Source of the DNA: an uncultured bacterium
Lineage (GTDB): Bacteria > Abyssobacteria > SURF-5
Assembly (NCBI GenBank): GCA_964607485.1
Contig: CAZSKP010000001.1
Location: 1-64,000 of the forward strand
Length of the DNA stretch: 64,000 bases
Reading direction: 5' to 3'
Shown here: piece after piece, positions 1 to 64,000 of the stretch
Numbering within the stretch: the stretch's first letter is position 1
How the letters are laid out: each line of letters begins with the position of its first letter
Notes under the pieces: model-generated
Databases searched by the model: none
What the model saw: only the letters and a program-made list of their open reading frames with translations
Told to the model about the DNA's origin: nothing
Translations under genes and position numbers: made by a program

Positions 1-480
1 GTCCTCGACCTGATGATACATGACCTCGACGTGATCCTCAGCATTCTGAACTCGCCGGTCGAGCGGGTAATCGACGCGGTCGGAGTGCCGTTGGTGTCGG
101 AATACGAAGACATAGCCAATGCGCGGCTTCTGTTTCAGAACGGGTGCGTCGCCAACGTCACGGCGAGCCGCATCTCGGCCGAACCCATGCGCAAGATTCG
201 CGTGTTCCAGCCATACACCTACTTCTCGCTCGACTACGCGGCTCAGGAGATCAAGTGTTTCCACTTGAAGAGAGGTCCGATCGATTGGAACGACCCGCAG
301 ACGCTCGTCATCGACGAAATCACCGTGGACAAAGAGGAACCGCTCAGGCGCGAGATCATGGCGTTCACCGACAGCGTGCTCGGCGGCCGGCCCCCGGCCG
401 TTTCGGGACAAGACGCCCGAGAGGCGCTCGACGTAGCAACGCGCATCCTTAAGGTCATACGCAGCAGAAAATACGAATGA
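1..480 (+). CDS. Gfo/Idh/MocA family oxidoreductase, C-terminal part (truncated by window edge); possibly GnnA-like
   Basis: DLMIHDLD motif, ANVTASRIS and EEPLRREI; stop overlaps the lpxB start (ATGA). Confidence 0.8.
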   Translation, partial: VLDLMIHDLDVILSILNSPVERVIDAVGVPLVSEYEDIANARLLFQNGCVANVTASRISAEPMRKIRVFQPYTYFSLDYAAQEIKCFHLKRGPIDWNDPQTLVIDEITVDKEEPLRREIMAFTDSVLGGRPPAVSGQDAREALDVATRILKVIRSRKYE

Positions 481-1649
481 ACGAGAAAAGGGTTTTCATA
501 GTCGCCGGAGAGGCCTCCGGCGACGCACATGCGGCCCGATTGATTCGCGCGCTGAAGGCGGCCGTCGCCGACCTGCGCGTGGAGGGGCTGGGCGGCGAAA
601 GCATGCAGCGGGCGGGCTGCCAACTCCGGGCCGACCTCGCTTCCAGCGCCGTGATGGGATTTGCGCACGTAATAAGAAACATTCGTTTCTTCCGCAGGAA
701 GCTTTCTGAAACGGCTGAGTATCTTCAAGAGTATCGGCCCGATGTGCTGGTGCTGGTGGATTATCCGGGGTTCAACCTGAGACTGGCCGCGGCGGCGAAG
801 AGGCACGACATTCCGGTCGTCTATTACATCAGCCCGCAGGTCTGGGCATGGAGGCCGCGACGAATTCACAAGATAGCGCGGCTCGTTGACAAGATGATAG
901 TCATCCTCCCGTTCGAGGAGGAAATTTACAAGAAAGTCGGCGTCGAGGTCACGTACGTGGGGCATCCGCTTCTCGACAGCATCTCGGAGGTCGCGCTCGA
1001 CACGGATTTCATGGAACAGATGGATATCCCCGACCCCTTGAGCCTCATCGGACTTCTGCCGGGAAGCCGAAAACAGGAGATACGAACTCTCCTGCCCGCG
1101 ATGATCGAAACGGCCAAGATTCTTTTGAAGCAGATGCCGCGGGCCACGTTCCTTGTGCCCTGCAGCAGCCCCGGCATCATGGAGCTTGCGCGCGAAATCA
1201 TCGGAGACGAGCAGCTCCCGGTGACACTCTTGCTGGGGAAGATCTACGAGGTGGCCAAGCTCTCTCGATGCTGCATAGTCGCCTCGGGGACGGCGGCGCT
1301 GGAGGTGGCATGCTTTCATACTCCGCTCGTGGTGGTGTACAAGACGGGCCATCTGACGTGGATTGTCGGGAGGCGCTTGCTCCATGTTCCCCACGTCTCG
1401 CTGGTCAATATCCTGGCGGGGGAGGAAATCGTTCCCGAGATACTGCAGTACCGCATGCGGCCGCAACTGCTGGCCGACACGGTGGCCGAGCTCTGCCGTG
1501 AGGGCGAGAGGCGGCAGAAGATGGTCTCCGACCTGCAAAGCGTCCGCGAACGCCTGGGAACGCCCGGCGCGTCGATGAGGGCTGCCGAGGCCGTGCGTGA
1601 GCTGTTGGAGCGCAAGAGGCCGAGCCCGATGCCCGCCGCGGCTCCATAA
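477..1649 (+). CDS. lpxB: Lipid-A-disaccharide synthase
   Basis: AGEASGD, DYPGFN, YYISPQVWAWR, LLPGSR and ASGTAALE motifs. Confidence 0.97.
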   Translation: MNEKRVFIVAGEASGDAHAARLIRALKAAVADLRVEGLGGESMQRAGCQLRADLASSAVMGFAHVIRNIRFFRRKLSETAEYLQEYRPDVLVLVDYPGFNLRLAAAAKRHDIPVVYYISPQVWAWRPRRIHKIARLVDKMIVILPFEEEIYKKVGVEVTYVGHPLLDSISEVALDTDFMEQMDIPDPLSLIGLLPGSRKQEIRTLLPAMIETAKILLKQMPRATFLVPCSSPGIMELAREIIGDEQLPVTLLLGKIYEVAKLSRCCIVASGTAALEVACFHTPLVVVYKTGHLTWIVGRRLLHVPHVSLVNILAGEEIVPEILQYRMRPQLLADTVAELCREGERRQKMVSDLQSVRERLGTPGASMRAAEAVRELLERKRPSPMPAAAP

Positions 1650-1667
1650 CAGGGTGTGTAACCACCA

Positions 1668-4403
1668 ATGGCTCGAAAGAAAAAGAAGATATATTTGATA
1701 GACGGGCATTCATACGCCTATCGCGCATTCCACGCGATAGGGCAGTTGACGGATTCGAGCGGGCTTGCGCTCAACGCGGTGTACGGATTCACGCGCATGC
1801 TCCTGAAGCTCATAAAGGACGAACAGCCCGACTACATCGCGGTGGCCTTCGATACTCCGAGCAAGACGTTCAGGCACGACATCTACGACCAGTACAAAGC
1901 CAACCGCGCCGAACAGCCCGAGGAGATGCGCCACCAGATTCCCCTGATCAAAGAGGTCGTGGACGGCTTCAATATTTCAATGTTCGAGCTGGACGGCTAC
2001 GAGGCCGACGACGTGCTCGCCACCCTGGCGAACGAGGCGGAGTCGAAGGGAATCGAGGCGATCATCGTCACGGGCGACAAGGACATGCTGCAGCTCGTGT
2101 CGGACAACGTGAAGGTGCTCAACCCGCACAAGGAGAATCTTCTCTACGATGCCGAAGCCGTCAGGAGCCGTTTCGGCGTCGGGCCGGAACAAATGTGCGA
2201 CCTGCTCGCCATGGCGGGCGACCCGTCGGACAACGTTCCCGGCGTTCCGGGCGTCGGCCCGAAGACCGCCGCGGACTTGCTGAACGAGTACGGAACGCTG
2301 GAAGGAGTATTCGAGCACGTTGACGAGGTCCGGGGCCCGAAACGCCGGGAGAACCTCCGCCAGAACAAAGACAAGGCGTTGCTGAGCCGGGAGCTGGTGA
2401 CCATCAAGCGCGACGTTCCTCTCGACATAGAACTTGAAAACTGCAAGCTGAGAAAATACGACTCGAAGAAACTCGTCGAGTTGTTCAAGAAACTCGAATT
2501 CCGCTCGCTGGTCAACGAGGTGGCCGAAGTCGAGGAGGCGACGGACGCCGACTACTCAATCCTCGACGACGAGAATCAACTGAACAAGTTGCTGAAGAAG
2601 ATGAAGAAGTCGGGCGGCTTCACGTTCGACTTCGAGACCACGAGCGAGGACCCGATGCGCGCGAAGCTGGTCGGAGTTTCAGTCGCCACTGAACCCCGGT
2701 CGGCGGTGTATATCCCCGTGGGTCACGCGGCTGAGGCGTTTTCCGCGGCCGGCGCAGAAGGAGACGGAGGCGAGCTTTTCGGTCAGGCTCCTCCCAGACA
2801 GCTAGACGCCACGCTTGTGCTGAAAAGCCTGAAGCCGTTGCTCGAGGACGAATCCATCAGGAAGAACGGACAAAACATCAAGTACGAGATGGTCATCCTC
2901 GCGCGAAACGGAGTCGACCTCGAGGGCGTGGATTTCGACACGATGGTGGCCTCGTACCTGCTGAATCCCTCGAAGCTGAACCACAACCTCGACCAGCTTG
3001 CGCTCGACTTCCTGAATTATCGGAAGATTCCCATAGAGAAGCTCATCGGCAAGGGCGCAGGACAACGAACGATGGACATGGTGAGCGTGAGGGAGGTCGC
3101 CGATTATTCTTGTGAGGACTCCGACACCACCCTGCGCCTGAGAGAACTCTTAGAGCCGATGTTGAAGGAGAAGGACCTGTATGAGCTTTTTGAGCGCGTC
3201 GAGATTCCCCTCATAAAAGTGTTGGCGAAGATGGAGCTGTGTGGAGTCTGTGTGGATGTCGGTGTGCTCCGCGACCTTTCACTATTGTTGGCGAAACAGT
3301 TGGAAGGGCTTGAGAAGGAGATATACGGGCTGGTCGGACGGGAATTCAACATAAACTCGACGCAGCAACTGGGCAAGATCCTGTTTGAAGAGATGAAGAT
3401 GCCCTCGGGGAAGAAGACCAAGACGGGCTACTCGACCGATGTCGCCGTTCTGGAGAAGCTCGCCGTCGAGCATGAGCTGCCGAAGAAGGTGCTGGAATAC
3501 CGGACGTTGAGCAAATTGAAATCCACCTATATCGACGCCCTTCCGAATCTGGTCAACCCGGAGACGGGCCGAATTCACACGTCGTTCAACCAGACCGTCA
3601 CCGCCACCGGACGCCTCAGCAGCAGCGAGCCGAACCTTCAGAATATTCCCATCAGGTCGGAGCTCGGGCGCGAAATCAGGCGCGCGTTCGTACCGTCCGA
3701 CCGGGGGAGCGTGCTCCTGTCGGCCGATTATTCGCAGATAGAGCTCAGGATTCTCGCGCACTTGAGCCAGGACGACGAGCTGTGCCGCGCGTTCAAGGAG
3801 GGCGTTGATGTACACGACCAGACGAGCTCGAAGATATTCAACGTCCCCCTCGACCGCATAACTCCCGAGATGAGGCGCAGGGCGAAGGTGGCGAATTACG
3901 GAATCTTGTACGGCATATCGGCGGCGAAGCTTGCCGTGGACATCGGAATCAAGTTGGACGACGCGAAAGGATTCATCGAAGAGTACTTCAAGATCTTCCC
4001 CCGCGTGAAAGGGTACATCGACTCGGTCATCGAGGAGGCCCGCCGGCTCGGCTACGTGACCACCATCATGAACCGGCGGCGTTACATTCCCGACATCAAC
4101 AGCCAGAACTTCGGCGTCAGACGGTTTGCGGAGCGCACCGCCATCAACACGCCTATTCAGGGGTCGGCCGCCGACCTCATCAAGATTGCGATGATACAGA
4201 TAGACGACCGGATGAGTTCGCTGCGGCTTCGGTCGAGGATGATCCTGCAGGTGCACGACGAATTGCTGTTCGAGGTGCCCCTGGATGAAGTGGAGCGCAT
4301 GAGAGCGATGGTGAAGGAGATGATGGAGACGGCGTACACATTGAGCGTGCCCATCGTCGCCGATGTGCGCACGGGCGCCAATTGGCTGGAGGCGCACGAT
4401 TGA
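1668..4403 (+). CDS. polA: DNA polymerase I
   Basis: 911 aa; 5'-3' exonuclease (LIDGHSYAYRAF, GYEADD), 3'-5' exonuclease-like domain, polymerase motifs ADYSQIELR and LQVHDEL. Confidence 0.99.
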   Translation: MARKKKKIYLIDGHSYAYRAFHAIGQLTDSSGLALNAVYGFTRMLLKLIKDEQPDYIAVAFDTPSKTFRHDIYDQYKANRAEQPEEMRHQIPLIKEVVDGFNISMFELDGYEADDVLATLANEAESKGIEAIIVTGDKDMLQLVSDNVKVLNPHKENLLYDAEAVRSRFGVGPEQMCDLLAMAGDPSDNVPGVPGVGPKTAADLLNEYGTLEGVFEHVDEVRGPKRRENLRQNKDKALLSRELVTIKRDVPLDIELENCKLRKYDSKKLVELFKKLEFRSLVNEVAEVEEATDADYSILDDENQLNKLLKKMKKSGGFTFDFETTSEDPMRAKLVGVSVATEPRSAVYIPVGHAAEAFSAAGAEGDGGELFGQAPPRQLDATLVLKSLKPLLEDESIRKNGQNIKYEMVILARNGVDLEGVDFDTMVASYLLNPSKLNHNLDQLALDFLNYRKIPIEKLIGKGAGQRTMDMVSVREVADYSCEDSDTTLRLRELLEPMLKEKDLYELFERVEIPLIKVLAKMELCGVCVDVGVLRDLSLLLAKQLEGLEKEIYGLVGREFNINSTQQLGKILFEEMKMPSGKKTKTGYSTDVAVLEKLAVEHELPKKVLEYRTLSKLKSTYIDALPNLVNPETGRIHTSFNQTVTATGRLSSSEPNLQNIPIRSELGREIRRAFVPSDRGSVLLSADYSQIELRILAHLSQDDELCRAFKEGVDVHDQTSSKIFNVPLDRITPEMRRRAKVANYGILYGISAAKLAVDIGIKLDDAKGFIEEYFKIFPRVKGYIDSVIEEARRLGYVTTIMNRRRYIPDINSQNFGVRRFAERTAINTPIQGSAADLIKIAMIQIDDRMSSLRLRSRMILQVHDELLFEVPLDEVERMRAMVKEMMETAYTLSVPIVADVRTGANWLEAHD

Positions 4404-4520
4404 ACGCATGTATGACGATACCCATCAAAGGAGGGAGTGAGCCCGAACGAAAAAACACTGCTTGCATTCATTCAAGCGTAACCACAAAAAGAAACTCATG
4501 AAAGAGAGGATGAAAACTAG

Positions 4521-5771
4521 ATGAACCTTGCAGACCTGAAAGAACTAACCATACCGGAGCTGTCAAAAATGGCGAAGGAGCTGAGTATCAACGGCTACAG
4601 CAGCCTCAAGAAGCAAGAGTTGATATTCAAGATTCTTCAAGCCAAAATCGAGTCGGAGGGCTCCATCTACGGAGAGGGCGTTCTCGAAATACTGCCCGAC
4701 GGATTCGGGTTCTTGCGTTCGCCCAATTACAATTATCTGCCCGGGCCCGACGACATCTACATCTCGCCCTCGCAGATACGGAGGTTCGGCCTCCGAACGG
4801 GCGACACCATCTCGGGACAGATACGGCCCCCGAAGGAGGGAGAACGCTATTTCGCCCTGCTGAGGGTCGAGGCGGTCAACTTCGAGGACCCAGAGGCTGC
4901 GAAGGAAAAGATTATCTTCGACAACCTCACTCCGCTGTATCCCGAGCAACGGATACCCCTCGAGACCAAGTCGGAAGAAATTTCGATGCGGATAATGGAC
5001 CTGCTGACTCCCATCGGCAAGGGACAGCGCGGGCTCATCGTGGCCGCGCCGAGGACCGGCAAGACGATACTCCTGCAAAAGCTCGCGAACAGCGTTGCCG
5101 TCAACCAGCCGGAAATAGTCCTCATCGTGCTGCTCATAGACGAGCGTCCCGAAGAGGTGACCGACATGGAGCGGTCCGTCGTCGGCGAGGTGATAAGTTC
5201 GACCTTCGACGAACCGGCCGAGCGGCACGTGCAGGTGGCCGAGATGGTCATGGAAAAGGCAAAACGCCTCGTCGAGCATCAGAAGGACGTCGTGATTCTG
5301 CTCGACAGCATCACGCGGCTGGCGAGGGCCTATAACACGATCATCCCCCCCAGCGGGAAAGTGCTCTCCGGAGGCATCGACTCCAACGCGCTTCAGCGAC
5401 CCAAGCGCTTCTTCGGCGCCGCGCGCAACATAGAGGACGGAGGCAGCCTGACGATTCTCGCCACGGCGCTCATCGACACCGGCAGCCGGATGGACGATGT
5501 CATATTCGAGGAGTTCAAGGGAACGGGCAACATGGAGGTCCATCTCGACAGACGCCTGGTGGACAAGCGCATCTTCCCGTCGATAGACATCAACAAGTCG
5601 GGAACCCGGAAGGAAGAGCTTCTGCTCACGCCCGAGGAGTTGAACAAGGTGTGGATTCTGAGGAAGGTGCTGAATCCGCTCGGATCCGTCGAGGCGCTGG
5701 AACTGCTCCAGGAAAAGATGCTAAAGACCAAAAGCAACAAAGAGTTCTTGGATTCGATGCAGAAGATGTAA
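4521..5771 (+). CDS. rho: Transcription termination factor Rho
   Basis: [33 protein letters not shown] and EEFKGTGN motifs. Confidence 0.99.
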
Positions 5772-5788
5772 CCGCCGGCCGCGCCGTT

Positions 5789-6868
5789 TCAGGTCCGCGC
5801 CCTCAACATCAGCCCGGCGCCGATGCCCAGGAAGAGGAAGTTGGCCAGCCAGGCTGAAACCGCAGCCGGAAGAGAGCCTCCCTTTCCGAGAGCCAATCCT
5901 ATCTGAAACGTCCCGAAATAGAGAAGGGCGACCATCAGGCTGAGGGCAAATCCGAGCGTCAGCCCTCCCCTTCGACATTCCAGCGCGAAGGACAGCGCCA
6001 GAAAAACGACGATTATGTGCGCCACGGGGAAGGCAAACTTCATGTGGTAGTCCACCCTAAGCCGACGGGCGTCGTATCCGCTCTTCTCCAGGTTCTTTAT
6101 CTGACGCCTCAGTTGGCGAAAGCTGAACTCGCCCGTTCCCGCCGAGTAGATTTCGAGCGTCTTGGGAGATTCCCTGAAAGGCGCCTTCATATCCGAGAAC
6201 GGAGTGTTTTCCACGACGACCCCGTTTGCGTCGAACTTTTTGACGGCGCCGTTCTTGAGGTACCATCTGGAATCATCCTTGTCCCAGACGGCTCTCTCCG
6301 CGTCAATTCGTTCGACGATCGAGCCGTCTTTCATCGTGTGGACGTGCACCCCTTTGAGGATGCCGTGTTCCACGTCCACTTCGTCGAAGAAGTAGAACCT
6401 GTTGCGCCTCGCGATGCCGGCGATGTCGAAAAGGCGGGAGTTCGCTTCGTCGGTGGTGAAATCGTTTTCGTCTATCTCGCGAGCCCTGAGGATGGCTCCC
6501 GGCACGACGAACTCCTGCACGCAGAAGACGCCCAGGCACAGGAGCACGCCCAAGGCGAACACGGGCAGGCCGACCCTGTATATGCTGATGCCCCCGGCCA
6601 GCATCGCCGTGAACTCGTTGTTCTTGGCGAGGCTGCCCAACACGAAAAGCGCGGACACGAGGAAGCCCACCCACGACGTCTCGACGAATACCTTCGGCAG
6701 AAGACAGCCGTAGTACACTGCGATGAGCCCCACCGGCGCGTGATGCCTGGTGACCATTTCGATATTTTCCATGAAATCCACAAACACGAAGAAGACCGCC
6801 ATCATCCCGATGAAAGCGAAATAGTAGATGATCAGGCGGCGGGTGATGTATTTGGTGAGGATGCTCAT
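5789..6868 (-). CDS. lptG: LPS export permease, LptF/LptG family
   Basis: 3 TM + periplasmic domain + 3 TM; NNEFTAMLAGGIS; SAWLAN at the C-terminus; follows its lptF paralog. Confidence 0.85.
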   Translation of the reverse strand: MSILTKYITRRLIIYYFAFIGMMAVFFVFVDFMENIEMVTRHHAPVGLIAVYYGCLLPKVFVETSWVGFLVSALFVLGSLAKNNEFTAMLAGGISIYRVGLPVFALGVLLCLGVFCVQEFVVPGAILRAREIDENDFTTDEANSRLFDIAGIARRNRFYFFDEVDVEHGILKGVHVHTMKDGSIVERIDAERAVWDKDDSRWYLKNGAVKKFDANGVVVENTPFSDMKAPFRESPKTLEIYSAGTGEFSFRQLRRQIKNLEKSGYDARRLRVDYHMKFAFPVAHIIVVFLALSFALECRRGGLTLGFALSLMVALLYFGTFQIGLALGKGGSLPAAVSAWLANFLFLGIGAGLMLRART

Positions 6869-6876
6869 GGATTGGG

Positions 6877-7995
6877 TTACCGCCTTTCAGCCCTGATCAT
6901 GAGGACTATGCCCGCCACGCCGATAATCATATTGGGCAGCCACATCGCGATCAGCGGGTTCATCACGCCCTTCTCGGAAAGAGTCTCGCCCATGATCAGG
7001 AGCGCGTAATATGCGAGCGTCAATCCGGCGCAAACGGTCAGCCCGTAAAACCGGCGGGACTTGTAAGGAATTATCCCCAGAGGCGCCCCGATGAGCACAA
7101 ACGTGAGCGGCATGAAGGCCAGAGCCGTCTGCTCGCTGATGTGACCGAGCAGCTCTCGCTTTTCCTCCGGCTCGAGCGAGGGAGACGAGAGCTCCCGGGC
7201 GAGCTGCTGTATCGACATTTCTTTTTTCGGAACAGAATCGAGGCTTTGATATTTCCTTATGTAGCGGTCCAACTCGTCTATGTTCACTGGGATCGTCATC
7301 GTGCTGAACGTCGTGGTCGAGTACTCGTCCGGATGCTCCATGTCGTACTCGTGAACAGACCCATCGCTGAGTTCGAGAAACACTTCCTCACGGCTGCTGT
7401 CGATGTATATTCTCCCCGACTTCGCCACCATGGTGCGGGAGGGTTTGCCTTTTTCGTTGATCAACACCTTGACATCTTTCAGCAGCATGCGCTTGTCGTC
7501 GATGTTGCCGACGAAGATGCGCATGTTGTTGATCTCGGGCGTCCACGCCTGCTCGCTCAAAACCAATGTTGGTCGTTTCAATACCATTTCAATTATGGAC
7601 ACTTTCAGCCTGTGCCTGGCCCACGGCGACACTTCCGCACGCACGGCGAGCAGAAAAATTGTCGCGGCGACGCCTGTCAGAATCGCCGGAGCGAATATTT
7701 TTCGCATCGGGATTCCGGCCGCCTTCATCGCGATAACCTCGCAATCCTGCGAGAGTTGAATGAAGGCGATGAGCGTGGCGAAAAGGAGAGCGATGGGTAT
7801 GGTGTAGGGTATCAACTGCGGCAGCACATAGAATATCATCATTCCTATCTCACTCAAGGCGAGCCCTTTGTTCAGGAACCGGTCGGCCAGTTCGCGGAGG
7901 AGCCTGCCCATCAACATGAGAAACGTTATGACCGTGAACGCAATCGAAAATGGAACGACAATTTCCTTCACTACGTGTTTCTGTAAGACTTTCAT
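6877..7995 (-). CDS. lptF: LPS export permease, LptF/LptG family
   Basis: LSQDCEVIAMKAAGI and AMWLPN motifs; tandem with lptG. Confidence 0.85.
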   Translation of the reverse strand: MKVLQKHVVKEIVVPFSIAFTVITFLMLMGRLLRELADRFLNKGLALSEIGMMIFYVLPQLIPYTIPIALLFATLIAFIQLSQDCEVIAMKAAGIPMRKIFAPAILTGVAATIFLLAVRAEVSPWARHRLKVSIIEMVLKRPTLVLSEQAWTPEINNMRIFVGNIDDKRMLLKDVKVLINEKGKPSRTMVAKSGRIYIDSSREEVFLELSDGSVHEYDMEHPDEYSTTTFSTMTIPVNIDELDRYIRKYQSLDSVPKKEMSIQQLARELSSPSLEPEEKRELLGHISEQTALAFMPLTFVLIGAPLGIIPYKSRRFYGLTVCAGLTLAYYALLIMGETLSEKGVMNPLIAMWLPNMIIGVAGIVLMIRAERR

Positions 7996-8134
7996 CTTTG
8001 AAGATTTTCAACTCCGTTGCGAAGTCCCGCGTGTCTTTTTGAGTGCATTATAGCACGCTGCGTCATGGGGGGTCAAAGGGAAGAACCGCGCCGCCGACGC
8101 GAATCGACCGCCCGCAGGGGCGGCATCGCAGCGG

Positions 8135-9310
8135 TCACAGAATTCGCATGAGGGCGCACTTCAGGTAGGCGGTTTCCGGCATGGCGAGGAGCGTCGGATG
8201 GTCGCAGGCCTGTCCCCTCCATTCGACGACGACCGCACTCCGGCGAGCCTTGCGCGCCGCGCTGGAGAGAATCTGCCAGAACCTCTCGCGCGAGATGTGG
8301 AACGAACACGAACAGCTTATCAGCAGCCCGTCGGACGAGACAAGCTTCATCGCGAGGCGGTTGAGCCTTTCGTACGCGGCCTCGCCCTGTTTGAGGTGGC
8401 GTTTGCTCTTGACGAGAGCCGGCGGGTCGAGAATGACGCAGTCGAACTTTTCTCCGCTCTGGACGAGCGCGTCGAGCTTGTCGAAGGCGTCGGCCGTCTC
8501 GAATGCGCAGGTGGAGCCGAGCGAGTTCGATTCGGCGTTTCGCCGGGCCGTCTCTATCGCGCGGGATGACGAATCGATTCCCAATACCTGCGCCGCCCCC
8601 GCCTTGGCCGCGTACAGCGCCCAGGCGCCCGTGTAGCAGAAGCAGTCGAGCACCCTGAGCCCTCGAAACAGGCCTTGCGCGGCGCGGCGGTTTTCGCGCT
8701 GGTCGAGGTAATACCCCGTCTTCTGGCCTTCCATGACATCGACATCAAAGAGGAGGCCGTCCTGCTCGATTCTGACGGGCGATTGAAGGTCGCCGCTGAG
8801 CACCCTGCTCTCGCCCGAGAAGCCCTCGAGTTCGGCCATGGGCGTGTCGGTTCGCAGAACCAGCGCTCTCGGGTCGAGCCCGACCGTCGGCAGAGCGCCC
8901 AACACTTCGCCCAGCCGCGTCTGCATCCCCAGCGTCGAAACCTGGATGACGCTCACGTCCGCATATTTGTCGATGACGAGGCCGGGGAGCCCGTCGGCCT
9001 CTCCGAAGACGGCGCGATAGCTCCCTTCGTCGGGAAACAGCCTCCGGCGGAGCGACAACGCGCGTGCGATCCTCTCGGCAAAAAAGTCCCGGTCTATCGA
9101 CTTCCTGTCTCTTGTCAGAATGCGAACGCATATGAGGGACTGCGGGTTCACGTATCCGCGACCGAGGAAGCTGCCGCCGTGAGTGAACACATCCACCGTC
9201 TCGCCCGGCTTGAAGTCTTGGTCGAGATTGGCGACCTCGTTGCTGAAAATCCACAGGTGCCCCGCCCTGACACGTCGGTCCTCGTTCTTCTTCAGCTTGA
9301 TCGTGCGCAC
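8135..9310 (-). CDS. RlmI-like class I SAM-dependent rRNA methyltransferase (PUA domain + MTase)
   Basis: GHLWIFSNE, GEADGLPGLVID, GQKTGYYLDQREN, ILDPPA and YLK motifs. Confidence 0.92.
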   Translation of the reverse strand: MRTIKLKKNEDRRVRAGHLWIFSNEVANLDQDFKPGETVDVFTHGGSFLGRGYVNPQSLICVRILTRDRKSIDRDFFAERIARALSLRRRLFPDEGSYRAVFGEADGLPGLVIDKYADVSVIQVSTLGMQTRLGEVLGALPTVGLDPRALVLRTDTPMAELEGFSGESRVLSGDLQSPVRIEQDGLLFDVDVMEGQKTGYYLDQRENRRAAQGLFRGLRVLDCFCYTGAWALYAAKAGAAQVLGIDSSSRAIETARRNAESNSLGSTCAFETADAFDKLDALVQSGEKFDCVILDPPALVKSKRHLKQGEAAYERLNRLAMKLVSSDGLLISCSCSFHISRERFWQILSSAARKARRSAVVVEWRGQACDHPTLLAMPETAYLKCALMRIL

Positions 9311-9332
9311 GTGTCTCCGCGTTCGGTACCCG

Positions 9333-10313
9333 CTATCGGGTCAGTTCTGCGGCCTTCGCGGCCGTTTCCTCCGCCATGGAAATGCATTTCGATATGATGT
9401 TGTCTTCGAAATACCGTCGGGCCTGCTCAGTGTCGCCGAAATCCGTCTGGGTAATCTCGCGGCAAAGGTGGGAGTGAAACTTACTTTCGAACCACTTGTA
9501 AAGCTCGCCGCAGCGCAGCAGGGCGTCGTTCGCGGGCGAAAGGTCGAGCCTGTTAAAAGCCGCGCTTCCCTGGATGAGCGTTAAGAGGAGGCGGCGGAAA
9601 AGCGCGAGTGTTCCCGTTTGGCTGGTGTCGCCGCCTCTCTTGAGACCTATTACGATGCAGCCTCCCAGCAGCGCCGCGCAGGTGGAGCCGGTGTAGCCGA
9701 TGCCGCCGTTGAGCGGAATGAGCGCGTTGGGCGGGAAGACGGGGCTCATATCGAGCTCTTCGGAGGCCAGCATGACAACCGAATAGGCGCAATGAAAGTT
9801 GTTGTCGGAGAACTTGCGGTTGAGGTCGTAGTAGCGGTCGTCCGGCAGCTCGTCCGCTTCGCCGACAATGTCGGCCAACATGTAGGCCGACTTCGAAGCG
9901 ACCTTTACGCAATTGCGCGACCTGCTGAGAATGTACTTACGAAGCTGCCAGCCGTCGTCGAAATCCGTTTGAGCGATGTCTTTGCACAGAGCGCCTCCCG
10001 ACTGTTTCGTGAAACGCCGGACGAATTCAGCCACATAGGCGCAGCCTCTGGCGGTTATCGCCGCCTGATCTTCGTCGGTCCCGGCGCTCGCAAGGGCGAG
10101 AGCCAGGGATCCGCCAACGAGGATGCCGCAGGCAGCGCCTTGATGTCCGACACCTCCGGCCAGTCCGGCGACCGATTTCAGCTTTTTTACATCTCCCAGA
10201 CCTAGGAGATCCTGCATGTTGAGCAGGGTTGCCTGCGCTCAATGGCCCATCTGCAACATGCGCGAGGCCGCCTTCTTTGCGGCGGCCTTCTTGTCAATGT
10301 ATTGCTTTGCCAT
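9333..10313 (-). CDS. Tandem two-domain C-GCAxxG-C-C family putative redox protein; predicted selenoprotein (Sec25, UGA at 10241-10239)
   Basis: AGGAGA RBS then ATG at 10313 reads MAKQYIDKKAAAKKAASRMLQMGH-TGA-AQATLLN in frame into ORF 9333..10217; H-U-A-Q matches H-C-A-Y of the second domain. Confidence 0.85.
10191..10210 (-). promoter_or_regulatory. Putative bacterial SECIS hairpin
   Basis: mRNA AUCUCCUA-GGUC-UGGGAGAU, 8-bp stem; loop begins 37 nt after the UGA. Confidence 0.6.
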
Positions 10314-10626
10314 TTCTCCTCCCGACGGTCAAAGTGCCTTTTTATCAATCGCCTGGACAGCCAAATACGCGCCGACCGTTCTCTACTATTGTAGGCTTGT
10401 GCGGTCAAATGTCAAGCAAAGGCGCGGAAAACGGGAGCGAACCGAATCTGTCTGATGATTACTCGGCGATGAGGACTGTCCCCACCGCGCCGGTTGACTT
10501 TGTTCGAGTGGTACACTAGAATTGTTGTGTCCGCAGGAATTCACCCCCTTTTCGAGGCGGATAAAGGCATCGATTCGTTCAACATCTTCGTGTATCCATA
10601 GATATGCTCATAGCGAGGGAGGCGAC

Positions 10627-11571
10627 ATGAAAAAGACGCGATTGACGCAACTTCTTGGGACGGAATATCCGGTCATTCAGGGCGGCATGGTGTGGGTATC
10701 GGACTGGCGGCTTGCGGCGGCTGTCTCGAATGCGGGCGGGCTGGGCCAGGTCGGCAGCGGCTCGATGGACTGGGACCAGATTCGGGATAATATCCGAAAG
10801 GCGCGTGAGAACACCGACAAGCCGTGGGGACTCAACATCCCGATGATGAGGCCCGATTTCGAGGATATATGCAAGATAGCCCTGGAGGAAGGCGTGCGCA
10901 TCTTCACCACGTCGGCGGGCAATCCGATGAAGGCCGCGCCGCTGTTGAAGCGCGACGACACGACTATCATCCACGTCGTCCCGTCGATCAAGGGCGCGAA
11001 GAAGGCCGAGGACGCCGGCTTCGACGCTATCGTGTGCGAGGGCTACGAGGCCGGCGGACACAACGGGATGGACGAGACAACCACCGTCGCACTTGTGCCG
11101 CAGGTCGTGGACGCCGTCAGCATCCCGGTCGCCGCAGCGGGCGGCATCGCCGACGGCAGGGGAATAGCCGCCGCGCTCGCGCTGGGCGCCGACGGTGTGC
11201 AGATGGGCACGCGCTTCGTGGCGACGGTGGAATGTCCCGCTCACGAAAATTTCAAGCGCAAGCTTGTCGAGACGCCGGACACAGGCTCCATCATCACGGG
11301 CCGCAAAGTGAACATGCTCAGGTCTCTCAAGAACGATTTCACGCTGCGAATGGCCGCCGCCGAGCGTGACGGCGCCACCGCGGAGGAGCTGTTCAAGATC
11401 GTCGGCGACGAGCACAACCGCGCCGAGCTGGGCATGGTGAAGGGCGATGTGAACGAAGGCGTGCTCGAGGCGGGCGAATCGTCGGGCCTGGTCCACGACA
11501 TACCGACCGTGGCGGAACTGTTCAAGAGGCTGAAGGAAGAGTACGATAAGGCGGTAAGCAGGCTAGCGTGA
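10627..11571 (+). CDS. Nitronate monooxygenase family / FabK-like enoyl-ACP reductase
   Basis: YPVIQGGM, EGYEAGGH, AAGGIADGRG and GVQMGTRF motifs; GGAGG RBS before ATG 10627. Confidence 0.9.
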   Translation: MKKTRLTQLLGTEYPVIQGGMVWVSDWRLAAAVSNAGGLGQVGSGSMDWDQIRDNIRKARENTDKPWGLNIPMMRPDFEDICKIALEEGVRIFTTSAGNPMKAAPLLKRDDTTIIHVVPSIKGAKKAEDAGFDAIVCEGYEAGGHNGMDETTTVALVPQVVDAVSIPVAAAGGIADGRGIAAALALGADGVQMGTRFVATVECPAHENFKRKLVETPDTGSIITGRKVNMLRSLKNDFTLRMAAAERDGATAEELFKIVGDEHNRAELGMVKGDVNEGVLEAGESSGLVHDIPTVAELFKRLKEEYDKAVSRLA

Positions 11572-11636
11572 GGCGTTTGCCAAAGCGGTGCAAACTGGAT
11601 ACCAACTGCAGGAGGTTTACTCCGGGAAGCAGAAAT

Positions 11637-11664
11637 GTAGGGGCGCACGGCCGTGCGCCCCTGC
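11637..11664 (+). repeat. GTAG-type REP palindrome upstream of RAYT
   Basis: GTAGGGGCGCACGGCCGTGCGCCCCTGC. Confidence 0.85.
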
Positions 11665-11692
11665 ATTATTATGATGCTGTGAGACAGTGTGT

Positions 11693-12256
11693 ATGGTAAA
11701 TCTTTCAAGATATCACCGACGCTCCATTCGGCTGAAGGAGTTCGATTATTCCCGGGCGGGTATGTATTTCATAACGATTTGCACGCGCAAGGGGAAGTTA
11801 TTATTTGGAAATATTGTGGACGGCGAGATGAGGCCGAATCGAATCGGTATGCTTGTTCAGGAAGAATGGCTGCGATCATCGGCAATTCGACGGGAGATTG
11901 AGTTGGACGCGTTCGTGGTAATGCCCAATCACATTCACGCGATAGTCGATATTCGCGAGGAAGATGTGTCCAGTGCTGTAGGGGCGCACGGCCGTGCGCC
12001 CCTACAACGGAAACCGAGGTCATTAAGCTCGCTCGTTGCCGGTTTTAAATCCGCCGTCACCAAACGCGTTAATGAAATACGAAAGATGCCCGGCATTTCA
12101 GTCTGGCAACGTAACTACTACGAGCATGTCGTGCGCAGTAACGCGGAGTTGGACAGAATTAGGGAGTACGTTCTGGCCAACCCGCTGCGGTGGGAGTTGG
12201 ACAGAGAGAATCCCGCGGCCCCACTTGTCAAGAGCGAGGAGCCGTGGCAGATATGA
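11693..12256 (+). mobile_element. REP-associated tyrosine (HUH/Y1) transposase, RAYT/TnpA-REP (IS200/IS605 superfamily)
   Basis: RRSIRL..FDY, YFITICT, HUH motif MPNHIH, WQRNYYEH, catalytic Tyr in REYVLANP; associated REPs. Confidence 0.92.
11978..12005 (+). repeat. REP copy embedded in frame within the RAYT gene
   Basis: Perfect 28-bp palindrome GTAGGGGCGCACGGCCGTGCGCCCCTAC, encoding VGAHGRAPL. Confidence 0.85.
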
Positions 12257-12332
12257 CTCCTGCCGGGCGGATGCCGCCGGTGTTCCAGACCCAATGAATC
12301 TGGGGCCTCGCGGCCCACAATCGGCCCGCCAG

Positions 12333-13319
12333 TCACCCGCACACGTTGCGAAAGACGCGGAGAAAATTCTTGTGTGAGATGGCGTCGATGTCCGCGCGTG
12401 AAAAGCCCGCCTTCCGAAACGCGGCGATCAGCCTGCCCATCTTGCCTATGTGTTCCAGCCCCGCGGGCAGCATCTGCGTTCCGTCGAAATCCGACCCGAT
12501 TGCAAGCGTCTTCGTGCCGCCCACTTCCGCTATGTGACGCGCATGTTCCACCACGTCGTCGAGCGACGCCTCGCCCGAATCGTTCAGGAAACCGCTGACA
12601 AAGTTCAATCCGACGAACCCGCCCCGGTCGGCTATCGCCTTTATCTGCGCGTCGGTGAGATTGCGCGGGCTCTTGCAAACGCTGAACGCGTTCGAATGAG
12701 TGGCCACGATGGGGCCCGATGCAGCTTCGGCGACCTGCCAAAACGTTCTCTCGTTCAGGTGAGAGACATCGATGATGATGCCCAGCCGTTCCATCTCGCG
12801 GATCGTGTCGCGCCCGAAGGAGGTAAGCCCGCGCCTGGCATTGGGCCTGCCGACGCCGTCTCCGAGCCGGTTGCGGTGGTTCCACGCAATGCTCATCAGT
12901 CGAACGCCCAGCCGGTGGAAATTGCGCAGGTGGGCGAGATCGTTCCCGATGGCGATCCCGTTCTCTATCCCCAGGACCATTGCGGTTCTTCCGCTTTTGC
13001 GCGCCCGCGATATTCCACGCGTGTCGGTCACCAGCTCGAGCCAGTCGGAATTCTCACGCGCGCTCGCATGTGCGAGGTCTATCATCTTCAAGGTCCTGAG
13101 CGGAGGCGGGAGAGAGCGGTCGTAGTTCTCCGTGAACATCGCACACACAACGAGGCCGACAGCGCTTCGCCGGAGCCGCGCCGCCGTGACCTGTGAGTCG
13201 CGCGGAATCTCGGCGAGGCATTTCCAGCCGAACTTCAGCATCTTCGAGAGCGTGTCGATGTGCGCGTCGCAGACGAACTGTGTGTCTGCCCGGGAAGGTG
13301 AGGAGGAGGATTTCTTCAT
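12333..13319 (-). CDS. Membrane dipeptidase (peptidase M19)
   Basis: DAHIDT, GIENG, IDVSH, ATHSN, RNLTD and IGSDFDG motifs. Confidence 0.92.
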   Translation of the reverse strand: MKKSSSSPSRADTQFVCDAHIDTLSKMLKFGWKCLAEIPRDSQVTAARLRRSAVGLVVCAMFTENYDRSLPPPLRTLKMIDLAHASARENSDWLELVTDTRGISRARKSGRTAMVLGIENGIAIGNDLAHLRNFHRLGVRLMSIAWNHRNRLGDGVGRPNARRGLTSFGRDTIREMERLGIIIDVSHLNERTFWQVAEAASGPIVATHSNAFSVCKSPRNLTDAQIKAIADRGGFVGLNFVSGFLNDSGEASLDDVVEHARHIAEVGGTKTLAIGSDFDGTQMLPAGLEHIGKMGRLIAAFRKAGFSRADIDAISHKNFLRVFRNVCG

Positions 13320-14134
13320 CGTTTCGATTGTGGCGGGTTCGTCCCGCCGGTTTTGTCGCGGACGAATCTTTCGAACTCGTCGAAATATTCTTTGCCGCCG
13401 ACGAGGTACGTGTCGTTATGGTGCGCGCCGCGTATCGTATAGAATTGCTTTTCCGCTCCGGCCGCCTCGAAGAGCCGGCGACCGAACTCGTATGGGACGA
13501 TTTCATCCGCGTCGCCGTGTGTGAACAGGATCGGCGCGGAGACTGAGCCGATGCGGCCGATGGAATCAAACCTGTTCTTGAGGCTGCCCAGCCCAGGAAC
13601 AACCGGATAGTGCACGCGGGCCATGTCGGCCATGTTGGGGATCGCCGATTCGAGTATCGCGCCCGCGCACTCGTTGCGGGAGGTCACGTACACGGCCACC
13701 GAAGTGCCCAGGGAGCGGCCGAATACGATCATGTTCCCGGTGGCGACGCCGTCCCCGGACACAAGATAATCGTAGGCCGCCTGGCCGTCGGCGTATATTC
13801 CTTCCTCCGAGGGTATTCCCTCGCTCTTTCCATACCCGCGATAATCGACCATGAAAAGCGAGAGGCCGCGGTCGAACAACAGCTTGGCATTTTCCACGCG
13901 GTCGGCGATGTTGCCCGCGTTGCCGTGAAACCAGAGGACCACGGGAGCGTCTTGACCGGCCCTGATAAACCACGCATTCAATTTCACGCCGTCTGAGGCA
14001 TTGAAATAGACGTCCTCGAAGTCCATTCCCCAATCGGGCGGCGAAAAGGCGAGCGGCTTCACGGGGAAGAAAACGAAGTTGCGAATTATGAAATCTTCGA
14101 GCATGATCTTGCCTAAAATCGCGATTGTCAGCAC
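13316..14134 (-). CDS. Alpha/beta hydrolase (ABHD17/Bem46-like); start uncertain
   Basis: FHGNAGN, DYRGYGKS, nucleophile GRSLG, HGDADEIV and GAHHND. Confidence 0.9.
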   Translation of the reverse strand: MLTIAILGKIMLEDFIIRNFVFFPVKPLAFSPPDWGMDFEDVYFNASDGVKLNAWFIRAGQDAPVVLWFHGNAGNIADRVENAKLLFDRGLSLFMVDYRGYGKSEGIPSEEGIYADGQAAYDYLVSGDGVATGNMIVFGRSLGTSVAVYVTSRNECAGAILESAIPNMADMARVHYPVVPGLGSLKNRFDSIGRIGSVSAPILFTHGDADEIVPYEFGRRLFEAAGAEKQFYTIRGAHHNDTYLVGGKEYFDEFERFVRDKTGGTNPPQSKR

Positions 14135-14225
14135 GAACGCAATCGCGAAGACCGCAAGGAGCCAGCCCCGCAGACCGGGCCTGACCCTCCGCGAGCCCGC
14201 ATTATTCTCGTCAGCCGTCAGAGTG

Positions 14226-15767
14226 CTAACTTCCCTCGCTGCTGTGTTGTTTCTTCAGGTGCTTCTTCAGCGTTTTGCCGATTATGTTCTTCGGAAGCTC
14301 GTCGATGAACTCTACGTAACGCGGGACCTTGAATGAGGCCAGGTGTTCCTTGCAGAACCGGCGCACGTCCTCCTCGTTCATCTCCTCGCCGGACTTGAGG
14401 ACGACGTACGCCTTCACCTCCTCGCCCATCATGTCGTCGGGCACGCCGACGACGGCCGCCTCGAGTATCTTCGGATGCGAGTACAGCAGATTATCTATTT
14501 CCTTCGGATATATATTCTCGCCGCCGCGGATGATCATCTCTTTCTTTCTGTCCACGATGAAAAAATAGCCTTCATCGTCCATGTAGGCCATGTCGCCCGT
14601 GCGCAGCCAGCCGTCGCGCAGCGTTTCGGCGTTGGCGTCGGGCTTGCGCAAATAGCCCTTCATGACGGTACCGCCGCGGATGCACAGCTCGCCGACCTCG
14701 CCCGGCGGAAGCTCAGCGCCGTCCTCGTCAAAAATCTTTATTTCCTGGCCGGGAAACGGTTTTCCGATCGAGCCGATCTTTCGTTTCCCACGAACCGGAT
14801 TGATGGAGCTCGCGACGGTCGCCTCGGTGAGACCGTAGCCCTCGACGATTTTGACGCCGAACGTCTCCTCGAACTTGCGGAACGTTTCGACCGGCATCGG
14901 CGCAGCTCCGCAGATGCCGAATTTGACCGACGAGAGGTCGCGCCCGTTGGCCGTTTCGGGAATCTGCAGCAGGATGTTGTAAACCGCCGGCACTGCGCTC
15001 CAGAAACTCACGCGGTATTTTTCGACAACCTCCCAAAATTCCGACGCAGAGAAACCCTGTCTGAGCACGATTTTCACGCCGCCGTTGAATCCGGAAATGC
15101 ATGAGAACATCGCGTTGACATGAAATATGGGAAGAAAGATGAGGCCGACCTCCTCGCCTTTCTGGAACTCGAACCCCTGCTCGAGGCTGGTGATGGCATA
15201 GAGCGAGTTGTGGTGAGTCAGGAGCACTCCCTTCGGATTCCCGGTCGTGCCCGAGGTATAGAAGATGAACGCCTCGTCTTCTGCGTCAATCTGCGTTTCG
15301 GGAAGCACGTCCGAGGCTTCCGCGATAGCCTTGTCGAATGAGATATGTTCCGGCTTCGGCTCGTCGCCGATTTCGATGATGGTGTTCAGGTGAGGACAAT
15401 CGGCGCGTATCTGCTCGATGTTGGAAACATAGCACGACTCGACGACGAGCGTGCCCGCCATCGAATCGTTGAGCAGGTATTGGATTTCCGGCGGCTGCCA
15501 CCAGCAGTTTATCGGCCCGCCGATTGCGCCTATCTTCACGATGCCGAAATATGCGGCCAGCGCCTTGGGCGAGTTGTTGGCATACACGCAGACGATGTCG
15601 CCCTTTCGTATTCCCAATTTCAGGAGCGCGTTGGCGAACCGATTCACTCGAAGGTCGAACTCCCGGAAGGATATGTCTCGGTCGTAAAAAGCGAGGAACG
15701 TCTTGTCTCCGTATTCCGCCGCCCTTTTCTCGAACATGTCGCGCAGGTTTGCGAATCCTATTTTCAT
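14226..15767 (-). CDS. Long-chain-fatty-acid--CoA ligase (AMP-binding)
   Basis: YTSGTTGNPKG, EGYGLTE, TGD, IRGGENIYP and LPKN..GK motifs. Confidence 0.93.
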   Translation of the reverse strand: MKIGFANLRDMFEKRAAEYGDKTFLAFYDRDISFREFDLRVNRFANALLKLGIRKGDIVCVYANNSPKALAAYFGIVKIGAIGGPINCWWQPPEIQYLLNDSMAGTLVVESCYVSNIEQIRADCPHLNTIIEIGDEPKPEHISFDKAIAEASDVLPETQIDAEDEAFIFYTSGTTGNPKGVLLTHHNSLYAITSLEQGFEFQKGEEVGLIFLPIFHVNAMFSCISGFNGGVKIVLRQGFSASEFWEVVEKYRVSFWSAVPAVYNILLQIPETANGRDLSSVKFGICGAAPMPVETFRKFEETFGVKIVEGYGLTEATVASSINPVRGKRKIGSIGKPFPGQEIKIFDEDGAELPPGEVGELCIRGGTVMKGYLRKPDANAETLRDGWLRTGDMAYMDDEGYFFIVDRKKEMIIRGGENIYPKEIDNLLYSHPKILEAAVVGVPDDMMGEEVKAYVVLKSGEEMNEEDVRRFCKEHLASFKVPRYVEFIDELPKNIIGKTLKKHLKKQHSSEGS

Positions 15768-16741
15768 AACGGTGCTTCTCCCTTTTTCTCCTGTTCCGAA
15801 ACCTCTTTCGGTTTGCCCTCGGGCTTCTTTATCTCAGCAGACCCCTGCAGAGGACCCCGCTTCACCAGCTCGACATACTTCGGCTCGTTTCTTATGTTGT
15901 CCAGGTCTGTATCCTTGCTCATGTGTTTGAAGTCGGAGAAGCCGTTGTCAATCGCGCGCTCCAGCCACTTCAGCGCGGGCGCGGGCTTGTTCTGGAGCGA
16001 ATAGACGCACGCGATGTTATACATCGAGTTGTAATCCGAAGGGTCGAGGTCGACGGCGGTCTTCAGTTCGGCCAAGGCATGGATGTAGAGTTTCTTCTCG
16101 AAGTAGCACATGCCGAGCAGCGCATGGACGGGCGCATAATCGGGGAACAATCTCTTGCCGGTCTTAAGAGTCTCTATTGCCTTGTCGTAATCCTTCTCAT
16201 TGTGGTAAACCCATCCGAGCAGATAGTAGGCGTTTGCGTTGTGAGAGTCCATACCGATGGATTTGGTGAGATATTTTTCCGCGGTTTTCGTATCCTCTTC
16301 GTTTACCGCGATCGCTCCGAGCAAGAAGTAGCCGCCCGCCAGCTCGGGCGAAAGCGAGATAGCTTTCTGGGCCGCTTCGCGCGCGCCCTGCATGTCGCCG
16401 CGGTGCAGCTTTATCGTGCCCAGGTCGTAATAGGCCACGGCCAGCTTGGGAGAGAGAGCGATGAGACGATCGACGGTTTTCTCGGCCTCGTCATACTTTT
16501 CGGCTGCGATGTATGCCCTCGCCAGACCACGCACGGCGAGGATATTCTTCGGCTGGAGCTCGACGGCTTTCCTCGTCTGCGCAACCGCTCCGTTGGTATC
16601 GCCCTCATTCAACAATTTCTGCGCCACGGCCAGATGATAGAAAGCCTTGCCCTTGGGCAGCAGAAAGATGCCAAACGAGGCAACCAGAAGCAAAACCAAG
16701 AGTGCGCCGAATGTAATATAATAAACTTTTCTTGTCATCAC
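15764..16741 (-). CDS. Membrane-anchored TPR protein
   Basis: N-terminal TM, multiple TPR repeats, C-terminal YNIACVYS...DTDLDNIR. Confidence 0.88.
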   Translation of the reverse strand: MMTRKVYYITFGALLVLLLVASFGIFLLPKGKAFYHLAVAQKLLNEGDTNGAVAQTRKAVELQPKNILAVRGLARAYIAAEKYDEAEKTVDRLIALSPKLAVAYYDLGTIKLHRGDMQGAREAAQKAISLSPELAGGYFLLGAIAVNEEDTKTAEKYLTKSIGMDSHNANAYYLLGWVYHNEKDYDKAIETLKTGKRLFPDYAPVHALLGMCYFEKKLYIHALAELKTAVDLDPSDYNSMYNIACVYSLQNKPAPALKWLERAIDNGFSDFKHMSKDTDLDNIRNEPKYVELVKRGPLQGSAEIKKPEGKPKEVSEQEKKGEAPL

Positions 16742-16766
16742 GGTGAAGAGTCTCTCTGCGCCGCTT

Positions 16767-17321
16767 TCAAGCCCTCACACCTTCCAATTCGAGCAGTTTC
16801 CTCTTCAGGTCCAGCGCCCTCAATCCGCCCGCGAAACCGCATAGGCCCCCCGATGAGCCGAGCACGCGATGGCACGGAATGATGATGGGAGCAGGGTTGC
16901 GCGCCATCACCTGGCCCGCCGCCCGGGCGGCCCGGGGGCTGTCGGCGCGTTCAGCCAGCCACGCATACGTGCGTGTTCGCGCGTATGGAATGCTTGCGGC
17001 GGCTTTCAACACTCTTTTCTGAAATGGGGTGCAGCCGTCCAGGTCGGGAGAGAAGCTGAATTTCTTGCGCTTTCCCGCGAAGTATTCGCGCAGCTCCGAG
17101 ACTATCTCACCAACCGACTCGTTGGAGCGGCGGAGGGGCCTCGAAGTTCGAGCCGATAATTCCGTCAAGAAGTCGTCCTCGCTCTTCGACGTGAAGCTGA
17201 GGGCGGCCACTTTCTCGCCGCTGAGCGCCACGTACACAGCGCCGATAGGCGAGTCGAACGCTCCGTAAAACAATATGCCGCCATGCTTCGCCCCGCGAGG
17301 CTTTTTCTCCCTTAGCTTCAT
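16767..17321 (-). CDS. ogt: Methylated-DNA--protein-cysteine methyltransferase
   Basis: TPFQKRV, ARAAGQVMARNP, active-site IPCHRV. Confidence 0.93.
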   Translation of the reverse strand: MKLREKKPRGAKHGGILFYGAFDSPIGAVYVALSGEKVAALSFTSKSEDDFLTELSARTSRPLRRSNESVGEIVSELREYFAGKRKKFSFSPDLDGCTPFQKRVLKAAASIPYARTRTYAWLAERADSPRAARAAGQVMARNPAPIIIPCHRVLGSSGGLCGFAGGLRALDLKRKLLELEGVRA

Positions 17322-17473
17322 TCCGACCCCCGGTTCAGTGGTAAAGCATCGTCATGATTCATTCAGGTAAAACCCATATTAGAACAGAACGACGGGGCAA
17401 GTCAATGATAAACTGTTTCGGTTTGATCTTTGTCCGGGGCGCTTTTCCTCCCCGTCCCGTGTCAAATTTTTCA

Positions 17474-17502
17474 TTGACGCGTTTCCGCGATTGGAGTAAA
17501 AT
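17474..17502 (+). promoter_or_regulatory. Putative sigma70 promoter of the helicase/nuclease pair
   Basis: TTGACG-N17-TAAAAT. Confidence 0.55.
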
Positions 17503-17570
17503 CAGACAAAGATGTTCGATTATTGAGAGCGGAAGGAATTCGGCGCATCCCCAGTGGTGAGGTTTCTTCA

Positions 17571-19847
17571 TTGAATCTGGAACAGGTGCTCGACAGCGTC
17601 AGAAGCTCGCGGGACTTCATGGGGTGTGTGACCGAATGGCGCGAGCTCCCGCCGCGCGAGGCCATTCTCGAGGATTTTCCGAAGTGGACGGACGAGCGTC
17701 TCAAGAACGTGCTACGCGAGCGGGGTATCGGGAAACTCTATTCGCATCAGCGCAGTTCGCTCGACAGGCTCAAAGCGGGCGAAAGCGTCGTCATCGTCAC
17801 TCCGACGGCCTCGGGGAAAACCCTCTGCTACAATCTGCCCATCCTCAACACGCTTCTCTCCGACAGAGAGGCGCGGGCGCTGTACCTTTTCCCGACGAAG
17901 GCGTTGTCGCAGGACCAGGTGGCCGAGTTGCACGCGCTCGTGACGGCGCTGGGCGAAGACATACGCACGTACACCTACGACGGCGACACGCCCACGTCGG
18001 CGCGGAAGGCCATCAGGCATTCAGGCCACATAGTGGTCACCAACCCCGACATGCTTCACACGGGCATATTGCCCCACCACACGAAGTGGATCAAGCTGTT
18101 CGAGAAGCTGCGGTACGTCGTGATAGACGAGCTCCACCACTATCGCGGCGTCTTCGGCAGCCACGTCGCAAACGTGCTCCGGCGCCTGCGGAGGCTGTGC
18201 GAGTTCTACAATTCCTCGCCGCAGTTCATCTGCTGTTCGGCCACCATAGCCAATCCCGCCGAACTCGCCGAGAAAATCGTCGGCCGGCCCGTCTCGCTCG
18301 TTGACAACAACGGCTCGCCCTCGGGCCGCAAGCATTTCGTCCTTTACAATCCTCCCGTTGTGAACCGCGAGTTGGGCATCAGGCGGTCGGTCGTCTCCGA
18401 GTCGAGCGGGCTCGCGAAGAGGTTTCTCGACAAGGACATCCAGACGATCGTTTTCGGACGCAGCCGGTTGCGTGTCGAGATACTCGTCACGTACCTGAAG
18501 GAAGCGGCGTGCAAGATGCGCAAGTCGGACAGTCTTGTCCGGGGCTATCGCGGCGGCTATCTGCCCAACCAGCGGCGCGACATCGAGCGCGGCCTGCGCA
18601 GCGGCGACATCATGGCCGTCGTGAGCACGAACGCGCTCGAGCTGGGGATAGACATCGGCGAGCTCGACGTCAGCATCATGGCCGGTTATCCGGGAACCAT
18701 CGCGAGCGCGTGGCAGCAGGCGGGCCGAGCAGGCAGGCGCAACAAGGTCTCCGCCGCCGTGCTGGTGGCCAGCAGCGCGCCCATCGACCAGTTTCTCATC
18801 AACCATCCGGAATATTTCTTCTCGCAGCCGCCCGAGAACGGAATCATCGACCCGAACAATCTCGTCATCCTGATGAGCCACATCAAGTGCGCCGCGTTCG
18901 AGCTGCCGTTCCGCGACGGTGAGACGTTCGGCGTCGATTCGATCGATGAGATTCTCAGGTATCTGGAGGAGCATCACATTCTCCGCCACGTCGAGGGCCG
19001 GTGGCATTGGACGGCCGACGTGTACCCGGCCGAGGAGGTCAGCCTCAGGAGCGCCTCGCCGGAGAACGTCGTGATAATAGACGTGACCGACAACGCCAGC
19101 GTCATCGGAGAGGTGGACCTCCACAGCGCGCCGCTGATTGTGTATGAAGGCGCGATATACATCCACGAAAGCCGGCAGTACGCGATCGAGCAATTCGATT
19201 ATGAAAACCAGAAGGCGTACGGGCGCGAGGTGGACGTGGACTATTACACCGACGCGGAGTCGAAGACGGACATCAAGGTGCTCGACGTGGCGGCCCAGAC
19301 CGACCTGGCGCGGGGCAGCAAGGCGCACGGCGAGGTGAGCGTCACGACCCTGCCCGTGATGTACAAGAAGATTAAGTTTCACACCCACGAGAACATCGGC
19401 AGCGGACGCATTCATCTGCCCGAGCAGGAAATGCACACGACGTCATACTGGATGGACTTCCGGCCCGACGCGGTCGAGAACGCCGGCATCGCGCAGGCCG
19501 ACCTCGGCGGCGGATTGAAGGCGCTGTCGAACGTGTTGGTCAACGTGGCGCCGATTTACATCATGTGCGACCCGAACGATATTCGCTCGGTCAGCATGGT
19601 TCGTGCGCCTTTCAATCAACGCCCGACGATATACATCTACGACAACTATCCCGGCGGCGTGGGCTTCAGCCAAAAAATCTTCAGGCTGCACGACACGCTG
19701 CTCGAGGTCGCGCGCGAATTGATGACCCGGTGCGGATGCGAGAACGGATGCCCCTCCTGCGCGGGGCCGCCGCTCGAGGTGGGCGAGACGGGAAAGAAGA
19801 GCGCGCTGAAACTCGTGGAGATAGCGCTGGCGGGGTCGGCCCGATGA
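17571..19847 (+). CDS. DEAD/DEAH-box helicase with C-terminal DUF1998 (MrfA/YprA, Hrq1-like)
   Basis: PTASGKTLCY, FPTKAL, DELHHY, SAT, ALELGIDIG, C-terminal C-x-C-xx-GCPSC; TTG start after GAGG chosen. Confidence 0.93.
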   Translation: MNLEQVLDSVRSSRDFMGCVTEWRELPPREAILEDFPKWTDERLKNVLRERGIGKLYSHQRSSLDRLKAGESVVIVTPTASGKTLCYNLPILNTLLSDREARALYLFPTKALSQDQVAELHALVTALGEDIRTYTYDGDTPTSARKAIRHSGHIVVTNPDMLHTGILPHHTKWIKLFEKLRYVVIDELHHYRGVFGSHVANVLRRLRRLCEFYNSSPQFICCSATIANPAELAEKIVGRPVSLVDNNGSPSGRKHFVLYNPPVVNRELGIRRSVVSESSGLAKRFLDKDIQTIVFGRSRLRVEILVTYLKEAACKMRKSDSLVRGYRGGYLPNQRRDIERGLRSGDIMAVVSTNALELGIDIGELDVSIMAGYPGTIASAWQQAGRAGRRNKVSAAVLVASSAPIDQFLINHPEYFFSQPPENGIIDPNNLVILMSHIKCAAFELPFRDGETFGVDSIDEILRYLEEHHILRHVEGRWHWTADVYPAEEVSLRSASPENVVIIDVTDNASVIGEVDLHSAPLIVYEGAIYIHESRQYAIEQFDYENQKAYGREVDVDYYTDAESKTDIKVLDVAAQTDLARGSKAHGEVSVTTLPVMYKKIKFHTHENIGSGRIHLPEQEMHTTSYWMDFRPDAVENAGIAQADLGGGLKALSNVLVNVAPIYIMCDPNDIRSVSMVRAPFNQRPTIYIYDNYPGGVGFSQKIFRLHDTLLEVARELMTRCGCENGCPSCAGPPLEVGETGKKSALKLVEIALAGSAR

Positions 19848-21058
19848 ACCTCAGGGACAAGCTCGACAGGTACGCCTCCGGCCCGACGCGCGCGCCGACG
19901 CGGCCCGAGCCGCAGGCTTCTCCCTCCCTCTCGGCGGAGTACGAACACCGCGTGAGCGTTTTCCCACCCCATCACCGGCACGGAGTTCTCGGCGTCGATT
20001 CTCTCGGTGGCAGTTTTCCGAATGCGGCGCGGATGCTGACCCGGAGCGCCGCGAGTGATGCGCTGGATTTTGAGCGGATAGCGTTTGTAGACACCGAGAC
20101 CACCGGCCTGTCGGGCGGCGCGGGAGTGTGCGCCTTCCTGGTGGGCGTCGGATACCGCACCTCCGCCGGGTTCGTCGTCGAGCAGTTTCTTATGAACGAT
20201 TTTCCCGCCGAGCCGCACATGCTGCGCAAGGTGTGCGAGACGCTGGAAGGATTCGACTTCATCGCGAGCTACAACGGCCGCGCGTTCGACATTCCTATTC
20301 TCGACGGGCGCCTGCTCCTGAACGGCATTCGCACGAGGCTGGCCGACAGGCCGCATCTCGACCTGCTCCATCCGGCGCGGCGCCTGTGGAAGCACCGGCT
20401 GGGCGATTGCAGCCTCAAGTCGGTTGAGGAGCGGACGCTGGGCCACACGCGTGTGGACGATATCGATGGATGGATGATACCGGAGGCGTATTTCCGATAC
20501 CTTCGGGAAGGCGACAGGGATTCGCTCGAACAGGTCGTGCGACACAACACGCTGGATGTCCTCTCGCTTGCGTGCGTGGCGCACATGGTCTTCAGCGCAG
20601 TCGATTGCCCGCACGATGCGCCGCTCCGGCACGGGCCGGACTGGTATGGGCTCGGCACGCTGTTTGAACAACGCGGCCGGACGGAAGAGGCGGCGCATTG
20701 CTTCGAGCGTGCGATGGCGGTGGGGCTGTCGGAAGACCTGAAGCACCGCTGTTCCAGATTGCTGTCCCTCACGCATAAGAGAAGAGGCGATTGGGAGGAT
20801 GCCGTCCGATTGTGGCAAGAGGGCACGAAGACGGGCGAGAGTGCTCATCACACCCTTTTCGCGCTTGAGGAGCTGGCGAAATTCTATGAGCATCGACGGC
20901 GCGACCTTCGCTCCGCGCGCGAGGTCTGTCGCCGCGCTATTTCAATGCTCGAAATAAGAGCCGCACTTTCCGAGACAAACATGACCCGACACCTGGAGGA
21001 TTTCGAATACCGCTTGCGAAGGATAGAAAGGAAGATTCGAAGGCAAGGGAACGCGTAG
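19844..21058 (+). CDS. RNase H-like (DEDD) exonuclease with TPR (MrfB/YprB-like)
   Basis: FVDTETTGL, SYNGRAFD, HLDLL..ARRLW, HNTLDV, ELAKFYEH; coupled to the helicase (ATGA). Confidence 0.9.
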   Translation: MNLRDKLDRYASGPTRAPTRPEPQASPSLSAEYEHRVSVFPPHHRHGVLGVDSLGGSFPNAARMLTRSAASDALDFERIAFVDTETTGLSGGAGVCAFLVGVGYRTSAGFVVEQFLMNDFPAEPHMLRKVCETLEGFDFIASYNGRAFDIPILDGRLLLNGIRTRLADRPHLDLLHPARRLWKHRLGDCSLKSVEERTLGHTRVDDIDGWMIPEAYFRYLREGDRDSLEQVVRHNTLDVLSLACVAHMVFSAVDCPHDAPLRHGPDWYGLGTLFEQRGRTEEAAHCFERAMAVGLSEDLKHRCSRLLSLTHKRRGDWEDAVRLWQEGTKTGESAHHTLFALEELAKFYEHRRRDLRSAREVCRRAISMLEIRAALSETNMTRHLEDFEYRLRRIERKIRRQGNA

Positions 21059-21101
21059 GCAGGACGCTCTTTTCCATGTCGCTGCACATAGAGGAGGGGA
21101 C

Positions 21102-21611
21102 ATGGGCGTATTTCGAAACAGACGAAAGTTGCCCTATTCGAAGGTTGATCTTCTTAACGCTAAGAAGCTGATCAAAAGCGCGAACATATACGCCATAACC
21201 GTATACTCCCCATTGTCCAATGAATTTCCTGAAGTCGATGCAATTATCGAATCCGATCTTTTAGAATTTTGGGACTATCTTATTACGATTGCTGGCGTTG
21301 GAACAGCTTTTATGGAAATTGCAGATTCTGTTCCGGAAAGAGAGCAATTCGGACTTACGCATGCAATTCAAAAGGAACTCGATGATTGGCAAAAAAGTGC
21401 CTATTATGCTATGAGAGATTTTGTGAAATATGTCGCAAAATTGGTAGATACGGAAGTTGAAATTCCTGACGCCATCGGCACTTGGATTTGGGTGAACTTG
21501 GAGAAGCACGATAAATCTAATGTAAAGCTGAGAGAATTGGCTTCGTCCCTCAAACTTGTTAGGGCAGTCGGCTTACCCATCCTAATGACCTTTCACGACT
21601 GGTGGAAGTGA
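21102..21611 (+). CDS. Hypothetical protein (AT-richer)
   Basis: 169 aa ORF with GAGGAGG RBS; no recognised motif. Confidence 0.65.
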   Translation: MGVFRNRRKLPYSKVDLLNAKKLIKSANIYAITVYSPLSNEFPEVDAIIESDLLEFWDYLITIAGVGTAFMEIADSVPEREQFGLTHAIQKELDDWQKSAYYAMRDFVKYVAKLVDTEVEIPDAIGTWIWVNLEKHDKSNVKLRELASSLKLVRAVGLPILMTFHDWWK

Positions 21612-21703
21612 ATTGAGTTTCTGAACATAGCAATGTGATGCCATCTCCTGAAAAGAATCTAGGAGAAGATGCAGAGAGCAACGAATAGGAGGAACGCTGC
21701 AAG

Positions 21704-22300
21704 ATGACGTTGACTGATGCATTTGCCCTCGTCGGAGCCGCCCTTGTTTCGATTGGTAGCGGTGGAGGGATTGTTCTCTTATTGTCCGGGTGGCTTGGTA
21801 AAGTTTGGGCGAATAGGATCATGGAAGCTGACCGTGCAAGACATACTCAAGAGTTGGAGAAGCTTCGGTCAGAATTGAGACATACCAGTGAGAGGGAACT
21901 CACGGCCATGAGGACGGAACTGGACATATTTCGGGAAAAGCATCTTAAGGGCCACTCGGATAAGCTCCAAATTTATCAGTTAGCTACGAACATAGTGGCC
22001 GATTTTCTGAGCGACTTTGAAAGGATATATGCAACTTCTCAAGTACCTCCTGATATAGGAGACCGTCTTGATGCTTTTAACCGTAACCGTATGAGAGTAT
22101 ATGGCTACCTTGCGATGCTTGCTCCTCAGCCTGTCATTGATGCATTTGATTCACTTATCGATCACTTGCTTGCAGTCAGGAATGCTGAAAAATCTTACGT
22201 GTTTGCCGAGATACGCCCCTTGATTATTGGCGTGCTAAATGAGATTCGGAAGGATATCGGAATCGATGTGAGTCCAATTGAGTATAGGGGAAAACGGTAA
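21704..22300 (+). CDS. Hypothetical protein with N-terminal TM and coiled coil
   Basis: 198 aa, AGGAGG RBS, hydrophobic N-terminus then QELEKLRSEL heptads. Confidence 0.7.
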   Translation: MTLTDAFALVGAALVSIGSGGGIVLLLSGWLGKVWANRIMEADRARHTQELEKLRSELRHTSERELTAMRTELDIFREKHLKGHSDKLQIYQLATNIVADFLSDFERIYATSQVPPDIGDRLDAFNRNRMRVYGYLAMLAPQPVIDAFDSLIDHLLAVRNAEKSYVFAEIRPLIIGVLNEIRKDIGIDVSPIEYRGKR

Positions 22301-22339
22301 GAACTAGGTAATAAAAGTTGAACATGCCCCATCTCATTT

Positions 22340-23138
22340 CTGGATTCCCGCTTCCGCGGGAATGACAGAGCAGCGGATGGCGGGAATGACAGAGCGGCGG
22401 TGTTGGAGGAATAGAGCAGTACTCCTTCGACAATAGTTCATGGTGTTTGCGTACGGAGAATTGTTTCCTGGCATCGGCCATATTTTCTATCAGAATAGAG
22501 AAAGTGTTCATTATTGTCATTCCCGCGAAAGCGGGAATCCAGAATTCAGAGTTTTACGCCATATGAGGAGCTACTACGTTTACATACTGGCCAGCAAGAG
22601 AAATGGGACTCTGTATGTCGGTGTCACAAACAATCTAATCAGAAGAGTGTATGAGCACAAGAATGAGATGGTGGAAGGATTCACGAACAAGTATGGCGTT
22701 CACAAATTGGTCTATTATGAACAGACCAACGACCTGAAGAGTGCGATCCAGAGGGAGAGAAGGTTGAAGAAGTGGAATCGGAAATGGAAGATGGAGCTCA
22801 TCGAGCAAGGGAATTCTGATTGGAAAGACTTGTACGATGAACTCACGGAGGAGACGGAAACTGACACTTAGAAAGATTCTGGATTCCCGCTTTCGCGGGA
22901 ATGACGTGATGGGAGGCGAACGTTCGTTGCTAACTCTGAATTCCAGTTCTCGGGTCGAACGATGGGCAAGTCTAGCGGGAATGACATGAGGGGGGAGCGA
23001 ACGCTTGCTGCTTACGGTGGATTCCCGTTCTCTGAGAGGATAAGCTGAGCGGGAATGACATGATGGGGAGAGCGAACGCTGGTTGTCAACTCTGGATTCC
23101 CGCTTTCGCGGGAATGACATGAAGAGGGCGGGAATGAC
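22340..23138. repeat. Cluster of GGATTCCCGC-N-GCGGGAATGAC palindromic repeats around the GIY-YIG gene
   Basis: Full copies at 22340-22366, 22516-22542 (inverted), 22879-22905 and 23092-23118; core GCGGGAATGAC also at 22380, 22975, 23049 and 23128. Confidence 0.9.
22563..22871 (+). CDS. Stand-alone GIY-YIG nuclease family protein
   Basis: YYVYILAS..NGTLYVGVT, RRVYEHK, GFTNKYGV.KLVYYE, AIQRERRLKKW. Confidence 0.93.
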   Translation: MRSYYVYILASKRNGTLYVGVTNNLIRRVYEHKNEMVEGFTNKYGVHKLVYYEQTNDLKSAIQRERRLKKWNRKWKMELIEQGNSDWKDLYDELTEETETDT

Positions 23139-23176
23139 ATTACCAACTGTTCTCCAAGGTGTTGGGAACATCAGTT

Positions 23177-24667
23177 ATGCCGATCGTAAAAGCGAATAGA
23201 AAACTAGCGGACTGGCTCTGGGGTTCCGTCTTTTGCGTATTTTTCGTCCTTGCCGTTTCGGCGGTGGCCGCTGGCGAAAGCGTCTCGAAGAAGGATGTGC
23301 TGGCGGGGCGGATCGACGCGATAGTGGCGGAGGCGAATGCTGACGAGGCGACGTGGGCCATCGAGGTGGTCTCGCTCGATACGGGCGAGACGCTCTACGC
23401 AAAGAACGCGCGCGCACTCCTCGTGCCCGCCTCGAACATGAAGCTGTTTACCACGGCCGCGGCACTGGAGCGGCTGGGGCCGGATTTCACCACGAAGACA
23501 TCGTTCTATTTCGACGGCACGCTTGGCGAGGACGGCGCGCTCGACGGCAACGTGATCATCTATGGGCGTGGCGACCCGAACATATCGGGGCGCTTCACCG
23601 ACAAGCCCACGTCCATCTTCGAGCAGGTCGCCGCGTCGCTCAAGGCACTCGGCCTGCGTGAGGTGCGCGGAAACATCGTCGGCGACGACAGCTATTTCGA
23701 CTCCGAATACTACGGTCCCTGGCCGGAGGACGAGTCGTGCAAATGGTACGCCGCCCGCGTGAGCGCACTTTCGTTCAACGATAACTGTGTTGACATCTAC
23801 GTGTGGCCGGGCGCGTCGCCGGGAGCGAAGGCGAAGGTCGCGAAGTCGCCGAAGACCTCTTTCGTTCGTGTCATCAACAGGGCGTCCACGACGAGCCACC
23901 GGAGCAACTCGGCGTGGATTTCGCCCGTCGGCGATGGCACGGCCGTTCTTGTGGGAGGCAGCATCTGGTCGCGGAAGAAGGAGGAGGTGCTGTATTTCCC
24001 CGTCGAGTCGCCGCCGCTGTATGCGGCCACGGTCTTCAGGGAAACGCTCGAGCGCGAGGGAGTCAAAGTCGCGGGCAAGGCGCGCACGCTCGGGGCCGAC
24101 CACAAATCGGCCGTGCCTCCGGGGGCCGTGCCGGTCGTCGAACATGAATCGTTGCCTCTTTCGGAAATGATCAAGGTGGTGAACAAGCGCAGCCAAAACC
24201 TGCACGCGGAGCTCCTTCTGAAGCAGGTCGGGCTTCAGGCGGGGGAGGGACCTACGTTTGACGGCGGGGCCAAGGCGGTCCGCCATTTCGCGACGAGGGC
24301 GGGCGTCAGGCCGGACTCGGTAATCATCAATGACGGCTCGGGGCTTTCCAGAACGAACCGCGCGAGCGCAGATTCGATAGTACAGTTGCTGACGTTCATG
24401 GACGCGAGCAAGTGGAGCGACGCGTTCAGAGACTCGCTTGCGATTCCGGGCGTTGACAATTCGTTGCGCACGATGTCGAGGGCGGTGCCCGCCGGAAAGG
24501 TGGTGGGGAAGACCGGCTCGTTGAAAAACGTGCTTGCGTTTTCCGGCTACGCCACGGCGAAGTCGGAGCGGCTGGCCTTCTCAATCATAGTCAATGGCTT
24601 CGAGGGGGATTCGTCTCGGATACGAGAGGCGAGAGACAGGATTTGCAGGGAGCTGGCCCGTTACTGA
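23177..24667 (+). CDS. dacB: D-alanyl-D-alanine carboxypeptidase/endopeptidase (PBP4, peptidase S13)
   Basis: PASNMK (SxxK), SQN, DGSGLSR and KTGS; signal peptide. Confidence 0.92.
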   Translation: MPIVKANRKLADWLWGSVFCVFFVLAVSAVAAGESVSKKDVLAGRIDAIVAEANADEATWAIEVVSLDTGETLYAKNARALLVPASNMKLFTTAAALERLGPDFTTKTSFYFDGTLGEDGALDGNVIIYGRGDPNISGRFTDKPTSIFEQVAASLKALGLREVRGNIVGDDSYFDSEYYGPWPEDESCKWYAARVSALSFNDNCVDIYVWPGASPGAKAKVAKSPKTSFVRVINRASTTSHRSNSAWISPVGDGTAVLVGGSIWSRKKEEVLYFPVESPPLYAATVFRETLEREGVKVAGKARTLGADHKSAVPPGAVPVVEHESLPLSEMIKVVNKRSQNLHAELLLKQVGLQAGEGPTFDGGAKAVRHFATRAGVRPDSVIINDGSGLSRTNRASADSIVQLLTFMDASKWSDAFRDSLAIPGVDNSLRTMSRAVPAGKVVGKTGSLKNVLAFSGYATAKSERLAFSIIVNGFEGDSSRIREARDRICRELARY

Positions 24668-24705
24668 GGCGACGTGTATCAACCTTGCTCTCTTGTCCGA
24701 GGATG

Positions 24706-24870
24706 TTACGCGCGACACTTCTTGAGCGAACCGAACGACTCCTTCATGCACTTCGGGCAGTAGGTGTGCGACGCGTGGCGCATGACTTTGTAGGGCTTTG
24801 CCACGCTCGTCCACTTGTTTCCCTGCCGCACCCTCAGACAGACACAGCATTGGATTATCACTGGACTCAT
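24706..24870 (-). CDS. Small putative zinc-binding protein (54 aa)
   Basis: GGGGAAGGA RBS; MSPVIIQCCVC...W...SHTYCPKC. Confidence 0.65.
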   Translation of the reverse strand: MSPVIIQCCVCLRVRQGNKWTSVAKPYKVMRHASHTYCPKCMKESFGSLKKCRA

Positions 24871-25220
24871 TTCCTTCCCCCTCTGCTGGAGACCTGAGGC
24901 AATGTGGGCCGCCTCCGGCCCCGCCGTTCTATATCGCTTGCCCCCAAGAACAGTCAATTTTGATGCCATGTCCCTTCGGAAACGATTCAAGAACGTAACC
25001 ACTTTATTCGGTTGCAGTTGCATCGCTCCAGCATTTTTGGTGTGGGGACACTTCAGATGTTTTTCGAGGGCAATTTCTTCCGAAACGCCGCGGAACAGGA
25101 AGAAAATTCCGCAGCTATGAAAGGGGGAAAAGACCCGGAACTGTCCGGGAGGGTATTTGGATGCTATTCCAGACGCCCCATAGCGCTTCTGCTTCCCGCT
25201 GGGTCATCGGGAATACTCTG

Positions 25221-25310
25221 GTAGGGGCAACCCCCCGTGGTTGCCCGTTCTTCTCATAAGACCGCAACTGTCCGTGATTCCGCAGGGCAGGCACGGGGGC
25301 CTGCCCCTAC
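25221..25310. repeat. Inverted GTAG-REP doublet (REPIN-like)
   Basis: GTAGGGGCAACCCCCCGTGGTTGCCC (25221-25246) and GGGCAGGCACGGGGGCCTGCCCCTAC (25285-25310). Confidence 0.75.
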
Positions 25311-25489
25311 GAGCTCACATGACAGCGTCCGGCCCGGTCTTGCGGACGGAAGAGAACTTCCCATCTATTTCCCGGCAGGCCGATTCTCATTTCTATGCCG
25401 GACATTGCAGGGGAAATTCCGGACTTTTCCTTCTTGTCGCTCTCTCTGCGCAGACACGAATCGTGTGGACGATATGTCGGCGGCTGTTC

Positions 25490-25518
25490 TTGACAATCCG
25501 GAACGTCACGAGTATAAT
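25490..25518 (+). promoter_or_regulatory. Consensus sigma70 promoter of tRNA-Ala
   Basis: Exact TTGACA-N17-TATAAT. Confidence 0.85.
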
Positions 25519-25561
25519 GCGGTTTGAGGAAATCCGAGAAAGGATTGCTCCTCGTTTGCGT

Positions 25562-25634
25562 GGGGATGTAGCTCAGTTGGGAGAGCGTTTGACTGGCAGT
25601 CAAAAGGTCGTGGGTTCGATTCCCATCATCTCCA
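25562..25634 (+). tRNA. tRNA-Ala(GGC); CCA not encoded
   Basis: Acceptor GGGGATG/CATCTCC with G3:U70; anticodon arm TTTGA-CTGGCAG-TCAAA; T-loop GTTCGATTC; followed by CTA. Confidence 0.96.
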
Positions 25635-25739
25635 CTACATAACCTCTTGACAAGCGGCCACTTGGGAGGATGCCTGAGTGGCCTATTTTTATGTGCTTGA
25701 TAAATGTGGCGGCTTTGTGGCTGTGGCCCGCCAAATAGG

Positions 25740-25842
25740 ACACACTCCCCCAGTGAATATGCCCGGGTGGTGGCCAAGACCCAAGGAGCAGCTGCCCTGG
25801 TTTCCTCCAGTCCATAGTGGTACAGTTTCAGGGGAACAGTCA
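25740..25842 (+). pseudogene. Probable right-end remnant of an IS3-family element
   Basis: Short frame ..SPSEYA..stop followed by GTGGTACAGTTTCAGGGGAACAGTCA, resembling an IS3 terminal IR ending in CA. Confidence 0.45.
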
Positions 25843-26033
25843 TCACCACGAAGCTCTTGGAAACGTGACGCCTGATGATGTATACTTCGGCAGAAGGGAG
25901 GAGATCCTGCAAAAGAGACGTGAGCTCAAGCAACAAACCCTAGCCAGACGCAAGACCATCAACCTCGGCAAGGAAGCCGATCCTATAACCTAATTCCAAT
26001 ACCAAAATGTCCCAAATGGTTTGAATACTTACA
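25841..26033 (+). pseudogene. Integrase-core (IS3-like) transposase C-terminal remnant with terminal IR
   Basis: HHHEALGNVTPDDVYFGRREEILQKRRELKQQTLARRK, stop at 25991-25993, then TGTCCCAAATGGTTTGAATACTTACA. Confidence 0.75.
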
Positions 26034-26158
26034 GATACAGTGTTCGGTTTCGGGATGCCCCAGGATACGCCTATTACGGGAAGATGGTAACTGAAAGCTC
26101 TTGTTTTAGCCAGAGCTGATATTCTGATTTTTGGCGTAACAACGGTCAGTGTCAGAAT

Positions 26159-27454
26159 TTGTTGGAGGACATTTTGTTCATGCAATCCAAACAGCTCCAA
26201 AAACCGTTCTGCGAACGCTCTGTTGCCATCATAAACGATCGCCTGGATATTGAGGGAGGTGCTGGAAACGTAGCTTTAGGTCTTGCCTCTATCCTCGCAA
26301 AAAAGAAGTTTGCGGTAACTGTCTTTACCACATGCTTCGATGCAAGCCTCTGGCCAGAGGAATTGTGTTCGGGCTTTTCACTGCATCTTGTTCCCGACTC
26401 GATTGGTCCATTCAGGCTTGAGAAATCGAAGAGGGTCAGAAGATTGCTCGTCGGTAGGTACTTAAGTGGGAAGCTGGATAAATTCGACATAGTTATATGC
26501 AGTAACAGCATTGCAATGCAATGGCTACATCTTGCGAAGAAATATAACAAGAATGTTCCCTTAGGAATTTTTCTTTGTCAAGAACCTACAAGAAAGGTCT
26601 TTGGAGAAATTACAGATACACACTTCTTTTCGGTGGAGAGACAAGACACAAGAAACGGCTATAATACTCACATTCTGCACGATATCCAAAAGCAACGGAG
26701 TCAGTGGAGAAAGAAGCGGAGAAAATATGCTCGAGACGCGATGTGGGAGGTTGAAGCGGCATCATCTGCTTCAGTGCTTGTGGCAAACAGCATGTTTTCA
26801 GCTCGGCACATCGAGACTGTCTTTCAAAGATCTCCTCTCGTAGTCTACCCAGGTATTTTCAAGAATGGCGAAGTCACGAAATGCACACAAGATGAGGCTG
26901 AACCTTATATAGGCTATGTTGGGAGGTTGTCAACCAAGAAGAATGTCCAAAATATACTGGAAAGTTTCCGCATATTTCGAGAGCTCACGGGCAACAGCCA
27001 GCTTCTTCTGAAGTTCATCGGTGATGGGCCGGCATACACGGAGCTTCGTGCAAGAACATCCTCATTGGGCCTCGAAAAGAAGGTGTTCTTTCGAAACTAT
27101 CTCAACGACCGGGATTTGTCTGTCTTTTACGCAAACGCAGAGATGATCATCTATATCCCTATTGATGAGCCTTTTGGATTAGTTCCTCTTGAAGCACTCG
27201 CCCATGGCACGCCTGTAATTGTATCGGATCATGGGGGCCCGGCTGAGGTCTTAAGCCACAAGCTGAATGCATATCTTGTGAATCCGTTCGATCCCGAGAA
27301 GGTAGCCGAGGCAATTTCTTATTTCTTAGCCAACAGGAACGTAGCGCGCAGCATGGCAATTAGAGGTCGTGATCTCGTCGCTTCTTATTATACGATGGAC
27401 AGATTCGCAGATGAAGTGCTACGGTTAATCGAGACTTCTGGAATTGCCAAATGA
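26159..27454 (+). CDS. Glycosyltransferase family 4; start uncertain
   Basis: GGAGNV, YVGRLSTKKN, EPFGLVPLEALAHGTPVI; AT-richer than flanks. Confidence 0.9.
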   Translation: MLEDILFMQSKQLQKPFCERSVAIINDRLDIEGGAGNVALGLASILAKKKFAVTVFTTCFDASLWPEELCSGFSLHLVPDSIGPFRLEKSKRVRRLLVGRYLSGKLDKFDIVICSNSIAMQWLHLAKKYNKNVPLGIFLCQEPTRKVFGEITDTHFFSVERQDTRNGYNTHILHDIQKQRSQWRKKRRKYARDAMWEVEAASSASVLVANSMFSARHIETVFQRSPLVVYPGIFKNGEVTKCTQDEAEPYIGYVGRLSTKKNVQNILESFRIFRELTGNSQLLLKFIGDGPAYTELRARTSSLGLEKKVFFRNYLNDRDLSVFYANAEMIIYIPIDEPFGLVPLEALAHGTPVIVSDHGGPAEVLSHKLNAYLVNPFDPEKVAEAISYFLANRNVARSMAIRGRDLVASYYTMDRFADEVLRLIETSGIAK

Positions 27455-27607
27455 GAACTAAGAACTACTGGCGGTTGTTCGCATACTTGTAGAAGAAACT
27501 TGACCATCTCAACATGATCCGATAACAATACAGTGTCATGTGCTGGGTGGGGCTTCTGCATCTCAGCCTAGTGCAACTCTGGTTCGGTTTTCGCGCTCCG
27601 GGCGGGA

Positions 27608-29299
27608 CTATTCGAAGACCGTTTTTCCGGCGACAATGGTCTTGCGAACTTTGATGTTTCTTATCTCCATGGGATTCTTGAGCGGGTCGGCGGAAAGCAC
27701 AATCAGGTCAGCATACTTGCCGACCTCGATTGAGCCGATTTTTTTCTCCTGAAACACCTGCCATGCCGCGTCTATGGTCACGGCACGAAGCGCCTGCATG
27801 GGGCTGATTCGCTCATCGGCTCCGATGATTCTGCCGCTCCTGGATATTCGATTGACCGCGCTCCATACGAGCACCATCGGTTCCATGGGCACAACGGGAG
27901 CGTCGAGGTGGATGCTGAAGGGAATACCCCTCTCGAGTGTCGATTTCGCGGGATAGATGCCGGCGGCCCGCTCCGGGCCCAGGAATATTTCCCAGTGACG
28001 GTCGCCCCAATAGTACGGATGAACGAGATGATAGGTGGGCGTCATCCCCAATTCTTTGATTGCGTCTAATTGTTCCATCTTCATCTGTTGACCATGGACG
28101 ATAATAGGACGGGCGTCCTGGCGATAATGTTCCTGTTGAGCCTGCCTGAATGCGTAGATGAAATTATCGATGGCGGCGTCGCCGTTGCAATGGACGGCAA
28201 CCTGCATGCCGGCGTTGTGAAACGTCTTCACCTTTTCCGCGAGCTTCTCTCGCTCTATTCTCGGATATCCCCTATAAGTCGGGTCGCCCTTGAACGGGGT
28301 GTAATAGGGATCTCTCATGTATGCGGTAAACGCCTGTGTCGAACCATCCGAGATCAATTTTGCAGCGCCTACTCGAAACTTTTCGGTGTTGTATTTCTGA
28401 GGATCGACCTCGTGCCTCACAATTTTCATCGCCAGCTCTTCATCGGGCCACACGACAAGGCGCAGTGGAATGATGCCAAGCCGTGAAGCCAACGACAGAC
28501 TCTTGAACGTCGGTTCGTCCGTGAGACCATTCTGGGCGGTCGTTACCCCGACTCTGAGGTAGTCGTCCACGCCTTTGCGGACAATTATCAGCCTATCCCA
28601 TATTGACAAATCCAACAGCGGCCAGTATATCTCCATCGCGCATTCTTCCATCACCCCAGTCGGCTCACCCGTCACGGGATCCTTGCGGATGACCGCGCCT
28701 TCGGGGTTTTCGGTCTGCGAGGTGATGCCTGCCCTGGCAAGCGCGAGACTGTTGGCGACTCCCATGTGGCCCGAAATGTGAAAGATGACAATCGGGTGCT
28801 CCGTCGATGCCCGGTCGAGGTCGTCGCGCGTTGGATGGCGCCTGTCTTCGAGAAGCGTGTCATCGTAGCCCAGTCCCAGAATCCATTCACCTTTCTTTGT
28901 CTGGGCGGCCTTCTGACGCAAAGCCTCAACGAGTTGAGAAATGTTTGTAATCGAACCAATAGGCGGGCTGTTCAGATTCACAGCGAGCGCATACAGACCA
29001 GTGCCCGGGAAATGGCCATGCGCGTCGATGATGCCGGGCATCATGGTCTTGCCATTGAGATCGAACACGTCGGCGCCGTCCTCGATGAATTCCCGCATAT
29101 CCTCATTGCTGCCGACGGCGACAATCCGCCCATTGCGGAATGCCACGGCTTCCGCAACTTGGTTCTGCGGGTTCATCGTGAGTATTGCGCCATTGATGTA
29201 CACCTGGGTTTTCGGCGGGAGGATAAACCACAGGATGGCAACCACCACAGCGGCCAGCAATGCAACCGCCGCTGCAAGGATGACAGACGCTTTTCTCAC
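27608..29299 (-). CDS. Amidohydrolase 3 family (YtcJ-like) with N-terminal membrane anchor
   Basis: PGIIDAHGH, SGHMGVANS, VHCNGD, HLDAPV and GSIEVGKYAD motifs. Confidence 0.9.
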   Translation of the reverse strand: MRKASVILAAAVALLAAVVVAILWFILPPKTQVYINGAILTMNPQNQVAEAVAFRNGRIVAVGSNEDMREFIEDGADVFDLNGKTMMPGIIDAHGHFPGTGLYALAVNLNSPPIGSITNISQLVEALRQKAAQTKKGEWILGLGYDDTLLEDRRHPTRDDLDRASTEHPIVIFHISGHMGVANSLALARAGITSQTENPEGAVIRKDPVTGEPTGVMEECAMEIYWPLLDLSIWDRLIIVRKGVDDYLRVGVTTAQNGLTDEPTFKSLSLASRLGIIPLRLVVWPDEELAMKIVRHEVDPQKYNTEKFRVGAAKLISDGSTQAFTAYMRDPYYTPFKGDPTYRGYPRIEREKLAEKVKTFHNAGMQVAVHCNGDAAIDNFIYAFRQAQQEHYRQDARPIIVHGQQMKMEQLDAIKELGMTPTYHLVHPYYWGDRHWEIFLGPERAAGIYPAKSTLERGIPFSIHLDAPVVPMEPMVLVWSAVNRISRSGRIIGADERISPMQALRAVTIDAAWQVFQEKKIGSIEVGKYADLIVLSADPLKNPMEIRNIKVRKTIVAGKTVFE

Positions 29300-29411
29300 T
29301 TCTTACCTCTTCGATTCAGTGCTGCGATGTTACCCCCTTCTCATCTTGAAGGCGACACAGAAAGCGCCTGCCTTAGAATACGGGAAGGCCCAGGACCGCG
29401 ATTTCCGCCCG

Positions 29412-30110
29412 TCACGGCACCCAGAAGGGACCGCTTTTCCCGATTCCCTTAAGAGTGGCAAAGAACTCTCCCATATACTCCGGTATTCGGGAAACGTAGT
29501 CGGCGTCCAGACGCCTGCGGAAAAATTCGATGGAGAACAGTTTCACAAGGTCGGGCAGCGGCACTATCCCATCCTTCTTCTCTTCGGTATAATCGGCCCA
29601 GTTCTTCAGGTGTTCTTCCGACCGGAAGAAAACCATCGTGCTTCAGGCAAAGCCCGGGTCTTGCATCCACTGCAAGAACGGAACCGACACATGCCCGATT
29701 ATCCCGTCCGGGCTCGTGTTAAGGATTTCGCCGTCCTTGATCTCGACCCGTATGGGCTCACCGCAGTCCAGACACGGGGAATCGATTCGAACAGTTTTTC
29801 CAGGAAAGAGCCAGCAGACCGCCAGCGATTCGAATGCTCACTGGCCGAACCATTTCTGCTGACCGTCAATCGTGATGCGGAACTGATTCATGAGGCTGTT
29901 GAACGGCGCCATCGACACGATGATATCCGTCTTCGGATACAGCCATCCGGGCACTCCGGCATTGACCAAGTCGTGGAGCGCCTTCCTGCCTTCCTCCACG
30001 GAAACACCCAATTTCTTGGCTATCTCCGTGTAGTGAGGCGCCTGCCCTGTTTCCACGAAGCGCTTCAGGATTACGTTGTGGGTCCTGTCCAGCAGGCTCG
30101 GCTCACTCAT
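29412..30110 (-). CDS. MerB-like (organomercurial lyase fold) protein with two predicted selenocysteines (U91, U156), 232 aa
   Basis: One frame with TGA at 29840-29838 and 29645-29643: ...WFGQ-U-AFE...SPCLDCGEPIRV...GFA-U-STMVFFRSEEH; matches MerB C96-A-L-D99 and C159..FF.S; SECIS-like hairpins follow both. Confidence 0.88.
29613..29630 (-). promoter_or_regulatory. SECIS-like hairpin after the second UGA
   Basis: UUCUUCC-GGUC-GGAAGAA, perfect 7-bp stem, 12-nt spacer after the UGA. Confidence 0.75.
29810..29826 (-). promoter_or_regulatory. SECIS-like hairpin after the first UGA
   Basis: GCUGGC-GGUCU-GCUGGC (6 bp, two G:U), 11-nt spacer after the UGA, resembling the fdhF-type SECIS. Confidence 0.7.
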
Positions 30111-30207
30111 GAATTCTCACCTCCTCGTGTTTGTTGAAATTGGTCTTAAAGACCTCAGTTGCCATGATGCGCATTCCACTTGGGTCACTCCAGTTCTCCG
30201 TCCTATA

Positions 30208-30972
30208 TCAAAGGTTTACGCGCAGGCCTTTAGTGTGAAGATATTCTTTGACTTCTCTGATGCCCAGAATCCGATAATGAAAGACCGAGGCCGCCAAGAG
30301 AATCTGCGCGCCGCCCTCGACCGCAGCTTCATAGAAGTGCTCGAGTTTGCCCGCTCCGCCGGATGCCACAACCGGCAGGTCCACGGCATCGGAAATGGCT
30401 CTTGTAAACTCCAGGTCGTATCCCGCCTTCGTTCCATCGCCGTCCATGCTCGTCGGCAGGATCACACCGGCGCCAAGCTCTTGACACTCTTTCGCCCAGG
30501 CGACGGCGTCTTGTCCAACGGGTTTTGTGCCTCCTGAAACCACAAGCTCGAATCCGGACGGCATCTTCTTGTTTCGTCTCGCGTCTATTGCCACCGTAAT
30601 TTTCTGCGGCCCGAACTTCTCCGCGGCCCGCTTGACCAAGCTGGGATTCTTCACGGCCGCGCTGTTCATGGAGATTTTGTTGGCGCCTGACTCGAGAACC
30701 ATTTCGATATCTTCCAGCGTGCCAATGCCCCCGCCAACCGTCAGGGGTATGTCGATCACCGATGAGACATTCTCGACCCATTGCAGCCTTGTCTTTCGAT
30801 TCTCAACCGTAGCCGCTATGTCGAGCATTGCGAGCTCGTCGGCGCCTTCCTCCTGATACAGCCGTGCGCATTCGACGGGATCGCCTGCATCTTTAAGGTC
30901 CACGAAATGGATGCCTTTGACCACCCTGCCGTCCTTCATATCGAGGCAAGGCATGATGCTGATCGCTTCCAT
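30208..30972 (-). CDS. hisF: Imidazole glycerol phosphate synthase cyclase subunit (outside a his operon)
   Basis: [55 protein letters not shown]. Confidence 0.92.
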
Positions 30973-31147
30973 GAGGTCGTCCTCCAATGGTTGGCGAAGC
31001 GCCTATCGCCGCTGCCCAGACCGGCACAGGTGTCGGGAATCCTAATTAACACATGTTCTCTGTTCTTGTCAAGCGAGAATCGACAGCGGAGCGCTCACGG
31101 GCTGTGGGTGTTAGGTGAGGCATGCGCAACTGCGGCGGTGGCTTGAC

Positions 31148-33256
31148 TTAGAATTCTCCGTGCTGCTTCCCGCTGCCGACCGCCTCCAGTGTGGCCCTTG
31201 CGAAACCTGTAACCGCCGGGTGCGTGAGCAGTCTCTTGAGGCCGCCGCCCTCGATTTCGCCGGCGTAGTACTCGAGCAAGGCCGCGAGATTCTCTTTGGC
31301 GTTTTGGACCATGAAGCCGATTTCATTCTCGGGGTCCTCTCCCGCCGCAACGGCTTTGGACAGCAGATCGACGACCCCGTCTTTCAGCTCGCCAAGCAGA
31401 GCGCTCGTCTCCAGGTTCGGCTGCCGCAGGTGGTCCGCGAGACGGGTGAGCAGCGACGACGCATCCGTCCGGAGCTCGGCAACGACTGAGTGCAGGGTGG
31501 AATCCGGATAGTCCAGCACCTGCGCGACCGCATGCGCCACTCCGAGGAGCGACTGCTCGGCCGTCTGTACCTTCATGTCACGGACATAGATCGGGTCCTC
31601 TTTGAGATACTCTTTCCGGTAGGGGAGACTGCCGTCGTCCTTGATATCTTTGCCGAAGAAGTGATACCGCTTGGCCGGTGGAATTCGTATGTGCCGATTC
31701 GTCGGGTCCACGGTTTCTTTGAGCGTAGCCCAAATCGCCTTGAGGTCGGTGTACTTCGCCTGCACCTTCATGAACGTCGAAGGTTCGCCGAAGTGGTGTT
31801 TCCAGCGCTCTTCCAGCTCCTTCACCATCTTTCTGACGCGGCCGTTCGGGGCGAAACGGTCGAGCGCCGAAATCATTGCATACCCTTCGTACGCCCGCTG
31901 TCGGTGGCCCTCTGCGATCTGTCGGAAATGCTCGTCGTCATATTCCTTATATCGTTCGTATCCGTTGAAATAAATCTTCAGGAAGCGCAGGATGGTTGGC
32001 CCCCATGTGTTGAGCAATCGCTTGTCGCCCGTTCGGATGAACTCCATGATCTCGTGCTCGTAGAGATGCTTGTGGACCATGCCGCCGCCGTAGAAACTGA
32101 CGTCCTCCCATTTGAACGGCTTGATGCGTCCCTCCTCCTTCAGCCGTTTGTAAAGCGGCGTGCCGGGGTAGGGGGTCACGCGCGTGAGCTGCGCGGCGGT
32201 CGGTTCGCACGTGAGGAAGTATTGAAAATCTTCCTCCAGCGTTTCACGCGTGTGAAAATCGAAGCCGGCCATCCAACCGATCATCGTTGCGATGCCTCGC
32301 GCATAGAGCTCATGCACAATCTTCTTCGCATCGCCCACTCGCTTGCCGTACCCCTGGTCGGGCGCGAACTTGGATTCCAGCCCGATGAACATGTTGCGGA
32401 CGTTATTGTGGGCCATCTCGTCCAGGTCGTCGTATGTCGAGAGCGTATTGATGCTGATCAGGATGGTTATCATGAACTGGGAAAAGTCGATCTCCGGGTC
32501 TTCGCGCATCAGGCGGCCGACTTCATTGATAAACTCTTTGTTCTGGTCTTCCTCGTAAATGATGATGTTCGTTCCCGGCGCGTGTTTCTGCCACATCTTG
32601 ATTTCGTTCTTTATCTGTTCGGCTGTGACGAGAAGATGTCGCTTGCCGCCGAAATGAGTCGTCGTCGTGCAGAAATCGCATCCGCGATCGCATCCGACGG
32701 CGGCGATGAGCGCGCTCGTGTCTCCGGGAGGCCATCGGTCCAGCCACGGCACGGAGCCGAACGCGCAGCGGGGGAGATAGTGCTGGCGCACGGGGGCGTT
32801 CACGTCGTCGCCGAGATGTTCGCGAAACCACCGCACGCCGTCGCCCAGCACGATGTGATCGACGAGCTTTTTCCATTCCTCCTCGGGGTAATATGCGCCC
32901 ACGCTCTGCGCGACGAAGCTGCCCAGGATGACCTCGCTCTTGGGTGAATGCCTGCGCGCCATGCGGCACATCTCCATCACGCTCTCGAGATTCGGGGTGA
33001 GCGAGGAAATGCCCACGCAATCGTAGCCCTTCTTGACCTCCTCGACCCAGTTCTCCATCGTCGGATGGTCCAGCACAACGCACGGAGCGGAGATGTTCTG
33101 CGCGATGATAAACGGCCCAACGAGATGCATGTGTGCCTCGACAGTGAAGATCCCCTGCCCTTTGAAAAATCGCTGGCGCATGATATCGGTCGGGGTATCA
33201 TGCCACGGTTGGATGGGATAAGGAGTGACGGGTGTGGAAAGCAGCACGCGCTTCAT
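31148..33256 (-). CDS. B12-binding-domain radical SAM protein with C-terminal helical extension
   Basis: CDRGCDFC (CxxxCxxC), N-terminal VGISS..VILGS Rossmann-like domain, GLES, TPYPGTPLY. Confidence 0.85.
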   Translation of the reverse strand: MKRVLLSTPVTPYPIQPWHDTPTDIMRQRFFKGQGIFTVEAHMHLVGPFIIAQNISAPCVVLDHPTMENWVEEVKKGYDCVGISSLTPNLESVMEMCRMARRHSPKSEVILGSFVAQSVGAYYPEEEWKKLVDHIVLGDGVRWFREHLGDDVNAPVRQHYLPRCAFGSVPWLDRWPPGDTSALIAAVGCDRGCDFCTTTTHFGGKRHLLVTAEQIKNEIKMWQKHAPGTNIIIYEEDQNKEFINEVGRLMREDPEIDFSQFMITILISINTLSTYDDLDEMAHNNVRNMFIGLESKFAPDQGYGKRVGDAKKIVHELYARGIATMIGWMAGFDFHTRETLEEDFQYFLTCEPTAAQLTRVTPYPGTPLYKRLKEEGRIKPFKWEDVSFYGGGMVHKHLYEHEIMEFIRTGDKRLLNTWGPTILRFLKIYFNGYERYKEYDDEHFRQIAEGHRQRAYEGYAMISALDRFAPNGRVRKMVKELEERWKHHFGEPSTFMKVQAKYTDLKAIWATLKETVDPTNRHIRIPPAKRYHFFGKDIKDDGSLPYRKEYLKEDPIYVRDMKVQTAEQSLLGVAHAVAQVLDYPDSTLHSVVAELRTDASSLLTRLADHLRQPNLETSALLGELKDGVVDLLSKAVAAGEDPENEIGFMVQNAKENLAALLEYYAGEIEGGGLKRLLTHPAVTGFARATLEAVGSGKQHGEF

Positions 33257-33575
33257 TCTGATGCATCCTCCTTGGGTCGCTGCAACCAGGTCCGATAAAT
33301 GAATGACGGTTCAGTCATACAAGACTATAACTCAAGCCCCAATTTGTCAAGCCCTCTCCGGCTGCGGCCGCGCAAGAACCTGGCAACGCACGGCCGTGAT
33401 GGTCGAGCAGCCAAACGTGATTGAGCTGCGGCGGCAGAAATGCACTTATCAAGCTTCACTCGCTCGACTCGACCGGGGCCGCGGGGGCTCAGTTGACAAA
33501 AAAGGCGAGCAGATAAGCGCCCGTACAGCCGCCTATCTGCTCGCACAGATGAACCGCAACACGCTTCAGCAGAGC

Positions 33576-36260
33576 TTAGAACGTATCATTCTGCTCTACC
33601 ATGGTAATGATGTTTTGCGCGTAGGCAATGAGCATCGCCGCAACTTCCGAGGAGATCTTGTTCCCCGTTTGGGCGTTGACCTCGTTGATGAACGCGTTCA
33701 ACTGGCCTATCGCGGCATTATCCTTGTCCTTGTCAATCGACGTCTGCGCCGCCTGCACTTTTGAGTAGAGACTGGTCTTCGTTTCATCTGACAGGACATC
33801 ATCGGGGAGCGTACTGATGATGTCTGTCAACCCATCGATGCTATCGATGCAGCCGTTCGCGTCAGCGTCAAAGCCGGTTGCGTCTACGTCGGGACAGGTG
33901 TCAACGTTGCCGCAGACACCGTCGTGGTCGGCGTCATTGTAGGGGTCGAGCGGACAACTGTCGCACACATCGCCCAGTCCGTCGGTGTCGGAATCCGTTT
34001 GGTCGGCGTTCGACACTTCGACGCAGTTATCGCAGGCATCTCCGACGTTGTCGCCGTCGGCGTCCGCCTGGTCGGTGTTCGCGTTGACCGGGCAGTTGTC
34101 GGCGTTGCCGCAGATCGTGTCGCCATCGGCGTCGTTGTCTGCATCGAGCGGGCACGCATCGCATGCGTCGCCGATTGCGTCTCCATCGGCGTCGGCCTGG
34201 TCGGCGTTCGGTGTGACAGGGCAATTATCCACGTCGCCGCAGACGGCATCTGTATCTGCATCGTTGTCGGCGTCATTCGGACAACTGTCGCACACATCGC
34301 CCAGTCCGTCGGTGTCGGCGTCACTCTGGTCCGCATTGGAAACGGTCGGACAATTGTCCACGTCGCCGCAGACGGTGTCGGCGTCGATGTCGTTGTCTGC
34401 ATCGAGCGGGCACGCGTCATCGGCGTCGCATATCTCGTCGCCGTCGGAGTCTTGCACGCAGCCCTCGCAGACGTCGCCGACGCCATTGGCGTTTTCATCG
34501 AGCTGGTCGGGATTGTTCACATCGGGACAGTTGTCACATACGTCTCCAACGCCGTCACCGAGGGCGAACTTCTGGATGCGGCAATTGTTGACTTCGGTGA
34601 CGTAGACCAAGCCGGAACGGATCGCGATTCCGTAGGGGTTGAAGAACTGCCCTGCGCCTGTGCCGTAGCTTCCCCACTTGCCCAGGAAGTTTCCATCGGA
34701 GTCAAACATCTCAACGCGGTGATTCTGATAGTCGGTAACATACAGGTGGCCCATGGGATCGAAGGCGATGCCGGACGGGCCGTTGAACTGCCCGTCACCG
34801 GTGCCGAAACTTCCCCACTTGCCCAGGAAGTTTCCGTTCGTATCGAACTCCTGGACGCGGTGGATGTACGTGCCAGACCAATTGCCGCTGTCGCAGACAT
34901 ACACGACATCGGACGAATCGATGGCGATTCCCCTTGGCGAGCCGAATTCGCCGTCACCGGAGCCGTAGGTTCCCCACGAAATTCCCGCGAAGTTGCCGTT
35001 GGCGTCGAACTTCAGAACCCGCCGATTGCCTGCCTCCAGAACGTACCCATTGCCGGAGGAGTCGAAAGCGATTCCCACGGCGCTCCAGATTCCGGCGACG
35101 CCGTACGACGGCGGGGGAGGAAGCGGAGGGGAGGTGGCGGCGGGCCACTTCGTGACGAAACCGCCGTTGCTGTTGAATACCTTGATTTGATTGGAGTCGG
35201 TCACATATATGTTGCCGTCGGGACCGATCGCGATACCCTTCGGATCGCGGAACTGATCATTGGCGGTGCCGTAGCTTCCCCACTGCGTCAGGAGATTCCC
35301 GTTGGCGTCGAACTTCTGGACCCGATAATTCTGCCAATCGGTCGCGTACACGGAGCCGGACTCATCGACTGCGACGCCGTGAGGGAACATGAATTGGCCG
35401 GGGTTGGTTCCCCTGCTCCCCCAGTACAGCTTAGGCGCGAGACCCGGATCCGATTCAGTCTGATCCGGATTCGAGATACCTGGACAATTGTCGCAGACGT
35501 CGCCCAGCCCATCGGCGTCGGCGTCGGCCTGCGACGCATTGGGTGTGGTCGGGCAATTATCCGCCGCGTCGGGGACGCCGTCGCCGTCGGCGTCTGGTTC
35601 CACATAGTCATATGTCAATATCGTGTCGTCGACCAGATGCCACTGTCCGGCGCCCGATTCCACCTGGATGGGCTGAACGGAGAAGGCCGAAGTTCCCGCA
35701 TAAACGGTGTCGATATAGAAGTCGATCCCGGTTGGCGTCTGTTTTATTTCAAAGAGATGCCAGCCGAGCGACCTGGCAATGGTTGTTACAAAATGCGTCC
35801 AGGAGCCCGTGTTGTTGTTTCGGCCGAAGACCGTATAGAAATCCTCGCTCAGGGCTGATTTGCCGATGCCGACGTAATGGTTGGAAGTCTCCTCGACGTT
35901 CATTGAAAACCATCCGCCGACGGTCATATTGTCGTACATCCACGTGCTGAGGACATAATTCTGCCCATCCCAATCGGCGATGCCGGTGGTGTACGTCATA
36001 TAGGTTGCCGACATCGAGCCGCCGTCGTGATAGTACCAATCTCTCCACATGGAGTATGAACCGCTCACCTTATCGTCCGCGTATTGCCCATACGCGGTGT
36101 AATAGGAAAACGCCCAGTTGCTCCAGTCATTATCCTCGTAATCATCGATGATAATTGTTTTTGATGCCGCAAAGGCGGCCGGCGTCCCCCACTGGAATAC
36201 AAAAAACAGAGACAAGACAAAGATGATGATCTTACTGCACGTTGCTACTTGCTTCTTCAT
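33576..36260 (-). CDS. Secreted protein with NHL beta-propeller, thrombospondin type-3 Ca-binding repeats and C-terminal FIMAH-like domain
   Basis: Signal peptide; F..P.GIA.D..G..YV.D..N.RV..F repeats; many DNCP...N.DQ.D.D.DG.GD.CD repeats; L.AFINEV.AQ.G.KI. Confidence 0.88.
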   Translation of the reverse strand: MKKQVATCSKIIIFVLSLFFVFQWGTPAAFAASKTIIIDDYEDNDWSNWAFSYYTAYGQYADDKVSGSYSMWRDWYYHDGGSMSATYMTYTTGIADWDGQNYVLSTWMYDNMTVGGWFSMNVEETSNHYVGIGKSALSEDFYTVFGRNNNTGSWTHFVTTIARSLGWHLFEIKQTPTGIDFYIDTVYAGTSAFSVQPIQVESGAGQWHLVDDTILTYDYVEPDADGDGVPDAADNCPTTPNASQADADADGLGDVCDNCPGISNPDQTESDPGLAPKLYWGSRGTNPGQFMFPHGVAVDESGSVYATDWQNYRVQKFDANGNLLTQWGSYGTANDQFRDPKGIAIGPDGNIYVTDSNQIKVFNSNGGFVTKWPAATSPPLPPPPSYGVAGIWSAVGIAFDSSGNGYVLEAGNRRVLKFDANGNFAGISWGTYGSGDGEFGSPRGIAIDSSDVVYVCDSGNWSGTYIHRVQEFDTNGNFLGKWGSFGTGDGQFNGPSGIAFDPMGHLYVTDYQNHRVEMFDSDGNFLGKWGSYGTGAGQFFNPYGIAIRSGLVYVTEVNNCRIQKFALGDGVGDVCDNCPDVNNPDQLDENANGVGDVCEGCVQDSDGDEICDADDACPLDADNDIDADTVCGDVDNCPTVSNADQSDADTDGLGDVCDSCPNDADNDADTDAVCGDVDNCPVTPNADQADADGDAIGDACDACPLDADNDADGDTICGNADNCPVNANTDQADADGDNVGDACDNCVEVSNADQTDSDTDGLGDVCDSCPLDPYNDADHDGVCGNVDTCPDVDATGFDADANGCIDSIDGLTDIISTLPDDVLSDETKTSLYSKVQAAQTSIDKDKDNAAIGQLNAFINEVNAQTGNKISSEVAAMLIAYAQNIITMVEQNDTF

Positions 36261-36351
36261 GACATGCTCCCTCCTTCAAATGATTCCTGTGACAACCACT
36301 CCCGCACCCGGCGCGGGATAATACCCTCAGCTTCTCGACGGCTCTCTATGC

Positions 36352-36849
36352 TTATGCTCGGTCGTTTTTCGGGATTGTCCCCAGTCTGTCCTTGACGTTC
36401 TGAAGCGTGGTCGTTTCCAGGTATGTGATAAGTGACTGCCGAGTCTTCTTCCACAGGTCGTGCATCGGGCATATGAGGTTGAACCCGCACATCGGAGTCG
36501 GGAGCGTACAGACGTCGCAGCAGAGGGAGCCCCCATCTTTCAATTGAGCCTGACATCTCAATCCCATGGGGCATTCGGCAAAGGCGTATTGTCCGTCGAC
36601 GGCGAACACGATATCCAGGAGCGAAACCTCCGAGGGTTTGCGTATAAGCGCATAGCCCCCACGGGGGCCAGGCACTCCTCTGAGAATTCCGGCCTTGGTC
36701 ATTTCCTGAAGCGCCTTACGGGCATAGGCCTCGGGAATTCCGGCTTTTTCACAGGTGCGCTTTACGCTGAAGGTTGGGAGGGGGCCAGTTTCAAGTGCGC
36801 TCACTACCGTGCGGATGGCGTACTGGCTGGCTTTTGAGAATAGTCTCAT
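36352..36849 (-). CDS. Rrf2 family transcriptional regulator with Cys-rich C-terminus
   Basis: SKASQYAIR, GPRGGYAL, VSLLDIV.AVDG, C..C..CC..C..C..CPMH. Confidence 0.9.
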   Translation of the reverse strand: MRLFSKASQYAIRTVVSALETGPLPTFSVKRTCEKAGIPEAYARKALQEMTKAGILRGVPGPRGGYALIRKPSEVSLLDIVFAVDGQYAFAECPMGLRCQAQLKDGGSLCCDVCTLPTPMCGFNLICPMHDLWKKTRQSLITYLETTTLQNVKDRLGTIPKNDRA

Positions 36850-36882
36850 GTGGAGAATCCCGCGCCAGAGAATAACCCACAA

Positions 36883-36940
36883 ATCTGGATATTTGTATCC
36901 AGATAGGCGGAATCATACCACAGCCTATCACTCAAGTCAA
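36883..36940 (-). promoter_or_regulatory. sigma70 promoter plus palindromic operator of the Rrf2 gene
   Basis: TTGACT-N17-TATGAT (36940-36912) with extended -10 TG; perfect IR ATCTGGATA-N4-TATCCAGAT at 36883-36904. Confidence 0.7.
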
Positions 36941-37208
36941 GGCTATTTTCGCTTGTGGTTCTTCAGCAAGAGAGAACACCGAGGCTGATTGGCTGTGTAA
37001 GCTCCCTTCTGCAAGACGTTGACGCTACTCTATTCTTGCAATTAGCTGCGGTCTCGTGCGGCTGAGCAGCGGGGTCCTCTCACTGACCCACGGCAGCGCA
37101 CCCGCGCCTCCAAGCCGGCGGGAATCATGCGGCCTGTCCCGGTCGCCAAGATGGAAAGGACCGGCCCGGACAAACGAACCCTAACTGGCGAAGACCAGTC
37201 TCCCCCCC

Positions 37209-37342
37209 TGTCAGCTTTCTTTATAGCCTTGTAAAGAATCCTGTCGGCAGGCCGCTTCACTGTATCGGTCAGCGTGAAAAGCAGTGTATTTATTGGGCAT
37301 TAACGTTCGTTCGACCGTGTTTTTCCGTGGCATGTTATTTGC
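37209..37342 (+). promoter_or_regulatory. Tandem enhancer-like sites plus sigma54 promoter upstream of the diguanylate cyclase
   Basis: TGTCAGCTTTCTTTATA (37209) and TGTAAAGAATCCTGTCG (37230); TGGCATGTTATTTGC at 37328-37342. Confidence 0.7.
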
Positions 37343-37447
37343 TCATATTCTGGGAGCAAAGGGCCGTGAGAAGGACTCGATGTGCAGCGGATGCGGCATG
37401 GCCCACAGGCAGGCACATAGGGGGGGTGGATTGTCGGAACGTTCTCC

Positions 37448-38611
37448 ATGGCTGTGGAGTTTGCGACAGGCGTATCGCTGCACCTGGAGAAACGCATGAA
37501 CCGAATCGTAGAAGACAACCTGCGTCCCGGCGATGACCCCGGGATGCCATCGTACGAACAGCTCCATTTACCCAAGATGGAAACAGCGAGCGGCTTATCG
37601 CCAGACGACATTGCCGAAGGGCGCGGTTCGAAGGGTATCCACGGAGAGGGCAACGTGTATCGGTCCTTCAACTTTGCCCAATTTCTCATTTACAACAACA
37701 GCCGCACGCTGCGGGCGCTCGCGATTGACGGGAACGATGCTGAGCGTTCCCTCATCGCCGACACGCTCGCCGGCTGCGGTGCGGAGGTGAGCTTTGCAGG
37801 AGACGGTGTCGAGGCGGCTCAAAAAATGCGGCAAGCGCATTTCGACATGGTCTTCGCGGAGCGCCACGTGGTCGCAAAGGATAAGTTCAGGCTGATTTCT
37901 CTCGCAAGGGAGACATCTCCCGATACCGAGATATTCGTGGTGTGTAAATACGAGGAAATGAGCAACGCCGTGGAGTGCACGAGAAGAGGAGCCGAAGGAC
38001 TCATCATCAAGCCGGACGTTAAGGAGCAGGTCGCCGTGGCCGCAGGCAAGACAAGGGAGCGAAAAGACCTGAGACTGCTGGCATATACTGACGGACTGAC
38101 CTCGCTGTTCAACCGCAGCACTTTCGAATATTTTCTCCTGCAGGAATGCCATCGAAGCACCCGCCACGGACATTCCTTTGCGTTGATGATGCTGGACATC
38201 GACGATTTCAAACAGTACAACGATATGAACGGCCATCTGGTCGGCGACATCGCCCTGATCAAGCTGGGAAGGCTGCTGAGACAGTGCACGCGCGCCTCGG
38301 ACATCCCCGCCCGTTACGGCGGGGATGAATTTGCGGTTATCCTGACGGAAATCACCCGCTCCGAAGCGTTGCACAGAGCGACTCGCTTGAACCGGACCGT
38401 TTTTCTCACGCCGTTCCAGTATGAGAAGAACATGGGCGCCAAGAAACTGACGGCAAGCGTCGGGCTGGCGCTGTACCCGGAGCATGGGAAAGACCATCAC
38501 GAGATCGTCGCAAGCGCGGACCGCGCCCTCTACCGGGCGAAGGCCGAGGGAAAGAACCGGGTTTGCGTCTTTGACAAATCAGACAAGCCGGCCGGGTCGG
38601 GCCGCTGGTGA
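37448..38611 (+). CDS. Diguanylate cyclase with degenerate receiver domain; start uncertain
   Basis: TDGLTSLFNR, DIDDFKQYND..GHLVGD, RASD I-site, RYGGDEF, ADRALYRAK. Confidence 0.92.
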   Translation: MAVEFATGVSLHLEKRMNRIVEDNLRPGDDPGMPSYEQLHLPKMETASGLSPDDIAEGRGSKGIHGEGNVYRSFNFAQFLIYNNSRTLRALAIDGNDAERSLIADTLAGCGAEVSFAGDGVEAAQKMRQAHFDMVFAERHVVAKDKFRLISLARETSPDTEIFVVCKYEEMSNAVECTRRGAEGLIIKPDVKEQVAVAAGKTRERKDLRLLAYTDGLTSLFNRSTFEYFLLQECHRSTRHGHSFALMMLDIDDFKQYNDMNGHLVGDIALIKLGRLLRQCTRASDIPARYGGDEFAVILTEITRSEALHRATRLNRTVFLTPFQYEKNMGAKKLTASVGLALYPEHGKDHHEIVASADRALYRAKAEGKNRVCVFDKSDKPAGSGRW

Positions 38612-38616
38612 TCGTT

Positions 38617-39684
38617 TCACAAACCGCGCGAGGAACTTGTGACCGGGCACATCGAGGCGCGGCCGCCGGGACCGCGGCCGGGCCGTCGGCCGATGGATTG
38701 AATCCGTTGGCGCAAGCCTGAGTGGGATTCGGATCCCGTCTCCCTGATGCACACCTTGCCCGGATAGACCTCATACTTCGCGCGATAGCTGAGCGGCGTC
38801 ATGTTTGGCATGATGACGTTGGCTCCCCGCCCGAGGCCGAGCTCGCGTCCGACGGCGGAGTTGACCGTCGCCAACGCCGTCGTGGCGGGGATGTTGGCTT
38901 CGGGACAGACGATGCGCGTGAGCGCGATCACCTTGTACGTCATCTCTTCCGTGTTGGGCGCCTGTTCGTTCTCAGGGATGGGCCGTCGCCATTCACCCGA
39001 GCCGACGGGCGTATCCGGGTGGGGAATGTAGGGGCCCACTCCGACCATGTCGAGGTCGAGCTTCCGGAAGAGGTCGATGTCGTCGGCGAGGCCGGCAAAC
39101 GTCTGTCCGGGGATGCCGATCATGACACCGCCTCCGATTTCGTAGCCCATCTCCCTTAGTCTTAGCAACGCAGCCAGGCGGTCCGACACCCTTCCCGGAA
39201 GCGACGGATGGATTAACCGATAGAGGTCGGGGTCGGAGGTCTCAAACCGGAGAAGGTACCTGTCGGCCCCGGCCCGCCGCCAGGCCTGCAGGTCTTTGTC
39301 GGGACGCTCTCCCATGCTCAGCGTGACGGCCAGCCGGGTCTCGGCCTTTATGCGGCGAATGACGGCGGCAAGCCAACCGGTTCCGATACCGTAGTCTTCG
39401 CCCGACTGGAGGACGACCGTGCCGTAGCCGTATCCCACGGCTGCACGGACGCACGTCATGATCTCGCCCTCTGTCATTCGGTAGCGTTCGACCTTCTTGT
39501 TGTCACGCCGCAGGCCGCAATAGCCGCACTGCCGCACACAGTGGTTGGAGATCTCAATCAGGCCGCGCAGGTGCACCTCGTCGCCGACGGTTTCGCGCCT
39601 CACCCCGTCGGCCCAGCGCCAGAGCTGCGCAAGGCGTTCTTCGTCCTCTTCCCGCAGCCATGCGAGTATTTCGCTCCGGTTCAT
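38617..39684 (-). CDS. hydE: [FeFe]-hydrogenase H-cluster radical SAM maturase HydE
   Basis: RGLIEISNHCVRQCGYC, VLQSGED, YLLRFET, GANVIMPN, YPGK; start ATG 39684 overlaps the hydF stop. Confidence 0.95.
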   Translation of the reverse strand: MNRSEILAWLREEDEERLAQLWRWADGVRRETVGDEVHLRGLIEISNHCVRQCGYCGLRRDNKKVERYRMTEGEIMTCVRAAVGYGYGTVVLQSGEDYGIGTGWLAAVIRRIKAETRLAVTLSMGERPDKDLQAWRRAGADRYLLRFETSDPDLYRLIHPSLPGRVSDRLAALLRLREMGYEIGGGVMIGIPGQTFAGLADDIDLFRKLDLDMVGVGPYIPHPDTPVGSGEWRRPIPENEQAPNTEEMTYKVIALTRIVCPEANIPATTALATVNSAVGRELGLGRGANVIMPNMTPLSYRAKYEVYPGKVCIRETGSESHSGLRQRIQSIGRRPGRGPGGRASMCPVTSSSRGL

Positions 39685-40922
39685 TGTTGCTGCCTTTTCA
39701 CTTCCCGATACACTTCCAGCGCGGCCGGGAACGGATCGAGCGCGCGCTCGAGGATGCCGAGTGAGTAGGCTATCGCCAGTCCATAATTGGTTATCGGCGC
39801 CTTCGCCTGGCGGCATCGCAGCAGCCGCGTCAGCATCTCGCGCCGGTTCAGCATGCAGGCGCCGCAGTGGACGATGAGATTGTAGCGCGAGATGTCGTCG
39901 GGGAAGTCGTGTCCCTGAATGGTGTCGAACTCCAGTTTTCCGCCCACGTATTGAGTCAGCCAGCGGGGAATTTTCACGCGGCCGATGTCCTCGGCTATCG
40001 GATGATGCGAGCATGCCTCGCAAATCAATATGCGGTCTCCCGGCTTCAGTCGTTCGACGGCCAATGTCCCCATAACCTGTTGTACAAGGTCGCCCTTGAA
40101 ACGTGCGTAGAGAATCGAGAACGAAGTCAACTTGATTTCGCGCGGGGTGTCGGCGGCCACTTTCAGAAACACCTGTGAATCGGTCACCACGAGTTTTGGG
40201 GGACGCTTCTGTCGTTCCAGCGCGTCGCGCAGCTCGCGCTCCTTGACAACCATGCAATAGGCGTCGCTATCCAGCAGGTCGCGGATTGCCTGAACCTGAG
40301 GCAGAATCAGCCGTCCTTTTGGCGCCTCCTTGTCAATGGGAACCACAAGCACCGCCATCTCTCCCGCGCCAACCAGGTCACCGAGGATTATCGGGTTGTT
40401 GATAAATTCCGCAGGAGCCGTATCGAGCAACGCCCGACGAAAATCCAGTATTCCCATGTTCAGAGTGGCAGCGGTTCTTACGACGGGGATTTTCCGCGAT
40501 TGCAGCCGTTCAACGACTCCGCCGTTCGGCTGAGCGAGGTCAATCTTGTTAAGGACCACTATGCTCGGGATTTTCTGGTTGGCGAGCTCATCCAGCAGTC
40601 GTTCCTCGAAGGTTCCCCATTTGCGGGCCTCGCACACGACGACGCCGAGGTCTGTACGGTCAAACACCTGGCGCGTTCTCTTGACACGAAGCTCGCCGAG
40701 TGCGCCTTCGTCGTCTATTCCCGCGGTGTCGATGAACAGCACAGGCCCCAGCGGCAGAAGCTCCATAGGTTTCTCGACCGGGTCGGTCGTGGTGCCCGCC
40801 TGCTCGGACACAATGGAGACCTGCTGTCGCGTTATCGCGTTGAGCAGGCTCGACTTTCCGACGTTGCGGCGGCCAAACAGCCCGATGTGGAGTCGGAGTC
40901 CTTTTGGAGCGCGTTCACCCAT
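39681..40922 (-). CDS. hydF: [FeFe]-hydrogenase maturation GTPase HydF
   Basis: GRRNVGKSS, DTAG, NKID, APKGRLILPQ, CSHH and HCGAC motifs. Confidence 0.96.
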   Translation of the reverse strand: MGERAPKGLRLHIGLFGRRNVGKSSLLNAITRQQVSIVSEQAGTTTDPVEKPMELLPLGPVLFIDTAGIDDEGALGELRVKRTRQVFDRTDLGVVVCEARKWGTFEERLLDELANQKIPSIVVLNKIDLAQPNGGVVERLQSRKIPVVRTAATLNMGILDFRRALLDTAPAEFINNPIILGDLVGAGEMAVLVVPIDKEAPKGRLILPQVQAIRDLLDSDAYCMVVKERELRDALERQKRPPKLVVTDSQVFLKVAADTPREIKLTSFSILYARFKGDLVQQVMGTLAVERLKPGDRILICEACSHHPIAEDIGRVKIPRWLTQYVGGKLEFDTIQGHDFPDDISRYNLIVHCGACMLNRREMLTRLLRCRQAKAPITNYGLAIAYSLGILERALDPFPAALEVYREVKRQQQ

Positions 40923-42342
40923 TGTTTCCCCTTTTCGGCGCACCGGGCGAACCGAGGCGGCAAACGGCTTCCGGGCTCACCAATTCGTCAAATTTTTCGG
41001 CAGTGAGCAGTCCCTCGGCGATGGCCGTTTCCTTGATGCTCCTGCCGGTTTCATCGGCCAACTTCACGAGACGGCAAGCGCCCTCGTAACCGATTGCCCG
41101 TAGTAACGCCGTTGCCGTAGCGGTCGAACTTTCCACGTGTCCGCGGCAACGCTCTTCATCGGCCTCGATGCCCTCGACGCAGAGGCGCCTCAGGATATCG
41201 CAGCCGCGAGCGAGCAGCGTGCAGCTCTCCAACAGGCAGTTGGCAATGAGAGGGAGAAAGGGATTGAGCTCCAAGTTGCCCGACGCTGCGGCCAGGGCAA
41301 TCGTCTGGTCGTATCCCATTACCAACATGGCCAACTGCGAGACCGCCTCGGGGATCACCGGATTGACTTTGCCGGGCATGATCGAAGAGCCCGCCTGTCG
41401 CGACGGCAGACGAATCTCGCCGAACCCCGCTTCCGGCCCCGAAGCCAGCAGGCGAAGGTCCGTGCAGACCTTCAGGAGAGATGTCGCGCAGGCTTTCAAA
41501 ATGCCCGAAACCTCGACGAACACGTCGGCGTTCTGCGTTGCTTCGACCATGTTCTCGGCTCGGGCCAGACCGATTCCGGTCAGTTCGCGCAGGGTGTCCA
41601 CTACGCGAAAGATAAATTGGCGAGGCGAGGTGATGCCCGTGCCGATGGCGGTGCCGCCAAGATTGACCACGCGCAGCCGTTCTTCGCACTTATAGATGCG
41701 CCATCTGTCGCGGCTGAACGCTTCGGCATAGGCACTCATCTCCCGCCCCAATGTGGTGAGGACGGCGTCCTGCAATTCGGTGCGACCGACCTTCACAATA
41801 TGAGCGAACTGCTTCTCTTTGGACTGAAACGCTTCCTGTAGTGAAACCACCCGGTCTTCGAGTTCGCGGAGCAGTCGAATCGACGCCACCCTTAATGCAG
41901 TCGGATAGGTGTCGTTGGTGGATTGGTGCAGGTTGATATCGTCGAGCGGGGAAACGCAGTCGTAGTTGCCCGGAGTTTCTCCCAGAATCGCCAGAGCGCG
42001 GTTCGCCAGCACCTCATTCACATTCATATTGGTCGAGGTCCCGGCACCACCTTGCAGGCAGTCCACAATGATGAAGTCGTTCAACAAGCCATCCGCCATT
42101 TCCTTGCAGGCGCGTTCTATTGCGTCGGCCTTGGCTTCATCCTTCCAGACGCCCAACGCCCGGTTTGTCATGGCACAGGCGAGCTTCACGCTGCCGTAGG
42201 CGCGCACCAACTCCGGATGCACCCGTCGCCCGGCGAGGGGGAAGTTTTCGACAGACCTGGCGGTGTGGATACCGTGCAGGGAATCGGCCGGCAGACGCAC
42301 CTCACCGATTAGGTCGTGCTCGGAACGGTACCGTTCACTCAT
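40915..42342 (-). CDS. aspA: Aspartate ammonia-lyase
   Basis: QGGAGTSTNMNVNEV, QSTNDTYPT and GSSIMPGKVNP signature. Confidence 0.9.
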   Translation of the reverse strand: MSERYRSEHDLIGEVRLPADSLHGIHTARSVENFPLAGRRVHPELVRAYGSVKLACAMTNRALGVWKDEAKADAIERACKEMADGLLNDFIIVDCLQGGAGTSTNMNVNEVLANRALAILGETPGNYDCVSPLDDINLHQSTNDTYPTALRVASIRLLRELEDRVVSLQEAFQSKEKQFAHIVKVGRTELQDAVLTTLGREMSAYAEAFSRDRWRIYKCEERLRVVNLGGTAIGTGITSPRQFIFRVVDTLRELTGIGLARAENMVEATQNADVFVEVSGILKACATSLLKVCTDLRLLASGPEAGFGEIRLPSRQAGSSIMPGKVNPVIPEAVSQLAMLVMGYDQTIALAAASGNLELNPFLPLIANCLLESCTLLARGCDILRRLCVEGIEADEERCRGHVESSTATATALLRAIGYEGACRLVKLADETGRSIKETAIAEGLLTAEKFDELVSPEAVCRLGSPGAPKRGNNG

Positions 42343-42434
42343 GGTCGTCTCTTTGACAGCGGTGTCTGTTCTACAGACTTTAGCCGCCGTCCGTCGTCTC
42401 AGTGCAGCCAATGCAACTCCTCACCGACGCGTCC

Positions 42435-43733
42435 TCAAAATCTGTAGATGAGCGACGTTTGAACTCGGACGCTGTCTCCGTCTTCGAGGTTCTTGTAGTC
42501 GGTCTCCCAGCGCGACAGCTCAATTCCCGCCTGCACTGCCTCGTTCACGTCGTAGATGACGTTTCCCCAGACCGCGCAGTTGCGCGAGCGGTCGCCGTCG
42601 TTCAGGTCGCCGTTGTCGGGGTCGTCGAGGCCGGCGCCGAGGTTGTAGTGCCACCGGCCAAACGGGCCGAGGCTCAACGCCACCCAGCCGCCTGCGCTTT
42701 GTATCTCATCCATCGTGGTCTGGTTCACCCCTTGGCCGATGCCGCCCAAGTAATCGTCCAGATTCTCGCCCGTCCAGAATTCTCCCTTTGCGGTCAGCCA
42801 CTGGAAAATCGGCAGGGTGACGTCCACATTCGCCGACCAGGAGTCGAACTTCTTGTTGTTGTCCGACGCGTCCATGTCGAACTCTTCCTGTCCCCAGTGA
42901 CCGGAGACCCCCACCGTCGCCTTCTCGTCCGTCAAGAAGGGGAACGACAGGGCCGTCCTGCCCTGGAAGGTGGGGAATCCCGTGTCTTCGCCGGTGTCTC
43001 CGGGGTCGTAGGCGATGTCGTCTCCTATCGTACGCGTGGCCGCGGCCTGAAACACGAGATGCGAGTCGGCGCCTACGTCGAATCCCTTCGTCAAACGGAA
43101 CTGGGGTCGCCGGTAGCCGATGTTCCCGACCCACCAGGCGACCGAGTAGTTCAACGTGTACGGATAGAGCGGAGAGATCACGTCGGACGTCTGACCCGCC
43201 AGGATGCTGAAGTCTCGTTCGGGCCAATTCAGTTCGAGGTAGGCGTGCCGAAGCATCACTCGGTTCTTGTTTTCGCCGCCGCCCTCGTAGAAGTCAATCT
43301 CGACTCTTCCCCGTGTCGAAGCGCCTCCAAACTCGGGGCCGTCGAATTTCAGTCCCAGCCTCGATTCCCGCGCGGTCGCGTTGAACTGGTCGTCGTCCTC
43401 GCGGTCCTCTTCGGATTCCACCCATCGGGCGAAATTGCCGACATCGGTGCGCGCGCTGTCATAGGCGGCGTCAAACTTCAGGTATCCGTAAAGCACGACG
43501 GGATACGACGACCGCACTGCCGGCTTATCCTTTCCGGCAACGGGAGCGGGTTGTTCGGGAAGGAGCGACTTGATCTCATCGAGGGCCGCCTCGAGGCGTT
43601 CGACTCTTTGTCGCAGTTCAACATTCTCTCGTTTCAGCCTCTCCATTTCGTCCGCATTCTGGTTCTCCTGTGCCCACGCGTTCCCGAATAGCAGCGCCAT
43701 CACAACCAGCACGGATGTGAGTAGTTTTTTCAT
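42435..43733 (-). CDS. Outer-membrane porin, DcaP-like, with N-terminal coiled coil
   Basis: Signal peptide, heptad repeat, YGYLKFDAAYD, RESRLG, EIDFY, LRHAY, LAGQT; C-terminal YRF. Confidence 0.8.
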   Translation of the reverse strand: MKKLLTSVLVVMALLFGNAWAQENQNADEMERLKRENVELRQRVERLEAALDEIKSLLPEQPAPVAGKDKPAVRSSYPVVLYGYLKFDAAYDSARTDVGNFARWVESEEDREDDDQFNATARESRLGLKFDGPEFGGASTRGRVEIDFYEGGGENKNRVMLRHAYLELNWPERDFSILAGQTSDVISPLYPYTLNYSVAWWVGNIGYRRPQFRLTKGFDVGADSHLVFQAAATRTIGDDIAYDPGDTGEDTGFPTFQGRTALSFPFLTDEKATVGVSGHWGQEEFDMDASDNNKKFDSWSANVDVTLPIFQWLTAKGEFWTGENLDDYLGGIGQGVNQTTMDEIQSAGGWVALSLGPFGRWHYNLGAGLDDPDNGDLNDGDRSRNCAVWGNVIYDVNEAVQAGIELSRWETDYKNLEDGDSVRVQTSLIYRF

Positions 43734-44193
43734 GATTCATCCTCGCGAATCCTGAAGCGCGCCGCAGCCGTGGGTCATTTCCCGTGCGAATCCTCCCCGT
43801 GAGCCTTCTCGCAGGACCGCCGGCGTGCGGCGCTTCGCCGGGTCCCCTCGTCTGCTTTTCTCGTGACTCCAGCCGATCGGATATGAGCCGGTTGAGAAAC
43901 TCGACCAGCCTGGCGCGGTCGGCCTCGGCCAGCCGCTCCCAGGAATCCGAAACCAGTCCGATGTTGTTTTGCAATTCGATTCGCTCGACGCCGCCCCTCG
44001 GCGGGTGTTCCGGCATCTGGCCCGCCAGGTAGGACCAGCGTCGCCCGAATATCTCGACGAACCACAGCCTGAGATCAAAGCGCTCTTGTGCACGCAGGGC
44101 AAGCCTGCCAAGCGAATCGGCGAGCGAGCGCCCCTTGGTCTCACCCGCAACGATTCGGAGCCAGTCGTCAAACCCTGAGGTCTCTCTCTCCAT
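43618..44193 (-). CDS. Hypothetical protein between hydG and the porin; boundaries uncertain
   Basis: Protein-like N-terminal ~110 aa fills the operon gap; overlaps hydG by 26 nt and the porin start by 116 nt. Confidence 0.45.
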   Translation of the reverse strand: MERETSGFDDWLRIVAGETKGRSLADSLGRLALRAQERFDLRLWFVEIFGRRWSYLAGQMPEHPPRGGVERIELQNNIGLVSDSWERLAEADRARLVEFLNRLISDRLESREKQTRGPGEAPHAGGPARRLTGRIRTGNDPRLRRASGFARMNHEKTTHIRAGCDGAAIRERVGTGEPECGRNGEAETREC

Positions 44194-45634
44194 TCTCGAT
44201 TGCCTTCAGCATTTGCCCGAGGGCGAGCCGCATCGCTTCCGGGACATCGCCCATTCTGCGCTCAATCAATTTCTCGCCGACCTTCCTCGTTTCCTCCGAG
44301 GCGTAGTCGAGCAGGTATTCCTTGAACGTCAGGATGGCGTTCGGTATGCAGAACTGGTGAACCTTGCCGGCCTTGGCGATTTTCATGAAATAGCTTCCGG
44401 TTCTGCCACACCGGTAGCCCGCCGTGCAGAACGAGGTGAGGTAGCCCATGTCGGCGATTTCGCGGACGACTTCGTCGAGGCCCCTTGTGTCGCCGAGCAT
44501 GAACTGCTGCCGCTCCGCCTCCTGTATTCCCGTGGCCTCGCTGTAGGCGCCGATGCCTATCTTCGTGGAAGCGTCGGTCTGGGTGCAGCCAACGTTGAGC
44601 ACGTCGCGCCTGATATGCGCCGGCTCCCTGGCCGTGAGGATCATGCCTGTATAAGGCACAGAGAGTCTAATGACGGCGACCAGTCGCTTGAAATCCCTGT
44701 CGCTCACCTTGTGGGGCGAATTTTCGCAAATCGGCGCGTTCGCCGCCGGTTCGAGCCTTGGGAACGAGATGGTGTGAGGGCCGATTCCGTCGAACCTCTT
44801 TTCGAGGTCGATGGCGTGATACAGGAGGCCAAGCACCTCGAATTTCCAGTCATACAGCCCGAAGAGCGCGCCTATCGCCACGTCGTCCACCCCGGCGTCA
44901 AGCGCCCTGTGGAGCGCATAGAGACGCCATCGGTAATTCGACTTGCTCCCTCGCGGGTGCATCTTCTTGTACGTCTCATGGTGGTAAGTTTCCTGAAAGA
45001 CCTGGAACGTTCCGATTCCCACGTCGCGGAGAAGCTTCAGGTTGGCGACGGTTTGGGGCGCGGCGTTTATGTTGACGCGCCTGATCTCGCCGTTGCCTAC
45101 CCTGGTTTCGTAGACGGCGCGGATGGTATCGGCGATGTAGTTCACGTCGCTTGCAGGGTGCTCACCATACACCATGATCAGCCTCTTGTGGCCGAGCGAG
45201 ACCAATGCCTTCGTTTCCCTGCGGACCTCGTCGATGGTCAGTTTGCGCCTCTTTTCGGCCGTGTTTTCTCTCCGGAAGCCGCAGTATAGGCACGAGTTGA
45301 CACACAAGTTGCTGCAGTAGAGGGGTGCGAACGTGACGATGCGGGGGCCGTACACCTTCAGCTTGACGCTGAGCGCGGTTTCAAACATCTCTTCCCACAG
45401 GCCCTCGTCTTCGACGTTGAGCAGCGCCGCGGTCTCGCGCGGTTCGAGCCTCTGCAGCGCGAGCGAACGGTCGAGGATGTCGCGAATCCTTTCCCGCTCG
45501 GGTTTTCTGTTCTCTTCTATGAGTCGTTCGATTTCCGCGTCGTCGATGAAATCCTCGCCGCCCTTAAGGTACCGGGTGATCTCATCGTCGTGCACCACCG
45601 AATCGACCCATTTTTCAACTGCCAAGGACTGCAT
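44168..45634 (-). CDS. hydG: [FeFe]-hydrogenase H-cluster radical SAM maturase HydG
   Basis: FAPLYCSNLCVNSCLYCGF, FQETYH, GPHTISFPR, SFCTAGYRCGRTG, FCIPN. Confidence 0.96.
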   Translation of the reverse strand: MQSLAVEKWVDSVVHDDEITRYLKGGEDFIDDAEIERLIEENRKPERERIRDILDRSLALQRLEPRETAALLNVEDEGLWEEMFETALSVKLKVYGPRIVTFAPLYCSNLCVNSCLYCGFRRENTAEKRRKLTIDEVRRETKALVSLGHKRLIMVYGEHPASDVNYIADTIRAVYETRVGNGEIRRVNINAAPQTVANLKLLRDVGIGTFQVFQETYHHETYKKMHPRGSKSNYRWRLYALHRALDAGVDDVAIGALFGLYDWKFEVLGLLYHAIDLEKRFDGIGPHTISFPRLEPAANAPICENSPHKVSDRDFKRLVAVIRLSVPYTGMILTAREPAHIRRDVLNVGCTQTDASTKIGIGAYSEATGIQEAERQQFMLGDTRGLDEVVREIADMGYLTSFCTAGYRCGRTGSYFMKIAKAGKVHQFCIPNAILTFKEYLLDYASEETRKVGEKLIERRMGDVPEAMRLALGQMLKAIENGERDLRV

Positions 45635-47540
45635 CTTTCATATCCTCTTTGGGTATCGCCTTGAGATCAACGATGAAAATACTTCCAAGCCCCTCCTCGC
45701 TCTCTGCAAGGATTCGCCCACCGTGCCGTTCGACGATTTCCTTGACAATGGCGAGGCCGAGGCCGGTGCCGTGCTCCTCGACCTTGCGGGCGTTCTCGGC
45801 CCGGAAGAACTCCGAGAACAGCCGCGACATATCGCCCTTGGGAATTCCGATGCCGTTGTCCCTGACCTCGATGCGTACCATGTCATTGGCCGCGCGGGAG
45901 AAGGCGACCCGCACGGTTCCGCCCTCGGGCGTATATTTGACGGCGTTGGAGACGAGATTCTCGAGCATCTGCTCGATCGTCTCGAAGTCGCCCCATATAT
46001 CCGGGACGTCGTCGGGCAGGGTGATTTCAAAGGTAAGCCCCTTCCTCGCGGCTCCGTCCTGGAAGGTGCGGCGTATGCGGCGGGTGAGCACGGAGAGGTC
46101 CACGCGTCCGTGGGCGGCCTCCCGTTTCTCGGCCCGCTCGGTGGCCAGCGTCATGAGTTCATTGATAATCGAGAGCATCGTTCGAGCCCTGCGGTCGACG
46201 CGACGCAGGTATTCGTTCTGTTCGGCGGTGAGACTGCCGTGGTATCCCCCGCGGACGACCTCCAGGATGCTGAGGATGGCCGACAGGGGGGCGCGCAGGT
46301 TATGCGCGACCCGCATCATGAACCACGAGCGGTCCTGCACCATGCGCTCGATGGCCTCATACGCGCGCGCGTTTTCGATTGCGATGGCCACGAGTCCCGC
46401 GGCCAGTTGGAAGAACTCCATCTCCTCTCTGTCGAACCGGTCAGCGAGATTGCAGTAAGCGCCCAGGATGCCGATGACCTTGTCCTCGATCGCCAGGGGC
46501 ACAAACAGGACCGATTGCAGGTTCGCCGCGGCGAGGTCTTCGCCGAACTGAAACATCTCGCGCTCGGTCACCCGGCCGGTGACGAACGGCTCGCCCTCGA
46601 TGACTCTGCGGTTGAGTGGACTCTTCGCCACCTCCACGACCCTGCTCTTGATGAATTCGGCGGGGAGTCCGTGAGCCGCCGCGTATCGCAACTCCTTGCC
46701 GTCCTCGCTGAGGAGCTTGACCGAAATGGCCACTACGTCCATCACCTTGGCCAGCTCGGCGGCCATCGTGTTCAGCACTTCGTCGAGATGCTGACTCGAG
46801 AGGATGGCCTGGGTCACGACGTACAGGCTGTTGAGCTTGTTGTTGAGCTCCGTCAGCGCTTCGGTGACATCGGCGAGATTCACGATTCGCATCCGGAGCA
46901 TTCTCATGATGGCGGTCGTGGAGAAGGCTGTGATGAAGACCGACGTCGCGAAGAACGCGAGGCTCACAATTATGTGGAACGGCCGTTCCATCACGTTGAG
47001 GGAGTTTCCCCGGAACACGACGGGGTGCTGCGGCATCCAGCCTTCATATTCCGCCAGGGCGATCAGACACATGCCCGCCACGGCCAACGCGGAAAAACCA
47101 TAAGCCGACCGCGGCCTGAGCAGGATGGAGGCGAAGATGATGTGGAAGATGAAGAAGAATATGAACGGGCTCGCCGCGCCGCCGGTAAGATGGATGAGGA
47201 GAAACATGGCGACGTAGTCGAGACCCACCTGCCAGTAAGTGAAGCGCTGGATGTACGTGGGCTGCCAGCCCACCTCCTGTTGCACCCACACGCTCTGCAG
47301 GTAGAACACGACGTTGTAGGCGAAGATGAATGCGGCCACCGCCAGCAGCGGACCCGCGGCCAGCTCGACGCCGATCAATCTGGCGACGCCTACTCCCGCC
47401 ACGATGCTGGGCGGCACCCACCACCGCAGCCGCACGAACCAGAGGGTTCGGTCCCTCAGTTCACCCAGGATGACTCGCTTGCGCTTGTCGATTTCGTCGT
47501 GGACGTTCTGGAGGGCAGTCTGTTTCACCTCACTGGTCAT
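45615..47540 (-). CDS. Membrane-bound GAF sensor histidine kinase
   Basis: Multiple TM helices, GAF domain, H-box VAHNLRAPL, NLVSNAVKY, DNGIG, GTGLGL. Confidence 0.92.
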   Translation of the reverse strand: MTSEVKQTALQNVHDEIDKRKRVILGELRDRTLWFVRLRWWVPPSIVAGVGVARLIGVELAAGPLLAVAAFIFAYNVVFYLQSVWVQQEVGWQPTYIQRFTYWQVGLDYVAMFLLIHLTGGAASPFIFFFIFHIIFASILLRPRSAYGFSALAVAGMCLIALAEYEGWMPQHPVVFRGNSLNVMERPFHIIVSLAFFATSVFITAFSTTAIMRMLRMRIVNLADVTEALTELNNKLNSLYVVTQAILSSQHLDEVLNTMAAELAKVMDVVAISVKLLSEDGKELRYAAAHGLPAEFIKSRVVEVAKSPLNRRVIEGEPFVTGRVTEREMFQFGEDLAAANLQSVLFVPLAIEDKVIGILGAYCNLADRFDREEMEFFQLAAGLVAIAIENARAYEAIERMVQDRSWFMMRVAHNLRAPLSAILSILEVVRGGYHGSLTAEQNEYLRRVDRRARTMLSIINELMTLATERAEKREAAHGRVDLSVLTRRIRRTFQDGAARKGLTFEITLPDDVPDIWGDFETIEQMLENLVSNAVKYTPEGGTVRVAFSRAANDMVRIEVRDNGIGIPKGDMSRLFSEFFRAENARKVEEHGTGLGLAIVKEIVERHGGRILAESEEGLGSIFIVDLKAIPKEDMKDAVLGS

Positions 47541-47568
47541 ACGCAGCCTCCGACGCGAGCCGTCGCGG

Positions 47569-47976
47569 TCAGGCTCTGGTCAAAATGCCCCTTATCTTGT
47601 CAAGAAGCTTCTTGCTGTCGACAGGCTTTTCGAACATCCACTTGGCCGGCCATTCTTCTCCGAGGATATGCTGAAATTTTTCCGGCCCCTCGCTCCGGAC
47701 CCTCTCGAGGAAACTGGTCAGAATGATGATGGGAAGGTTTGCGAATTCGGGCTTGCTTTTCAGCTCATAGGCCAGGTCGAAACCTTCGGTGTCGGTAGCC
47801 ATCATAATGTCCAGGATCATCAGGTCGGGCATCTTGGCCTTCAGCTCGGAGAGGGCCTCGCGCCCGTTTGCCGCGGTGCGGACGCTGAAGCCGTTGCTCT
47901 CCAAAATGATCCCGATGGAATCTCGGATGTCCCGGTCGTCATCTACCAGGAGAATTTCGCCTTCGCTCGCCATCAT
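47569..47976 (-). CDS. Single-domain response regulator
   Basis: LLVDDD, LMILDIMM, ILTS, EKPV. Confidence 0.9.
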   Translation of the reverse strand: MMASEGEILLVDDDRDIRDSIGIILESNGFSVRTAANGREALSELKAKMPDLMILDIMMATDTEGFDLAYELKSKPEFANLPIIILTSFLERVRSEGPEKFQHILGEEWPAKWMFEKPVDSKKLLDKIRGILTRA

Positions 47977-48011
47977 TGCCTCCTTCTGTGGGCGTCCCCC
48001 CAGAAATTCGC

Positions 48012-49739
48012 TCAGACGCCTCGCTCGACATAGTGGGTGTGAAGCAGTTTATGCGACGTTTCGCCCAGGGGCTCCTCAAGGAATTTTTCATAGAGTTCCT
48101 TGATAGCGGGGTTTTCGTGAGATTGCCGGTACTCTTGTATTCCGCCGTCGTCGTGGTAGAGGGCTTTCGCGCGAAGAACCCGCTTCTCATTGCTGACGGG
48201 CAGCGGCTGCCCGCCGCCGCCGACACAGCCTCCGGGACACGCCATCACTTCGATGAAGTGGTAGTCGGCGGTGCCGTTCACCACCTTGTCGAGAATCTTT
48301 TTTGCGTTGGCCAGACCATGAGTCACCGCCACGCGAACCTGCCCCAGTTCGCCTACTTCGATGGCGGCCTCCTTGACTCCATCGAGTCCCCGGACGGGCA
48401 TGATGTCGAGGCTGGGCATGTTCCCGCCGGTGACGACCGCGTACACGGTCCTGAGCGCCGCCTCCATGACGCCGCCCGTGGCTCCGAATATCGTGCCCGC
48501 GCCCGTGTACTGGCCCATGGGCGGGTCGTACGTTTCCTCGGGGAGGTTCACGAAGTCGATTCCCGCCTGCCGTATCATGCGGCCGAGCTCGCGCGTGGTC
48601 AGCACGGCGTCGACGTCGCGGTGGCCGGACGAACACATCTCGGGCCTGGAGGCCTCGTACTTCTTCGCCGTACACGGCATGACGGAGACGACGAAGATGT
48701 CTGCCGGGTCGATGCCGGCGAACCGGGCGTAATAGGTCTTCGCCAGGGCGCCGAACATCTGCTGGGGCGATTTGCACGTGCTCAAGTGAGGCAGAAGCGA
48801 GGGGTAATAGTGTTCGATGAACTTAATCCAGCCGGGACTGCACGAGGTAATCATCGGCAGTTTTCCGCCGGTCCTTGCCCGCTTCAGCAGCTCGTGCCCT
48901 TCCTCTATGATCGTGAGGTCCGCGGCGAAATTGGTGTCGAACACCCTGTCGAACCCCAAACGCCGGAGCGCCGCGATCATCTTGCCGGTCACCAGCGTGC
49001 CCGGCGGCATGTCGAACTCTTCGCCCAGCGTGGCGCGGATGGCGGGCGCCTCCTGGACGACGACGTGCTTGCGCGGGTCCTCGAGGGCGGCCACGACTTT
49101 GTCCACGTCGTCGCGCTCGATGATGGCGCCGGTGGGGCACACGACGGCACACTGGCCGCAGAAGGTGCAGGCCGAATCGGCCAGGTTGGCGCTCATCGCC
49201 GGCACAACTTTCGAATCGAAACCGCGGCCCTCGGGCGTGAGCAGGCTTACGCCCTGAACTTCGGCGCAGACGGTCACGCAGCGCAGGCAGTTGATGCACT
49301 TGGAGGCGTCACGGATGAGCGAGGGCGAAGAGTCGTCGACCCGATGGGTCGTGAAGTCGGTGCGAGGCACTCGGATCGTGCGCACGCCCACCAACTCCGC
49401 AACCGCCTCGAGTTCGCAGTGTCCGTGTTTCTGGCAGATGGTGCAATCCTGCGGGTGGTCGGAGAGCAGGAGCTCGACGACGGCCCGCCGACCCCGGCGT
49501 ACTCGTTCGGAGTTGGTCTTGACCTTCATCCCTTCAGCCACCGGATAGACGCAGCTTGCCACCAGCGTGCGGCTCCTCTCGACTTCCACGACGCACACGC
49601 GACATGCGCCGGGCGTATGGTTCAGCTCCGGCAGCGCGCAGAGCGTGGGAATGCGGATACCCACCTCCCGTGCCGCCTCCAAGATGGTCGTGCCTTCGGG
49701 AACCTGCACCTCTCGATTGTCGATTGTCAAGGTAACCAT
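48012..49739 (-). CDS. hydA: Group A [FeFe]-hydrogenase catalytic subunit (HydA/HndD type)
   Basis: N-terminal 2Fe-2S, His-ligated and 2x[4Fe-4S] motifs; H-cluster motifs TSCSPGW, MPCTAKKYE and EVMACPGGCVGGGGQP. Confidence 0.96.
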   Translation of the reverse strand: MVTLTIDNREVQVPEGTTILEAAREVGIRIPTLCALPELNHTPGACRVCVVEVERSRTLVASCVYPVAEGMKVKTNSERVRRGRRAVVELLLSDHPQDCTICQKHGHCELEAVAELVGVRTIRVPRTDFTTHRVDDSSPSLIRDASKCINCLRCVTVCAEVQGVSLLTPEGRGFDSKVVPAMSANLADSACTFCGQCAVVCPTGAIIERDDVDKVVAALEDPRKHVVVQEAPAIRATLGEEFDMPPGTLVTGKMIAALRRLGFDRVFDTNFAADLTIIEEGHELLKRARTGGKLPMITSCSPGWIKFIEHYYPSLLPHLSTCKSPQQMFGALAKTYYARFAGIDPADIFVVSVMPCTAKKYEASRPEMCSSGHRDVDAVLTTRELGRMIRQAGIDFVNLPEETYDPPMGQYTGAGTIFGATGGVMEAALRTVYAVVTGGNMPSLDIMPVRGLDGVKEAAIEVGELGQVRVAVTHGLANAKKILDKVVNGTADYHFIEVMACPGGCVGGGGQPLPVSNEKRVLRAKALYHDDGGIQEYRQSHENPAIKELYEKFLEEPLGETSHKLLHTHYVERGV

Positions 49740-49773
49740 GCTGCTTCTCCTTCATCGAGATGGAATTCCGATT

Positions 49774-52700
49774 TCATTCGACCTTTGCGTCACAGCGCAT
49801 GCACCGACGCGCTTCGGCCAGTGCGGTTTGTCGAGTGTAGCCAAGCTCCACTTCCCGAAAATCTTTTCGCCGCTCGGATGCGGCTGTTTCAGGCATCGGG
49901 GCCTGCGGCTGTTCCACGGGCTCCTCGTCAACTTCGAAAGGAATGTCGATGGTGTCATCGGCTGGAGACACCCACGGTTTCTCTCCGTTTTCCGCTCGGA
50001 TAGCGGCGTCGATCTGCCGGGCCGCATCCTGGCCCGCCCTGATCGCGTCGATGACCATCGCGGGGCCGGTGACCGCGTCGCCTCCGGCCCAGACCTTGGC
50101 ATTGGCGGTCCGCTGTCCGCTCTGGACCTTTATGGCGGACCGAGTCGTCTCCACGCCGCTATGATCCTGCAGGAAATTCAGGTCCGCCATTTGGCCGATG
50201 GCGGCGATGACGGTGTCCACCTGTGTGGTGAACTCCGAGCCGGGTATCGGTTCGGGCCGCCTGCGCCCGCTGCGGTCGAACTGGCCGAGCTTCATCCGGG
50301 TGAGTTCGAGGCCCGACACCTTCCCGTTTCCGGTTATCACTTTTGAAGGCGCCACGAGGAGTTCGATCTTTACTCCCTCCTCCTCTGCGGCGCGAATCTC
50401 CGCTTCCTCGGCGGGCATGTCGTTCCGCTGGCGGCGGTAGTAGATGGTCACCTCTTCGGCGCCCATCCGAACGGCGGTTCGGGCGGAGTCGATGGCGGAG
50501 TTGCCGCCGCCGATGACGGCGACGCGCTTGCCGATATTGATCTCCTGGTCCAAGTTGTGGGACCTGAGCATCTCAACCGCCCCGAACACGCCCTCGGCCT
50601 CCTCACCGGGAACGTTCAGCGCATAGCTCTTCTGAGCTCCGACCGCCAGGTAGATAATGTCGAATTCTCTGTCCAGTTCTTCGAAACTCACATCGCGTCC
50701 GACGCGCGTGTTGGTGCGAAGCTCCACGCCGGTGTCGAGGATGTCCTTAATCTCGCGGTCGAGCACCTCACGGGGGAGACGATACATTGGAATCCCCCAT
50801 CGGAGCATGCCGCCCGCCTGAGGCAATTCTTCAAACACGGTCACAGCGTAGCCGCGCCTCTTGAGTTCGAGCGCGGCGGTCAGACCCGATGGGCCAGCGC
50901 CGATGACCGCCACCCGCTCCTTGCGGGTCACGGGAATAGGCTCGACCTTCGGCTTCATCGCGTTGTCGGCGACGAATCGTTTGATGAACTTGATCGCCAA
51001 TGGCTCGTCGAGCTGTCCGCGGCGGCATTTCGACTGGCACGGATGCCCGCACACGCGGCCGCACACGCTGGGGAACGGATTCGTGCGCGTGAGCACTTGA
51101 TAGGCGTCGTCGATGCGGTCGGCGCGAACGAGCGCGATGTAGGCGGGGATGTCCATCTCCACCGGGCAGGTGTGCTGGCACGAACTCTTGAACAACGCCG
51201 AGCAGACCGCAGCCGGACAATGTTTTTCATGGATGTGCGCCTCGTATTCGTCGCGGAAATAGCGGATGGTGCTGAGCACGGGGTTGGGCGCGGTTTGGCC
51301 GAGGCCGCAGAGCGCCGTATCCTTGATGCTCTGAGCCAGGTCCTGGAGGAGCTCTATGTCTCCCTCGCGTCCCTGGCCGTTGCATATTCTCTGGAGGATC
51401 TCCAGCATCCTCTTTGTTCCCACGCGACACGGCGTGCATTTGCCGCACGACTCGTCCTGGCAGAAGTCCATGAAGTAGCGGGCCATGTCCACCATGCAGT
51501 TGTCTTCGTCCATCACGATCATGCCGCCGGAGCCCATAATGGCGCCCGCCTTGGCGATGGCCTCGTAGTCGGTAGGAGTGTTCAGGTGTTCGGCGGGTAT
51601 GCATCCTCCCGATGGGCCGCCAAGCTGGGCCGCCTTGAACTTCTTTCCTCCGGGGATGCCGCCGCCGATGTCGAAGATAATCTCTCCGATGGAGGTGCCC
51701 ATGGGCACTTCCACGAGGCCGGTATTGTACACCTTACCCGTGAGCGAGAATATCTTTGTGCCCTTGGATGACTCGGTCCCGATTTTCTCGTACTCTTCTC
51801 CGCCCTCAAGGATGATGTGAGGAGTATTGGAGAACGTCTCGACGTTGTTGAGAATGGTGGGCTTCTTCCACAGTCCGGAGACAGCCGGAAACGGCGGCCG
51901 GGGCCGGGGCATGCCGCGGCGACCCTCGATGGAGGTCATCAGAGCCGTCTCCTCGCCGCAGACGAATGCGCCCGCGCCCTGGTACACTTCCACGTCGAAA
52001 TGGAACCCGGAGCCGAGGATGTCTCTGCCCAGCAGGCCGTGCTCTCTGGCCTGGCCGATGGCTGTATTGAGCCTTTGCACTGCCAAGGGGTACTCGGCAC
52101 GACAGTAGATGTATCCCTTGTGTGAGTTGATCGCCTTTGCGGCTATGATCATGCCCTCTAGCACGGAATGCGGGTTGCCTTCCATGACGCTGCGGTCCAT
52201 GAACGCACCCGGGTCACCCTCATCCGCGTTGCAGAGAACATACTTGACGTTTTCCTTTGAGTGAGCGCAGAACTCCCACTTGAGTCCCGTGGGGAATCCC
52301 GCGCCGCCCCGGCCGCGCAGCCCGGAGACCTTCACCTCGGCGATGATTTCGGCCCATGTCATGCTGAGCAGCGCCTTGGCCGCCGCGCGGTAGCCGTCTC
52401 GCCAGATGTAGTCTTCGATCTTCTCGGGATCGATCAATCCCTTGTTTCGAAGGACCCAGAGCCGTTGGTTTGCGAAGAAAGGGATCTCATCTATATAGGG
52501 GATCACCTTGCCGGAAACCGGGTCGGAGTAAAGCAATCGTTCCACCGGTCGCCCATTCAGAAAATGTTCTTCCACTAACTCTGGTATGTCAGCCGGTGTC
52601 AGCTTCTGATAGAAAATCCTCTCCGGCAGGACAGTCATCACCGGACCGGCACTGCACAGGCCGATGCAGCCGGTCGCGACTATCCGGACTTCTTGCGCAA

Positions 52701-52872
52701 TCCCGCGCTTTTCAACTTCATTGGCCAAGACGCTCGAAACGGGCTTGCCCCCACAGGCAATACAGCCCGTGTCGCCACACAGCATGGCGTGTATGCGAAA
52801 TCTTGCCCTTTCCTTCGCTACCCGTTCGCGAATTGCTTCTAAATCGGCTGCTTTGAGCTTTTCTTGAGCCAT
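49774..52872 (-). CDS. NuoF/HydB-like diaphorase fused to a GltD/NfnB-like FAD-dependent oxidoreductase
   Basis: Trx-like 2Fe-2S domain, GRGGAGFPTG, NADEGDPGAFMD, GGPSGG, ESCGKCTPCRVG; then CQHTCP, CGRVCGHPCQSKC, GAGPSG, GGGNSA..YRR. Confidence 0.92.
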   Translation of the reverse strand: MAQEKLKAADLEAIRERVAKERARFRIHAMLCGDTGCIACGGKPVSSVLANEVEKRGIAQEVRIVATGCIGLCSAGPVMTVLPERIFYQKLTPADIPELVEEHFLNGRPVERLLYSDPVSGKVIPYIDEIPFFANQRLWVLRNKGLIDPEKIEDYIWRDGYRAAAKALLSMTWAEIIAEVKVSGLRGRGGAGFPTGLKWEFCAHSKENVKYVLCNADEGDPGAFMDRSVMEGNPHSVLEGMIIAAKAINSHKGYIYCRAEYPLAVQRLNTAIGQAREHGLLGRDILGSGFHFDVEVYQGAGAFVCGEETALMTSIEGRRGMPRPRPPFPAVSGLWKKPTILNNVETFSNTPHIILEGGEEYEKIGTESSKGTKIFSLTGKVYNTGLVEVPMGTSIGEIIFDIGGGIPGGKKFKAAQLGGPSGGCIPAEHLNTPTDYEAIAKAGAIMGSGGMIVMDEDNCMVDMARYFMDFCQDESCGKCTPCRVGTKRMLEILQRICNGQGREGDIELLQDLAQSIKDTALCGLGQTAPNPVLSTIRYFRDEYEAHIHEKHCPAAVCSALFKSSCQHTCPVEMDIPAYIALVRADRIDDAYQVLTRTNPFPSVCGRVCGHPCQSKCRRGQLDEPLAIKFIKRFVADNAMKPKVEPIPVTRKERVAVIGAGPSGLTAALELKRRGYAVTVFEELPQAGGMLRWGIPMYRLPREVLDREIKDILDTGVELRTNTRVGRDVSFEELDREFDIIYLAVGAQKSYALNVPGEEAEGVFGAVEMLRSHNLDQEINIGKRVAVIGGGNSAIDSARTAVRMGAEEVTIYYRRQRNDMPAEEAEIRAAEEEGVKIELLVAPSKVITGNGKVSGLELTRMKLGQFDRSGRRRPEPIPGSEFTTQVDTVIAAIGQMADLNFLQDHSGVETTRSAIKVQSGQRTANAKVWAGGDAVTGPAMVIDAIRAGQDAARQIDAAIRAENGEKPWVSPADDTIDIPFEVDEEPVEQPQAPMPETAASERRKDFREVELGYTRQTALAEARRCMRCDAKVE

Positions 52873-52877
52873 GACTT

Positions 52878-53408
52878 CTACTCCTTTGGGTTCGGAGAGC
52901 TGTCTCGATATTCCTTCAATATACTGTCGAGCTTGGCCACCTTCACCTGCCTATGGGTATGCCCATCGACGACCATTACGGGTGAGAGCCCGCACGCTCC
53001 GACGCAGCGAACCGTGTCGAGGCTGAAATTTCTGTCCTCCGTGCACTCGCCGGGCTCGATTCCCAATTTATGCTCGAGCTCGTCGAGCACTCTGTTGGAA
53101 CCCCGCACGTGACAAGCCGTGCCGAGGCACACGCGCACCTGATGCTTGCCGCGGGGGGTCATCGTGAAGAAGGAGTAGAACGTCACCACTCCGTACACCT
53201 GGCTCAGAGGCAACGAGAGCCCCTTCGCGACCCGACGCTGGACCGATTCCGGCAGATACCCGGTAATATTCTGAACTTCCTCCAGCACCGGAATCAGGGC
53301 GCCGGGCTTGTCGCGGTGACTCGCTATCACCTCATCGACCTTCCTCCACTGTTCCTCAGTGAATTCGTTTTCGGACTTCTTCTCATTGCACACGCATCGA
53401 AGGCTCAT
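52878..53408 (-). CDS. NuoE/HydC-like 2Fe-2S subunit
   Basis: VYGVVTFYSFF, CLGTACHVRG, CVGACGLSP; AGGAGA RBS before ATG 53408. Confidence 0.93.
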   Translation of the reverse strand: MSLRCVCNEKKSENEFTEEQWRKVDEVIASHRDKPGALIPVLEEVQNITGYLPESVQRRVAKGLSLPLSQVYGVVTFYSFFTMTPRGKHQVRVCLGTACHVRGSNRVLDELEHKLGIEPGECTEDRNFSLDTVRCVGACGLSPVMVVDGHTHRQVKVAKLDSILKEYRDSSPNPKE

Positions 53409-53531
53409 ATCGTTTCTCCTTGTGTCAGCGACGGGAAAAGCGCTGCATCGCCCCTTCAAGGAATGCGCTCAATTCGCGCCGGACATCTTTATCGATAGTC
53501 ACTCAGACCCACTTCTCTCTCTTCCTAACGA

Positions 53532-53546
53532 GCAATAAGCATGCCG
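53532..53546 (-). promoter_or_regulatory. sigma54 promoter for the hydrogenase operon
   Basis: CGGCATGCTTATTGC on the minus strand (GG-N10-GC). Confidence 0.7.
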
Positions 53547-53641
53547 AGCGCAATCGGCGGGCACATGCCCGAAACCTTGCGGATTCAGGCAGGTTCGTGT
53601 GCTCGTCTTGAGCCGACGCGCCCCTGTTTTTGCCCGCTCGG

Positions 53642-53678
53642 TGTCAGGATTTTTTTCGACCTGTAAAGATTTCCGACA
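53642..53678. promoter_or_regulatory. Tandem enhancer-like sites between divergent sigma54 promoters
   Basis: TGTCAGGATTTTTTTCG (53642) and TGTAAAGATTTCCGACA (53662). Confidence 0.7.
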
Positions 53679-53773
53679 GTTTTATCCCGCCATTTCGGCA
53701 TAACATCTGTTCGCCGACGCAAAAAGAACCTCATTTTCTGCGATTGCGCTCCTTTCCCCGGGCATCCTCGTCT

Positions 53774-53788
53774 CGGCACGGAATTTGC
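53774..53788 (+). promoter_or_regulatory. sigma54 promoter for the REC-CBS/acs genes
   Basis: CGGCACGGAATTTGC. Confidence 0.7.
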
Positions 53789-53970
53789 CCGTATTTAAGA
53801 CGGGAGTAGAAGGCTAGCTTTACCATACGACAACCGAGGGCAGGCGAAGGCTTTGTCCGAGTGGATGCGGCGCGAGTTGCTCGAAAGCGAAGGACAGAGC
53901 GCGGGAGCGAGGAGGAAACGAGCGGTGCGCGAAGTAGTGGCTGTTGACGTGTTGGAAAGGAGAATGAATA

Positions 53971-54933
53971 ATGGAGAAGCGCCAAGATATAAATGTCCTT
54001 CTCGTTGACGACGAGGAAAGCTTCCGCACCACCGCCTCGATTCTTTTCAGGAAGCGCAGCATCAATCTGACGGCCGCCGCCAGCGGGAAGCAGGCGATTG
54101 AGGAAATCAAGAAGGGCAAGACCGACGTCGTCGTGCTCGACCTCAAGATGCCGGACATGGACGGCAACGAGGTGCTGCACGCGATAAAGAAGCTCAGCCC
54201 TCGCGTCGAGGTCATCATACTTACCGGTCACGGGACATCGGAGTCGGTTTTCTACGGGCTGCGCGAGGGAGCGTTTGCGTATCTTACCAAGCCGTGCGAT
54301 ATCGACCTCCTCACCGTGAAAATCCGGGAGGCGTTTTTCAGGAAGAAAGGTCTGGCCGAAGTTGACCGCCGCGTAAGAGATGTCATGGTGCCGCTCTCCT
54401 CGTTCAGTTCGGTGGGGGAAGACTGGACCGTGGCCGAAGCGATCGTCGTGATCCTCGGACAGAAGACCATCGTTGCCGACACGGTGGATGAGGAACCTGT
54501 CGAAGTCGTCATAGGAAACAGGACCGTCATCACTACCACGGTCGATGAAGGCGTGCACCGGTGTGTGCTCGTCCGCGACACGGACGACCAGGTGACCGGC
54601 ATCGTCAGTTTCACGGATTTTCTGCAGGGGCTGGAGTCAACGTACATGCGGCTGCTCGTTGAGAAGCCCGAGACGGTCAGCGCCAAACTTGGACCTGCCC
54701 AGAGTTATTCGGGCGTGTTCAACAGCATGGTACGCGAACTCGGCACGAAGCGAATTCGCGACCTGATGCTCGACACGCCTCCTACAATTGACGCCGACGC
54801 TTCCCTTCTGGAGGCCACCAACCGGCTCCTGTCCCTTAACGTGCGAAGGCTTCTGGTCATGGAGGGGGATGACATCGTCGGTGTAATCCGCGAAAAGGAC
54901 ATCATGTTTGAGATGGCGAATATAGTGAGGTAA
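53971..54933 (+). CDS. Response regulator with CBS domain pair
   Basis: LLVDDE, VLDLKMPDMDG, LTGHG, KP; then VRDVMVP...GIVSFTD...RRLLVM..GVIREKD. Confidence 0.9.
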   Translation: MEKRQDINVLLVDDEESFRTTASILFRKRSINLTAAASGKQAIEEIKKGKTDVVVLDLKMPDMDGNEVLHAIKKLSPRVEVIILTGHGTSESVFYGLREGAFAYLTKPCDIDLLTVKIREAFFRKKGLAEVDRRVRDVMVPLSSFSSVGEDWTVAEAIVVILGQKTIVADTVDEEPVEVVIGNRTVITTTVDEGVHRCVLVRDTDDQVTGIVSFTDFLQGLESTYMRLLVEKPETVSAKLGPAQSYSGVFNSMVRELGTKRIRDLMLDTPPTIDADASLLEATNRLLSLNVRRLLVMEGDDIVGVIREKDIMFEMANIVR

Positions 54934-55069
54934 CATGCCCGATATGAGCGCGGGCTCTCCAATGAGGGAGACCCGCGTTATAATAGTAGGGTAAGGAAAG
55001 ACTTCTTGATTTGAACGTGAGACTACAAGGAAATCCCGCAATGGCCGATGGTCCATAGGAGAAGGGAGT

Positions 55070-57067
55070 GTGGTTATGCAGAAGGAAAAAGGCATTACCT
55101 CGATGATGGATGAGCAGAGGAAGTTTCCCCCACCCGAGGATTTTCGAAAGAAGGCAAAGATCAAGTCCGTCGAGGAATACGAGGCGCTGTACAAGGAATC
55201 GCTCGAACACCCTGATAGTTTCTGGGGCAGACTGGCCGAGGAACTGGACTGGATCAAGAAGTGGGACCGGGTGTATTACTGGGATCCCAAGAAGGTTGAA
55301 TGCAGATGGTTCGAGGGAGGGAAGCTGAACGTTTCCTACAACTGCCTCGACCGTCATTTGAAGACGCCGATAAGAGACAAGGTCGCGATCATCTGGGAAG
55401 GCGAGCCGATGGGCGAGAGCCGGTCTTACACGTATCAGCAACTCCATCGCGAGGTGTGCCGGTTCGCGAACGTCCTCAAGAAGAAAGGGATCAAGAAGGG
55501 CGACCGCGTCTGCATCTACCTGCCGATGATTCCGGAACTCCCCATCGCAATGCTTGCCTGCGCCCGGATCGGCGCCATCCACAGCGTCGTCTTCGGCGGG
55601 TTCAGCGCGGAATCGCTGCGCGACCGAATCCAGGACAGCGGGGCGAGGATGCTGATTACTGTGAATGCCGGCTACCGGAACGGTCGTGTGATCGATCTCA
55701 AGAAGAACGCCGACGAGGCGGTCGAAAAGTGTCCCGTGGTCGAACACGTCATCTTGGTGCGACGGGTCGAGAAGGATGTGCCGATGAACCCCGAACGGGA
55801 GAGCTGGTGGCACGATGAAATGAGCGCTCCCGACATCAAGGACGAGTGCGAGCCCGAGGCGATGGATGCGGAGGATCCGCTGTTCATCCTGTACACAAGC
55901 GGCAGCACGGGAAAACCCAAAGGGGTGCTCCACACGACCGCCGGCTACCTCGTGTACACCTCGCAGACGTTCAAGTACATCTTCGACTATCGCGACGAAG
56001 ACATCTTCTGGTGCACGGCGGATATCGGATGGGTCACGGGGCACAGCTACATCGTTTACGGCCCGCTGTGCGAGGGCGCGACGAGCCTGATGTATGAAGG
56101 CGTCCCGTTCTATCCGGAGAAGGATCGGTTCTGGGCGATAGTCGAAAAATACAAGGTCAACATCTTCTACACCGCCCCCACCGCCATCCGCGCAATCGCA
56201 CGAGAGGGCGACGAGTGGCCGAAAAAGCACGACCTCTCCAGCCTTCGACTGCTCGGCACGGTCGGCGAACCGATCAACCCGGAGGCGTGGATGTGGTATT
56301 ACACTAACATCGGCAAGGAGGAGTGTCCCATCGTGGACACGTGGTGGCAGACCGAAACCGGCGGCATCCTCATCACGCCGCTTCCGGGGGCGTTCACCCT
56401 CAAGCCTGCCTCCGCGAACAAGCCGTTCTTCGGCGTGGAACCGGCCGTCATTCGCGAGGACGGTTCCGAGGCGCGGCCCAACGAAGGCGGGTACCTGGTA
56501 ATCAAGAGGCCCTGGCCGGGCATGATGCGCACGGTCTATGGCGACCCCAAGCGGTTCAAGGAAACCTACTTCACCCTGTACCCGGGAATCTATTTCACCG
56601 GCGACGGCGCGAGGAAGGACGAAGACGGCGACTACTGGCTGATGGGACGCATCGACGACGTTATCAACGTCTCCGGACACCGGCTCGGAACCGCTGAAAT
56701 CGAGAGCGCGCTCGTGGCGGACCCCGCGGTTTCCGAGGCGGCGGTTGTGCCGATTCCGCATGAAATCAAGGGTCAGGGCATATACGCCTTCGTCATCCTG
56801 AAGGCGGGTGTGGAGCCTTCCGAGGAAATGAAGAAGAAGCTCATCGCCCACGTAAGAAAAGAGATCGGGCCCATCGCGACGCCCGATGAAATGCAATTCG
56901 CCGACGCCCTCCCCAAGACGAGGAGCGGCAAGATCATGAGGAGAATCCTCCGGAAGATTGCGGAAGGAAGCGAGCAGCTTGGCGACACCACGACCCTGGC
57001 AGACACCGGCGTGGTCGAGAGCCTGCTTCAAGGAAAGAAAGAAGCCGGCTCGACGGCCGAGAAATGA
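55070..57067 (+). CDS. acs: Acetate--CoA ligase (AMP-forming acetyl-CoA synthetase)
   Basis: [40 protein letters not shown]. Confidence 0.97.
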
Positions 57068-57193
57068 TGCGGGTCCGGGGGACGGGCGGCGTCAGGCTCG
57101 TCGATTTTTCGCGGTCCACGGACCCGACACCTCATGAGCCTTCGGTGGCACACCACCCCTGCCGCCCTTCTCTCTCGCGAGCCCAGAGGGCGA

Positions 57194-57234
57194 GGGTCTG
57201 CGGGAGCATGCCCCCCATACGCTCCCGCAGGCCC
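57194..57234 (+). other. Strong intergenic hairpin between acs and the MFS gene
   Basis: GGGTCTGCGGGAGC-N13-GCTCCCGCAGGCCC, 14-bp stem, no U-tract. Confidence 0.6.
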
Positions 57235-57295
57235 GATGCTCGCCGCCTTCCGTTCGCACACTGCCGCGGCGCCATCTGCCCGCGAGGAGGCAATC

Positions 57296-58537
57296 ATGGA
57301 GAAAGATACGAGCATCAGCGGTTGGACCGTCGCACTGAGTGGGACCGGCATCAATCTCGCTCTTGGAGTACTCTACACCTGGAGCGTCATTTCCAAGGCG
57401 ATTCCGGACGAATGGGGATGGAATGAGGCACAGCGCGCGCTTCCGTATTCGGTCGCATGCATAGTTTTTGCGCTCGTCATGGTGGCCGCGGGTCGGATGC
57501 AGGACAAGATCGGCCCGCGCATCGTCGCAACGCTGGGCGGAGTGCTCACGGGCGCGGGCTTCATCGTAGCAAGCGCAACCGCTTCGCTTGCGCTGTTCGT
57601 TCTCGGGTTTGGCGTGCTCGCCGGAGCCGGAATCGGGTTCGGCTATGCTTCGGCCACGCCGCCCGCGGTGAAGTGGTTTCCCCCGGAGCGGACGGGCCTG
57701 ATCGCCGGCGTCGTCGTGGCGGGCTTCGGGCTCGCCTCGGTGTATGCGGCCCCGCTCGCAAAGTACTTGATAGGGGCCAGCGGCCTTCAGTCTGCGATGA
57801 GGATATTCGGGATAGCGTTCCTGATTGTCGTGGTCATCCTGGCACAATTCCTCCGCAATCCGCCGGAGGGAGTCAAGCGGGCCACTGTCGGGCACGCGAA
57901 GCCCCGGAGGAATGCTCCGATTTTCTCGAAGCATGAGAGCGATTGGCTCGAGATGGTGCGCACTCCTCAGTTCTACCTGCTCTGGCTCATGTACGCCTGC
58001 GGGGCGGGCGCCGGCCTGATGATTATCGGCAAGCTGGCGAAGATCGTGGAGCTGCAGAGCGGCTCGAAGGCGGGCTTCATTCTGGTCGCGCTGCTGGCCA
58101 TCGGAAACGCCGGTGGCCGGGTCATCGCCGGGGTGCTGTCTGACAGGATAGGTCGCACGAGCACGATGTTCCTGGTGTTCTCGGTGCAGGCCGTGCTCAT
58201 GTTCACGCTCCGACTGCAGAGCCAGCTCGCTCTGCTGGTCGTGTACTCGATGCTGATCGGGTTCAATTACGGGGCCTGCTTGTCCCTGTTTCCTTCGGTG
58301 ACGAAGGACTATTTCGGCATAAAGAATTTCGGTGTCAATTACGGGCTCGTGTTTACGGCGTGGGGCGCCGGCGGCCTCATCCTTCCCATCCTTTCCGGAA
58401 GGATATTCGACGCCACGGGCTCGTTCAATCGGGCCTATGTCGTGGCGGGTTTCGTGATGATTCTTGCCGCGGGCCTCACGTTTGTGACGAAGGCGCCCCG
58501 GGAAGAGGCTCCCGTGCAGCTCAAGGCTGCGGCGTGA
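57296..58537 (+). CDS. OFA family (oxalate/formate antiporter-like) MFS transporter
   Basis: LGVLYTWSV, GRMQDKIGPR, KWFPPERTG, DYFGIKNFGVNYG; GAGGAGG RBS. Confidence 0.92.
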   Translation: MEKDTSISGWTVALSGTGINLALGVLYTWSVISKAIPDEWGWNEAQRALPYSVACIVFALVMVAAGRMQDKIGPRIVATLGGVLTGAGFIVASATASLALFVLGFGVLAGAGIGFGYASATPPAVKWFPPERTGLIAGVVVAGFGLASVYAAPLAKYLIGASGLQSAMRIFGIAFLIVVVILAQFLRNPPEGVKRATVGHAKPRRNAPIFSKHESDWLEMVRTPQFYLLWLMYACGAGAGLMIIGKLAKIVELQSGSKAGFILVALLAIGNAGGRVIAGVLSDRIGRTSTMFLVFSVQAVLMFTLRLQSQLALLVVYSMLIGFNYGACLSLFPSVTKDYFGIKNFGVNYGLVFTAWGAGGLILPILSGRIFDATGSFNRAYVVAGFVMILAAGLTFVTKAPREEAPVQLKAAA

Positions 58538-58603
58538 CTTGACACCCGTGGGGCGACTTGGTGTATTCTGAATCGGGAGGTTGATTCTCAACAATCCTGA
58601 GCG

Positions 58604-60703
58604 ATGCTTGAATCTCTACTGTACCCGCAGACGGTTGCCGTGGTCGGGGCCTCCCGTGTGCCCGGCAAGGTCGGTCACGATATTCTCGCCAACTTGATCG
58701 ACTGCGGCTTCAAGGGTCAGATCGTGCCCGTGAACCCGTTCGCCGACGAGATACGCGGCCTGGCGTGCTGCAAGGACCTGAAGACGTACGAAGGCTCCGT
58801 GGACCTCAGCGTCATCGCGGTGCCGGCGCAGGCGGTTCGAGGCGCGGTGGAAAGCTCGATACAGGCGGGTGCGAAGACTGTCTGCGTCATCACGGCGGGC
58901 TTCAAGGAGGCCTCGCCGGAGGGAGCCGAGCTCGAGGGTGAGATCGCCAGGCTCTGCTCGGCGCACGGCGCACGACTCCTCGGCCCCAACTGTCCGGGCG
59001 TGATCAACACCGACCATTTGATGAATGCGTCGATCATCCCCAACCTTCCTCGCACGGGCGGCATCTCGGTCATATCGCAATCGGGGGCGGTGTGCACCGC
59101 CATCATGGAGTGGGCGGCCCGCGGACAACTCGGCCTGGCAAAGATCGTCGGCATCGGCAACAGGGCCGACCTCACGGAGATCGAGATTCTGGACGCCCTC
59201 TCGGCGGATGAACAGACGAAGGTCATCCTCGGATATCTGGAGAGCATCAGCTCCGGAGATGAGTTCCTGAAGGTCGTCGAGACGGCCGCTTCGGTCAAAC
59301 CCGTGGTCATACTCAAGGCCGGAACAACCCAGGCGGGTATGAGGGCGGCTTCCTCGCACACGGGCAGTCTGGCCGGCTCCGACATCGCATACGGGGCCGC
59401 GTTCAACCGTGCGGGCGTCATACGAGCGGACAGTTTCGAAAAGCTCCTCGACTACGCCGCCGCGCTCGCGACACAGCCCCTGCCCGAGGGCGACCGTGTC
59501 GCGATCATCAGCAACGCGTACGGACCGGGCATCCTGGCCGCCGACGCCGTCGAGCATTCCGGCATGAAGCCGGCGGCGCTGTCGGGCGGCACATCCACCG
59601 CCGTGAGGGGGAAACTCCCCTCGAGCGTGGACAGTCCCATTGACGTCCTCGGAGACGCGGACTGCGAGCGATATCAGGCCGCGGTGAACCAGGCGCAGGA
59701 CGACGATTCGATAGATGCGGTCATCGTCATCCTGACACCCAAGGTGATGAGCAATCCGGCCGAGACGGCCCGCTGCATCGCCGGCTGCGTTCGTGGAACG
59801 AAGCCGGTGCTCGCTTGTTTTATCGGGGGCGACGCGATCATGCCGCCCCGCGACGAAATGCTCCACCTGCATCTGCCCGATTATCCCTCGCCAGAACGCG
59901 CCGTCGCAGCGTTGAAAGCTCTTCGCGAATACGCCACCTGGCGACGCCGTCCGCCGCGGGTCGTCGCGCGGTTTCCCGTTCACCGCCGTCGGGTGGAGCG
60001 GATTATCGCCCGGCACCTGAGGGCGGGGCGGCCGTATGTGAACGAGGTGAAGGCGAAGGAAATACTCCGCGCCTATGGCTTCGCGGTGCCCGAGGGACAC
60101 ATGGTCCTCAGCGCCGACGAGGCCGTCGAAGCTGCGAACAGAATCGGGTTTCCGGTCGCGGTCAAAGTGGTCTCGCCGAACATCGTCCACAAGTCCGATG
60201 TGAGCGGGATCAAGCTGGGACTCGCAGACGCGGAGAGCGTCCGCGACGCATGCGACCTGATGATTCTGAGGATTCGCCAGCGCATGCCCGACGTCGAGCT
60301 GGAGGGCGTTTACGTCGAGAAGATGTGTCCGCCCGGCCGAGAGGTGATCATCGGCATGAACCGCGACCCGCAGTTCGGGCCGATGCTGATGTTCGGGCTG
60401 GGAGGCATCTTCGTCGAAGTCATGCGGGACGTTGCGTTTCATCTTGCTCCCATTACCGCCGAGGAAGCGATGCAGATGCTTTCGGAATCCAGGTCGTACG
60501 CTCTGCTGAAAGGAACGCGCGGACAGTCTGGTGTGGACCTTGGCGCGATTGCTAACGGCTTGCAGCGCATCAGTCAGCTTGTGACCGATTTCCCGCAAAT
60601 CACCGAGCTGGACATCAGCCCGCTCATCGTGGGAGAGGTTGGCACGGAGCCCGTTGTAGCGGATGCACGGATCATTCTATCCGGGAGGGGGACCCGCCCA
60701 TGA
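58604..60703 (+). CDS. Acetate--CoA ligase (ADP-forming) family, fused alpha/beta
   Basis: VAVVGAS, LLGPNC, ISQSGA, phospho-His SHTGSLAG, ATP-grasp HKSDVSG, DPQFGP. Confidence 0.9.
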   Translation: MLESLLYPQTVAVVGASRVPGKVGHDILANLIDCGFKGQIVPVNPFADEIRGLACCKDLKTYEGSVDLSVIAVPAQAVRGAVESSIQAGAKTVCVITAGFKEASPEGAELEGEIARLCSAHGARLLGPNCPGVINTDHLMNASIIPNLPRTGGISVISQSGAVCTAIMEWAARGQLGLAKIVGIGNRADLTEIEILDALSADEQTKVILGYLESISSGDEFLKVVETAASVKPVVILKAGTTQAGMRAASSHTGSLAGSDIAYGAAFNRAGVIRADSFEKLLDYAAALATQPLPEGDRVAIISNAYGPGILAADAVEHSGMKPAALSGGTSTAVRGKLPSSVDSPIDVLGDADCERYQAAVNQAQDDDSIDAVIVILTPKVMSNPAETARCIAGCVRGTKPVLACFIGGDAIMPPRDEMLHLHLPDYPSPERAVAALKALREYATWRRRPPRVVARFPVHRRRVERIIARHLRAGRPYVNEVKAKEILRAYGFAVPEGHMVLSADEAVEAANRIGFPVAVKVVSPNIVHKSDVSGIKLGLADAESVRDACDLMILRIRQRMPDVELEGVYVEKMCPPGREVIIGMNRDPQFGPMLMFGLGGIFVEVMRDVAFHLAPITAEEAMQMLSESRSYALLKGTRGQSGVDLGAIANGLQRISQLVTDFPQITELDISPLIVGEVGTEPVVADARIILSGRGTRP

Positions 60704-62592
60704 ACGGACAGCGAAGGACGACGTGGGACCCGGACTGGCAGGAAAAGTACCGGTCCTTGATTGCCTCGCCGGAGGAGGCCGTTGAGCATATCATGCCCGG
60801 CCAGCGCGTCTTTATCGGCACGGGATGCGCACAGCCGCAGGCGCTGGTGAAGGCCCTCACGGCCCGGTCGAACGAACTCGCCGACACGGAGATCGTGCAC
60901 CTGCTGACCATCGGCGAGGCCCCGTATGCCCAAAAGGAGCTGACGGAGCACTTTCGCGTCAACAGCTTCTTCATTGCGGAAAACGTGCGCGACATAATTC
61001 AGGAGGGCCTCGGCGATTACACGCCGATATTCCTATCGGACATCCCGAAACTGTTCAGCTCGGGCCAGCTTCCGCTCGATGCGGCTCTGATACAGGTCAC
61101 GCCGCCGGACAGGATGGGAATGTGCAGCCTGGGCATCTCGGTGGACATCGTCAAGAGCGCAGCCGAAAACGCCGCGTTCGTGGTCGCCCAGGTGAATCCG
61201 CAGATGCCGCGGACGCTGGGCGACAGCTTCCTGAGCGTCAACGACCTCGACATCCTCGTGCCCGTTGATGAGCCACTCTTTGAGGTCAAGCAGGCCGAGC
61301 CCACCGAGGTGACCCGCCGCATCGGCGAATACATAGCTGCCCTGATTGAAGACGGCTCCACGGTCGAATTCGGCATCGGACGCATCCCGCAGGCGGTGCT
61401 GGAATTCTTGACAGATAAGAAAGACCTGGGCATTCACACCGAAATGTTTTCCGACGCCATCGTTGACCTCGTCGAAACGGGCGTGATCACCGGCAAGCGA
61501 AAATCCATCGACCGCGGAAAAATCGTCGCAAGCTTCTGCATGGGGAGCCGGAAGCTGTACGACTACATAGACAGCAATCCCTTCTTCTCATTCCAGCCGA
61601 CGGAATACGTGAACGACATCTTCATCATCGGGCAGCAACAGAAGATGGTGGCCATCAACGTTGCGCTGGAGATCGACCTCACCGGACAGGTGTGTTCGGA
61701 TTCGCTGGGGACGAAGTTCTTCTCCGGCATCGGCGGCCAGGTGGACTTCAATCGGGGCGCCGCCAGGTCGCCCAGCGGAAAGGCGATTATCGCGGTGCCC
61801 TCGACGGCTCGCGACGGCTCTGTTTCCCGGATCGTCGCTCACCTGAGCTCGGGCGCCGGCGTCGTGACGACGCGGGGCGACGTGCACTACGTGGTCACCG
61901 AGTACGGCATCGCCTATCTGCACGGCAAGAGCGTGCAGGACCGCGCTCTGGCGCTCATCAGCATCGCTCATCCGAATTTTCGGGCGGACCTGCTGAAGGA
62001 AGCCATCAAGGCGAAGTACGTTCGTTCGGAGCTTGCCAACGAGTTGGCCGACGCCGATGGAAAGATTCTTCTGGGCTCCCAGGACCTCCGAACGTCTCTC
62101 CTCCTCGACGACGGAACACAGGTCAATTTCAGGCCGATTCATCCGACCGACGAGCCCCGTGTGAGAGACCTCTTCTACGCGCTTTCACAGCAGGCGACGT
62201 ACTATCGCTACATGGCCCACATGAAACGGATTCCGCAGAAGCAGATGCAGGATTTCGTGTACGTCGGCCGACGGAACGACGTCGCCTTGGTCGGCACCGT
62301 TCCGGAGGCGCACGGCGACGACATCATCGCGATCGGCCGCTACTACCTCGACCCGCGAACGAACCGCGCGGAAATCGCCCTGCTCGTTCGCGACGACTGG
62401 CAGAACCGCGGCATCGGAACGTTCCTGCTCAAGTATCTCACCACCATTGCCCGGCGGAACGGAATCGGCGGCTTCATCGCCGAAGTCCTGCGTGAGAACA
62501 AGGCCGCCCAGGCGCTGCTGCAAAAGAGCGGCTTGAAGCTGCGCAGCACCCTCATCGAGGGTATCTACAGCTTCGAGCTGGATTTCGAATAG
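60700..62592 (+). CDS. Acetyl-CoA hydrolase/transferase fused to a C-terminal GNAT domain
   Basis: GIGRIP, LGIHTEM, SGIGGQVDF, VVTEYG; GNAT AEIALLVRDDWQNRGIGT. Confidence 0.9.
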   Translation: MNGQRRTTWDPDWQEKYRSLIASPEEAVEHIMPGQRVFIGTGCAQPQALVKALTARSNELADTEIVHLLTIGEAPYAQKELTEHFRVNSFFIAENVRDIIQEGLGDYTPIFLSDIPKLFSSGQLPLDAALIQVTPPDRMGMCSLGISVDIVKSAAENAAFVVAQVNPQMPRTLGDSFLSVNDLDILVPVDEPLFEVKQAEPTEVTRRIGEYIAALIEDGSTVEFGIGRIPQAVLEFLTDKKDLGIHTEMFSDAIVDLVETGVITGKRKSIDRGKIVASFCMGSRKLYDYIDSNPFFSFQPTEYVNDIFIIGQQQKMVAINVALEIDLTGQVCSDSLGTKFFSGIGGQVDFNRGAARSPSGKAIIAVPSTARDGSVSRIVAHLSSGAGVVTTRGDVHYVVTEYGIAYLHGKSVQDRALALISIAHPNFRADLLKEAIKAKYVRSELANELADADGKILLGSQDLRTSLLLDDGTQVNFRPIHPTDEPRVRDLFYALSQQATYYRYMAHMKRIPQKQMQDFVYVGRRNDVALVGTVPEAHGDDIIAIGRYYLDPRTNRAEIALLVRDDWQNRGIGTFLLKYLTTIARRNGIGGFIAEVLRENKAAQALLQKSGLKLRSTLIEGIYSFELDFE

Positions 62593-62658
62593 CGCTGCGG
62601 AGACCGCCTGCCGGCAGCTTCGTCTCCTCGCACCCCGGCGTCGTGTTCCCCGTATTCC

Positions 62659-62795
62659 TGTCAGGATTCTTTACGCCTTGTAAAGATTTCCGTCAGCGAT
62701 TCCACTGTTCTTCCTCGCCGCACAAGCAAAAAACGCCGTTTCTCAGCGCGTTTTGGCCTCGCATTTCCCCATTCCGGATTCGGCATATCTCTTGC
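62659..62795 (+). promoter_or_regulatory. Tandem enhancer-like sites plus sigma54 promoter upstream of the sensor kinase
   Basis: TGTCAGGATTCTTTACG (62659), TGTAAAGATTTCCGTCA (62679); CGGCATATCTCTTGC at 62781-62795. Confidence 0.7.
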
Positions 62796-62888
62796 TCATA
62801 GTATCTTCCGTAACTGCAAAGGCGGGAGATGAAACGTCAAGGACCCCCGAACCCGTCGAGCGAGAGAGGAGAGGACGCGAAGGTTCCC

Positions 62889-64000
62889 ATGTCATCTGCT
62901 AGCGACGAACGCAACTCCACGGGACAGGAGACGGAACAGCCCATGTCGCGTTCGGCGACTGAGGAATACTACCGTCGGCTCCGCAGGCGTCTCCAGATAG
63001 GGCTCCTCGTCGCCTTCATGGTCCCGCTGGCGATTCTCTCGTTGTACTTCCACTTTCAGTTCAACCTGACGCTGAGGGAAAGCGGGAAGCTGCACCTCGC
63101 CACCCTGGCCGAGAGCCAGCGGAATACCATAGACCTTTTCCTGCAGGAGCGCGTGGTCAACATCTTCAATCTGTTTCACGGAAGCGATTTTAGGGTGCCG
63201 CCGACGGACAGCGACATGGCGCGCTACCTGCAGCACCTGCGTGAGACGAGCGATGCGTTTGTCGATGTGGGATTCCTCGACGCCTCGGGCGTGCAGATCG
63301 GCTACCGGGGTCCGTTTCCCTACCTGCAGGGCAAGGATTACAGCAATGAGCCATGGTTCCAGGCGTTGATGCAGCAGGAACGCAATTACCACATTACCGA
63401 CATCTATCTCGGGTTCCGTCAGAAACCTCACTTCACCATCGCCGTCAGGCAGACATTCGAGGGACAGCCGTGCGTGATGCGCGCAACGCTCGACCCCGAC
63501 AAGTTCTATCTCTTTCTGCGCACCATCGGGAAGGGAAAAGTGGCGGATTCGGCGCTGATCAACCGTGAGGGCAGGTATCAGATCATCGACCCGGGACGGG
63601 GCGAATTGCTCGCCCCTTCTCCGTACATGCCGTCCGCCTCGGCCGGTTCGGGCGCAGAAGAGGTGGGGACGAACGGCGACTCTGAGCTGTTCGCCTACGC
63701 ATGGCTCACGGAAGTGCCATGGGTTCTCGTGGTTCGACAGCCTCTCAAGATCGCCTATGCAGACATGTACCGCGTCCGGCGCATCATGATTGCGACCACG
63801 GGAGTGATCGTCGTGGTTCTCATTAGCGTCACGTGGCTGACCACGAACAGGCTGCTGCGTCGGGCGGAAGCGACGGACCAGGCGCGCAAAGAGCTCAAGT
63901 CGCAGCTCTTCCACGCCGCCAAGCTGGTCGCGGCGGGCGAGCTGGCCGGCGGCGTCGCCCACGAGATCAACAACCCGCTCGCAATCATCTCAACCGAGAG
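62889..64000 (+). CDS. Cache-domain sensor histidine kinase, NtrB-type (truncated at window end; absent from the ORF track)
   Basis: Open frame from ATG 62889: TM, periplasmic domain (DYSNEPWF, TDIYLGFR), TM, AAKLVAAGELAGGVAHEINNPL. Confidence 0.88.
   Translation, partial: MSSASDERNSTGQETEQPMSRSATEEYYRRLRRRLQIGLLVAFMVPLAILSLYFHFQFNLTLRESGKLHLATLAESQRNTIDLFLQERVVNIFNLFHGSDFRVPPTDSDMARYLQHLRETSDAFVDVGFLDASGVQIGYRGPFPYLQGKDYSNEPWFQALMQQERNYHITDIYLGFRQKPHFTIAVRQTFEGQPCVMRATLDPDKFYLFLRTIGKGKVADSALINREGRYQIIDPGRGELLAPSPYMPSASAGSGAEEVGTNGDSELFAYAWLTEVPWVLVVRQPLKIAYADMYRVRRIMIATTGVIVVVLISVTWLTTNRLLRRAEATDQARKELKSQLFHAAKLVAAGELAGGVAHEINNPLAIISTE

Follow-up and report, generated by a model that had tools for sequence, protein, structure and literature searches.

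The locus studied here lies on the minus strand of the window, i.e., the whole stretch of 64,000 nucleotides that was analysed. Reading of the sequence revealed a 326-codon frame that opens with a Shine-Dalgarno site and an ATG at position 10313, and comparison with the consensus placed a sigma-70-like site about 75 nt upstream of this ATG. The first-pass annotation had described a ribosome binding site, an ATG at 10313, 24 sense codons, a TGA and a 294-aa ORF, all of which are present at these positions. ORF calling with translation table 11 returned only the 294-aa part starting from Met33, and the product would have 326 residues when the TGA is read as selenocysteine (Sec). No Shine-Dalgarno sequence was found in the bases ahead of Met33, CCCTGCTCAAC, by direct reading. 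Because codon 25 is a UGA that would be read as selenocysteine, the first 32 codons are missed by standard gene callers. The features of the locus are as follows:

10388 to 10415, minus strand: sigma-70-like promoter site (TTGACA, 16 nt, TACAAT), agreeing at 11 of 12 positions, as a consensus match only
10316 to 10323, minus strand: Shine-Dalgarno sequence GGGAGGAG, read directly from the sequence
10311 to 10313, minus strand: ATG, the probable true start codon, exactly 24 codons ahead of the TGA in all 10 Sec-form genes
10242 to 10313, minus strand: codons 1-24, encoding an N-terminal helix missed by gene callers, conserved in orthologues and Cys forms (helix 8-22 in the model)
10239 to 10241, minus strand: UGA, the probable selenocysteine codon 25, inside the first Pfam match, with TGC or Cys in homologues and TGA in 10 of 10 genomes
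10223 to 10236, minus strand: alternative hairpin GCAGG-CAAC-CCUGC, 2 nt past the UGA, which can form and competes with the helper helix
10215 to 10217, minus strand: Met33, the probable false start taken by gene callers and the first residue of the table-11 ORF and of 37 out of 51 database relatives
10211 to 10227, minus strand: helper helix (CCUGC, 7 nt, GCAGG) immediately ahead of the SECIS-type hairpin, predicted in the minimum-energy and consensus folds
10191 to 10210, minus strand: SECIS-type hairpin with an 8-bp stem and the loop GGUC at 10202-10199, assigned from folds, conservation and published constraints
9849 to 10313, minus strand: domain 1, residues 1-155, with U25, C62, C110 and C135 (PF09719 match at residues 24-149; no variation at the four positions across 12 sequences)
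9336 to 9848, minus strand: domain 2, residues 156-326, with C175, C212, C284 and C310 (second PF09719 match; the Cys are invariant in 30 sequences)
9333 to 9335, minus strand: stop codon TAG, at 9335-9333 in the frame of ATG 10313

Alignment of the two halves of the protein with each other (BLASTP E 2e-12, 26% identity) placed H24-U25 opposite H174-C175, which bears out the earlier proposal of an internal duplication with the Cys partner of the UGA in the same gene. Translated with Sec, domain 1 carries the motifs H-U-AQA, GGVG, ACG, LCKDI and NCV, and domain 2 carries H-C-AYS, GGIG, TCA, LCREI and KCI. As had been suggested, both domains could be aligned to the Pfam family C_GCAxxG_C_C (PF09719), with two matches at 1.5e-32 and 112.6 bits against a cut-off of 27; the domains scored 57.6 and 56.1 bits when submitted singly. 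The first match maps residues 24-149 onto profile positions 2-118, and since it begins at residue 24, the UGA takes the family's first conserved Cys position. NCBIfam model TIGR01909, "C-GCAxxG-C-C family (seleno)protein", was matched at 64 bits (cut-off 47.4). Both domains contain the four conserved Cys positions, with U25 replacing the first Cys of domain 1, and both contain the Gly-rich motif (GAACGILVGG in domain 1 and GSTCAALLGG in domain 2), the spacing of which is a variant of the name-giving GCAxxG motif. Within this motif, G59, A60, C62, G63 and G68 of domain 1 and C212, A214, L215 and G218 of domain 2 are invariant or nearly so.

An exhaustive HMMER search retrieved 657 relatives at E 0.001 or better, and the 150 matches listed of these included 75 long relatives with 250 residues or more. 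All eight Cys are present in 58 of these 75 listed long relatives, and therefore the two-domain architecture is common. Another 12 of the 75 listed long relatives are without their N-terminal part as far as about residue 27-39, which is the truncation signature also seen at the locus. Judged from these sequences, about one sixth of the distant two-domain relatives would be cut at the UGA spot, and the arrangement may thus be widespread but hidden. Two further family members were observed in the same genome. A single-domain C_GCAxxG_C_C paralogue (L035, C56:15396-15776, plus strand) has one TGA at its first-Cys position (GFN-U-AQSVL), followed about 21 nt past the UGA by a 7-bp hairpin, and its neighbours encode an acyl-CoA dehydrogenase and an MscS-like channel. 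The third member of the family (L036, C55:6469-6837, minus strand) has a first-position Cys (YDSCTQSIL) and no in-frame stop.

Closer relatives were collected by a word-indexed search, and the resulting 51 sequences were sorted by N-terminus. As many as 37 have as their first residue the Met that corresponds to Met33 (MQDLLG...), in line with the earlier expectation that standard pipelines would truncate the protein, and 294-aa NCBI entries named "C_GCAxxG_C_C family protein" are among these truncated relatives. Five extend further and have GHC[A/G]QA where the gene has its UGA, and the remaining nine are fragments. These five full-length homologues are the Cys orthologues at residue 25 that the first-pass annotation had advised looking for, and three of the Cys forms (P0028, P0044 and P0046) reach a full N-terminus that can be aligned to codons 1-24. 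A lack of conservation upstream of the TGA, named beforehand as an observation that would speak against recoding, was not what we found: the stretch is conserved, and in the five full-length homologues it is continuous with the Cys. In total, TGC or Cys occupies the UGA column in five Cys-form proteins and two Cys-form genes.

Conservation of the TGA within the lineage was then analysed in the 11 genomes examined of the GTDB phylum of the window. The gene was found in 10 of these genomes with exactly one TGA in each, and the genome without a match is a member of another family. The TGA lies at the identical codon in all 10 Sec-form genes, and a purine-rich or G-rich Shine-Dalgarno-like run occupies the corresponding place in each of nine orthologous loci inspected. 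The ten Sec-form genomes are not independent samples, because all of them belong to one GTDB family. Synonymous codon identity among them was 0.752 in codons 26-43, compared with 0.447 in codons 44-326 and 0.466 in codons 1-24; among 18 bins, that of codons 19-36 was the highest at 0.779, the next reaching 0.535. A scan of genome contigs recovered the lineage genomes again together with one Cys-form gene (L018), labelled Thermodesulfobacteriota. A metagenome scan added only four loci, L021-L024, of which L021 is partial and without the UGA region, and L022 is a Cys form; L023 and L024 (distant or partial) as well as L020 (27% identity) were left out of the analysis. Metagenome contigs from runs of two other studies span the TGA with no listed difference, and two of these contigs resemble the window at 10191-10264 only; no RNA data set was listed as containing the stretch.

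A complete set of genes for Sec incorporation was identified in the genome, so that the absence of a Sec system, the other observation named beforehand as speaking against recoding, does not apply. Genes selA and selB are adjacent on C71 (SelA 479.9 bits, SelB 386.2 bits), SelD is encoded on C18 (391.6 bits) by a gene with one TGA of its own, and a tRNA-SeC with anticodon tca is located on C19. In the selD gene (L007, C18:62527-63453, plus strand), the in-frame TGA is found in the context GG-U-ACKAG, and GGUC lies across the apex of a hairpin that starts 27 nt past the UGA, which puts it in one spacing class with the gene studied here. TGA terminates 8 of 11 neighbouring ORFs, and therefore this codon is not generally recoded in the genome.

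The region downstream of the UGA was analysed for a SECIS-type RNA element. The GGUC-loop hairpin reported at 10191-10210 is present with 8 bp and is kept in all 10 lineage genomes; folded alone it reached −10.0 kcal/mol (z −2.2), and 8 of 200 shuffles folded as well. The part of a 2026 review that deals with the bacterial SECIS model (PMC13188914) gives a loop of 3-9 nt, a stem of 4-16 bp, G at the first two loop positions, a UGA-to-loop distance of 16-37 nt, and an MFE of −7.5 kcal/mol or lower. The hairpin falls within all of these limits, with a 4-nt loop that has G at its first positions, an 8-bp stem, −10 kcal/mol, and a spacing of 36 nt, the latter at the upper edge of the range. It likewise agrees with the bSECISearch consensus for bacterial SECIS elements in being a stem-loop inside the CDS, past the UGA, that obeys all constraints, and it differs from this consensus in the extra 5-bp helix between the UGA and the hairpin. 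This helper helix pairs in 96% of cells across the 10 genes and is absent from the predicted folds of the two Cys-form genes. The second hairpin of the first-pass annotation, GCAGG-CAAC-CCUGC abutting the UGA, can indeed form at 10236-10223, but it is outcompeted in the minimum-energy fold, where its CCUGC arm pairs instead with GCAGG at 10215-10211, and it is not specific to Sec forms. The two Cys-form genes, too, are predicted to form a CAGG/CCUG stem at this place, the flanking residues AQA[T/S]L being conserved in them, and the hairpin was left out of the proposed signal.

In the 66 nt that follow the UGA, per-column identity among the ten genes is 89%. Paired cells amounted to 92.5% in the hairpin and 93.8% in the whole structure, compared with 33-50% when the pairing partners were slid. 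The hairpin is absent from the two Cys-form genes, in which no more than 4 and 5 of its 8 positions pair; the Sec forms keep the peptide MQDLLGLGD in the hairpin stretch, which varies in the Cys forms. Across the ten genes, none of the 13 pairs showed a change on both sides, and the changes seen were one-sided and compatible with wobble pairing; in the covariation tests, two alternative structures were equally free of any two-sided pair change. In the shuffle control, 283 of 500 shuffles reached the observed percentage paired, so the structure is not separated from chance by this measure. With no compensatory changes and an uninformative shuffle control, the RNA element is supported by conservation and not by covariation. 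The fold of the 63-nt region gave z −1.5 (17 of 200 shuffles were as good), and an Rfam scan of positions 9000-10600 at E up to 10 returned a single sub-threshold sRNA match, on the other strand.

Taken as a whole, these data are in our view very probably best explained by a genuine 326-codon selenoprotein gene, and the decoding of the UGA as Sec, as judged from sequence comparison, can be held with still greater confidence. The Cys homologues, the conserved TGA and the Sec system all agree with the earlier assignment of Sec to domain 1 and Cys to domain 2. If the TGA were a true stop, the locus would encode two products, an upstream peptide of 24 residues and, separately, a 294-residue protein from the Met at 10217, as table-11 ORF calling has it and as 37 of the 51 database entries are annotated. 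We consider this very unlikely, since a protein starting at Met33 would be devoid of the first invariant residue present in the Pfam profile and in the Cys homologues, the Shine-Dalgarno sequence stands ahead of 10313 and none stands ahead of 10217, the ATG, the 24 upstream codons and the TGA are kept in 10 of 10 genomes, and synonymous sites are constrained directly past the TGA. A sequencing or assembly error, a recent nonsense mutation giving a pseudogene, or a genome-wide code with TGA as an amino acid is conceivable in a generic sense for any metagenome-assembled genome (here in 93 contigs), and the chance of any of them is negligible given that this TGA recurs in 10 genomes as well as in contigs from other runs, that 8 of 11 neighbouring ORFs end in TGA, and that three orthologues themselves end in TGA.

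We propose that ribosomes start at ATG 10313 and that the GGUC-loop hairpin, which starts 28 nt past UGA-25, would recruit SelB with Sec-tRNA(Sec), so that selenocysteine would be put in at UGA-25 in place of termination. The product would be a cytoplasmic, all-helical protein of two fused C-GCAxxG-C-C domains, in which the family's first Cys position would be Sec in domain 1, with the Cys retained in domain 2.

The full-length protein was modelled with high scores (pLDDT 92.3, pTM 0.92) as an all-helical structure. Its best structural match in an exhaustive aligner was 1h21_A, split-Soret cytochrome c, with Z 9.8 and rmsd 4.4 Å over 169 residues and the next chain at 4.7, a score to be read with the caveat that helical models can reach Z of about 13 in this tool from arrangement alone. 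The alignment covers both domains, its 169 residues being spread across model residues 1-310, and the title of the PDB entry 1h21 begins "A novel iron centre...". A Foldseek search against the PDB gave nothing at E 0.001 or better, and prenyl synthases and transporters headed its list at a TM of about 0.15. When the family profile was searched against PDB sequences, 1h21 was the sole match at a non-significant E of 0.73; in that alignment, Cys residues of the chain stand opposite three of the four Cys motifs, namely the Gly-rich one and the two later ones. Single-domain phmmer searches against PDB sequences yielded chance-level rows only, and 1h21 was not among them. A model of domain 1 by itself, built on an alignment of 12 rows, was poor (pLDDT 65.3), and no fold search was based on it. 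The non-haem centre of split-Soret cytochrome c in 1h21 is, as we take it, a Cys-ligated iron-sulfur cluster. Only this non-haem part resembles the protein studied here, which, in contrast to split-Soret cytochrome c of Desulfovibrio desulfuricans (1H21), has neither CxxCH haem motifs nor a cytochrome part, and has two such domains where 1h21 apparently has one. Because of the missing CxxCH motif, the protein does not belong to the split-Soret cytochromes, and the likeness in fold serves as a functional lead only.

Leader sequences of the relatives were also inspected. Twin-arginine leaders are typically found on proteins that are exported with their cofactor already bound. By a crude pattern, a twin-arginine-like leader was detected in 8 of the 58 all-Cys two-domain relatives among the 150 listed of 657, and inspection of the translation revealed no such leader in the window protein. 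The eight relatives (P0068, P0077, P0079, P0081, P0088, P0100, P0101 and P0142) combine the leader with a conserved MGHCAP motif; P0122 came up as a ninth match that looked spurious and was discarded. The sequences suggest that the leader-bearing all-Cys relatives could form a periplasmic, cofactor-bearing branch of the family.

The redox or metal-binding role put forward at first reading is one that we, too, can only infer. The structural match to 1h21, the three aligned Cys motifs and the twin-arginine-like leaders of relatives led us to favour a metal centre. That each four-residue site houses a metal or iron-sulfur type centre, to which Sec would contribute one ligand in domain 1, seems to us evenly balanced; a Sec-liganded iron-sulfur or other metal centre in domain 1, accompanied by an all-Cys copy of the site in domain 2, is proposed quite tentatively and may well be incorrect. 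The main rival is a couple without metal, in which U25 would form a reversible selenenylsulfide with C62, C110 or C135 and the protein would act as a Sec-decoded oxidoreductase of the thiol type. We regard this as possible, at somewhat less than an even chance. It is in keeping with the family name "putative redox-active protein", with the inconclusive structural link to the iron-centre protein, and with the statements in the parts consulted of two reviews that most prokaryotic selenoproteins are thought to be redox proteins with Sec in the active site (PMC9312934, PMC13188914). It fits less well with four invariant, far-apart Cys positions per domain, which exceed the need of a two-residue couple, and with a translated protein in which no CxxC- or UxxC-type motif was found; the leaders in 8 of the 58 listed relatives and the 1h21 match also point to a cofactor. 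On the metal-centre reading, the protein would serve as a small module for electron transfer or redox sensing, and the Sec ligand would alter the redox behaviour of the domain 1 centre. If true, this would be a natural selenium-ligated centre with a built-in comparison of Sec and Cys in one cofactor site.

In relation to known systems, C-GCAxxG-C-C is given as a selenoprotein family in a table of the 2022 review (PMC9312934), and C-GCAxxG-C-C "form 1" and "form 2" are selenoprotein entries in the table rows of the 2026 review (PMC13188914). Since selenoproteins are already on record for this family, the gene is less novel than first thought: the recoding is real and the public database annotation is wrong, and the principle is already known. 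Both domains resemble TIGR01909/PF09719 members in scoring above the cut-offs and in having all four conserved Cys positions each, but here two domains are fused and Sec is in the first only. The HUGP/GUXX-star fusion selenoprotein (NF045501) is similar in that its N-terminal part matches residues 9-129 and, as far as its name indicates, in a His-Sec at the start of the domain like H24-U25. The protein is nevertheless not a member, with 60.1 bits against a cut-off of 325, and it differs by having one TGA and no C-terminal GUXX-stop module, the C-terminus reading ...AAELTR followed by TAG. The best NCBIfam score, 69.8 bits over residues 24-149, was obtained with the DVU_1555 family C-GCAxxG-C-C protein (NF045669), but this is below its cut-off of 103 bits, and that model describes a single domain of 140 positions. 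Compared with the review passages and table rows above, the gene adds a two-domain form with Sec in one domain to the family. Because the site occurs in one protein both with Sec and with Cys, the gene is a convenient test case. For annotation, at least 37 entries of the subfamily and 12 of the 75 listed distant two-domain representatives are without the residue that is the likeliest to carry the chemistry; the database entries do not include residue 25 because gene callers stop at the UGA.

The neighbours of the gene are rRNA-methyltransferase-like, LptF/G, nitronate monooxygenase-like and IS200-like. The synteny of the first three is conserved within the family and is of a housekeeping kind, and no redox or metal context was found among the gene neighbours, which offer no hint of function; nor do the neighbours at the Cys-form locus L018 or around the C56 paralogue. 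The IS200-like ORF (Y1 transposase; window 11687-12256, plus strand) lies between the nitronate-monooxygenase-like and M19 dipeptidase genes, and it was not found at the orthologous loci L013 and L019, where the two flanking genes are adjacent. Elsewhere in the window, a MerB-like (alkylmercury lyase) ORF at 29412-30110 on the minus strand (PF03243, 3.9e-22) has two TGA codons in frame, at residue 94 (29840-29838) and residue 159 (29645-29643), and past each of them lies a 7-bp hairpin whose loop is GUC or GGUC. The two positions presumably fall near Cys96 and Cys159, the catalytic residues of MerB, and the ORF, likely the first hidden selenoprotein implied by the numbering in the first-pass annotation, probably encodes a double selenoprotein.

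Follow-up and report, generated by a model that had tools for sequence, protein, structure and literature searches.

A 64,000-nucleotide stretch of DNA, hereafter the window, contains on its reverse strand two short open reading frames (29838..30110 and 29412..29636 in the list made under translation table 11) that lie in one frame with the segment between them. The locus raises the question of whether these frames are the remains of a decayed gene or the visible parts of one intact gene whose TGA codons specify selenocysteine (Sec, U) and, if the latter, what a protein with two such residues might do. We addressed this question by examining the reading frame, the capacity of the genome to insert Sec, the conservation of the TGA codons and of the RNA downstream of them, the predicted fold and active site of the product, and the genomic context of the gene among its relatives.

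An Intact Reading Frame With Two In-Frame TGA Codons

The complete coding sequence of the MerB-like protein spans positions 29412..30110 on the reverse strand and comprises 232 codons followed by a TGA stop codon at 29412-29414. The ATG start codon at 30110 lies 9 nt downstream of a ribosome binding site (GAGGAGG; 30120..30126, reverse strand), and an in-frame TGA located three codons 5' of this ATG indicates that the start is not further upstream. The sole interruptions of the 232-codon frame are the TGA codons 91 (29838..29840, reverse strand) and 156 (29643..29645, reverse strand), which are separated by 65 codons. When translated by read-through, the frame carries the motifs WFGQ-U-AFE, SPCLDCGEP, and GFA-U-STMVFFRSEEH. 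An earlier note on this DNA had described the single frame, the spacing of the two TGA codons, the length of the product, and these motifs; all were present on re-reading, and the two fragments were reproduced under table 11. At the terminal position, four of the six full-length orthologs from genomes of the same family use TAA or TAG, and the remaining two are one residue longer. The use of TAA or TAG at this position by orthologs shows that translation genuinely ends at the final TGA. The whole frame constitutes one intact gene.

Selenocysteine Machinery and Recoding Hairpins

The genome that contains the window (97.5% complete) was searched for the Sec machinery, and selA, selB, selD, and tRNA-Sec were all present. 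The selA and selB genes are adjacent on contig 71, with profile scores of 479.9 bits for SelA and 386.2 bits for SelB (cut-off of 242.25), and SelD scored 391.6 bits (cut-off of 125). The tRNA-Sec scored 67.1 bits and has the anticodon TCA, while selD itself carries one in-frame TGA.

Each TGA codon of the window gene had been claimed to be followed, after 11-12 nt, by a hairpin with a GGUC(U) loop, and both hairpins were found and are comparatively conserved. The first SECIS-like hairpin (29810..29826, reverse strand) comprises a 6-bp stem (GCUGGC/GCUGGC) and a GGUCU loop and is separated from UGA-91 by an 11-nt spacer. The second (29609..29634, reverse strand) starts 12 nt after UGA-156 and comprises a core 7-bp stem (29613-29630) with a GGUC loop, which is extended in the window copy by a U bulge and three lower pairs. 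Folding energies calculated for single 61-nt stretches were not better than those of shuffles at either site (z of -0.07 at site 1 and -0.37 at site 2). Among relatives, 99.1% of 228 cells are paired in hairpin 1 (38 sequences), where pairs are mostly invariant and one has changed on both sides. In hairpin 2, 99.2% of 245 cells are paired (37 sequences), and four of the seven pairs exhibit changes on both sides (17 cells). The covariation value for hairpin 2 was reached in none of 500 shuffles, and slid controls were 45-65% paired. Some of the compensatory changes alter amino acids, as in copies L045 and L052, where FFRSEEH has become CFRSEAH.

Synonymous-codon entropy in the codon alignment of 37 copies ranged from 0 to 0.76 over the residues S-L-A-V-C after site 1 and from 0 to 0.8 bits over S-T-M-x-F-F-R-S-E after site 2, whereas similarly degenerate residues (4- to 6-fold) elsewhere have values of about 1.5-2.3 bits. 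The hairpin at site 2 is backed by covariation and that at site 1 mainly by invariant synonymous positions. A screen of the whole window against Rfam at gathering scores identified only a tRNA, and a screen of the region 29350-30200 at E ≤ 10 returned five chance-level matches and no SECIS family. The SECIS of selD from the same genome was used as a GGUC-loop control, and its fold was not clearly comparable. Sequencing runs that matched the stretch are DNA contigs of sediment metagenomes, with no RNA run among them; one of these (X1) contains the stretch in full and may be its source. In sediment-metagenome contigs from other organisms, similarity is confined to the two conserved segments that surround the hairpins.

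All 37 relatives in the codon alignment have TGA at each of the two columns. Pairwise dN/dS among seven copies from the same family was 0.08 upstream of codon 91, 0.12 from there to codon 156, and 0.14 downstream of codon 156, indicating that all three segments are under protein-level purifying selection. Pseudogene-like decay of the middle segment, which had been raised as a possibility, is thus not observed. Homologs examined at the two sites carry Cys or TGA, as the Sec reading requires. On the basis of these comparisons, each UGA is predicted to be decoded as Sec, with decoding directed by its own hairpin directly 3' of the codon. Such decoding would require two SECIS elements within a 700-base gene.

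Distribution of Homologs and Exchange of Selenocysteine and Cysteine

Full-length orthologs with both TGA codons were identified in six of nine other genomes of the same family, at 72-81% identity to the window gene, and two more genomes of this family contain pieces of the gene that are cut by contig ends. One genome of another phylum encodes an ortholog (60%) and a paralog (33%), each with two TGA codons. Since the phylum of the window is represented by only 11 genomes in the collection and that of G016 by only two, the breadth of the distribution was taken from a second phylum, namely one that is rich in sulfate reducers and contains a MAG labelled Desulfobacteraceae. Screening of a 401-genome sample of this second phylum revealed 50 genomes with a match at E ≤ 1e-8, and 38 of the 401 genomes carry matches with at least two in-frame TGA codons. 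Double-TGA copies span at least three phylum-level groups. A separate search for related loci in a collection of genome contigs yielded only four.

A few relatives appear damaged: the copy in G369 has one TGA and one TAA, that in G359 has an extra TAG, and that in G290 has lost an internal segment downstream of site 2. The G290 copy (L060) was excluded from alignment A2 and from the codon alignment, and the G369 copy (L068) had no motif match and is in no alignment. Near-duplicate copies (L049, L052, L054, L059, L063, and L064) were excluded from alignment A3 only.

Two database searches gathered 268 relatives, which were classed by their states at the two sites. Of these, 54 entries end exactly at site 1, and 55 have Cys at site 1 and end at site 2. 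A further three that end at site 2 have Ser, Asp, or a gap in place of that Cys. Full-length entries comprise 47 with Trp at both sites, 20 with Cys at both sites, and two with Gly at site 1. The remainder comprises 10 entries with just a C-terminal piece, 3 with just a middle piece, and 74 other fragments. No entry among the 268 is annotated with Sec. Gene callers fragment the gene into two or three pieces or translate TGA as Trp, and the family, which is widespread among sediment anaerobes, is fragmented in databases.

Phylogenetic reconstruction (FastTree; residues 5-154 with the site-1 column masked) places the Cys/Cys forms as basal under a midpoint root, with U/U and C/U forms intermingled. 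Sister pairs of differing state have support values of 0.95-0.98, and the pairing of U/U with C/U forms indicates that site 1 has switched between Sec and Cys more than once. The nearest neighbor of the window protein in the tree is a Cys/Cys form, P0010. Cys/Cys and C/U members of the subfamily, exemplified by this homolog and by two C/U forms that are truncated in databases (P0051 and P0076), exhibit 49-65% identity to the window protein and share its motifs and the hairpin-coding FFRSEEH stretch; only the states at the two sites differ. Such switching between Sec and Cys at site 1 among close relatives represents a natural experiment on the benefit of Sec at a metal-binding site.

Two readings of the TGA codons other than Sec need to be weighed against these data. 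The codons could be real stops, such that the locus is a decayed MerB-like pseudogene or yields only a 90-residue fragment. This would be consistent with the fragments produced by a table 11 reading, with single-sequence hairpin energies that are no better than those of shuffles, and with the few damaged relatives (G290, G369, and G359). However, the comparative data already contradict it: the two TGA codons align in every one of the 37 relatives, which come from at least three phylum-level groups, dN/dS values downstream of TGA1 and TGA2 are 0.12 and 0.14, the hairpin covaries, Cys homologs exist, and the Sec machinery is complete. We regard real stops as very improbable. Exceedingly improbable, in our judgment, is that an alternative code or suppression causes TGA to be read as tryptophan or some other standard amino acid, which could be argued from the 47 full-length database relatives with Trp at both sites. 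Those entries lie on short contigs (about 1-2 kb), on which gene-calling programs change the genetic code, so they represent TGA-as-Trp gene calls. Moreover, the gene itself stops with TGA where orthologs use TAA or TAG, the natural replacements at the sites are Cys (once Ser) and not Trp, and neighboring genes are open under table 11.

Protein Fold and Predicted Active Site

With Cys substituted for Sec, residues 75-191 of the product match the MerB family of Pfam (PF03243) at 79 bits, as compared to a cut-off of 27. When PF03243 was searched against the DNA, the match scored 62.5 bits and contained the two TGA codons. A structural model (AF2) built on 38 aligned relatives had a pLDDT of 93.7 and a pTM of 0.89. 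Comparison of this model to the PDB with Foldseek revealed that the best 11 matches were all to MerB or MerB2 (E of 2.6e-10 to 4e-7; TM of 0.58-0.68), with that to MerB 3f0o_B at E = 2.6e-10. The Pfam and Foldseek matches bear out the proposal in the earlier note that the protein is MerB-like.

The N-terminal 70 residues resemble the winged-helix domains of LexA, PefI, MarR, and Z-alpha (Foldseek TMt of 0.5-0.75, E of 0.3-1), and matches of this part to helix-turn-helix (HTH) families in Pfam are marginal (E of 0.07-0.26) and all under cut-offs. In the structural model, the winged-helix-like N-terminus belongs to the MerB fold itself, with Foldseek alignments to MerB that cover about 200 columns. 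The product is a cytoplasmic, 232-residue MerB-fold protein comprising a winged-helix-like N-terminal part and a MerB catalytic domain. A subset of its relatives has a Tat-like leader.

Alignment to PDB sequences (MerB and MerB2) with phmmer pairs U91 with Cys96, E94 (29829..29831, reverse strand) with the proton donor Asp99, and U156 with Cys159 of MerB. This agrees with the earlier claim that both catalytic thiols are replaced by Sec and that Glu occupies the Asp99 position. The alignment also pairs C113 with the buried Cys117 of MerB. C113 forms part of the motif C113-L-D-C116 (29763..29774, reverse strand), in which C116 has no MerB counterpart; in alignment A3 of the relatives, C113 is invariant and C116 nearly so. 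Glu94 is kept in all 37 relatives of the codon alignment, and 18 of the 20 Cys/Cys homologs have E or D at this position. For bacteria, it is unusual that the two residues that ligate metal in a known active site are both Sec. Judging from the sequence comparisons above, we are highly confident that the gene encodes a genuine double-Sec protein of the MerB superfamily.

Comparison With MerB and SaoL

The window protein has the fold, the Pfam family, and the three active-site positions in common with MerB (EC 4.99.1.2; PDB 3F0O/3F0P and 1S6L; MerB2, 5C17). However, the active site of MerB is Cys/Asp/Cys and that predicted for the window protein is Sec/Glu/Sec, which is chemically analogous but not identical. 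Identity between the window protein and MerB is 19-23%, and the window protein has a second Cys, absent from MerB, three positions beyond its equivalent of Cys117. Scores against the canonical MerB models of NCBIfam are far below their cut-offs (36.3 versus 200 for NF033555 and 40 versus 193 for NF009710). Assignment to canonical MerB was rejected based on these scores, on the replacement of Cys96, Asp99, and Cys159, and on the lack of mer context in the flanking ORFs.

SaoL is a MerB-like 'selenocysteine-assisted organometallic lyase' that is reported to have a single Sec in a C-U dipeptide, to retain Cys99 and Asp102, and to belong to a nine-gene SAO locus (Haft and Gwadz, bioRxiv 10.1101/2022.07.06.499078). 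That Sec-containing MerB-like proteins such as SaoL had already been reported was pointed out in the earlier note, and the literature confirms it for single-Sec SaoL. SaoL is, like the window protein, a MerB-superfamily selenoprotein of anaerobes with Sec at the position of MerB Cys159, with database entries truncated at UGA and a location outside of mer operons. Whereas SaoL has one Sec and marks a conserved nine-gene locus, the window protein is predicted to have Sec at both ligand positions, has Ala before U156 (F-A-U) and Glu as the acid, and is encoded by a gene without conserved neighbors. SaoL identity was rejected since the window protein scored 41.7 bits against the SaoL model (NF040728; cut-off of 140), has no C-U dipeptide, and has no SAO neighborhood among the scanned ORFs.

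A search of the literature for MerB-like selenoproteins, as represented by the accessible parts of the sources, returned only the single-Sec SaoL, and supplements might mention the family. The portions of the selenoprotein tables consulted in two reviews (PMC9312934, PMC13188914) give SaoL, with one Sec, as the sole MerB-like selenoprotein. MerB is absent from the main texts of the GOS selenoproteome paper and of BSepDB. By the sequence comparisons, the double-Sec MerB-like protein is distinct from both SaoL and canonical MerB. For this clade, the present analysis contributes the hairpin covariation, the synonymous-site signal, the pattern of Sec/Cys switching, and the conserved CxxC, along with the absence of conserved context, a second paralog, and figures for co-occurrence with hgcA.

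Gene Neighborhood

The neighbors of the window gene on the same strand encode a radical-SAM protein, HisF, and an Amidohydro_3 protein. The earlier note had considered the hisF/amidohydrolase context to be special, which is not supported by comparison of loci. The hisF neighbor is an ordinary hisF (TIGR00735, 322 bits versus 294.55), and all-against-all BLAST of 23 loci, each extended by about 7 kb in both directions, revealed no neighbor common to more than three loci. The amidohydrolase neighbor recurs in only one other locus of the 23, and the hisF and radical-SAM neighbors recur in none of the other loci compared. Screening of 88 flanking ORFs against Pfam identified varied metabolic genes. 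The one recurring pattern is that hydrolases of three unrelated families are located no more than two ORFs from the gene in 8 of the 23 loci, representing about four independent events. The family is Amidohydro_3 for the window and L072, Amidohydro_2 for L079, L082, and L088, and Amidase for L077, L078, and L081. These recurrent hydrolase neighbors are a weak lead and not evidence. Redoxin genes flank the gene in 2 of the 23 loci.

No mer family was detected among the flanking ORFs tested on both sides of the gene, consistent with the earlier observation that no merA, merR, or merT is nearby. The best match to MerA in the whole genome scored 411.9, below the threshold of 454.45. No Sao family was detected among the 10 neighboring ORFs scanned with NCBIfam, and the neighbors identified with Pfam are unrelated to this system.

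Proposed Function

Given the MerB fold, the presence of all three catalytic positions, and the kept acid, MerB-type protonolysis is the most economical reading of the protein. We assign a probability of roughly 0.55 to the reading in which it is a double-Sec organometal(loid) lyase whose Sec91, Sec156, and Glu94 would cleave a carbon-metal(loid) bond in the manner of MerB. In the proposed mechanism, an organometal(loid) substrate would be clamped through its soft metal or metalloid atom by Sec91 and Sec156 and Glu94 would protonate the leaving carbon, with these residues in the roles of Cys96, Cys159, and Asp99 of MerB. The hydrocarbon would then be released with the metal staying between the two selenolates, and the conserved C113-x-x-C116 pair might accept the metal in turn or return the active site to its reduced state. 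Methylmercury would be the leading substrate candidate, with methylated arsenic or another soft organometal also possible. From chemical reasoning, two selenolates should hold Hg(II) very tightly, so release of the product would need a partner, and no such partner was found. Several observations weigh against the lyase reading: the flanking ORFs contain no mer genes and the best MerA match is below its cut-off, no conserved neighbor in the 23 loci names a substrate, and scores on the curated MerB models are far under their cut-offs.

Two alternatives retain both Sec residues and assign the protein a role other than that of a lyase. Its ligand could be a soft metal such as Hg, Cu(I), Cd, or As(III), which it would bind with high affinity, chaperone, or sense, with the two selenolates and the CxxC forming a four-ligand site and the N-terminus perhaps contacting DNA or a partner. 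Such a role would account for the conservation of four soft ligands (U91, U156, C113, and C116) and would be in keeping with the winged-helix-like character of the N-terminal 70 residues (weak Foldseek and Pfam HTH matches), the lack of a partner gene to remove released metal in the 23 loci, and the Tat-like leader in a subset of relatives, since such leaders are often seen in cofactor-holding exported proteins. However, a mere binder has no need of the proton-donor acid, which is kept as E in 37 of 37 relatives and as E or D in 18 of 20 Cys/Cys homologs, and the winged-helix-like part is integral to the MerB fold, with its HTH matches all below cut-off; we consider a binder quite unlikely. 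A redox enzyme appears to be just as improbable. In that case, a selenenylsulfide or diselenide would form among U91, U156, and the CxxC in place of carbon-metal cleavage, for example in reducing or isomerizing a sulfur, selenium, or metalloid compound. The consulted portions of two reviews describe bacterial selenoproteins as mostly redox proteins with Sec beside Cys (PMC9312934, PMC13188914), and both the conserved CxxC, which is missing from MerB, and the redoxin genes that adjoin the gene in 2 of the 23 loci could be taken to point in this direction. Yet both the fold and the three catalytic positions match MerB, no thioredoxin-like fold was detected, the 23 loci have no conserved reductase partner, and the two Sec residues are separated by 65 positions instead of forming a UxxC-type motif.

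Co-occurrence With HgcA and Relevance to Methylmercury

The distribution of HgcA was evaluated in relation to that of the double-Sec gene. An earlier search for a back-translated HgcA cap-helix motif returned no match in the window genome and matches in 109 of the 401 genomes of the second phylum. Because this search missed a variant HgcA-like gene in the window genome, it was replaced by the NF040863 HMM. At E ≤ 1e-60, a match to this model was present in 21 of 39 carriers of the gene and in 101 of 362 non-carriers in the 401-genome sample (odds ratio of 3.0; Fisher p = 0.0015), figures that are uncorrected for kinship or genome size, with the genomes of carriers being large. Given the lack of such correction and the 18 of 39 carriers without an HgcA match, this association is only a weak hint toward mercury. 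The HgcA-like gene of the window genome scored 229 (cut-off of 275), is fused to a methyltransferase domain, and is followed by a ferredoxin with a Cys-Cys tail (HgcB-like).

To our knowledge, the enzyme of methylmercury loss in anoxic, mer-free settings has not been identified. The double-Sec gene is present in about a tenth of the sampled genomes of the second phylum and more often in those with hgcA, and a common MerB-fold selenoenzyme of sediment anaerobes would represent a concrete, cloneable candidate for this loss. A broader proposal would be that the family is the missing mer-independent demethylase of methylmercury or methylated arsenic in anoxic sediments, with selenolates aiding both trace capture and cleavage; we offer it as a speculation that is rather unlikely to be correct as a whole.

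A Second Double-Selenocysteine Gene in the Same Genome

A second putative double-Sec gene of the MerB family is present in the same genome (G000:C4:150930-151700, reverse strand) and encodes 256 residues. It is distant from the window gene and was missed when the genome was searched with the window protein. Like the window gene, this paralog has two TGA codons at equivalent positions, a CxxC, and a GGUC-loop hairpin after the second TGA. Whereas the window gene has Glu at the proton-donor position and Sec codons that are 65 residues apart, the paralog has Asp (U-A-A-D) and a separation of 75 residues.

Double-Sec MerB-Family Genes and selD in the Genome

The genome that encodes the double-Sec MerB-superfamily protein of the window also harbors a second MerB-family gene with two in-frame TGAs, both at catalytic positions (contig C4, positions 150930-151700, minus strand; locus L090:1429-2199). 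This gene was identified with the Pfam HMM and was missed by protein search of the genome. Its product comprises 256 residues and includes the motifs Y-A-A-U-A-A-D, in which the proton-donor position is occupied by Asp, E-C-A-H-C, and H-A-F-U-K-E-S-V-F-F-W-S-E-E-H. The second TGA is followed by a 12-bp hairpin with the loop GGUC. The genome's own selD (C18:62527-63453; locus L015) contains one in-frame TGA in the context G-G-U-A-C-K, and its product is therefore itself a Sec-containing selenophosphate synthetase.

Positions 29794-29886 and 29608-29645 of the window were the only islands that matched sediment-metagenome contigs of other organisms at ≥90%. These islands correspond to the two UGA codons plus their hairpins, illustrating strong nucleotide-level conservation of the RNA elements.

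Variation Among Double-Sec Relatives

A subset of relatives with TGA at both catalytic sites are extended at the N-terminus by a conserved segment of 40-58 residues, in which a twin-arginine motif (e.g., T-R-R-K-F-L-K or D-R-R-T-F-M-K) precedes a hydrophobic stretch. Such a leader was present in 14 of 24 N-extended fragments, and relatives with a Tat-like leader comprised P0103, P0105, P0107, P0109-P0111, P0113-P0117, P0119-P0121, and locus L055. The combination of motif and hydrophobic stretch suggests that some members of the family are exported via the Tat pathway. The window copy (29412..30110) has no Tat-like N-terminal leader. In one clade of relatives (loci L053, L056, and L062-L065), a C-terminal extension of ~20 residues finishes with a hydrophobic or amphipathic stretch (e.g., ...F-S-L-A-M-K-L-G-L-M) that may act as a membrane anchor.

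Three copies appear damaged and may be decaying or may reflect assembly errors: L060 (genome G290) has an internal deletion of ~16 codons directly after the second TGA, L068 (G369) has one TGA and one TAA, and the copy at G359:C7:9708-10406 has one extra TAG.

Additional Features of the Genome and Window

An HgcA-like corrinoid protein is encoded on contig C9 (locus L097:796-2385, plus strand; NF040863, 229 bits versus a cut-off of 275), with a methyltransferase-like part fused at its N-terminal side and the cap-helix stretch NVWCSAGK. Downstream on the same strand, an ORF ending at L097:2648 encodes a two-cluster ferredoxin with a Cys-Cys terminus, as in HgcB. Together, these genes may represent a variant mercury-methylation pair.

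Within the window, an [FeFe]-hydrogenase maturase HydE (38617..40257, minus strand; TIGR03956, 306 bits versus 254.6) points to an anaerobe. An 894-residue protein (33576..36260, minus strand) combines a FIMAH domain with repeats of the NHL and thrombospondin type-3 kinds; it matches the ‘Omp28-related selenoprotein’ domain of NCBIfam below the threshold (111 bits versus 200). A tRNA gene is located at 25562..25634 on the plus strand.
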